DNA of 25,957 bases, taken from positions 1 to 25,957 of the forward strand of contig DXJF01000152.1 of the NCBI GenBank assembly GCA_019057375.1, given 5' to 3'. Position 1 is the first letter of the stretch. Each line of letters starts with the position of its first letter. The notes beneath the pieces were generated by a model. That model was given only the letters and a program-made list of their open reading frames with translations, did not search any database and had not been told where the DNA came from. The DNA is from Candidatus Heimdallarchaeota archaeon. Lineage in GTDB: Archaea; Asgardarchaeota; Heimdallarchaeia; Heimdallarchaeales; Heimdallarchaeaceae. Below, piece after piece: positions 1 through 25,957 of this stretch. The position numbers and the translations under genes were made by a program.

Positions 1-150
1 CCCTATGCTTGGTTCTGTTGCATACTCAGCTTGATCTCTGAAAATGATCATTTTGAAACCAGATATTGAATGAACCATTTGGATACTTTCAGCATAAAAG
101 CTAGGAACTTCCTCTTTTCTCTCTACTTTAATAGGTATATTTCTACTCAT
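1..150 (-). CDS. Hypothetical protein, N-terminal 50 aa only (runs off the window edge); possibly DUF3467-like
   Basis: Not in the ORF track. Manual translation from ATG at 150: MSRNIPIKVERKEEVPSFYAESIQMVHSISGFKMIIFRDQAEYATEPSIG, open to position 1 and divergent from the EamA gene. 'FYAESIQMVHS..GFKMIIF' resembles the DUF3467 pattern (from memory). Confidence 0.6.
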   Translation of the reverse strand, partial: MSRNIPIKVERKEEVPSFYAESIQMVHSISGFKMIIFRDQAEYATEPSIG

Positions 151-256
151 GACTATCAATCTAAAGGGAGTGAAACACAATAAAAATATATTGTTCTATT
201 AAGGATGTTGGAACAATAAACAAAGGTTTTTGAATAAACTAAGGTTTCTAAATTTA

Positions 257-1237
257 ATGGCTAGCTTTGCAGTAGGAGTTGTATTGTCACTTGTAGCTGC
301 CTTTTCTTGGGGAACATCTATGGTTATTTTCAAAGTAGGTGTAAAAAATGTGGACCCACTTGCTGCTACTTACATAAAGGGACTATTTGCAATTCCTGTT
401 CTGCTAATTATAGGTTTTATAATTGATGGCATATATTCTTATTCAAAACTAATGTCTGGCTTTAATCTCCTTTGGTTGTTTCTTGGAGTTATTTGCTTAA
501 CTTTAGGTGATTTTCTTTCACTAAGTGCTCTTAAAAAAATAGATGTATCAATAGCTCAACCAGTAACTTCGATCTATCCCATCTTTACAACCCTTACTCT
601 TCTAATAGCTAAAATCGAAAATATAACTTGGTTTATAATTGGAGGTACTCTCCTCATATCTTCTGGTGTGATTCTTATTTCTTATTTTTCACGAAAAAAT
701 GACAGGAACAATTTGAAAGCATCTGAAGATTCAATGGAAAGTGATGAGTTTGAGCAAAAAAAGAAAGCACTTCCTATGGGAATATCACTTTCAATTTCTG
801 CAGCAGTTTTTTGGGGAATAGCTATCGTTTTCAATAGATTGATTCTTGAAGATCAAACAATTGAAGTTGTGCCTTTGATGGCTCTGAGAAATGGATTAAT
901 GGTAGTAATAGTTGCAATTTACGCTTTCACAAGATTCTTTATCAATAGGGAGAAATTTAAATCCAAAGTTTTCGCACCTAGAAAAGAAACTTTAATCTTA
1001 ATGGCTGGTGGAACTGTATCATGGATTGGTGGAGGGGTTGTCTTCTTTACAGCTGTTCAACTCTTACAATCAGCAGGTATTACTACACCCATATCTTCAA
1101 TTTCTCCATTAATAGTTATGATTCTAGGAAGTATATTTCTAAAAGAAAAAATAACGCTTCCTCAAGTTCTAGGAGTAATTGTTATAGTTGCAGGATCAAT
1201 TGTACTTTCCATACCAGAACTACTCTTATCTACTTAA
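257..1237 (+). CDS. DMT/EamA family membrane transporter
   Basis: About 10 hydrophobic segments in two repeats (AAFSWG...IFK and AAVFWG...FNR; PISSISPLIVMILGSIFLKEKIT) with a charged central loop. The ORF opens at TTG 230; ATG 257 is the more likely start. Confidence 0.9.
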   Translation: MASFAVGVVLSLVAAFSWGTSMVIFKVGVKNVDPLAATYIKGLFAIPVLLIIGFIIDGIYSYSKLMSGFNLLWLFLGVICLTLGDFLSLSALKKIDVSIAQPVTSIYPIFTTLTLLIAKIENITWFIIGGTLLISSGVILISYFSRKNDRNNLKASEDSMESDEFEQKKKALPMGISLSISAAVFWGIAIVFNRLILEDQTIEVVPLMALRNGLMVVIVAIYAFTRFFINREKFKSKVFAPRKETLILMAGGTVSWIGGGVVFFTAVQLLQSAGITTPISSISPLIVMILGSIFLKEKITLPQVLGVIVIVAGSIVLSIPELLLST

Positions 1238-1293
1238 AAAATAAGAAATAAAATTGGAGTATTTTAATTTCATAGTATTTTGTTCACTAATTC

Positions 1294-1509
1294 TTAATCC
1301 CTTTCTTTCACGATAAAAGCCTTAACAAGCTGCAAAATTGCAATCAAAGCGATTAAGTATCCCCAGAAAGTGAACGTAGTCCACCAAGGACTCATACCAA
1401 AATTGAAAGCTAAATTAAGCCCTATTAAGTTACCAGAATCAAAAACTGAAAGAGCTAAAAACAAAGAAGCAATTGCTTGAAACAGAGAAATTATTCTATA
1501 TCCAGCCAT
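1294..1509 (-). CDS. Small hypothetical membrane protein (71 aa, about 2 TM helices)
   Basis: ATG start, two hydrophobic stretches and a KERD tail, fills an intergenic gap, and has a BRE-TATA-like element about 20-35 nt upstream. Confidence 0.7.
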   Translation of the reverse strand: MAGYRIISLFQAIASLFLALSVFDSGNLIGLNLAFNFGMSPWWTTFTFWGYLIALIAILQLVKAFIVKERD

Positions 1510-1528
1510 GTTAAAAATTGGTTTTCCG

Positions 1529-1544
1529 AAATATAAAAAGCTTT
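1529..1544 (-). promoter_or_regulatory. Archaeal BRE+TATA promoter (AAAGCTTTTTATATTT on the minus strand)
   Basis: Purine BRE followed by TTTTTATA, 20 nt upstream of ATG 1509. An identical 16-mer occurs at 15501-15516. Confidence 0.6.
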
Positions 1545-1592
1545 GTTTATTCTTTTCTGACTTGTAACGTTTCTTTTACTGAAGCTCTTGAT

Positions 1593-2105
1593 TTAATCTT
1601 TTTTCTCAAGAAGTTTGTATTTTTTAGCTAATTTTTCTGCTAATGCTTCTTCCTCTAAAGCATGTTTTTCATCTTTGCTTAATTCTTCAGGTAACCAAGT
1701 AGGTAGTTTTATTTCCTTCTCTTTATAATAAGTTCTAATAGCTCTTCTTAAAGCTCCTACTGCTAAAGACCCACAATGTGTTTTAACTGAAGGTAAACCA
1801 CCTAAAGCATCAGATACATCAGCCCAAGTAATTTTCCATGCTTCTTCAAGAGATTTGTTTTCGATCATAATTGTAAGCTGACTAGCTGCTGCAATGTTTG
1901 ATGCGCATCCATAGCTTTCAAAACTCGATTTAATAATAATAGCATTTTGTTCATTTAGTTTTAGATAGAAAGCTATCATATCTCCACAAGCTGGACTTCC
2001 AGCTGCAGCATAAACAGTCGCATCTTCCATTCTTCCAAGATTTTGGGGATTTTGAAACAATTCAAGAACTCTGGGTGCATAAGGTAAAGGTATTCTACTC
2101 GACAT
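1593..2105 (-). CDS. iscU: IscU/NifU-type Fe-S cluster scaffold protein with a charged C-terminal extension
   Basis: NPQNLG, GSPACGD, YGCASNIAAAS and VKTHCGSLA motifs; all three Cys plus the Asp and His positions are present. Confidence 0.93.
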   Translation of the reverse strand: MSSRIPLPYAPRVLELFQNPQNLGRMEDATVYAAAGSPACGDMIAFYLKLNEQNAIIIKSSFESYGCASNIAAASQLTIMIENKSLEEAWKITWADVSDALGGLPSVKTHCGSLAVGALRRAIRTYYKEKEIKLPTWLPEELSKDEKHALEEEALAEKLAKKYKLLEKKD

Positions 2106-2119
2106 GCTTTATCATCCTC

Positions 2120-3331
2120 TTAAAGTTCGATTCCTCCGGTTATAGATCGGATTCTATTAATGATTTTAGGCATTCTTTCTAGAACATGATTGATTTGGTC
2201 TTCAGTATTTAATCGGTTAATTTTCATCAGTAAACTCCCATGAGCCTCTTCTGGTTTCCTTCCAATTGCAGTCAATATATGACTTGGCATAAGTACTCTA
2301 CTAGTGCAAGCACTACCGCTTGATACATAAATTCCATTCATACTACATTCAACAGTTAACGCTTCTCCTTCACATCCTAAGTAGCTTATATTTACATTAT
2401 CTGGAGCTCTACGTTCTCCTGAAGGACCATTAATCTCAGTTCGTTCAATACTTGTTTGGAGACCATATAATAGTTTATCTCTGAGGTTTTGTGTGTGATT
2501 TTTTATTTCATCGAAACGATTGAATTGAATCTCTACTGCTTTTGCGAAACCAGCTAGAAGAGCAGGATTCTCTACATCCGGGGAAAGAATTTCAAGACTC
2601 AATTGTCCTTCATAAATTGATTTAATTTTTATTCCATCTTTAACATATAATCCTGCAATACCTTTAGGACCTAAGATTCTGTTGCTATTAATTGTAGCTA
2701 AATCAACCTCAACTTTTCCATAATCCAATGGTATTCTTCCAAATGCAGAAGTTGCATCTGTATGGAATAATATACTGTCATCTTTGTCTTTTACAATTTC
2801 CAATGCTTCTTTAACTGGTTGAATTGTACCAATTTCATGATTGATTGTTTGTAAACTTACTAAAAGAGTGTCATTATCAATCTTTTCATGTAAAATATCA
2901 AGATTCATTGTTCCATCATTGGAAACAGGAATAATCTCCACTTTGTACTGATCACCAAACATGGATTTTGCTGTATGAATAACACTCAAATGTTCTGCTT
3001 CTGAAACAATAATCTTTTTTCGTTTTTTATTCATTTTCGCAATTCCTTTAATTGCAAGATTATTAGATTCAGAAAAACTATGTGTTAATGCTAAGGCTTG
3101 AGGATCTATGTTTAAGGGTTCAGCAATTTTTGTTTTTGCTTTCATATAGAAATCAAGAGTTTCCCAACCCATGTGATGTGTTATTGCAGGATTACCAAAA
3201 GTTCTCTCAAGATAAAAGGGGCGCATTTCTGCATATACTTCCTTATCTACGACGGAACCGTTTTCCCAGTCTAGATAAACTTCCTTTTCAGGTGTTCCAT
3301 GCTGTTTCAATAAACCTTCTATGTTCGACAT
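2120..3331 (-). CDS. iscS: IscS/NifS-like (class V aminotransferase fold) protein lacking the PLP Schiff-base lysine
   Basis: FGNP, EHLSV, NHEIGTIQP, HTDAT, GPKG and SSGSACTS..PSH motifs. The canonical SxHK reads NSNR (R218, AGA codon at 2678-2680). Adjacent to iscU. Confidence 0.88.
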   Translation of the reverse strand: MSNIEGLLKQHGTPEKEVYLDWENGSVVDKEVYAEMRPFYLERTFGNPAITHHMGWETLDFYMKAKTKIAEPLNIDPQALALTHSFSESNNLAIKGIAKMNKKRKKIIVSEAEHLSVIHTAKSMFGDQYKVEIIPVSNDGTMNLDILHEKIDNDTLLVSLQTINHEIGTIQPVKEALEIVKDKDDSILFHTDATSAFGRIPLDYGKVEVDLATINSNRILGPKGIAGLYVKDGIKIKSIYEGQLSLEILSPDVENPALLAGFAKAVEIQFNRFDEIKNHTQNLRDKLLYGLQTSIERTEINGPSGERRAPDNVNISYLGCEGEALTVECSMNGIYVSSGSACTSRVLMPSHILTAIGRKPEEAHGSLLMKINRLNTEDQINHVLERMPKIINRIRSITGGIEL

Positions 3332-3336
3332 TAGAT

Positions 3337-3591
3337 TTACTCCAATATTTTGGCAAGAAATTTCTCAATGTGATCTACCTCAGAGAGCATTAACTTTCCA
3401 GTTCTGTAGAAAGATAAGCTAGTTTTATCAAATTGAAACTTTTCAACCATGTTGCCAATTTTTTGTATTAGTTTTCCTTTTTTTGAAATCTTTTCATAGA
3501 CTTCATCAATAGTACCCCATTTGAGCATAACGACATAACTATTGTCTTTTTTACAACTCTCTACTATCGAATCTATATATTTCTGATACAA
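3337..3591 (-). CDS. Small hypothetical protein (84 aa, single Cys), co-transcribed with iscS/iscU
   Basis: Stop lies 5 nt before the iscS start; mixed alpha/beta pattern with SFYRTGKLML near the C-terminus. Confidence 0.75.
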   Translation of the reverse strand: MYQKYIDSIVESCKKDNSYVVMLKWGTIDEVYEKISKKGKLIQKIGNMVEKFQFDKTSLSFYRTGKLMLSEVDHIEKFLAKILE

Positions 3592-3636
3592 AGAATGAAC
3601 TCCTTGCTACACTTCTTACGAAAGTGTAACACTTAT

Positions 3637-4146
3637 TTAATCTTTGTTTTTATCAATTTTTTTCTCTGTTTCCTTTAGCAATATTTTACATTTCCAACAG
3701 AGATAAGTGGGCTTGAGAATTGCTTCTTCTAGATTCTTAGAATATTGCATAACACAGACTTCTTTGCAATGACCCAACCCCAAAATATGACCACATTCAT
3801 GAAGACTTTCCTTTATTTTCATGTTTTCTGATTCTAGTCTAAAAAAAGATACAATACCACCATAAAATTGAGTTGCTAAACCAAATACAAAATTCCTCTC
3901 AGGAACGTATAAATCTTCGTTAACTAGCCAAAGAAAATAAGTTATGTTTTCCTCATCAATCAACATGTTCAGCAATTGTTGACCATTATACTGATTCCTA
4001 GCTTTATTAAAAGTAACAATCTCAAGCTCTCTTCTCTTAATTAATTGGATACCAATTTCATAAGTTATCTTCAATTCTTCGACAACTTTCTCAACTACAT
4101 TATAACTAATAGAAGGATCATGGAATACTGTTAGATTGGGAAGCAT
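3637..4146 (-). CDS. amzA: Archaemetzincin (peptidase M54) zinc metalloprotease
   Basis: HECGHILGLGHC (HExxHxxGxxH+C), CVM Met-turn, LCxxC, RNQY and FVFGLA motifs. Confidence 0.93.
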   Translation of the reverse strand: MLPNLTVFHDPSISYNVVEKVVEELKITYEIGIQLIKRRELEIVTFNKARNQYNGQQLLNMLIDEENITYFLWLVNEDLYVPERNFVFGLATQFYGGIVSFFRLESENMKIKESLHECGHILGLGHCKEVCVMQYSKNLEEAILKPTYLCWKCKILLKETEKKIDKNKD

Positions 4147-4179
4147 GTTTATTATCTAATGTATTCAGCTTGTCGTATA

Positions 4180-5481
4180 TTACTTTTGTGAGGTTTTGCT
4201 TAGTTCATATTTATCCAATAATTGCTTAGAAATAGCATTATCTTCTGCTATTTTACCATACATTCTTGCTGATTCTCTTACAATGCGTTCTTTAGTAGTA
4301 TAATCTATTCCAATCAAACCAAAACGAGGTTCAAAACCTTCTGCCCACTCCCAGTTATCAAGAGAGGACCAGTAAAAGAATCCTTTAACATCAGCTCCGT
4401 TCGATATAGCTTTGTTTACTTCAATTAGATGTGATAGAATGAATTTTTGTCTTTCCTCATCATGTAAAGTAGCCATTCCATTTTCAGTAATATATATTGG
4501 TCCTTTGAATTCTCTTTTAACTCTCATAATATCTTCATAAAGACCTTGGGGATAGATCCCCCACCCCATTTGAGTTGTCTGAATCTGTGAAGGTAATTTG
4601 AAATCGATTCCAGTTGGTATACCAAATTTGAACTTAAAATAAACCGGATCGTAATAATTTAATCCAAAGAAATCTGAAGAGTCTTTTAACCAGTACTTAT
4701 ATGCAAAGGGAATAAATGGAAGTTTGCCCCTTTTTAACGCATTAAACATCACTTGATTGTACGTAAAATCCATCGCTGAAACAATCCATTTTTTCCACAG
4801 CTTACTGTGATATTTTTGGTAAAAATATGGGATTGTTTTGACAATACCAACTTGGCTCTTTGGATTGTGCTCTTTGAGTTTTCTATAAGCTATTCCATGG
4901 GCTTTAATCATATTCCTGTAAACTTTAGTAAAAGCACTCAAAGATTTCTTTCTAGGTGGAAAATCTCCATACAAATACCCTAGTAGAGGGACAACACCTG
5001 GTTCATTAATTGTGTTCCAAAACTCCACTTCTGGAAAATTCTTTGCTAACACTTCACAATAGTGTTGAAAGTATCTTAGATTTTTCGTCTTAAGAAATCC
5101 TCCTTTTCTTTCAAACCAGATTGGAATTGTAAAATGAAAGATATTGATGAATTCAGTTAGGTTATTTTTTTTCAATGATTCTATAACTCGGTGATAATGT
5201 TCAATTTCATCTTCATTTACAACATTTTCTTCTGGAACTATTCTACTCCATTCAATTCCTGTTCTAAGAGCATTCTGATTCAAGCTTTTTAAGAGTTTGA
5301 AATCAGATTCATATAGGTTATAATGGTCGGAGGATTCACCACATCGATCTCCATTCTTTATGACACCAGGAATTTGCTCAAATTCATACCAGTCATTATT
5401 ATAATTATTCCCTTCGACCTGGTAAGCTGATTGAGCTGATCCCCAGAGAAACCCTTCAGGAAAGACCAATTTTTCACTCAT
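4180..5481 (-). CDS. Glycoside hydrolase family 1 beta-glucosidase/beta-glycosidase
   Basis: FPEGFLWG..QSAYQVEG, acid/base INEP, nucleophile ITENG, WSSLDNWEWAEG..PRFGL. Overall similar to the Pyrococcus membrane-associated BGPh type (from memory). Confidence 0.96.
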   Translation of the reverse strand: MSEKLVFPEGFLWGSAQSAYQVEGNNYNNDWYEFEQIPGVIKNGDRCGESSDHYNLYESDFKLLKSLNQNALRTGIEWSRIVPEENVVNEDEIEHYHRVIESLKKNNLTEFINIFHFTIPIWFERKGGFLKTKNLRYFQHYCEVLAKNFPEVEFWNTINEPGVVPLLGYLYGDFPPRKKSLSAFTKVYRNMIKAHGIAYRKLKEHNPKSQVGIVKTIPYFYQKYHSKLWKKWIVSAMDFTYNQVMFNALKRGKLPFIPFAYKYWLKDSSDFFGLNYYDPVYFKFKFGIPTGIDFKLPSQIQTTQMGWGIYPQGLYEDIMRVKREFKGPIYITENGMATLHDEERQKFILSHLIEVNKAISNGADVKGFFYWSSLDNWEWAEGFEPRFGLIGIDYTTKERIVRESARMYGKIAEDNAISKQLLDKYELSKTSQK

Positions 5482-5583
5482 CAATCAGATGATTCTAAGA
5501 TTTCTATTTAAATGTGCAGTAGATATAAACTGTAAACACCTCAGAACAAAACCTTGATAAATAAAATTACTCTTTTAAAACCA

Positions 5584-6753
5584 ATGCTTCAAGAAAACTG
5601 GAATATTCTAATGGTTGTTCTAAGTACGGTTGCTCCTGATGTAAGGGTAGAGAAGGAAGCAAGGTATTTGGCAAGTAAAGGACATACAGTGACAGTGATT
5701 GGTACAAATCCTAAGGGTAATTTGGATAATGAAGAAAAACGAGATGGGTACACTATTCTTAGAGTTCCAAGCTCAAAGAAACTTTTTTTCAAGTATTTCG
5801 AATTCTGGAAGAATGTTAAAAATCTTGTTGGTAAGAATCAGTATGATATTATTCATCTTCATGATCTAAATGTTCTTCCTTTAGCAACAAGATTGAAGAA
5901 AAATGCAAAAGTATTAGTCTACGATAGCCATGAGAACTTTCCAGAGCAGATGTCAGAAACTTTTGGTTTTCTTGGTTTGTGGGGTTATAGCTGGGTAGAG
6001 AGATACTATATCAAAAGGGTTCAAGGTATTGTTACAGCAGGAATAACTTATTCTGAAAACATTAAAAGAAAATACAAAGTCGAGAGTTCATGGATTGCAA
6101 ATTATCCTTCTAGAAAAGATGTGGAAGCTGCCCACAAGAAAAACATTCCAAAGGAGTACACTACAGATAAGAAGTTCAGAGTTGTACATTTTGGTGTAAT
6201 GTATCATAATTTGGGTTATGATAAGACTGTTGAAGCAGCAAAAATATTAAGTGAAAAATTCAAAACGATTGAACTTGAATTCCTAGTTATGGGGTCAGGA
6301 ACATCCTTAGAACCAATGGAACAATTAATAGAGAGATATAATCTTTCTAAGTACTTTAAAGTAACTGGATGGATGAATTACTTGGATGCTCTTTCTATTA
6401 TGCGTAGTTGTGATGTGGGATTAATATTATTTCAACCTGGAAAGAACAATTTCTTGAGAATACCTAATCGGTTGTATGAATATTGCTCTGCAGGTGTCCC
6501 ATTTATCGGCTCAAATTTTGAAGGATTACAGAGAGCTACTTTGGGAATAGATAATCTTGGGATACTAATTGACCCAACTTCCCCTCAGGAAATAGCTGAT
6601 GCAATCATTATACTCATGCAAGATCATGAGAGGTTGGAAAATATGAAGAAAACTGCTTCAGAAATATACAAGAATAAGTTCAATTGGGAAAAAGAAATTG
6701 TCAAAATAGAGGAAAAATACAAAGAAGCATTCCTGAAATTAAAAGAAAATTAG
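5584..6753 (+). CDS. Glycosyltransferase family 4 (GT-B fold)
   Basis: NILMVV..D.RV.KEA.YLA..GH.V.V, YDSHE and PNRLYEY..AG.PFIGS..EG motifs. The ORF opens at TTG 5554; ATG 5584 is preferred. Confidence 0.92.
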   Translation: MLQENWNILMVVLSTVAPDVRVEKEARYLASKGHTVTVIGTNPKGNLDNEEKRDGYTILRVPSSKKLFFKYFEFWKNVKNLVGKNQYDIIHLHDLNVLPLATRLKKNAKVLVYDSHENFPEQMSETFGFLGLWGYSWVERYYIKRVQGIVTAGITYSENIKRKYKVESSWIANYPSRKDVEAAHKKNIPKEYTTDKKFRVVHFGVMYHNLGYDKTVEAAKILSEKFKTIELEFLVMGSGTSLEPMEQLIERYNLSKYFKVTGWMNYLDALSIMRSCDVGLILFQPGKNNFLRIPNRLYEYCSAGVPFIGSNFEGLQRATLGIDNLGILIDPTSPQEIADAIIILMQDHERLENMKKTASEIYKNKFNWEKEIVKIEEKYKEAFLKLKEN

Positions 6754-7601
6754 AACCTACGAACAACATTGTATATTTGTTCTTCTACCAATTTAGCTTT
6801 TTCCTTTACCTCAGAAATATCTGTTACTCCTTCAAAGAATTTATTCAAAATATTTTTAATTTTATCAATTCCATAAACTAATTCCGAATATTCCGCGGGA
6901 TAACCCAAAGCTACGATACAGTAATCAACACCTCTGAATCTAGGATCTTTTTGGTTTTTGTCACTCACTACGTAGAGAAAGCTAGTGGCATTATATTGTT
7001 TCATTTTTGGTATTTTTACTGGACCAGAAATAGTTCCAGATTCAAGCATTTCAAGTTCCCCCATACCAAAAATAGTGAAAAGTAGAACCCCTAAAGCTAG
7101 AATAACAGTTTCTCGAACATTCTCATATTCACTAGGGATTTTTTCAATGTAAATAGGATCAGTTCCAGAATCTCCAAATCTAAAGAAAGAAACAAAAATC
7201 TTATCCAAATCATACTTCGACTCTACTTTGGTTACTTTATCGATAACATTCGGGATTTGGTTAAAGAATCTACCTCTCTTCACAATATAATTAGAAGCTC
7301 CTAGTTTCATTGCACTTACTGCAACTTCTTCAGATCCTTGACCTGTTATCATTATAACGGGTATCTCTGTTACTTGCCTGATTTCTTCAAGTATTTCCAA
7401 ACCTGTCGAATTAACCAGCAAATAATCAAGTAATATCACATCAACATCATAATTCATATCTAATAAAAGAGCTAGAGTTTCTTCTTTTGTTGTAGTAATA
7501 AATACTTCTGCTTCTGGATAAGACTTTAAAATATTTACTTTAATAAGAAAAGCTATATCATCATCGTCTTCACAGAGAAGTATTTTCAGATTACTTGTCA
7601 T
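6750..7601 (-). CDS. Response regulator receiver domain fused to an uncharacterised (possibly longin/uDENN-like) C-terminal domain
   Basis: REC motifs intact: EDD(11-13), phosphoacceptor D59, T86, K108. Residues ~133-283 show no HTH or enzymatic motif. Confidence 0.88.
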   Translation of the reverse strand: MTSNLKILLCEDDDDIAFLIKVNILKSYPEAEVFITTTKEETLALLLDMNYDVDVILLDYLLVNSTGLEILEEIRQVTEIPVIMITGQGSEEVAVSAMKLGASNYIVKRGRFFNQIPNVIDKVTKVESKYDLDKIFVSFFRFGDSGTDPIYIEKIPSEYENVRETVILALGVLLFTIFGMGELEMLESGTISGPVKIPKMKQYNATSFLYVVSDKNQKDPRFRGVDYCIVALGYPAEYSELVYGIDKIKNILNKFFEGVTDISEVKEKAKLVEEQIYNVVRRF

Positions 7602-7622
7602 TAGAGATACTCCATGCTTACG

Positions 7623-7649
7623 TATAGTTACTTTTATTTTATAGTTACT
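7623..7649. repeat. Perfect 10-bp direct repeat TATAGTTACT (7623-7632, 7640-7649) upstream of the response regulator
   Basis: Read directly from the sequence; 17-bp period in a 58-bp intergenic gap. Confidence 0.6.
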
Positions 7650-7659
7650 ATTGTATCAA

Positions 7660-8655
7660 TCATTCTAATAATCCATCTTCTTTCAAGGATTCAAGGATTT
7701 CAGAGATTTCGTCTTGTAATTGGTCGATTTTTTCGTCCTTAGCTTTTTTAGATTTCTGTGTTTTCCTTCTTTCTTCAACTACATCCTTTAGAGAACTACC
7801 ATCTGGAAGTTCAACAAGAGTTCCACCAACTCTTGAAATTTCGTCACTAATTGTTTCTAATTGAGCTTCAGATTCATCAAATACTTCTTTGTCAGGTAAC
7901 ATAGAAGATAAGTCAGAAACTTTTGATTCTTCCTCAGAAGGCTTTAAAGAACCAAGATCATTTAAACCAAGTTGGTGTAATAGCTTAGATTCATCTAAAT
8001 CTAGATCAGCTAAAGGTACTGATGTAAACTGATCAATAGTAGTTTGATCTGGACTAACAGGGGTTTCTTCAAAATGTAGAGCAGCAGTTTCTTTCTGTTT
8101 GCAGTGGTGATCTTCAGTTATTGGATGATGTTTCCCACAATATGGACAAACGGTCTCATGTAGCGTTTGAATGTGGACTCCTAAAGCTCTTTGATCATGG
8201 GTTACAAAACCACAGAACGAACACTTCAGTAGAGGTACGAAGTTTTCTGAAGCAACAAATTCATCAAAATTAGCATAGAGATACCACAATAGAGAAATTC
8301 TGACCGCTTTAGAAGTTGACCAGCCTGTTTTTTTCTTAATAGACATCAAACTTTCTCGACTAACTTGATCTTTTAATCGAAAAGAAAGCTTTGCTTCTCG
8401 TTTTTTCTTTGACTCTTCTTCATAGCGTTTCATCAGAAGAACTTCCAATTTGATATAATCATTAAGTTCCTCTATTATGTTAATTCGGCTTTTCATTTTT
8501 CTTACTCTTAATGCTAAATCATCAAGAGAAAGTGTTATAATCTGACTAGCTCCCCCGAACTGTTGTGATTGTTCCAGAACTGCATCTTTGAAATTACTAG
8601 GAACATTTATTGTATAAACATTTGAAGCTCTATTTCCGCTTGTTTTTGGAGGCAT
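7660..8655 (-). CDS. Putative DNA-binding protein: two RHH-like motifs, a C2H2 zinc finger, a second Zn motif and an acidic tail
   Basis: VYTINVP...ASQIITLSLDDL and KLSFRL...STSKAVRISL are RHH-like; C-x2-C-x12-H-x4-H; CPYC..HHC. The ORF opens at GTG 8664; ATG 8655 is preceded by an AGGTGA RBS. Confidence 0.75.
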   Translation of the reverse strand: MPPKTSGNRASNVYTINVPSNFKDAVLEQSQQFGGASQIITLSLDDLALRVRKMKSRINIIEELNDYIKLEVLLMKRYEEESKKKREAKLSFRLKDQVSRESLMSIKKKTGWSTSKAVRISLLWYLYANFDEFVASENFVPLLKCSFCGFVTHDQRALGVHIQTLHETVCPYCGKHHPITEDHHCKQKETAALHFEETPVSPDQTTIDQFTSVPLADLDLDESKLLHQLGLNDLGSLKPSEEESKVSDLSSMLPDKEVFDESEAQLETISDEISRVGGTLVELPDGSSLKDVVEERRKTQKSKKAKDEKIDQLQDEISEILESLKEDGLLE

Positions 8656-8765
8656 TATTCTCACCTTACATGTATTATTTGCGTATTATGTGATTCAATT
8701 TTACATTTTTTAAAGGTTTTGCCTTAACTAGGTTTTGTGATTCGCAAGACATCTAGTGTTTAAAC

Positions 8766-8778
8766 AAAAGTAATATTA
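8766..8778 (+). promoter_or_regulatory. BRE/TATA-like element (AAAAG-TAATATTA) about 23-35 nt upstream of the candidate sRNA
   Basis: Position matches archaeal promoter geometry if transcription starts near 8801. Confidence 0.4.
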
Positions 8779-8800
8779 GATGCTATCTAGATGTTCATTT

Positions 8801-8870
8801 GAGAGTTGATGATGTTCATGCACTACATTAAACGAGAGTAATGCAATAAAAACGGGGAGCTGAAACTCTC
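8801..8870 (+). ncRNA. Candidate C/D-box guide sRNA
   Basis: 7-bp terminal inverted repeat GAGAGTT/AACTCTC, box C TGATGA (8807-8812), box D CTGA (8860-8863), internal hairpin CATTA/TAATG at the D'/C' position, 70 nt long, intergenic. Confidence 0.6.
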
Positions 8871-8871
8871 T

Positions 8872-9318
8872 CTATTTTCCATCAACAGTTACATTAATTG
8901 GAATTCCTGCGTCTATACTTCCACTTACTATACAGTAATTCCTGAAAATATCTACACACTTGATATACTGAGCAGCTTCCTTGCTTTCAAGTTCAGGTTC
9001 TAGATTTACATCTATTTTGGATATTCTCCAAAATCCTTCCTCGTTTCTTTCTCTTGTAAACTTTACTTTGGTTTTCAAGTTTGTTACTTCCAGCTTCTTC
9101 TTTGTGATACAAAATATAAGAGAAGCTGATAGACAATTCCCTACTGCTGCGGCTAGAAGCATGGATGCTGTTGGTCCAAGTCCTTCTCCACCTGGAATTT
9201 CTTCTGATTCATCTAGAAGAAGATCTGGAATTGTACTTTTACCAAAATCTACTTCAAATTTGTAATTATCTTTTTTAATCATATTAATCTCATATTCAAA
9301 ACTCTCTATGTTAGACAT
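8872..9318 (-). CDS. OsmC/Ohr family peroxiredoxin-like protein
   Basis: GP.ASMLLAAAVGNC and YCIVSGSI: the two conserved Cys of the family. Confidence 0.9.
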   Translation of the reverse strand: MSNIESFEYEINMIKKDNYKFEVDFGKSTIPDLLLDESEEIPGGEGLGPTASMLLAAAVGNCLSASLIFCITKKKLEVTNLKTKVKFTRERNEEGFWRISKIDVNLEPELESKEAAQYIKCVDIFRNYCIVSGSIDAGIPINVTVDGK

Positions 9319-9349
9319 CTCATATCACCTCTAAAACAATAAAAAATCA

Positions 9350-10273
9350 TTATCCAGAAATAAGTATATCATCTAGAACCTCTTCTAAATCGGGCCTATC
9401 TGGTGGATCACCTGGTTTCTCAAATTCCCCTTCAGTTATAGCATCACTAAGGTCAAGATCAATCTTACCCTTTCTTCTTGAAGGACCTGATACCACCATT
9501 GTTCCACTAAGATTTTCAATTTTGTCATTGATTTCCATTACAAGATTTACCAATTTTGTAATTTGCTCATTACTGAAACCAGATACTGAAAGCAGGTCTG
9601 TTTTAGCTTGTTCTTCAAAACTTGTGACAGATTCACTTGTTGCTACTGCAATAGTTTTTGAATCAGGTTCTATATCATTTTCAATTATAGCTCCGCGTTT
9701 TTTAGGAGTTGACATCGCTTTAGCAGCTTTGGCAGCTAGTGCTTCGGTTGGGAAAAGTTCAGTTAATTCTGTTAAAACTTGAGCTTGATTAGCTTCGTTA
9801 AGGAGAATTATTTTATCCTTTAAACCATCTCTTTCATCAATTATATCTTCAAATTCATTCTCTAAAGCATCATATTTATCTTTTACAAGTTTATTTTCTT
9901 GATTGAGAAGTTTGATTAATTTAATTAGTTTAGGTAAGCTGCGAGCAAGTTCTGTTGCATTATTCTGCATCTCAGAATATCTTGCTGCAGAAACTAGTTT
10001 TACTCCTTTCTTATTTTGCTGTTTGAATTCTTCTTCTAAACCCTCAACTCTTTTTTTAAGATCCCTATTTTGAAAAAGAAGTCTTTCAACAAGAAGTTTG
10101 ACCTTCCTAAGTGCTTCAAGAAGAATTCGGTTTCGTTCTTGTAGTTCCTTTACATCTGATTCAGTGAAACTTTTCTGGCCTAGAATCTCATCAATGTCCT
10201 CATTTTCCTCGTCGTAAGATTGTTGGATTTTTTCCATGAGCTTATCTTCAGGATTTAGACCAGTGAAACGCAT
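9350..10273 (-). CDS. Hypothetical coiled-coil protein with a duplicated leucine-zipper-like segment
   Basis: Heptad-rich N-terminal half, low-complexity linker and an acidic C-terminal helix. Confidence 0.75.
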   Translation of the reverse strand: MRFTGLNPEDKLMEKIQQSYDEENEDIDEILGQKSFTESDVKELQERNRILLEALRKVKLLVERLLFQNRDLKKRVEGLEEEFKQQNKKGVKLVSAARYSEMQNNATELARSLPKLIKLIKLLNQENKLVKDKYDALENEFEDIIDERDGLKDKIILLNEANQAQVLTELTELFPTEALAAKAAKAMSTPKKRGAIIENDIEPDSKTIAVATSESVTSFEEQAKTDLLSVSGFSNEQITKLVNLVMEINDKIENLSGTMVVSGPSRRKGKIDLDLSDAITEGEFEKPGDPPDRPDLEEVLDDILISG

Positions 10274-10403
10274 TTTCTATTCACAACGATGCTATAATGA
10301 TTCTGTTCTTCCCCTTAAAAAAAATTTGCTTATTGTAAGAATTGTTTAAAATAGTTTTCACACAAGTGGAAAATTTTATTTCCAGATTAATATATGATAC
10401 TCT

Positions 10404-10652
10404 ATGACTGTCTCAGCGTATATATTCTTCATTGTGGACTTAGGAAAAACACAAGAAGTAGTTAATGCCCTAAGAGAAATCCCCAATATTGTTAATGTTG
10501 CAGTAGTTACTGGAGAATTTGACATTGTTGCAAGAATTTTAGTTGAAGATTTAGAAGAATTATTCCATGTAACTACAGAAAAAATACATTTGATTGAAGG
10601 AATTTCAGATACACAAACATCTGTAATTGAGAAAGAAGTTCTAAAAGAGTGA
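10404..10652 (+). CDS. Stand-alone Lrp/AsnC ligand-binding (RAM) domain protein
   Basis: AYIFF.V..G....V...L..IP.I..V.VVTGEFDIV...I..I.GI.DT.T pattern; no HTH. Confidence 0.9.
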   Translation: MTVSAYIFFIVDLGKTQEVVNALREIPNIVNVAVVTGEFDIVARILVEDLEELFHVTTEKIHLIEGISDTQTSVIEKEVLKE

Positions 10653-10657
10653 AATAA

Positions 10658-11947
10658 ATGCCAGCTCCAGAAAATCGTCCAGTAAGTAGATTTCGAAAAA
10701 AGAGCACTTTTTATTTACTGTCAATAGCAAGTGGAATAATAACAAGTATCTATGTAGTCTTAGATGATTATGTAAATTTTGAAATGATTACAAATCCATT
10801 TGTTTTTGGAGCTTTTGAAATGGTTGTAGGTTTCATTGTCACTTTTTTAGTTGTATTAGCACTTCATATACCTGGAAAAAGTAGAACAAGGCTTGGAAGA
10901 AAATTTAACTTAGGATATAAGCTAGATGGAAACTTCCAAAGACTAAAACTACCAACAGGAAAAATAGCTATTTATACATTGCTTGCAGGAATATTTGCAA
11001 CAGGGGCAACAATTCTCTATTTCTATCTAATGAGTAAAAATGGATCATCTGTGATAATGCCATTTAGTCAATTCGTGCTAATATACCTACTAATTGGTGA
11101 TGCAATTTCTGATAGAGAAAAGCCAGTTATTGTTGAAATTCAGTCAATCGCTATGATAGCTTTTGGTGTAATAATTGCATCTGTTTCAGGACTAGGTAGT
11201 GGTGGTTCCTTTACTGATTTCCTACTAAATGTGTTTATGATTGTGGGACCATTTTCATTGTTTTCAGCACTCTATATTTTCTTCCAAAAGAAAGCTTTGA
11301 CTACCAAGGATAAGCAAGGTAAATTTTATGATTCCATCAACTTAAGAATTTGGACAATGTTAATAATAACTATTGGTCAAGTAGTAGCAGCATCTCCTGC
11401 ACTCTCAAAGGGAGGTTTTTCTGAGGTCAGCAATTCTTGGAAAATAGCTTTGACTCCAGTAATTTTTTCAATGTTATTGGCATTTCTATCAATTGTTTTC
11501 TACACAAGAGCTCTTACAATGGGTAAGATGTCTATTGTCAGAGCTTTGAGCAGTGTTAGTGTTGTAACAACTTTTCCCATTATTGGTATAGCTAGTATCT
11601 GGTTACCGAATATTTTTGGTTTTGGGGGAGAAAATCTTGTACTTGATATTGTGCTGAAACTATCAGGTTCATTTCTAATATTAATCGGAGTTATTGCTTT
11701 AGCATTATCAGAAACCAAAAGTATCCTTCTAGCGAAAGCAAAACAAGGATTTGCCATAAAAGTTGAAGAATTAACTAAAATAAAAGGAATAGAAAGTGTA
11801 TCATTTATTACAGGACAATATGATTTGCTAATCAACATCAAGATGCGAAGCATAGGTAAAGCTTTTAGTTTAGTTGAAAAATCAATTGCAAAATTGCCGT
11901 GGATTGATGATGTAATAACATTTCAAATAATGAAAGAATATGAATAA
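10658..11947 (+). CDS. DMT/EamA-like multi-pass membrane protein with a C-terminal Lrp/AsnC RAM domain
   Basis: About 10 TM helices; SVIMPFSQ and KMSIVRALSSVSVV are DMT-like. The last 78 aa (from 11711) align with the upstream RAM protein (ITGQYDLL vs VTGEFDIV). Confidence 0.8.
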   Translation: MPAPENRPVSRFRKKSTFYLLSIASGIITSIYVVLDDYVNFEMITNPFVFGAFEMVVGFIVTFLVVLALHIPGKSRTRLGRKFNLGYKLDGNFQRLKLPTGKIAIYTLLAGIFATGATILYFYLMSKNGSSVIMPFSQFVLIYLLIGDAISDREKPVIVEIQSIAMIAFGVIIASVSGLGSGGSFTDFLLNVFMIVGPFSLFSALYIFFQKKALTTKDKQGKFYDSINLRIWTMLIITIGQVVAASPALSKGGFSEVSNSWKIALTPVIFSMLLAFLSIVFYTRALTMGKMSIVRALSSVSVVTTFPIIGIASIWLPNIFGFGGENLVLDIVLKLSGSFLILIGVIALALSETKSILLAKAKQGFAIKVEELTKIKGIESVSFITGQYDLLINIKMRSIGKAFSLVEKSIAKLPWIDDVITFQIMKEYE

Positions 11948-12040
11948 AAAGAAAAGAGAACAGGATTATTTGTAACATTCTTTCAACTTCTTATGAGAAA
12001 AATCTAAATAGTTATTTGATTTGTTAAAAGATGAATTGTA

Positions 12041-13171
12041 ATGGAAGTTTTTGATATTCACAGTAAAAAGGGAGAGAAAGTTTTTGGTTATATTGACATG
12101 TTGGAGTATCCACATGGGACAAAAGAGAGATTACCAATTTGCTTGATTGAAGGCCTAGAGGAAGGTCCTACTTTCCTTTTAACAGGTAATATTCATGGAA
12201 ATGAACTTCATGGTTTGGTAACTCTTCAGGAAATAATTCAAGAAGTAGACCCTACACAAGTTAAAGGAACATTAATTATAATACCGTCGTTGAATCCTGC
12301 TGGATTATTGGTAATGACTCGAACACCACTTTATGTGAGTACAGATCCTAACAGACTATGGCCAGACCCAAAACCCAAGAAGAAACCTCAGTTAAAGTAT
12401 GAAGATATTTATGATGAAAATCTTGACCCAGAAAAACATCCAAACATCCAGGAGAAGTTTTACACCAAATTTGCAAAAATATTTGATCAAGTAGATTATT
12501 TCATTGATCTCCATTGTCATGCTATTCGTTCTTTACCATTCTCATACCTAGACCGAGTATATTACGATGAAAAAAACGAAACTCAGAAGGAAGAATCACA
12601 AAAACTATTTAATAAGACAAAAAAACTAGTTGAAGCATTTGGTTTTACTTTAGTGTTAGAGGGACCTCCTAAATATTATTTCAAGGAAAACCTGCAAAGG
12701 TCTACAACTGGTAGCTTTGTAAATAAATATCGGAAACCAGGATTTACCGTCGAATTGGGAGCTTCTGGTTATGTAGAGACAGACATTGTAGCCAGTGCCA
12801 AAATTGGTGTCTGGAACGTATTAAAATATACAGGTATGATTGAAGGAAATTTAGTAGAAGTAACTGATTTTCCAGTATTAGATGAAAAAATGTGGCGAGA
12901 GATTTTGATTAGAACTTCACATTCTGGTTTCTTTGTTCCTCTTGTGAAAGCTGGAGAAATCGTTGAAAAAGGAATTCCAATTTTTGAAGTTAGAGATATT
13001 TTTGGTAAAATCAAAGAAACCATTGTAGCACCAGATTATGGAACAATTCTAGGAATCTGGGATGACATCAGATGTTATCCAAATCAGGAAATTGCAGTTT
13101 TCTTAGTTGATAACACAATAGACCTTGTTTTACCTTGGGAATACGAGAAAAAAGAAGAGAAAAAGGAGTAG
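12041..13171 (+). CDS. Succinylglutamate desuccinylase/aspartoacylase family (M14) zinc hydrolase
   Basis: GNIHGNE (HxxE), DPNR, DLH, FTVELG, and a C-terminal barrel-sandwich-like segment. Confidence 0.9.
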   Translation: MEVFDIHSKKGEKVFGYIDMLEYPHGTKERLPICLIEGLEEGPTFLLTGNIHGNELHGLVTLQEIIQEVDPTQVKGTLIIIPSLNPAGLLVMTRTPLYVSTDPNRLWPDPKPKKKPQLKYEDIYDENLDPEKHPNIQEKFYTKFAKIFDQVDYFIDLHCHAIRSLPFSYLDRVYYDEKNETQKEESQKLFNKTKKLVEAFGFTLVLEGPPKYYFKENLQRSTTGSFVNKYRKPGFTVELGASGYVETDIVASAKIGVWNVLKYTGMIEGNLVEVTDFPVLDEKMWREILIRTSHSGFFVPLVKAGEIVEKGIPIFEVRDIFGKIKETIVAPDYGTILGIWDDIRCYPNQEIAVFLVDNTIDLVLPWEYEKKEEKKE

Positions 13172-13179
13172 AAATATTT

Positions 13180-13860
13180 CTAATCTTCTTCTATTTCCAT
13201 TGTTATTACTTTATAGTCGGGTAATTTACTCTTGAATTCTTCAATGAATGAAAGTTGCCCTATTCCTCGCCCTATGTGCATAGGAATGGTAATTTCAGCA
13301 TCTATTGCCTTAGCTGCTTCAACAGCTTCATCAACATCCATCACATATGTTCCTGAAATAGGTACTAAAGCAATAGTTGGTTTTAAACCATCCATCTCAG
13401 GAATTTTATCTGTATCTCCTGCATGATAAACAGTGATGCCATCAATATCCAAAATTGGACCAATATGACCAGATTCTTTGGGATGGAAAGGAGTTTTAGT
13501 TTCGGGATCTCTAAATCTATGAATGTTATAAGCTGCGATGGCAGAAATCTTAATTCCTTCAATTTCTAGAGAATCACCAGGGTTTAGCTCTTTCATTTCT
13601 TTCTTCTGAGCAATTTCCTCTTCAAATATCTCTTGAACAATTGCTGGTCCAAGTAGGATTGTTTCGTTTGTTGAGACTTTGTTGATTGCTTCAGGATTGC
13701 AATGATCAAAGTGTTCATGACTACTTATCACAATATCAGCTTTAGGTAAATCAGTTTTACCTAACTTATATGGATCAATATAGATGTTTTTACCCTTTGC
13801 TTTAATCAAAAAAGCATCATGCCCTAACCAATGAATTTTGATTCCTTCATACTCAAACAT
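13180..13860 (-). CDS. MBL-fold metallo-hydrolase (UPF0173/beta-lactamase_3-like)
   Basis: WLGH..F, IYIDPY, SHEHFDH, YHAGDT and PMH motifs. Confidence 0.92.
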   Translation of the reverse strand: MFEYEGIKIHWLGHDAFLIKAKGKNIYIDPYKLGKTDLPKADIVISSHEHFDHCNPEAINKVSTNETILLGPAIVQEIFEEEIAQKKEMKELNPGDSLEIEGIKISAIAAYNIHRFRDPETKTPFHPKESGHIGPILDIDGITVYHAGDTDKIPEMDGLKPTIALVPISGTYVMDVDEAVEAAKAIDAEITIPMHIGRGIGQLSFIEEFKSKLPDYKVITMEIEED

Positions 13861-13888
13861 AGTAATCGATTAAAAGGAAAAATAGACA

Positions 13889-13896
13889 TATATAAA
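13889..13896 (-). promoter_or_regulatory. TATA box TTTATATA
   Basis: Consensus archaeal TATA about 28 nt upstream of ATG 13860, consistent with a leaderless or short-leader mRNA. Confidence 0.65.
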
Positions 13897-13929
13897 GGTT
13901 CTATCAAAAGAAGAAAGAAGAATAAAATA

Positions 13930-15459
13930 TTAGTATACTCTCTTACCTTTAACAAAGACAAATATTTCTTCAGGAACTATATGAACTTTAATTTTATCTC
14001 CTACTTTCTTCTTAACATATTCTTCAGTACGTTCAATAACATCTACTAGAAGAATTGTACCATCTTCTAATAATCCTGTTAATTTTACTTCAGTTCCGAG
14101 ATATTCGATTGTGTTGATCTCGATTTCAATAGTGCTTTCAGATTCCTTATTTAGCAGAATATTCTCGGGTCTAATAACAAGGTCAACCTTTGTTTCTGCG
14201 GGTAGAACTTCTTTAGTAGCGATTATAATCTGATCTCCACCCTTAAGCTCAACAACATTAGTTTTTATCACTTTTCCTGAAACTGTACTTGAACTTCCAA
14301 CAAATTGTGCGACGAATAATGTCTTAGGATCTGTGAAAACATCTAGAGGAGTTCCATATTGTTCAATAAAACCAATATTCATAACTGCAATCCTATCACT
14401 AATTGCAAGAGCTTCTGCCTGGTCATGGGTCACATAAACTGCGGTCATACCAATTTTCTTTATGATAGAACGAATTTCAGTTCTTAACTCCTTTCTTAGT
14501 TTAGCATCAAGATTACTCAAAGGTTCATCACATAAGAGAATATCAGGTTCTACAACGATACTTCTAGCAAGAGCAATACGTTGTTGTTGTCCTCCAGAAA
14601 GCTCTGTTGGATGTTTTTCAGCTTGATCTGCAAGTTGAACTAATTCTAACACTTTTTCTACTTTTTCCTTTCTAAAGTGGAACGCTGGATCCAAAGCAGC
14701 TTTTGCATCTAGATATTTTGCTTTTCTGTTAACCCAGAAATAAGGTTTTGTAATCCAGAAGAATTTAAGTAAAGGATTTTTTCTTATCTTAGTTCTCTCA
14801 TATTTAGTTTTTCTACTTGAAATCCACTCTGGAAGCTCTTTAATGATAATTTCATAATGAAATCTAATTGTTGCTTGTAAAGCCCCTAGTAAGAATTTCG
14901 CTAGTCGGTAGATTGAATTTAGACTATATTTCAGTTTGAATTCAGATATATCTTCTGGAATTTTGAAAACTTGAAGAATATCTTCAACTGTAAAGTGCCA
15001 AACTTCTTTTGCCGCTTTACCAACAATGAACTCCTTCAAGTTTTCTGCAGTCTTAGCTAGTTCTTCAGATGCCCCATAACTATTGAAATCAAGTCCTTCT
15101 ATGTCTCCTTTAGAATTGATATCAGCAATATAAACGATTTGCTTTTTTAATCGAAGCTTTAAACCATATTCAACATTCTTAAAAATGGTTAAATGGGGCC
15201 ACAATGCATAATTTTGGAAAATCATGGCAGTATTGCGATTTTGAGGAGGAAGATAAGTTATTTCTTTATCACCAAGATAAATTTGTCCTTCAAAGGGTTC
15301 AACAAAACCAGCGAGAGCTCTTAGAAGTGTAGATTTTCCACAACCAGAAGGTCCCAACAGAGTTGTTATTTCTCCATCGTGAATATTTAGAGTTATATTG
15401 TCTATAGCAACAAAATCATCATAAGCAATACTCACTTTATCATACTTAACAGAAACCAT
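13930..15459 (-). CDS. ABC transporter ATP-binding subunit (PotA/MalK-like, C-terminal TOBE-like domain) with a ~155-aa insertion
   Basis: Walker A GPSGCGKS, Q-loop FQNYAL, signature LSGGQQQR, Walker B/D-loop LLCDEPLSNLD, H-loop VTHDQ. The ORF opens at GTG 15471; ATG at 15459. Confidence 0.92.
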   Translation of the reverse strand: MVSVKYDKVSIAYDDFVAIDNITLNIHDGEITTLLGPSGCGKSTLLRALAGFVEPFEGQIYLGDKEITYLPPQNRNTAMIFQNYALWPHLTIFKNVEYGLKLRLKKQIVYIADINSKGDIEGLDFNSYGASEELAKTAENLKEFIVGKAAKEVWHFTVEDILQVFKIPEDISEFKLKYSLNSIYRLAKFLLGALQATIRFHYEIIIKELPEWISSRKTKYERTKIRKNPLLKFFWITKPYFWVNRKAKYLDAKAALDPAFHFRKEKVEKVLELVQLADQAEKHPTELSGGQQQRIALARSIVVEPDILLCDEPLSNLDAKLRKELRTEIRSIIKKIGMTAVYVTHDQAEALAISDRIAVMNIGFIEQYGTPLDVFTDPKTLFVAQFVGSSSTVSGKVIKTNVVELKGGDQIIIATKEVLPAETKVDLVIRPENILLNKESESTIEIEINTIEYLGTEVKLTGLLEDGTILLVDVIERTEEYVKKKVGDKIKVHIVPEEIFVFVKGKRVY

Positions 15460-15500
15460 ATTTCTCAACACTTTATGACTTGAGAATGAATAATAGAGAT

Positions 15501-15516
15501 AAATATAAAAAGCTTT
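15501..15516 (-). promoter_or_regulatory. Archaeal BRE+TATA promoter (AAAGCTTTTTATATTT on the minus strand)
   Basis: Identical to 1529-1544; lies upstream of the ABC ATPase. Confidence 0.6.
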
Positions 15517-15594
15517 TCTGAACTCCTTCTTTCTCTTAATCGTTTAGAATTCATCCCGAAAGATTTTTGATTTTGGTAAACCAAAGTTTTTGTC

Positions 15595-16560
15595 ATGGTT
15601 TATCTTACCGAAGAAATTTTCTTGATAGAAAGTAAAAGTCAGACCAGTTATACTAGGGGAATTGGAGCACCAAATACCATTTTTATGAAAGGAGATTCAG
15701 ATACCTTGGTAATAGATCCTGGAGTCTGGACTTATCAGTATAAGAAATTGAAGAAACTTTCAAGGAAAAAAATAATAGATATTCCTAGTGTTAAGAAGGT
15801 GGGTTTAACCCATCATCATTGGGATCACTCTAACCTCTCAGCATTTTTTCAAAAGAAGAATAATGCAGAAGTTTATGCTCATGAGCTTGCTAAAGCATCT
15901 CTTGAAGACAAGAAAAAAGTGTTTGAATACTTCTTTTATGGATATGAAATTCTGCAAAAAGAAATGATGAATTATCCTCTAACTGGAGCAAAATTAGTTC
16001 TTTATTTCATGTGGGGTAAATTTGAAAATGTGCTGGTCAATCACACTTTAACAGAAGGGAAAAAACTTGATTTTGATATCCCCATAGAAATCATCGAGCT
16101 ACCCAGTCACACACCTTGTTGTATTGGATTCTATTTTCCAAAGGATAAAATTTTGGCTACTGGTGACCTTATGGATTTAGAAACTGGAGTCGGTATGGAC
16201 ATGAATAATCCCTTATCTGACTATGATAACGCTCTAAAATCCGCAAAAAAATTGCTTACTTATGATATAGATATTCTTATTCCAGGTCATGGTCAGATAG
16301 TGGAGGGGAAGAATAACATACATAAATTAATTTCTGACAGAATTAAGAATTCTGAGGAAATAAGAAAAAATATTGTAGATTTGCTAGAAACTAAGGAATA
16401 CTCCTTAAGAAAACTAATCGAAAATCTATTTGGAACAAGAAGTACAATTAATTATCTTCTTAACAAGCATTTAATCTACTGCTATTTGATCAATATTTAT
16501 AAGAAAGAGGGAATAGAACTAAGGGAGAAGAGAAGGAAAACCTTCATGAAAATGAACTAA
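15595..16560 (+). CDS. MBL-fold metallo-hydrolase (glyoxalase II-like) with a C-terminal extension
   Basis: VIDPG, THHHWDH, PSHTP, TGDL and PGHG metal-ligand motifs. Confidence 0.9.
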   Translation: MVYLTEEIFLIESKSQTSYTRGIGAPNTIFMKGDSDTLVIDPGVWTYQYKKLKKLSRKKIIDIPSVKKVGLTHHHWDHSNLSAFFQKKNNAEVYAHELAKASLEDKKKVFEYFFYGYEILQKEMMNYPLTGAKLVLYFMWGKFENVLVNHTLTEGKKLDFDIPIEIIELPSHTPCCIGFYFPKDKILATGDLMDLETGVGMDMNNPLSDYDNALKSAKKLLTYDIDILIPGHGQIVEGKNNIHKLISDRIKNSEEIRKNIVDLLETKEYSLRKLIENLFGTRSTINYLLNKHLIYCYLINIYKKEGIELREKRRKTFMKMN

Positions 16561-16637
16561 CCTTGAAATTTTAGATATCAAGGGGAAAAAATAAAAAGGG
16601 AGCGTTGACATGACCATTGAGAATGAGAGGTGCCAAA

Positions 16638-17873
16638 ATGGTAAAAAGAAATCCAACAAAATTTTTGAAAGAAGAATACAAACAAATCCAAAAAGAAGGT
16701 CGTGAATGGGTACACAGATCATTGGAAACCCCTTCAGAGACTCAAGTTAAAGTAGATGGTAAAGAATTATTGATGCTATGTTCAAATAATTACTTAAATC
16801 TAGCAAATCATCCACATTTAAGGAAAAGAGCTATAGAAGCAGTTGAGAAATATGGGGCTGGTTCTGGTTCAGTTAGAGCAATAGCTGGAAATATGGCAAT
16901 TCATGAAGAATGGGAGCGAAAACATGCTGATTTCAAAGAGCAAGAAGCTTCAATGGTATGGATGAGTGGATTCATAGCAAATGAAGGTGCAATACCAACA
17001 CTTGTGAGGAAAGGAGATTTCATTATTTCTGACCAATTAAATCATGGTTCAATTATTGATGGAGTGCGTTTAACTAAAACAGTTAGAACAATTTACGATC
17101 ATTGTGATATGGGCAGATTAGAAGAGAGACTAAAAGAAGCAGATGCAGCAGATCCCAATGGAGAAAAGAGAATTTTAGTTATCACAGATGGTGTGTTTTC
17201 AATGGATGGAGACATGGCACCATTAGATGAAATACAGAAACTAAGTGAAGAATATGGAGCTTTGATATTCGTTGATGACGCGCACGGAGACGGCGTTTTA
17301 GGTCGAAATAAGAAGGGTAAAGGTATTGTTGATCATTTTGGTTTACAAGGTGAAGTTCAAGTTGAAATGAACACTTATTCTAAGGCCATGGGCGTTGTTG
17401 GAGGAGCTATCGTTGGTTCTCAAGACTTAGTCAATTTCCTTCGAAACACTGGTCGTTCTTATCTTCTTAGTGGTTCTCAACCTCCTGCGGTTGCTGGTGC
17501 AGCTCTTGGTTCATTAGAACTTCTAGATCCTAAGTCTGAATATCATATTCCAGTAGTAGAAAGACTTCTAGACAACTGTAGTTATTTTAAGAGCAAAATC
17601 GTTGATATGGGTTACGAACATGAAATAACAGCTGCTTCAGCAAAATGTCCAACAGCTATTGTTCCAATAATCTGTGGAGAAAACGAGGTTGCTAAAAATC
17701 TAAGCGACAGACTCATGGAAGAAGGTATATTTGCTTTACCAATAGTCTTTCCAATGGTTCCAAGAGGAACAGCTAGAATTCGTGTCATGATGAACGCTGG
17801 CCTAACTAAAGACGATTTAGACTTTGCTTTAATGAAATTTGAAGATTTAGGAAGAGAATTGAAAATATTCTAA
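16638..17873 (+). CDS. kbl: Glycine C-acetyltransferase (2-amino-3-ketobutyrate CoA ligase), alpha-oxoamine synthase family
   Basis: CSNNYLNLANHP, GAGSGSVRAIAG, NHGSIIDG, DGVFSMDG, DDAHG, PLP lysine in TYSKA, RIRVMM. GAGGTG RBS before ATG 16638. Confidence 0.85.
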   Translation: MVKRNPTKFLKEEYKQIQKEGREWVHRSLETPSETQVKVDGKELLMLCSNNYLNLANHPHLRKRAIEAVEKYGAGSGSVRAIAGNMAIHEEWERKHADFKEQEASMVWMSGFIANEGAIPTLVRKGDFIISDQLNHGSIIDGVRLTKTVRTIYDHCDMGRLEERLKEADAADPNGEKRILVITDGVFSMDGDMAPLDEIQKLSEEYGALIFVDDAHGDGVLGRNKKGKGIVDHFGLQGEVQVEMNTYSKAMGVVGGAIVGSQDLVNFLRNTGRSYLLSGSQPPAVAGAALGSLELLDPKSEYHIPVVERLLDNCSYFKSKIVDMGYEHEITAASAKCPTAIVPIICGENEVAKNLSDRLMEEGIFALPIVFPMVPRGTARIRVMMNAGLTKDDLDFALMKFEDLGRELKIF

Positions 17874-17877
17874 CACT

Positions 17878-17925
17878 TATCTCTTTATTCATTTTTCTTA
17901 TCTTTTTTTATTTACTTTTTTCCTC
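17878..17925 (+). terminator. Pyrimidine/oligo-T tract (archaeal-type terminator) after kbl
   Basis: Several T5-T7 runs immediately downstream of the stop codon. Confidence 0.5.
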
Positions 17926-17993
17926 ATATCTAATTCACAATTTTTAAAAACATCCTATTTCATTCATTTTGTGGTTTAAAGAAGGTCTTTATT

Positions 17994-18554
17994 TTGACAG
18001 AAGAGAAAGTAGGATTTTTCTCTACGGAAAGAGGAAAAAGGTTCATTAAATTCGCAATCATAGGAACTATTGGCTGGGGATTGAACTTTCTTCTGTTATA
18101 TCTCTTTGATATTCTATTGGGAATTACTTTTTTGAAGGATATAGACATATCAATATGGGTATTTGCCATTAATCAAGGTGTTGTAGCATCTCTGCTTTCC
18201 ATGGCTATTGTTTTTGTTTTTACTTTCGTTATGAACAAAATTTGGACTTTTAAAGATCAAGGCAAAGAATTCCAACCAAATACTCTCTTTCAGTTTTTTC
18301 AATTCACCTTAATTGGGTTTGTAGGATATACGATTTATACAGGAATTATGATGGGTCTTCATGGGTCCTTGCTCTGGAATAAGTACTTGGTGATGACAAT
18401 TGCATTTTATGCTGGTTTAATCAGCAATTTTATCTGGAATGACCTGTGGACTTTCAATCCTAAATTTATAGAAAAGAGAATTAAAAGAAGAGAAGAGAGA
18501 ATAAAAAAGAAGGAAAAACAAAAACAAAAAGAATCAGGAATTGAATCAGATTAA
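17994..18554 (+). CDS. GtrA family membrane protein
   Basis: RFIKFAIIG..G..LN, NKIWTF, QFFQF..IG..G and NFIWNDLWTF repeats; TTG start; lysine-rich tail. Confidence 0.88.
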   Translation: MTEEKVGFFSTERGKRFIKFAIIGTIGWGLNFLLLYLFDILLGITFLKDIDISIWVFAINQGVVASLLSMAIVFVFTFVMNKIWTFKDQGKEFQPNTLFQFFQFTLIGFVGYTIYTGIMMGLHGSLLWNKYLVMTIAFYAGLISNFIWNDLWTFNPKFIEKRIKRREERIKKKEKQKQKESGIESD

Positions 18555-18648
18555 TTTTTAATGAGAATCATGCTTTATTTTCTTCTTTGTGCTTTCTTAC
18601 TAGTTTTGTTATTCCATTTGTTAGCATCAGAAAACAAAATTGGGATAT

Positions 18649-19620
18649 TCAAAATGGAAATGTATTCGTATAGAGAGTTTCTTCTACATTTCTATTATAA
18701 TCCCTCTCTCTAGGAACTATTAGGTTTAAAGCATCTTGAACATATTCAACAGATATTTTTAATCCTTTTTGGTTAAAAACTTCCCCTTCTGCTTCCCAAG
18801 CTAAAGATCTTTCTGATGCAACTTCAATCTTTTTTCCTCTTGTCAACCAAACGCCATCCATTTCAGTATGCTTGCCTGAAGAAGTTTTAAGAACCAGACT
18901 TATCCTTTTTAATCTTTTCAAACCTCTTGCAATAACTATTCCAATGTCCTTGTTTTTTCTGGAAAAATAAGCATTTCCAGGAAGCATTCTGAAACCAGCT
19001 ATTGAATCACTAAAAGCAAAAACAGAAGCTGAAAGATCATCAATTACTAAGGGATCGTTATCATCTATTTTCACTGTCACTGGTGCATTCTTGAATTTGA
19101 TGACATGTTTAAGAGCTAGATAAGTATATTTGAGAAATCCATTCTTTATCCACTTAGCTTCTGTTAAGGAAGCAATTCCTGCATCTGCTACAAATCCTCC
19201 ATCGATGTGGTCAAATGAATGAGATTCTCTATCCCCTTTACATTTCATTGCAGGGAAATTCTCACTATATCCTTCTGTGATAACATCTAGGCTTTCTTCA
19301 ATCTTAGTTGGGATTGAATGTGTTCTCCCCCAATCATTCATCGATCCTGCGGGAATATAACCTAGTTTTGTGTCAGGATAGCTAACTAAAACATCCCCTA
19401 TATTAGTTGCTGTTCCATCTCCGCCTAGAGAGAGTATTGTCTTGTAACCTTCCTCTACAGCTTTTTCAGTTATTATAGCTTCTTCCCTTGGTTTTGTTGT
19501 GAGCTGATGATCTATTTCTCCCAAATATTCTCTGATAATTTTGAGATATTTTTTTATCCTCTTACCTGTCTTACCAGATCTAGAATTAGGATTTATGATG
19601 AGAAACGAATCTGAACTCAC
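18649..19620 (-). CDS. Diacylglycerol/sphingosine kinase family (YegS/DgkB-like) lipid kinase
   Basis: IINPNSRSG, LGGDGT, IPAGSMND and AEGE motifs. GTG 19620 is the preferred start because the upstream part of the 19689 ORF overlaps the divergent gene. Confidence 0.88.
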   Translation of the reverse strand: MSSDSFLIINPNSRSGKTGKRIKKYLKIIREYLGEIDHQLTTKPREEAIITEKAVEEGYKTILSLGGDGTATNIGDVLVSYPDTKLGYIPAGSMNDWGRTHSIPTKIEESLDVITEGYSENFPAMKCKGDRESHSFDHIDGGFVADAGIASLTEAKWIKNGFLKYTYLALKHVIKFKNAPVTVKIDDNDPLVIDDLSASVFAFSDSIAGFRMLPGNAYFSRKNKDIGIVIARGLKRLKRISLVLKTSSGKHTEMDGVWLTRGKKIEVASERSLAWEAEGEVFNQKGLKISVEYVQDALNLIVPRERDYNRNVEETLYTNTFPF

Positions 19621-19722
19621 AAGAAGATATAGGAAATAGAATATAAAAAAGTGTTCGAGAAAACTAAATTCTACTTCAAACTGATACATTTATTAATGCC
19701 AAAGTATACTAAAATATTTGAT

Positions 19723-21090
19723 ATGAGGGAAACATCTACAAGGATCAAACTTATTTCTTTAATTGTGGTTATATTGATTAGTTCTTTTTATGTAATACAT
19801 TCAGTTTCTTCAAAACAGATTACAGTTAATGCAGAAACAATCCTGCAAATTGAAACATTCAACTTTGATTCTTTAGTTTCGAGTGGACCTATTCTTATTA
19901 GTTCAGATGATAATTTTTCAGATTATGGCTTTTCTGGATTAGGAACTCCTGAAGAACCATATTTAATTGAAAATCTGGATATTAATACATCTTCAGAAGT
20001 AGGGATTTCCATAAATTCAACGTCAAGAAGTTTCATAATAAGAAATTGCATGATTGATGCTGAAAAAATTGGTATTAGGATACTCCGTATTGTTCAAGGT
20101 ACAGCTCAAATAGTCAATAATATAGTCAAAAATAACAACTTTACAGGAATATTTCTTCATGATTATTATCCGAGAGTTCCTGCTCCTGAAAATATGACAG
20201 GGGAGGAACCTTTACTTGATGAAAAATACGTAGCAAAAATATCAGCAAATGTAGTTTCAAATAACTCTTATGGTATTCATATATCTATTGGAATTGTTTG
20301 CAATAATTCTGCTGTTCTGATAGAGAAAAATACTTTTGAATTCAATCAACACCGAGCAATTGAGCTTATGGCTTCAGGGAGCGTAATTAAAGAGAATCAA
20401 ATCAATTTTAATGCTGTAGGTATGCATCTACTTGGTTCAAACCTTACAATTTCAAACAATATCTGTAGTAACAATGATTTTGGAATGATCATTAGTGCTG
20501 ACTTTAGTGAGATTTCAAACAATTACTGTGCAAATAATAAAATAGGTATTGGAATTAACAGTTATCATTCCATCTTTAGTAACAACACCTGTACTAAAAA
20601 CTCTTTGTATGGATTTGAGATATATAAGGCTTCATCTTACATAAACATCACATATAACGAAATAAGCGAGAATCTGTATGGAATCAAAGCTATAGGATAT
20701 TTTGTAACATATAATTACAATATTTTCGAGAGGAATACACTATATGCAATATTGCTCAATTTAACTATAATTTTCGAAACACAGGAATATCATGCTTACA
20801 AACACATTATACATCATAATGATTTCATAAAAAACAACAAAAATGGGAAGAGTCAAGCTTTTGATGAAGGATTTAACACAACTTGGTATGATAAAACAAC
20901 ACTCGAAGGAAATTATTGGGATGATCTGAGGAGGAGGGCTGAGTATCCTTTAGATGGTCCATTCAATACAATTGACCCTTATCCTCTCAAAAATCCAGTT
21001 GTTTATGTCAAAACAAGTTTTTCGACTTTCTGGATTCTATTGGTTGCTTTAGTAATTCCTATTTTCATTAGAAGAAAATTAAAAAACTAA
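19723..21090 (+). CDS. Secreted/surface right-handed parallel beta-helix (NosD/CASH-type) protein with a C-terminal membrane anchor
   Basis: N-terminal hydrophobic signal, GTPEEPYLIENL, many I.NN...N..GI repeats, GNYWDD, DPYPL, then a TM segment and RRKLKN. The start could be 19696 or 19723. Confidence 0.88.
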   Translation: MRETSTRIKLISLIVVILISSFYVIHSVSSKQITVNAETILQIETFNFDSLVSSGPILISSDDNFSDYGFSGLGTPEEPYLIENLDINTSSEVGISINSTSRSFIIRNCMIDAEKIGIRILRIVQGTAQIVNNIVKNNNFTGIFLHDYYPRVPAPENMTGEEPLLDEKYVAKISANVVSNNSYGIHISIGIVCNNSAVLIEKNTFEFNQHRAIELMASGSVIKENQINFNAVGMHLLGSNLTISNNICSNNDFGMIISADFSEISNNYCANNKIGIGINSYHSIFSNNTCTKNSLYGFEIYKASSYINITYNEISENLYGIKAIGYFVTYNYNIFERNTLYAILLNLTIIFETQEYHAYKHIIHHNDFIKNNKNGKSQAFDEGFNTTWYDKTTLEGNYWDDLRRRAEYPLDGPFNTIDPYPLKNPVVYVKTSFSTFWILLVALVIPIFIRRKLKN

Positions 21091-21101
21091 CATTATCCTT
21101 T

Positions 21102-22070
21102 TTATTTTTCATATAATTTTCTTAGAACTGTATTCGGATTTCTTGGTGAAAATCTAAGTAGGGGATATTCTTTAGCTGGATATCTTGCCCAAAGAAATTT
21201 AATCTCACTATTAGAAAGATCTCGATTTACAAACCTAATAAGAGTTCTTGAGTCAATTTCAATATTTTCATCTTCAATTACTGAGGACAGCATTGCAGTG
21301 TTTTTTATATCAATCTCAAGAACTTCCCAGTGTTTGTTTTTTGTTTCACAAAATTGAACTTTGTGGAAATCATCCTCTATATCTATCAAAAGATACCCTT
21401 TAGGTTCTGTAATTTCCATAAAACTTGTCCTTTCAATTGAACCTGTATAATATACTCTACCATTCTGAAGCTCTTGGGATCTATGTATATGGCCAGAAAT
21501 TACTAGGAGAACATTTTCTGGTAGTTTCTCTGTTTCAAGTGTATCTATTCTTTTTGTAAAAATATGATTATGGGGTCCAAAACAAGCTCCATCAAAGAGT
21601 TGATGACATAGAACAACAATCTTTTGCGCTGGATTCTCTTTCGCTATTTTAGCTACTTTTTCAAATATGGTTCTTGGTGAATTACCCTCAAAAGGAAATG
21701 AGAGAATAGCTACTTCTGATAAACCTAATAGTTTTAGTTTGTTCATAAAATAAATATTAGTATTAAAATGACTTATCAAGGATTCAGGAAGAACTGACTT
21801 ATCGTGATTTCCAGGTATAGCAACTAAAGGAATATCATTTTCTGCGAATTTTTGAATTATATCATATGCCTTTTTTATTACTGCTTTTTTTGGTGAAGAA
21901 CGATTAAACATATCTCCACCATGCAACACCAAATCTGCTTTCTTCGAAACTGCTTCATTCAAAACATTTTCGAAAGCTAGATTCATTCTTTCAATTGATT
22001 CCTTTTTTGTTACAGCTATTCTACCATATTCAAATCCAAAATGAGTATCAGCAGTAGCAACAATTCTCAT
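21102..22070 (-). CDS. Mre11/SbcD-like metallophosphoesterase nuclease
   Basis: ADTHFG, GGDMFN, PGNHD, CHQ, GHIH and YTGSIERTSF.E..KGY motifs. Confidence 0.9.
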   Translation of the reverse strand: MRIVATADTHFGFEYGRIAVTKKESIERMNLAFENVLNEAVSKKADLVLHGGDMFNRSSPKKAVIKKAYDIIQKFAENDIPLVAIPGNHDKSVLPESLISHFNTNIYFMNKLKLLGLSEVAILSFPFEGNSPRTIFEKVAKIAKENPAQKIVVLCHQLFDGACFGPHNHIFTKRIDTLETEKLPENVLLVISGHIHRSQELQNGRVYYTGSIERTSFMEITEPKGYLLIDIEDDFHKVQFCETKNKHWEVLEIDIKNTAMLSSVIEDENIEIDSRTLIRFVNRDLSNSEIKFLWARYPAKEYPLLRFSPRNPNTVLRKLYEK

Positions 22071-22249
22071 GCAATTTCACAAACAGAATTCAGTATAAAA
22101 ATGTAAAAAAATCATCTTCTACAATTTCAAAGATTTAGAAAGAAGCTTCCATTTTTCTCGAACTTCCTCTATTCTAATTTCCTCAAACATAGTCTATTTA
22201 AAGAAAGATTCCAATATTATATTAGGTAAATTTATGGGGGTTCATAAAT

Positions 22250-23746
22250 TTGAGAAAAACAAGAATTATAGGTCTATTATTCATTTTTGGTTTAACCATC
22301 ATGAGTAGTAGCCTTCTGAACACAACAGCAGGAGATACAATTCCTGCAACTATTGCCGTAATAGCTGCGCAAGATGATGGTATAATAATTGATGGAATCT
22401 TTACAGATTGGGCTAATCCAGTTCTTAGTTCTATGGATATCCTTGAATTTGGAAATCCATCTAATTATATTACAGTAGATTTCAAATTTGCATATAATGA
22501 TACTTTCCTATTCTTCTATGCATATATTCCTGCTTCTATGGGGCATGTTAAGGCTATGGATGTACACTTCTTTGGAAGATCGGATCAGAATGATGGAGTT
22601 CATATGAATGCTTATTCTCCAGAATATCTTGATTTAGCTTTTCCAGATGAAAGCGAAACAGCAACAGTTCCTCTACCTGATGAAGATTATTTTGGTACCA
22701 ACGATATAATTGCAGCATCAATTTATGCAAGCGATAGTGGTTCTTATTTCGAATTTGCCAAAGAAATTCGCTCTGGAGATGTAGCTGGAAAGGATATTCA
22801 CCTAGAATATGGAAATTCTATAGCTGTTGAATTTACCGCGTGGATTAATGTCTTTCCCGTTGATGGAGGTCCCAATTATGGTACAATCACAGAAACAGAA
22901 TTCAGATACATTCGATTGAGTGTAGGCTATAATGACGGAGACGAACTTTTAATTGGTACACCAGATGTTAGTAATCAATACCTTTGGGTAGAAGGTGAAG
23001 AATTCCAAGCACCATATTTGGATGGAGTTGTTACTTTCGATGGAATTGCTGATGAAGCAGTCTGGTCAGATGCTACATTATATAACGTTACTTTATCCTA
23101 TCAGAATTTCACTGATGGATCGTGGGACCCATTAAATACAATTACAGGTGAAATGAAACTTTTCCATGATGGAACTAATCTGTACATAGCCTTCAAAATC
23201 TATGATATATTATCTACTACTCATGATTTTCTAGCATTTATATTAGGAAAATCAGTTGATATGCTTAACTACACAGATGGTACTGATTTTGTTATGATCA
23301 ATGAACACGGCTATTCTGATGGTTTCCTTCCTGGAGATTATTCTGAACCTACTCCTGATGTTGATGTAGGTGGATCAAACGATGGTCAAGCAAATGAGAC
23401 ATATGCATCGTACTATCATCACGTTGAATTAGCAAAACCCTTAGTTACTGGAGATGCGATTGGAAGAGATTGGGATTTTTCAGTTGGAGATTATGTATAT
23501 ATTTCTACAATAATATCTGATGACTCTAATCTAGGACCAAACTACTTTGAACTAAAAGATGTAGATGGAAAAAGACACTTTGTGGTCCATGCTATCAAGT
23601 TATTAGCTCAAGGTGAAGAACCAACACAACAAGAAACTACTGGAAACACATTCACTTTAGGTTTTGGTATATCTGACTTATTAATTGTTGTTTTGGCAGT
23701 TACACCAATAATCGCGGTAATTTACAGAAAGAAATTCAAAAAATAA
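22250..23746 (+). CDS. Secreted/surface protein with tandem DOMON/CBM9-like domains and a C-terminal anchor
   Basis: Signal peptide; IDG...DW and FDG..DE..W..A...HDG.NLYIAF.I.D repeats; FEFAKEI and VELAKPL..GD..G.D; TM segment plus RKKFKK. Confidence 0.75.
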   Translation: MRKTRIIGLLFIFGLTIMSSSLLNTTAGDTIPATIAVIAAQDDGIIIDGIFTDWANPVLSSMDILEFGNPSNYITVDFKFAYNDTFLFFYAYIPASMGHVKAMDVHFFGRSDQNDGVHMNAYSPEYLDLAFPDESETATVPLPDEDYFGTNDIIAASIYASDSGSYFEFAKEIRSGDVAGKDIHLEYGNSIAVEFTAWINVFPVDGGPNYGTITETEFRYIRLSVGYNDGDELLIGTPDVSNQYLWVEGEEFQAPYLDGVVTFDGIADEAVWSDATLYNVTLSYQNFTDGSWDPLNTITGEMKLFHDGTNLYIAFKIYDILSTTHDFLAFILGKSVDMLNYTDGTDFVMINEHGYSDGFLPGDYSEPTPDVDVGGSNDGQANETYASYYHHVELAKPLVTGDAIGRDWDFSVGDYVYISTIISDDSNLGPNYFELKDVDGKRHFVVHAIKLLAQGEEPTQQETTGNTFTLGFGISDLLIVVLAVTPIIAVIYRKKFKK

Positions 23747-23763
23747 ATTTTCTTTTTCTTTTT

Positions 23764-25251
23764 TTATATTTGATCAGCTTGTTTTAAATTACATATCCAC
23801 AAAGGTTTCCTTTCTATGAATAGAAAAAGATATTCTGCTAAAGAACTATCAGTTTCATAGATTTCTCCAAGCTGTTCATCTGCACCAAAAATCTTTAGTT
23901 TCTCTTTAATTTCAATTTTCAGGAATGAATCAACATTCAACATGAAAGTATTTTTCTTCACCAAACTTTCAAGAAATTCAAATACATTCTGACCTTTCTT
24001 TGTAAAGTGAATGACCCAGTGCTCATTATCTATAAATGGTCCAGCTACAACATCAACGTGCTTAGTATATTGATGTAGGAATTTAAGAGACTCCTCTGAT
24101 GTAATTAAAGGTCCTTCCTTTCTAATTGAAATCTGTGGGTTGACATCCAACAACGACAAAAATAAGCCATAATACTCATCTGAGACAAATGTTTTTGATC
24201 GTTCCAAAATATAGTTATTGTTAAATAATTCTACTTGAAAAGCATTCTTCATCGACATTGCTTTTTGCCAACAAATTTCAGTTTCCTGAAAATTTCGTTT
24301 AGTAGCCAGAATTACAAGCTGTTTACCTGAAAAGATGATTTTTCGCATAAGGTCAGAATATGATGGAATCTCACAGAGTAAATCTTCAAAGAAACTAATT
24401 TTTGGTTCAAACCTATATGTATTAGCTGCAGCCACCAATGAAGTAAATTGATCAATAGATACATCAGCTGCCACGTTATCTTTAGGATTTAGAGGATCTG
24501 GCACATACAAAGGATAATATTTCAATAGCATTTCGCTTGTTAAAAGATCTACATCTTCTAACTTCTCAATATTTTTCTTCAAATCAATAATCGTTCTAGG
24601 TCTCCAATTTCCTATTGCTTCGATAGTTTTTTGAAATGTCCCATAGAACAGAATGAGTAATTCACAAAGATATCCATTAAAACCAATTGCACCTACTTCA
24701 TTTCTGTAAACACCAATAGTCTTTAGAAATTTCTTCAGTAAAAGGACTTCATTTCTATCTTCTTCTTTCATATGAGTTATCAAGTATTGAGAATGCATTG
24801 GGATTAAATCAAAAATGGATTTTGTTTCTTCTCCAGGTGTTACCTCAAAGCCTACAAAAAGATTAACAAGTTCATCTCCTGCAACAATTCTGAGATAGGG
24901 GATTTTCCCTGTGTGCTTTGTGATTGTTATTGGATTCTTGTTTATTCTATCTTTTTTCAATCTTTTTTCCAACGCATCTAGAATTTGGTGAATCTTTGGT
25001 TTATCTGCTCTTTGCAGGATTAGCATGAGATCGAATGTTTCATCTTCACTTAGATAGGTTTTTCTGACAAAAGAACCTTGGGTCTCAACTCTCCCAATAT
25101 ACCCTAAGGAACTTAAATCTAGTTGTATCTTTTCTCTGAGAATTGAAAGAATTTCTCTTACTCTCTCATGTTGTTCCCATTGGACTTGAATTACTTCCAA
25201 AACTTTCTTTTCAATTACTTTTGAAGTATCCTTTGGGTTTTTTTTACTCAT
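23764..25251 (-). CDS. cca: Archaeal class I CCA-adding enzyme homologue with a degenerate active site
   Basis: GSF..KTYL, EV.LLKKFLK.IGVY, GF.GYLCELLILFYG.F, W, DP..P..NVAA and GP motifs match the family. Catalytic positions read T72-F-D74 and N130. Confidence 0.85.
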   Translation of the reverse strand: MSKKNPKDTSKVIEKKVLEVIQVQWEQHERVREILSILREKIQLDLSSLGYIGRVETQGSFVRKTYLSEDETFDLMLILQRADKPKIHQILDALEKRLKKDRINKNPITITKHTGKIPYLRIVAGDELVNLFVGFEVTPGEETKSIFDLIPMHSQYLITHMKEEDRNEVLLLKKFLKTIGVYRNEVGAIGFNGYLCELLILFYGTFQKTIEAIGNWRPRTIIDLKKNIEKLEDVDLLTSEMLLKYYPLYVPDPLNPKDNVAADVSIDQFTSLVAAANTYRFEPKISFFEDLLCEIPSYSDLMRKIIFSGKQLVILATKRNFQETEICWQKAMSMKNAFQVELFNNNYILERSKTFVSDEYYGLFLSLLDVNPQISIRKEGPLITSEESLKFLHQYTKHVDVVAGPFIDNEHWVIHFTKKGQNVFEFLESLVKKNTFMLNVDSFLKIEIKEKLKIFGADEQLGEIYETDSSLAEYLFLFIERKPLWICNLKQADQI

Positions 25252-25255
25252 GAAA

Positions 25256-25822
25256 TCACCTTTTATCTAATGCGTCTACTTTAAAGATTACTGAATATTC
25301 TGGTCCTTCTGATTTTAATATAGATTTTTTAAGTTGTATTGAATTAATTACTTGAACTCCGCAGCTATAATCTGAAAGGTTCTTTATAACCTTAATCAAT
25401 TGGTCCTTATTTTTAGGAGATTTCACTCGTCCTATTGTTAAATGAGGTTTAAAAGGTCTGGAATCAACTTTGAAACCCTTCTTTTTTAATTTATATCTGA
25501 TTTCCTTTTGAATTTCCTTCAGTTTCTCAATCTCTCCATCTATTTCACAATAAACAACCCTGACATGCTTCTCATTTGGTAACACTCCAGGTCCTTTTAC
25601 TTTAAGTTTCATACTTTCAAATCTTATTTCTGAAAGCATCTCAGATAATATTGTTATTTGCTCTTCCGATATCTCTCCCAGAAATTCCATTGTTATGTGT
25701 AAGATTTCAGGATTTACTAGTCTTACATTTGCACCTGAATCCCTTATTTGATTCTGAATTTCTTGTACTCCTTTCAAGATATCTTTATCTTTGAAGTTGA
25801 TAGATATGAATGCACGAACCAT
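25256..25822 (-). CDS. thpR: RNA 2',3'-cyclic phosphodiesterase (2H phosphoesterase, LigT/ThpR)
   Basis: RAFISI, HITMEFLGE and PHLTIGRVK (two intact HxT motifs), KSIL...GPEY. Confidence 0.95.
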   Translation of the reverse strand: MVRAFISINFKDKDILKGVQEIQNQIRDSGANVRLVNPEILHITMEFLGEISEEQITILSEMLSEIRFESMKLKVKGPGVLPNEKHVRVVYCEIDGEIEKLKEIQKEIRYKLKKKGFKVDSRPFKPHLTIGRVKSPKNKDQLIKVIKNLSDYSCGVQVINSIQLKKSILKSEGPEYSVIFKVDALDKR

Positions 25823-25926
25823 TTCAAATGACAGTTTCTTATCATTTTATAAATTTTGACAAGAGTTAAAATTAATTTACTTTAACAACATTTTTAATTA
25901 CTTTAACTATTCTCACAATGAGTTAA

Positions 25927-25957
25927 ATGACTAAACCCAAAGCAACAATCATTGGAG
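25927..25957 (+). CDS. Probable start of a Rossmann-fold protein (MTKPKATIIG...), truncated by the window edge
   Basis: ATG followed by a beta-strand and Gly, typical of a dinucleotide-binding N-terminus; only 10 codons are visible. Confidence 0.35.
   Translation, partial: MTKPKATIIG

Follow-up and report, generated by a model that had tools for sequence, protein, structure and literature searches.

What an IscS-like protein contributes to Fe-S cluster assembly once the lysine that forms its Schiff base has been replaced is the question raised by this locus, where such a protein is encoded beside an IscU scaffold. The window, that is, the whole 25,957-nucleotide stretch of DNA that was analyzed, corresponds to contig C106 in a genome (G000) of 3.47 Mb that is 89% complete. 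The gene under study, here called iscS*, lies among closely spaced genes on the minus strand:

iscS*: 2120..3331, minus strand; ATG start, 403 aa (protein P0001); IscS/NifS-like pseudo-desulfurase with Arg218 and with Cys342 in an SSGSACTS loop
iscU: 1593..2105, minus strand; Fe-S scaffold of 170 aa, starting 14 nt past the iscS* stop codon
orf84: 3337..3591, minus strand; small alpha/beta protein of 84 aa, ending 5 nt before the iscS* start codon
archaemetzincin-like metalloprotease gene: 3637..4146, minus strand; 45 nt upstream of orf84, scoring 110.6 bits against NCBIfam archmetzin, below the cut-off of 145

The preliminary description of this DNA considered iscS* alone. The gene belongs instead to a conserved three-gene unit, orf84-iscS*-iscU. 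The archaemetzincin-like gene, which adjoins orf84 in most loci of the family, is a candidate fourth member. Just downstream of iscU, a hydrophobic ORF of 71 aa (1294-1509, minus strand) recurs at the same position in 17 family loci with 48-93% identity and probably encodes a small membrane protein.

Fold and nearest relatives of iscS*

The iscS* product has the class V aminotransferase fold of fold type I, matching Pfam Aminotran_5 (PF00266) with 158 bits. It falls below every NCBIfam desulfurase cut-off, with 325.7 bits against 530.75 for NifS, 276.4 against 643.2 for IscS and 274.2 against 548 for PRK14012. The nearest solved structure is that of Archaeoglobus fulgidus IscS (AfIscS; E 1e-78), and the AF2 model (pLDDT 90.6) superimposes on structures of IscS, NFS1 and NifS, 4r5f and 4eb5 among them, with TM scores of 0.87-0.95. 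Database matches at 67-81% identity carry Heimdallarchaeota or Heimdallarchaeaceae names. When 1.8 billion cluster representatives were searched, two scored 413 and 398 bits, after which the scores fell sharply to 310 bits or less. An N-terminal extension of about 14 aa carries the motif LLxxHG.

Loss of the residues for PLP chemistry

The activity of E. coli IscS requires His104, Asp180, Gln183, Lys206 and Cys328, and its Arg354 binds the carboxylate of the substrate cysteine (PMC9978102). The residues of iscS* were mapped onto P0269, a representative of the IscS subfamily that scores 658 bits against NF010611 (cut-off 548) and whose numbering is that of E. coli, shifted by +1 at Thr243 and by +2 at Cys328 and Arg354. 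The motifs quoted in the preliminary description were all found where it had placed them, namely H84-S-F-S-E88, H114 within AEHLS, D192-A-T-S195, N215-S-N-R218, E241-G-Q-L-S245, S250-P-D-V253 and S337-SGSACTS with C342. In the mapping, H114, D192 and C342 correspond to H104, D180 and C330 of P0269 and are kept, and S87 stands at the position of T76. Q183 is replaced by S195, H205 by N217, the Schiff-base lysine K206 by R218, T244 by V253 and R356 by L368, while the GGG of canonical enzymes has become GQ. The last of these substitutions in the mapping is one that the earlier description did not mention: Leu368 takes the place of E. coli R354, and therefore the arginine for the substrate carboxylate has been lost as well. 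Thus, residues that hold the PLP O3', the PLP phosphate and the cysteine carboxylate are all replaced in iscS*.

The protein had also been called more degenerate than AfIscS, and a HMMER alignment bears this out, since AfIscS retains SGATE, GGGQE and RSGS where iscS* has HSFSE, EGQLS and SPDV. On these grounds, PLP-dependent cysteine desulfurase activity is very unlikely, and to that extent the proposed loss of PLP chemistry stands. The stronger term "PLP-independent" does not, because His114, Asp192, Asn164 and Ser216 are conserved and because AfIscS still binds PMP (PMC8918507). With these four residues and a Thr or Ser at position 87 conserved, and with a residue at position 218 that is almost always basic, the pocket may accept a pyridoxal-type ligand non-covalently or may have been put to another use.

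Conservation within the family

Of 31 genomes from the same family, 27 yielded an orthologue of iscS*, which is full length (403 or 404 aa) and free of stop codons in 22 genomes. Arg218 is present in 17 of these 22 genomes, where it is encoded by AGA (15), AGG (1) or CGG (1), and the other five have a lysine codon (AAG/AAA). The spread of Arg218 over three codons in independent assemblies excludes a sequencing error, so the suspicion that AGA had been misread for AAA can be set aside, as can the idea that all relatives of iscS* are canonical at this site. In the Heimdall set of the alignment, which combines the 22 family genomes with five database proteins, residue 218 is R in 18, K in 8 and H in 1. 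None of the 121 canonical representatives lacks the Schiff-base lysine, nor does any of the 15 other, non-Heimdall sequences of the clade to which iscS* belongs (clade X, described below). A tree of 48 Heimdall-clade sequences requires at least eight changes of state at position 218, among K, R, H and S, and 47 of the 48 have a basic residue there (K, R or H). Repeated change in one lineage, set against an invariant lysine elsewhere, indicates that the Heimdall lineage no longer needs the lysine as a Schiff base. Judging from the alignment, constraint on the lysine position is relaxed in this lineage and a basic residue is still preferred.

The gene as a whole shows strong purifying selection. 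Of 13 pairs compared, 12 have a dN/dS of 0.05-0.11, and the exception, with 0.21, is the least diverged. The loss of several catalytic residues might suggest that iscS* is a decaying relic, or even an artefact of sequencing. The comparative data refute this notion: dN/dS is about 0.05-0.1, the length is constant, no stop codons occur in 22 genomes and independent assemblies specify Arg218 with three different codons.

Phylogenetic position

An alignment and a tree with AfIscS and canonical IscS, as the preliminary description had proposed, place iscS* apart from both. It falls in an archaeal clade with an SH-aLRT of 99, for which the name clade X is introduced here, and the Heimdall sequences form a long-branched subclade within it (support 100). 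The members of clade X come from Heimdallarchaeaceae, other Asgard groups, Bathyarchaeia and other TACK lineages, the last comprising Culexarchaeia, Methanomethyliaceae, non-ammonia-oxidising Nitrososphaeria, Thermoproteales and Desulfurococcaceae.

The equivalents of Gln183, Arg354 and Thr243 are absent from every sampled member of clade X. Shared derived residues are H for N165, D/E or S/A for Q195, Q for G243 and L for R368, and E246, R250 and T253 (T253V/I) have also been lost throughout. The N-terminal extension of about 14 residues with LLxxHG is likewise common to the clade, and C342 and the SSGSAC mobile loop of the catalytic cysteine are invariant across it. The protein from the window carries these derived residues and shares the association with a long IscU and orf84. 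The stacking histidine, His114, is replaced by Pro in about half of the non-Heimdall members, with Lys218 kept. Because the lysine is strictly retained in these other members, they may still bind PLP.

The AfIscS-like representatives (P0126, with SSND, P0154, P0175 and P0205) are found in the other half of the tree, and 13 Lys-less representatives are scattered among the roughly 135 sequences outside clade X. Since Lys-less proteins of the AfIscS kind belong to a different clade, loss of the lysine has been independent and recurrent. The assignment of iscS* to the A. fulgidus type is therefore not upheld by the tree, which gives no orthology with AfIscS. A further candidate relationship, in which iscS* would represent the archaeal ancestor of eukaryotic NFS1 (an idea taken from PMC12872458), was also rejected. 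The protein is 29-31% identical to NFS1 as against 36-37% to AfIscS, and the representatives of IscS proper group apart from clade X.

It could still be argued that iscS*, its active site remodelled, works as a desulfurase or as some other enzyme that uses PLP or PMP. The conserved H114, D192, N164, S216 and T/S87 fit such an enzyme, as do the invariant lysine of the non-Heimdall members of clade X and the trace activity that is left in the K206A variant of E. coli IscS (PMC9978102). This explanation is nevertheless very improbable. Arginine is unable to form the internal aldimine, even close relatives switch between K, R, H and S at position 218, the equivalents of Q183, R354 and T243 are all gone and the score of iscS* lies far under every NCBIfam desulfurase cut-off.

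The IscU partner and orf84

The IscU encoded in the window has all of its ligand residues (C40, D42, C67, H110 and C111) and the LPSVK motif. It scores 122 bits against Pfam NifU_N and, among NCBIfam models, 115 bits against NifU_clost, 91 against IscU and 45 against SufU; the genome has no other NifU_N gene. The IscU gene adjoins iscS* in every family locus with enough flanking sequence. More broadly, a long IscU (median 167 aa) stands beside iscS* in nearly all of the more than 80 clade-X loci sampled, downstream of it as a rule and upstream in one locus (L081), and the ligands are invariant in 84 aligned clade-X partners. Residues from about 130 to 170 form a charged, partly conserved C-terminal extension of about 40 aa (P.W...E..A.EEE.L), which is common to clade-X IscU.

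The third gene of the unit, orf84, is located directly upstream of iscS* in 26 family loci, and in most clusters of Bathyarchaeia a homologue comes after sufS or iscU. Two residues do not vary in the orf84 family: Cys13, and Gly65, which is part of a [ST]GK turn. Searches of Pfam and NCBIfam returned no significant match for orf84 (weak Pfam hits only, E 0.004 and 0.0075), and its nearest clusters in the ESM Atlas are hypothetical proteins of Bathyarchaeota. The AF2 model (pLDDT 94.4) has a TBP-like alpha/beta fold with weak structural matches only: VIA Z scores of 7.3 (YgiF) and 7.0 (archaeal TBP) are within the range of a common arrangement of secondary structure, and Foldseek gave nothing below 1e-3. 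Among the structural matches listed there is no SufE, TusA or frataxin structure. From the position of the gene and the single invariant cysteine, we infer that orf84 may act as a sulfur carrier.

A protein with a mobile cysteine loop might also serve pathways other than Fe-S assembly. Canonical IscS supplies many acceptors (PMC2854127), and the TBP-like fold of orf84 weakly matched a MoaD-related protein in its C-terminal domain (1v8c, Z 5.5). By extension, iscS* could be a sulfur-relay hub for tRNA thiolation or molybdopterin synthesis, with IscU as one client among several. The adjacency of IscU in nearly all of the sampled clade-X loci speaks against such a hub, as does the finding that the operons showed neither thiolation genes nor MoaD/ThiS genes, and it seems a shade less probable even than a remodelled enzyme.

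Gene order and the source of sulfur

The order iscS*-iscU-sufS-orf84 was found in about 40 loci of Bathyarchaeia. The SufS proteins encoded in these operons exceed the TIGR01979 cut-off of 475, with 584 and 579 bits, and have the motifs SGHK and RSGFHCAQP. In the Heimdallarchaeaceae the orf84 homologue has shifted to the place just ahead of iscS*, giving the order orf84-iscS*-iscU, and no sufS was found within the flanks of the iscS* loci. Instead, the genome studied here has one intact-looking SufS-like gene on another contig (C22), whose product retains SVHK and RSGNMC, is 37% identical to Bathyarchaeia SufS and, with 390 bits, remains under the TIGR01979 cut-off (475). Of the 31 Heimdallarchaeaceae genomes, 28 have conserved this gene, with identities of 70-96%. 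Because sufS is unlinked in the Heimdallarchaeaceae, a connection from SufS to iscS* would be drawn there by analogy with the Bathyarchaeia operons.

Several other SufS-encoding loci were encountered. The same genome has a tandem pair of SufS-like genes on contig C74 (L002:1459-2646 and L002:2824-4017, both minus strand; 395 and 397 aa) whose products lack the Schiff-base lysine (SSGCIGALGP and SSGDIGALGP) and keep the cysteine of RSGALCSH. Together with iscS*, this makes three Lys-less desulfurase look-alikes in one genome, beside one intact-looking SufS. The cluster iscS*-iscU-sufS-orf84 also occurs in two bacterial MAGs, one of Thermoanaerobaculia (L100) and one of Acidobacteriota (L102), where iscS* is 41-42% and IscU 59-62% identical to the proteins of the window. 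This suggests that the cassette moved between domains as a whole, or else that contigs were mis-binned. Two Bathyarchaeota MAGs have the sufS of the operon in two pieces, as overlapping ORFs (L077:5712-6963 and L084:5703-6972), through either a frameshift or an assembly error.

Sulfidic sediments are the habitat of the Heimdallarchaeaceae, and the preliminary description had named sulfide as a possible donor. Accordingly, iscS* might be a purely structural or ligand partner, with the clusters on IscU built from free sulfide and no desulfurase taking part. This is the role that has been proposed for AfIscS, and minimal archaeal systems are known to assemble Fe-S clusters from sulfide (PMC13066941, PMC12442378). 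Additionally, sufS is unlinked to iscS* in this genome. Even so, sulfide is not favored here as the source, and this version, the most serious of the competing explanations, is unlikely. A canonical SufS is encoded inside the homologous operon in Bathyarchaeia, as in the two bacterial MAGs, an intact-looking SufS-like gene is present in nearly all genomes of the family, and an orf84 with an invariant cysteine looks more like part of a sulfur relay than like something that a supply of free sulfide would require. As the clade-X operons themselves provide a likely sulfur source, a relay fed by SufS ranks above the sulfide-fed version.

The Fe-S repertoire of the genome and the empty SUF site

The preliminary description had called for a search of the genome for SufS, SufBC and a second canonical IscS. 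Apart from the SufS-like gene on contig C22, this search returned no SufB and no second type I desulfurase; none of the latter was found in any family genome at E<=1e-40, and the two genomes with two hits proved to contain fragments of one gene. In the 89%-complete genome, neither a SUFBD_core protein nor SufE nor an A-type carrier was found by search. One Mrp/NBP35-type gene accompanies the single NifU_N gene.

Among the family genomes, SufB was detected in 9 of 31, and within this genus in 4 of 24. A direct comparison is provided by a sister genome (G014; iscS* 97% identical to the copy in the window), which contains the following stretch:

segment of about 7.7 kb: contig C21 of the sister genome, about 108354-116103 (L119, L123); feoB, a wHTH gene, a Fer4/FMN-reductase-like gene, sufB and sufC

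The flanks of this segment are contiguous in the genome studied here, on contig C158 at about 44964-45053 (L122), which is a clean empty site. Because the flanks are joined, the absence of sufBC at this site is real, and an assembly gap was rejected as its explanation there; the apparent absence of SufB, SufE and carriers from the rest of the genome may reflect its incompleteness. With the segment present in a sister genome and missing here, the SUF scaffold is an accessory trait that varies within a single genus. With a single IscU and no detectable SufB, orf84-iscS*-iscU is probably the main de novo Fe-S scaffold of this genome.

Comparison with known minimal systems

The closest known counterpart is the IscS2-IscU pair of A. 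fulgidus (PDB 4EB5, 4EB7 and 4HVK; D199K variant, 4R5F). Its IscS likewise folds as a type I desulfurase and matches iscS* best in both sequence and structure. In both proteins the equivalents of the Schiff-base lysine, Gln183 and Arg354 are lost, the cysteine loop is kept and an IscU gene is adjacent. AfIscS lacks the lysine, has no desulfurase activity and contributes its cysteine as a ligand to the cluster on IscU (PMC7585200, PMC8918507, PMC13066941). In contrast to iscS*, it belongs to another clade, retains the phosphate-binding motifs and has Asp rather than Arg at the lysine position, whereas the N-terminal LLxxHG extension and the conserved orf84 partner belong to iscS*.

The remaining comparisons concern systems that are less closely matched. 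IscS1 of Methanosarcina acetivorans has been reported without the catalytic lysine and the PLP-binding residues, and its partner IscU1 is unusually long (24 kDa) (PMC7585200). This pair (MA0808/MA0807), which was compared by description only, resembles the present one in combining a Lys-less IscS with a long IscU but differs in being reported in a cluster with four other genes of unknown function rather than with orf84. The MIS system (MisS-MisU; Garcia et al., 2022) appears in later accounts as an archaeal core of two genes, IscS-like and IscU-like, with no chaperones or carriers (PMC13066941, PMC12442378). By that description, to which the comparison is confined, it is alike as a minimal two-gene core. 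However, in those accounts MisS is a cysteine desulfurase and no additional components belong to the system, whereas iscS* is without the catalytic residues and is accompanied by orf84, and in Bathyarchaeia by SufS. Finally, the SufS-SufU system of Firmicutes is alike in that the Bathyarchaeia cluster encodes a type II SufS with a protein of the IscU family. Here that protein is of the IscU type instead (His110, LPSVK; 91-115 bits against the IscU and NifU models as opposed to 45 against SufU), and the clade-X cluster has a pseudo-IscS alongside and no SufBCD.

A review from 2026 describes minimal IscS/IscU-type systems as the least studied and as lacking extra components (PMC13066941). That a Lys-less IscS can stand beside IscU is already known since the A. 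fulgidus structures. What is new, within the literature searched, is the distinct clade, the shared loss of Gln183, Arg354 and Thr243, the linkage with SufS and orf84 and the probable role as sole scaffold in this genus; a full-text search, which Garcia et al. (2022) lay outside, found no description of any of these.

Proposed role of the unit

The cysteine loop and the IscU partner are both intact under strong purifying selection, and the best reading is therefore that iscS* serves beside IscU as a scaffold or ligand partner, as put forward in the preliminary description, or as a sulfur relay. Specifically, iscS* is most likely a non-catalytic docking partner of IscU, whose cysteine loop ligates the cluster or relays sulfur and which is probably fed by SufS; the probability of this reading is put at about 0.6. 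In such a mechanism, an iscS* dimer would dock two IscU molecules, as in the (IscS-IscU)2 complex of A. fulgidus. The Cys342 loop could then supply a transient fourth ligand to the cluster, pass on a persulfide, or do both. The intact SufS-type enzyme encoded at the unlinked locus on contig C22 would mobilise sulfur in trans, and this sulfur might pass through the invariant Cys13 of orf84.

A more far-reaching proposal can be made for clade X as a whole, though only tentatively, as it is rather more likely to be wrong than right. The clade may possess an undescribed hybrid of the ISC and SUF machineries, in which a type II SufS makes the persulfide, orf84 and the cysteine loop of the dead IscS relay it and the dead IscS docks IscU. 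This hybrid would be the sole de novo Fe-S system in most members of the genus, as these lack SufBC.

Implications for Fe-S biogenesis in Heimdallarchaeaceae

The order of genes in clade X suggests a concrete and testable route for sulfur, from SufS to orf84 and/or the cysteine loop of the dead IscS, and from there to IscU. Most members of the genus are without SufBC and would have this unit as their only means of de novo Fe-S assembly; if the hybrid reading is true, the clade-X unit would therefore be the housekeeping Fe-S system of close archaeal relatives of eukaryotes. Overall, the unit may be the sole Fe-S scaffold in the genus, a point that matters for reconstructing how the archaeal ancestors of eukaryotes made their Fe-S clusters.

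Follow-up and report, generated by a model that had tools for sequence, protein, structure and literature searches.

Why would an archaeon conserve a tRNA CCA-adding enzyme that has lost its catalytic residues? This question is raised by cca1, a homologue of the class I CCA-adding enzymes located at 23764..25251 of the stretch of DNA that we analysed (the window; 25,957 nt), which belongs to a Heimdallarchaeaceae MAG that is 89% complete. All features described below lie on the (-) strand of the window. The cca1 ORF begins with ATG, is full length at 495 aa and contains no internal stops. Its product matched Pfam family PF09249 (3.3e-30), scored 21.4 bits against PF21133, slightly below the 22.2-bit cut-off, and was aligned by phmmer to the Archaeoglobus fulgidus CCA-adding enzyme (AfCCA; 1r89) with an E of 5e-26. 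An AF2 model of the product (pLDDT 89.3) superimposed on AfCCA across every domain (rmsd 4.5, 439/441 residues), and the model and the PF09249 match together predict the head/neck/body/tail four-domain fold of the class I enzymes. The product falls within a monophyletic CCA1 clade (SH-aLRT 100%) whose other members are named as Heimdallarchaeaceae; judged by these named relatives, the host, which the original prediction had taken to be probably Asgard-like, is an Asgard archaeon of this family. We consider it probable that cca1, dead yet conserved, descends from the ancestral class I CCA-adding enzyme of archaea, of which it is the Heimdallarchaeaceae ('Heim12') orthologue.

The roles of AfCCA residues E59, D61, D110 and R224 have been described (PMC3925840 and PMC3794860), with Arg224 selecting the base (PMC3925840). 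The three catalytic carboxylates, E59, D61 and D110, correspond in the alignment to T72 (codon ACA, 25036..25038), D74 (25030..25032) and N130 (24862..24864), respectively, leaving the second as the only one retained. Whereas canonical enzymes possess D or E at the first position, members of the dead clade possess T, S, V, A, I or L; D74 is invariant in both groups, and the third position is N or H throughout the clade. N130 by itself is no proof of inactivity, because an otherwise canonical group (P0038-P0062) also bears Asn at this position ('VNIVPC'). The beta-turn G115-K-I-P-Y119 (24895..24909) reads A-E96-H97-P-Y in active enzymes, TGKIPY of the cca1 product aligning with AEHPY of AfCCA; canonical enzymes conserve its Ala and His at 96-98%, while in the dead clade Gly is invariant at the former position and the latter is variable. 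Likewise, D148-L-I-P-M-H153 (24793..24810) aligns with D-R129-T130-P-F-H133 of AfCCA, retaining the Asp and His and losing both the Arg and the Thr, and the Arg129 position, which is Arg in 100% of canonical enzymes, is variable in the dead clade. Finally, DPLNPK-D258-NVAA aligns with DPVDEK-R224-NVAA of AfCCA, such that the base-selecting Arg of the DPxDxxRNVAA motif is replaced by D258 (24478..24480) and Asp221 is replaced as well; the Arg224 position is D, E, N, M or S in the dead clade, compared to 100% R in 46 canonical sequences.

These substitutions are common to all 37 clade homologues (54-95% identity) and all 15 family loci, as opposed to near 100% D/E, H, R and R at these positions in the 46 canonical class I sequences. 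They are therefore not private to this assembly, and the alignment to AfCCA bore out the residue equivalences of the original prediction (T72, D74, N130 and D258 with E59, D61, D110 and R224) together with its readings of GKIPY and DLIPMH as counterparts of AEHPY and DRTPFH; counting from the start at 25251 likewise places the T72 codon at 25036-25038. Other parts of the protein are strictly kept. The hG[GS] nucleotidyltransferase motif, G59-S60 (25072..25077), is invariant in the dead clade and in canonical enzymes, and 79 columns are invariant across 35 clade sequences; GS, D74, D148, H153, K173 and Y182 are all invariant. In AfCCA, the residues that correspond to several of these six presumably hold the triphosphate; a literature search on the roles of AfCCA Lys152 and Tyr161 returned nothing useful. 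Residues E69, D70, E232, D233 and D235 show almost no variation in the clade but vary in canonical enzymes. The last three belong to a clade-specific, nearly invariant acidic motif, E232-D233-V234-D235 (24547..24558), which forms a four-residue insertion in the neck domain with a pLDDT of 61-72 in the AF2 model. The retained GS, D74, D148 and H153, along with the new acidic residues E69, D70, E232, D233 and D235, could just as well indicate changed catalysis.

A close precedent exists for loss of activity. Cassidy, Doktor, Betat, Moerl and Prohaska (bioRxiv 10.64898/2026.05.29.728689) found CCA1 of Ca. Heimdallarchaeum aukensis to be 'completely inactive' in vitro and CCA2, which replaced it, to be active; the inactivity assay covered CCA addition on yeast tRNA-Phe alone. 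The cca1 product is 56% identical to this protein (UJG40875.1; P0116) over 478 aa. Because carboxylates 1 and 3, the beta-turn Glu-His, Arg129/Thr130, Asp221 and Arg224 are all lost, the cca1 product has presumably ceased to add CCA, as was shown for its H. aukensis orthologue. The core facts, namely that Heimdallarchaeaceae carry a class I enzyme that is inactive alongside a functional class II enzyme of bacterial type, are already published in this 2026 preprint, which labels the H. aukensis CCA1 'intact but silenced' and does not report how strong selection is, the operon with thpR, loss of the metal carboxylate or CCA ends encoded in the genome. What is new here is the strength of selection, the comparison with Utp22 alongside a canonical cousin, and the distribution of encoded CCA.

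The original prediction had supposed that CCA would be supplied by another gene or encoded in the genome, and both sources were found. A 472-aa class II CCA ORF with intact GGFVRD..DVD, RRDFTINAL and EDYLRIFRA motifs is present on contig C64, and CCA is encoded in all 28 tRNA genes detected in the genome. Contamination was ruled out as the origin of the class II gene, since C64 is 52.9 kb long, its GC equals that of the genome, and orthologues occur in 26/30 family genomes, closed ones included. In the tree, it groups with Bacteroidota, its nearest outside relatives. Degenerate class I motifs are confined to the family in which both classes co-occur: in f2, f3 and f7, class I is the sole class and is canonical, while sister families f4 and f5 have deleted class I altogether. 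Among sampled Heimdallarchaeia tRNA genes, CCA was encoded in 56/56 from families with class I, whether live or dead, compared to 1/30 from class II-only families. Retention of the dead CCA1 tracks genome-encoded CCA ends.

We estimated dN/dS from four close, unsaturated and mutually related pairs, distant pairs being saturated. The dead cca1 is under stronger purifying selection than either CCA2 or thpR, its dN/dS being 0.06-0.10 compared to 0.22-0.29 for CCA2 and 0.19-0.27 for thpR. Amino acid identities for the same genome pairs were 56-96%, 40-93% and 39-89%, respectively. The head domain (dN/dS 0.07-0.08) was as low as the neck and as constrained as the rest of the protein. In the tree, the stem of the dead clade is long (about 1.4-1.5 substitutions per site) and its crown shallow. 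That a 'silenced' gene is more constrained than its replacement indicates some function under selection, and the tighter conservation of the dead copy relative to the working enzyme suggests that it probably has another job. These values, together with the experimental inactivity of the orthologue (10.64898/2026.05.29.728689), agree with the original view of a conserved pseudoenzyme as opposed to a decaying gene. A functionless relic, whether a recent pseudogene or an assembly error heading for loss, would account for the missing catalytic residues and has a parallel in the absence of class I from f4 and f5. However, dN/dS contradicts it and led us to reject it, as do the 79 invariant columns, and the frame is full length and intact in 27/30 family genomes, spanning five genera and two closed genomes, the three genomes without it being 76-86% complete. 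We therefore regard this explanation as extremely unlikely.

As the original prediction had indicated, cca1 resides at a cca-thpR locus. Immediately upstream, in the same operon, thpR (25256..25822) encodes a 188-aa 2H phosphoesterase of the LigT family (Pfam PF02834, 8.3e-26), in which both HxT motifs are intact (H42/T44 and H127/T129, invariant in 23 orthologues). Only 4 nt separate the thpR stop from the cca1 ATG, and a Shine-Dalgarno-like GGTGA (25256..25260), read directly from the DNA, overlaps the thpR stop codon, which suggests translational coupling of the 2 genes. A TATA-box-like element, TTTATAAA (25846..25853), lies ~28 nt upstream of the thpR ATG and is likely the operon promoter, in which case the mRNA would be leaderless or have a short leader. 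Although thpR adjoins cca1 in 28/29 Heimdallarchaeia loci, a dependence of ThpR on class I was ruled out, as thpR was present in 11/12 f4 and 19/22 f5 genomes without class I. The operon may consequently be an inherited arrangement and not a functional coupling. The predicted complex of ThpR with the CCA1-like protein scored 0.01, a value that bears on binding in neither direction.

Our best explanation, which we consider probable, is that the cca1 product is a conserved pseudoenzyme; its most likely mechanism, which we advance tentatively and at somewhat less than an even chance, would be a non-catalytic role at the tRNA 3' end. According to this model, the catalytic residues were lost and the four-domain fold, the GS motif, D74 and the neck-domain residues were retained, with CCA repair passing to the bacterial-type class II enzyme encoded on C64; because every detected tRNA gene encodes CCA, de novo synthesis is dispensable. 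A burst of change on the family stem would have been followed by strong purifying selection, while predicted co-transcription with thpR persisted. The retained body and tail domains might bind the tRNA acceptor arm and 3' end without catalysis, and the pocket may still hold a phosphate or nucleotide moiety, the role being 3'-end handling or surveillance of tRNAs with genome-encoded CCA. The clade proteins are on average more acidic than canonical enzymes in every domain (head -4 versus +1), and strong RNA binding is therefore not favored. A more demanding proposal, which we consider unlikely, is that the dead CCA1 is required, again non-catalytically, for maturing or guarding tRNAs with encoded CCA. 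Much as the live enzyme does at termination, it might hold on to the completed CCA end, thereby defining or protecting that end during 3' processing. Such a requirement would explain why the dead CCA1 is more conserved than CCA2, and why, within Heimdallarchaeia, class I genes and encoded CCA are retained jointly (56/56 tRNA genes) and lost jointly (1/30). If true, Utp22 could have emerged from just such an intermediate, in which a CCA1 that is freed and binds RNA coexists with a bacterial CCA2.

We weighed these proposals against one in which the protein remains an enzyme that was repurposed for nucleotidyl or phosphoryl transfer, with a metal site rebuilt from D74 and either E69/D70 or E232-D233-V234-D235, and with loss of Arg224 opening the way to another nucleotide or RNA substrate, possibly ends made by ThpR. 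Invariance of GS, D74, D148, H153, K173 and Y182 fits this idea, as does near invariance of the new acidic residues in the clade but not in canonical enzymes; dN/dS is as low in the head domain as in the neck, thpR is intact and its operon with cca1 is conserved, and the published assay would have detected CCA addition alone. Nevertheless, the first-carboxylate, His97, Arg129 and Arg224 positions vary freely, as expected of a site that was abandoned, not retuned. Moreover, the clade profile is blind to other nucleotidyltransferases, which the canonical profile detects via the head domain, and PF01909 is found in just 5/35 members. Taken together, these findings leave repurposed catalysis with a low probability.

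The original prediction went further and proposed the cca1 product as a possible archaeal counterpart of Utp22/NOL6. In a stronger form, this proposal makes it their ancestor, a scaffold for rRNA processing from which the eukaryotic SSU-processome protein directly descends. Utp22 combines two modules that resemble class I CCA enzymes and whose active sites are degenerate, and it has been proposed to be of archaeal origin (PMC3794860). The preprint derives the eukaryotic CCA2 from a Heimdallarchaeaceae-like lineage (10.64898/2026.05.29.728689), in which case a dead CCA1 would have been present in that ancestor, too. Utp22 (4m5d) is indeed among the structural matches of the dead-copy model (Z 20.5, 360 aa). 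However, a catalytically canonical CCA1 from Heimdallarchaeia family f3, used as a control, resembles these proteins at least as well (4m5d, Z 21.8, 367 aa; 7mq8 NOL6, Z 22.0, 402 aa), so the dead copy is no closer to them than an ordinary class I enzyme. The Utp22 score also falls in one tier with those of poly(A) polymerases, Cid1 and NF90, with NF90-NF45 chains matching both the dead copy and the control at Z 20.5-22. Nrap families were absent from the Pfam matches of 35 clade members at E<=10, and PF03813 (Nrap) had no match at E<=1 in the 89% complete genome, HMMER filters limiting the sensitivity of both searches; Rrp7 (PF12923) likewise had no match at E<=1 in this genome. Neither the clade profile nor the canonical profile reached Utp22 or NOL6 among PDB sequences at E<=10, and sequence profiles therefore cannot address the link. 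A search for longer or fused relatives of 901-2570 aa found none, which is weak evidence. The cca1 product is, furthermore, a single 495-aa module whose gene still resides in a tRNA-repair operon with thpR. Since the canonical cousin matches as well and neither Nrap, Rrp7 nor a fused form was found, the proposal is unsupported, and we view it as very unlikely.

The constraint on the 'silenced' gene and its association with encoded CCA turn what was a footnote into a testable question, namely the job of a dead CCA enzyme, and the tempting but unsupported shortcut that made the cca1 product the ancestor of Utp22 is removed. The case is also informative about the 'bacterialisation' of translation in the archaeal relatives of eukaryotes.

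Several known systems place the cca1 product in context. AfCCA (PDB 1R89, 2DVI, 3OVS) shares its four-domain fold (Z 29.6, 24-25% identity), the GS motif, the second carboxylate, the neck-domain signature GF.GYLCELL and DP...NVAA. Compared to AfCCA, the cca1 product replaces E59, D110, E96/H97, R129/T130, D221 and R224, exceeds it in length by ~55 aa, carries small insertions at 103-106 and 231-234, and has an orthologue, in H. aukensis, without CCA-adding activity. That orthologue belongs to the same monophyletic clade and displays the same lost residues, a Bacteroidota-like CCA2 alongside and a thpR neighbor (L021/L022), albeit in another genus and with Asn in place of Asp258. NF45/NF90 (DZF domain) likewise combine a Pol-beta-type NTase fold with loss of catalytic carboxylates and conservation, and are pseudo-nucleotidyltransferases that bind nucleotide and are used non-catalytically; the likeness is limited to the head and neck, and the lineage is different. 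Utp22/NOL6 (Nrap family; PDB 4M5D, 7MQ8) resemble the cca1 product in their class I CCA-like fold, their degenerate catalytic carboxylates and the presence of a class II enzyme alongside, a parallel that we read as analogy, with ancestry not implied. Utp22 joins two modules in tandem in a chain of about 1100-1240 aa and has Rrp7 as its partner, in contrast to the single module of the cca1 product. The active-site remnants of Utp22 are unconserved and its RNA path is occluded, whereas the active-site remnants of the cca1 product are strictly conserved.

The dead CCA1 gene (window 23764-25251, minus strand) has an unbroken frame of 495 amino acids, full-length as originally predicted. In its product, Pfam recognises the neck domain of class I tRNA nucleotidyltransferases (PF09249, 3.3e-30), while the match to the CCA C-terminal domain PF21133 is weaker (21.4 bits vs a cut-off of 22.2). 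Entries of the Archaeoglobus fulgidus CCA-adding enzyme (AfCCA) were the sole solved structures related to it by sequence (E about 5e-26). In an HMMER alignment, T72, D74 and N130 correspond to AfCCA E59, D61 and D110, TGKIPY lies opposite AEHPY, DLIPMH lies opposite DRTPFH, and D258 replaces R224. The roles of E59, D61 and D110 in catalysis and of R224 in base selection are published (PMC3925840, PMC3794860); the substitutions and coordinates reported in the original prediction were therefore read correctly. The AlphaFold2 model of dead CCA1 (pLDDT 89.3, pTM 0.84) superposed on AfCCA over all four domains (439/441 residues, 24-25% identity).

All of the 37 closest homologues, at 54-95% identity, bear the name Candidatus Heimdallarchaeota or Heimdallarchaeaceae, and precomputed PF01909 matches were found in 0/37; beyond them come ordinary CCA enzymes, which do have PF01909 and share only 25-30% identity. 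UJG40875.1 of Ca. Heimdallarchaeum aukensis, a member of the P0033 cluster of the dead clade, is 56% identical to the protein of the window over 478 residues. All 15 loci examined from the own family, Heimdallarchaeaceae ('Heim12'; f1), and no others, bear the degenerate motif set, making the substitutions a family trait rather than private to this assembly. Within the dead clade, the first-carboxylate position is T/S/V/A/I/L, the third is N or H, the Arg224 position is D/E/N/M/S, and residues vary at the His97 and Arg129 positions; the positions lost here show 89-100% conservation across 46 canonical sequences. GS, D74, D148, H153, K173, Y182 and DP..N.A are invariant in the clade. Asn at the third carboxylate proves nothing by itself, because it also occurs ('VNIVPC' vs 'VD.VPC') in the otherwise canonical class I enzymes P0038-P0062, which retain DxD, Arg224 and a PF01909 match.

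The pseudoenzyme reading is already published (bioRxiv 10.64898/2026.05.29.728689). According to that report, Heim12 archaea encode both CCA1 and the class II enzyme CCA2; recombinant H. aukensis CCA1, in which the selecting Arg is Asn, was 'completely inactive' on tRNA without CCA, CCA addition being the only activity assayed; the CCA1 substitutions are conserved throughout Heim12; and Heim12 CCA2 is active, with Bacteroidota/Chlorobiota/Rhodothermota affinity. It makes no mention of Utp22, selection on CCA1, thpR, repair or tRNA genes.

We surveyed 83 genomes of the class for both enzymes. In f1, class I genes (degenerate motifs) were present in 27/30 genomes and class II genes in 26/30; these counts include two closed genomes, and the 3 genomes without class I are 76-86% complete. 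Families f2, f3 and f7 have class I with the canonical set (DxD, D/E, DR[ST]P.H, R) and no class II. Class I and class II were found in 1/12 (weak) and 11/12 genomes of f4, and in 2/22 and 19/22 of f5. In one Hodarchaeales-type f5 genome (G047, 7% contamination), a canonical thpR-cca1 pair (L005; G047:C101:62-3406) nests within the f7 clade; this genome has no class II match and a second thpR elsewhere, and the contig is probably mis-binned.

The own genome (3.47 Mb, 89% complete, 4.95% contaminated) contains one class I and one class II gene. The latter, on a 52.9-kb contig (C64) whose GC of 0.330 equals the genome mean, encodes 472 amino acids with intact GGFVRD...DVD, RRDFTINAL and EDYLRIFRA motifs. 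CCA immediately follows the discriminator in 28/28 tRNA genes detected by ARAGORN. Thus, both sources of CCA ends proposed originally, another gene or genomic encoding, are present. The closest non-Heimdall relatives of this CCA2 are from Bacteroidota (28-32% identity), and f1 CCA2 clusters with Bacteroidota, apart from that of f4 and f5, in agreement with the bioRxiv report. Adjoining the class II gene (L002:2162-3028, plus strand) is a gene for a 288-aa membrane protein, in which an N-terminal transmembrane segment is followed by a long imperfect 'DHD[IV]S[VIA]' hexapeptide repeat run and a C-terminal hydrophobic/OB-like part.

We then registered the acceptor stem of each sampled tRNA gene, from the own genome and loci L056-L115 of relatives, and scored CCA after the discriminator. 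CCA was encoded in 56/56 genes from class I-bearing families (f1, 28/28, 6/6 and 11/11; f3, 6/6; f7, 5/5), in which class I is dead in f1 and live in f3 and f7, compared to 1/30 from class II-only families (f4, 0/6, 0/11 and 0/2; f5, 0/7 and 1/4). This hints at a link between the class I protein, in its live or its dead form, and how encoded CCA ends are handled, although f4 and f5 CCA2 are of a single type in the tree, so the pattern may amount to no more than two independent contrasts and should be taken as a lead only.

The 2H phosphoesterase gene thpR (window 25256-25822; both HxT motifs invariant) is separated by 4 nt from the cca1 ATG downstream, with GGTGA overlapping its stop codon and TTTATAAA about 28 nt upstream of its start. 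It directly precedes cca1 in 28/29 Heimdallarchaeia loci, canonical and dead alike. Because thpR is retained without any class I gene in f4 (11/12) and f5 (19/22), the linkage may be inherited rather than obligatory. A second, distant ThpR-like 2H-phosphoesterase ORF of the own genome (G000:C65:51601-52041, about 224-238 aa; E about 1e-11 to 1e-15 vs the ThpR profile) also occurs in many genomes of the genus. Convergent to cca1 is a gene for a 498-aa protein (window 22250-23746, plus strand) with a signal/anchor sequence; its sole match, CBM9-like, is weak (E 0.0037). In several genomes of the genus, this protein (40-93% identity) is likewise encoded downstream of cca1.

Four genome pairs had a dS below saturation (0.25-0.33), and for these Nei-Gojobori dN/dS was 0.06-0.095 for dead CCA1, 0.19-0.27 for thpR and 0.22-0.29 for active CCA2; across twelve genome pairs, the same ones for each gene, amino-acid identities were 56-96%, 39-89% and 40-93%, respectively. 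The head domain of dead CCA1 (0.07-0.08) is as constrained as its neck and body/tail. The f1 class I family is monophyletic (100% support); its crown is shallow and its stem measures about 1.4-1.5 substitutions per site, indicating that a burst of substitutions gave way to tight constraint. Its history thus looks like a change of function, not a loss, and a functionless relic is highly unlikely under such strong purifying selection. With an inactive orthologue and low dN/dS, the predicted conserved pseudo-enzyme is upheld. The main rival, a re-tooled enzyme using D74 and the newly conserved E69, D70, E232, D233 and D235, appears doubtful, as the former catalytic and selecting positions vary freely in the dead clade. 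A protein combining this fold and these lost residues with family-wide conservation, a co-resident CCA2, encoded CCA and such constraint probably has a non-catalytic role. If so, its most plausible action, though still less likely than not, would be to bind the acceptor arm and 3' end of tRNA, using the body and tail domains that it retains as well as the conserved pocket; counting against strong RNA binding, dead-clade proteins are more acidic than canonical enzymes in every domain. What is worthwhile here is that strong, unexplained constraint acts on a dead enzyme, one that is also associated with encoded CCA.

The proposed kinship with Utp22/NOL6 found no support. Utp22 comprises two class I CCA-like modules in tandem with degenerate sites (PMC3794860). 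Nrap was absent from the Pfam matches (E<=10) of 35 dead-clade members, neither dead-clade nor canonical sequence profiles reached Utp22/NOL6 in the PDB, and the own genome (89% complete) had no match to Nrap or Rrp7; no fused relative of >900 aa was found, which is weak evidence. Comparison of predicted structures, proposed originally as a check, gave dead CCA1 Z scores of 29.6 with AfCCA and 20.5 with Utp22 (360 aa). The modelled canonical CCA1 of sister family f3 (pLDDT 92.4), used as control, scored 21.8 with Utp22 (367 aa) and 22.0 with human NOL6 (402 aa); dead CCA1 is therefore no nearer Utp22 than is a live enzyme, and we consider it quite unlikely to represent the Utp22 ancestor. Whereas the site remnants of Utp22 are 'degenerate and nonconserved', those of the dead CCA1 clade are invariant.
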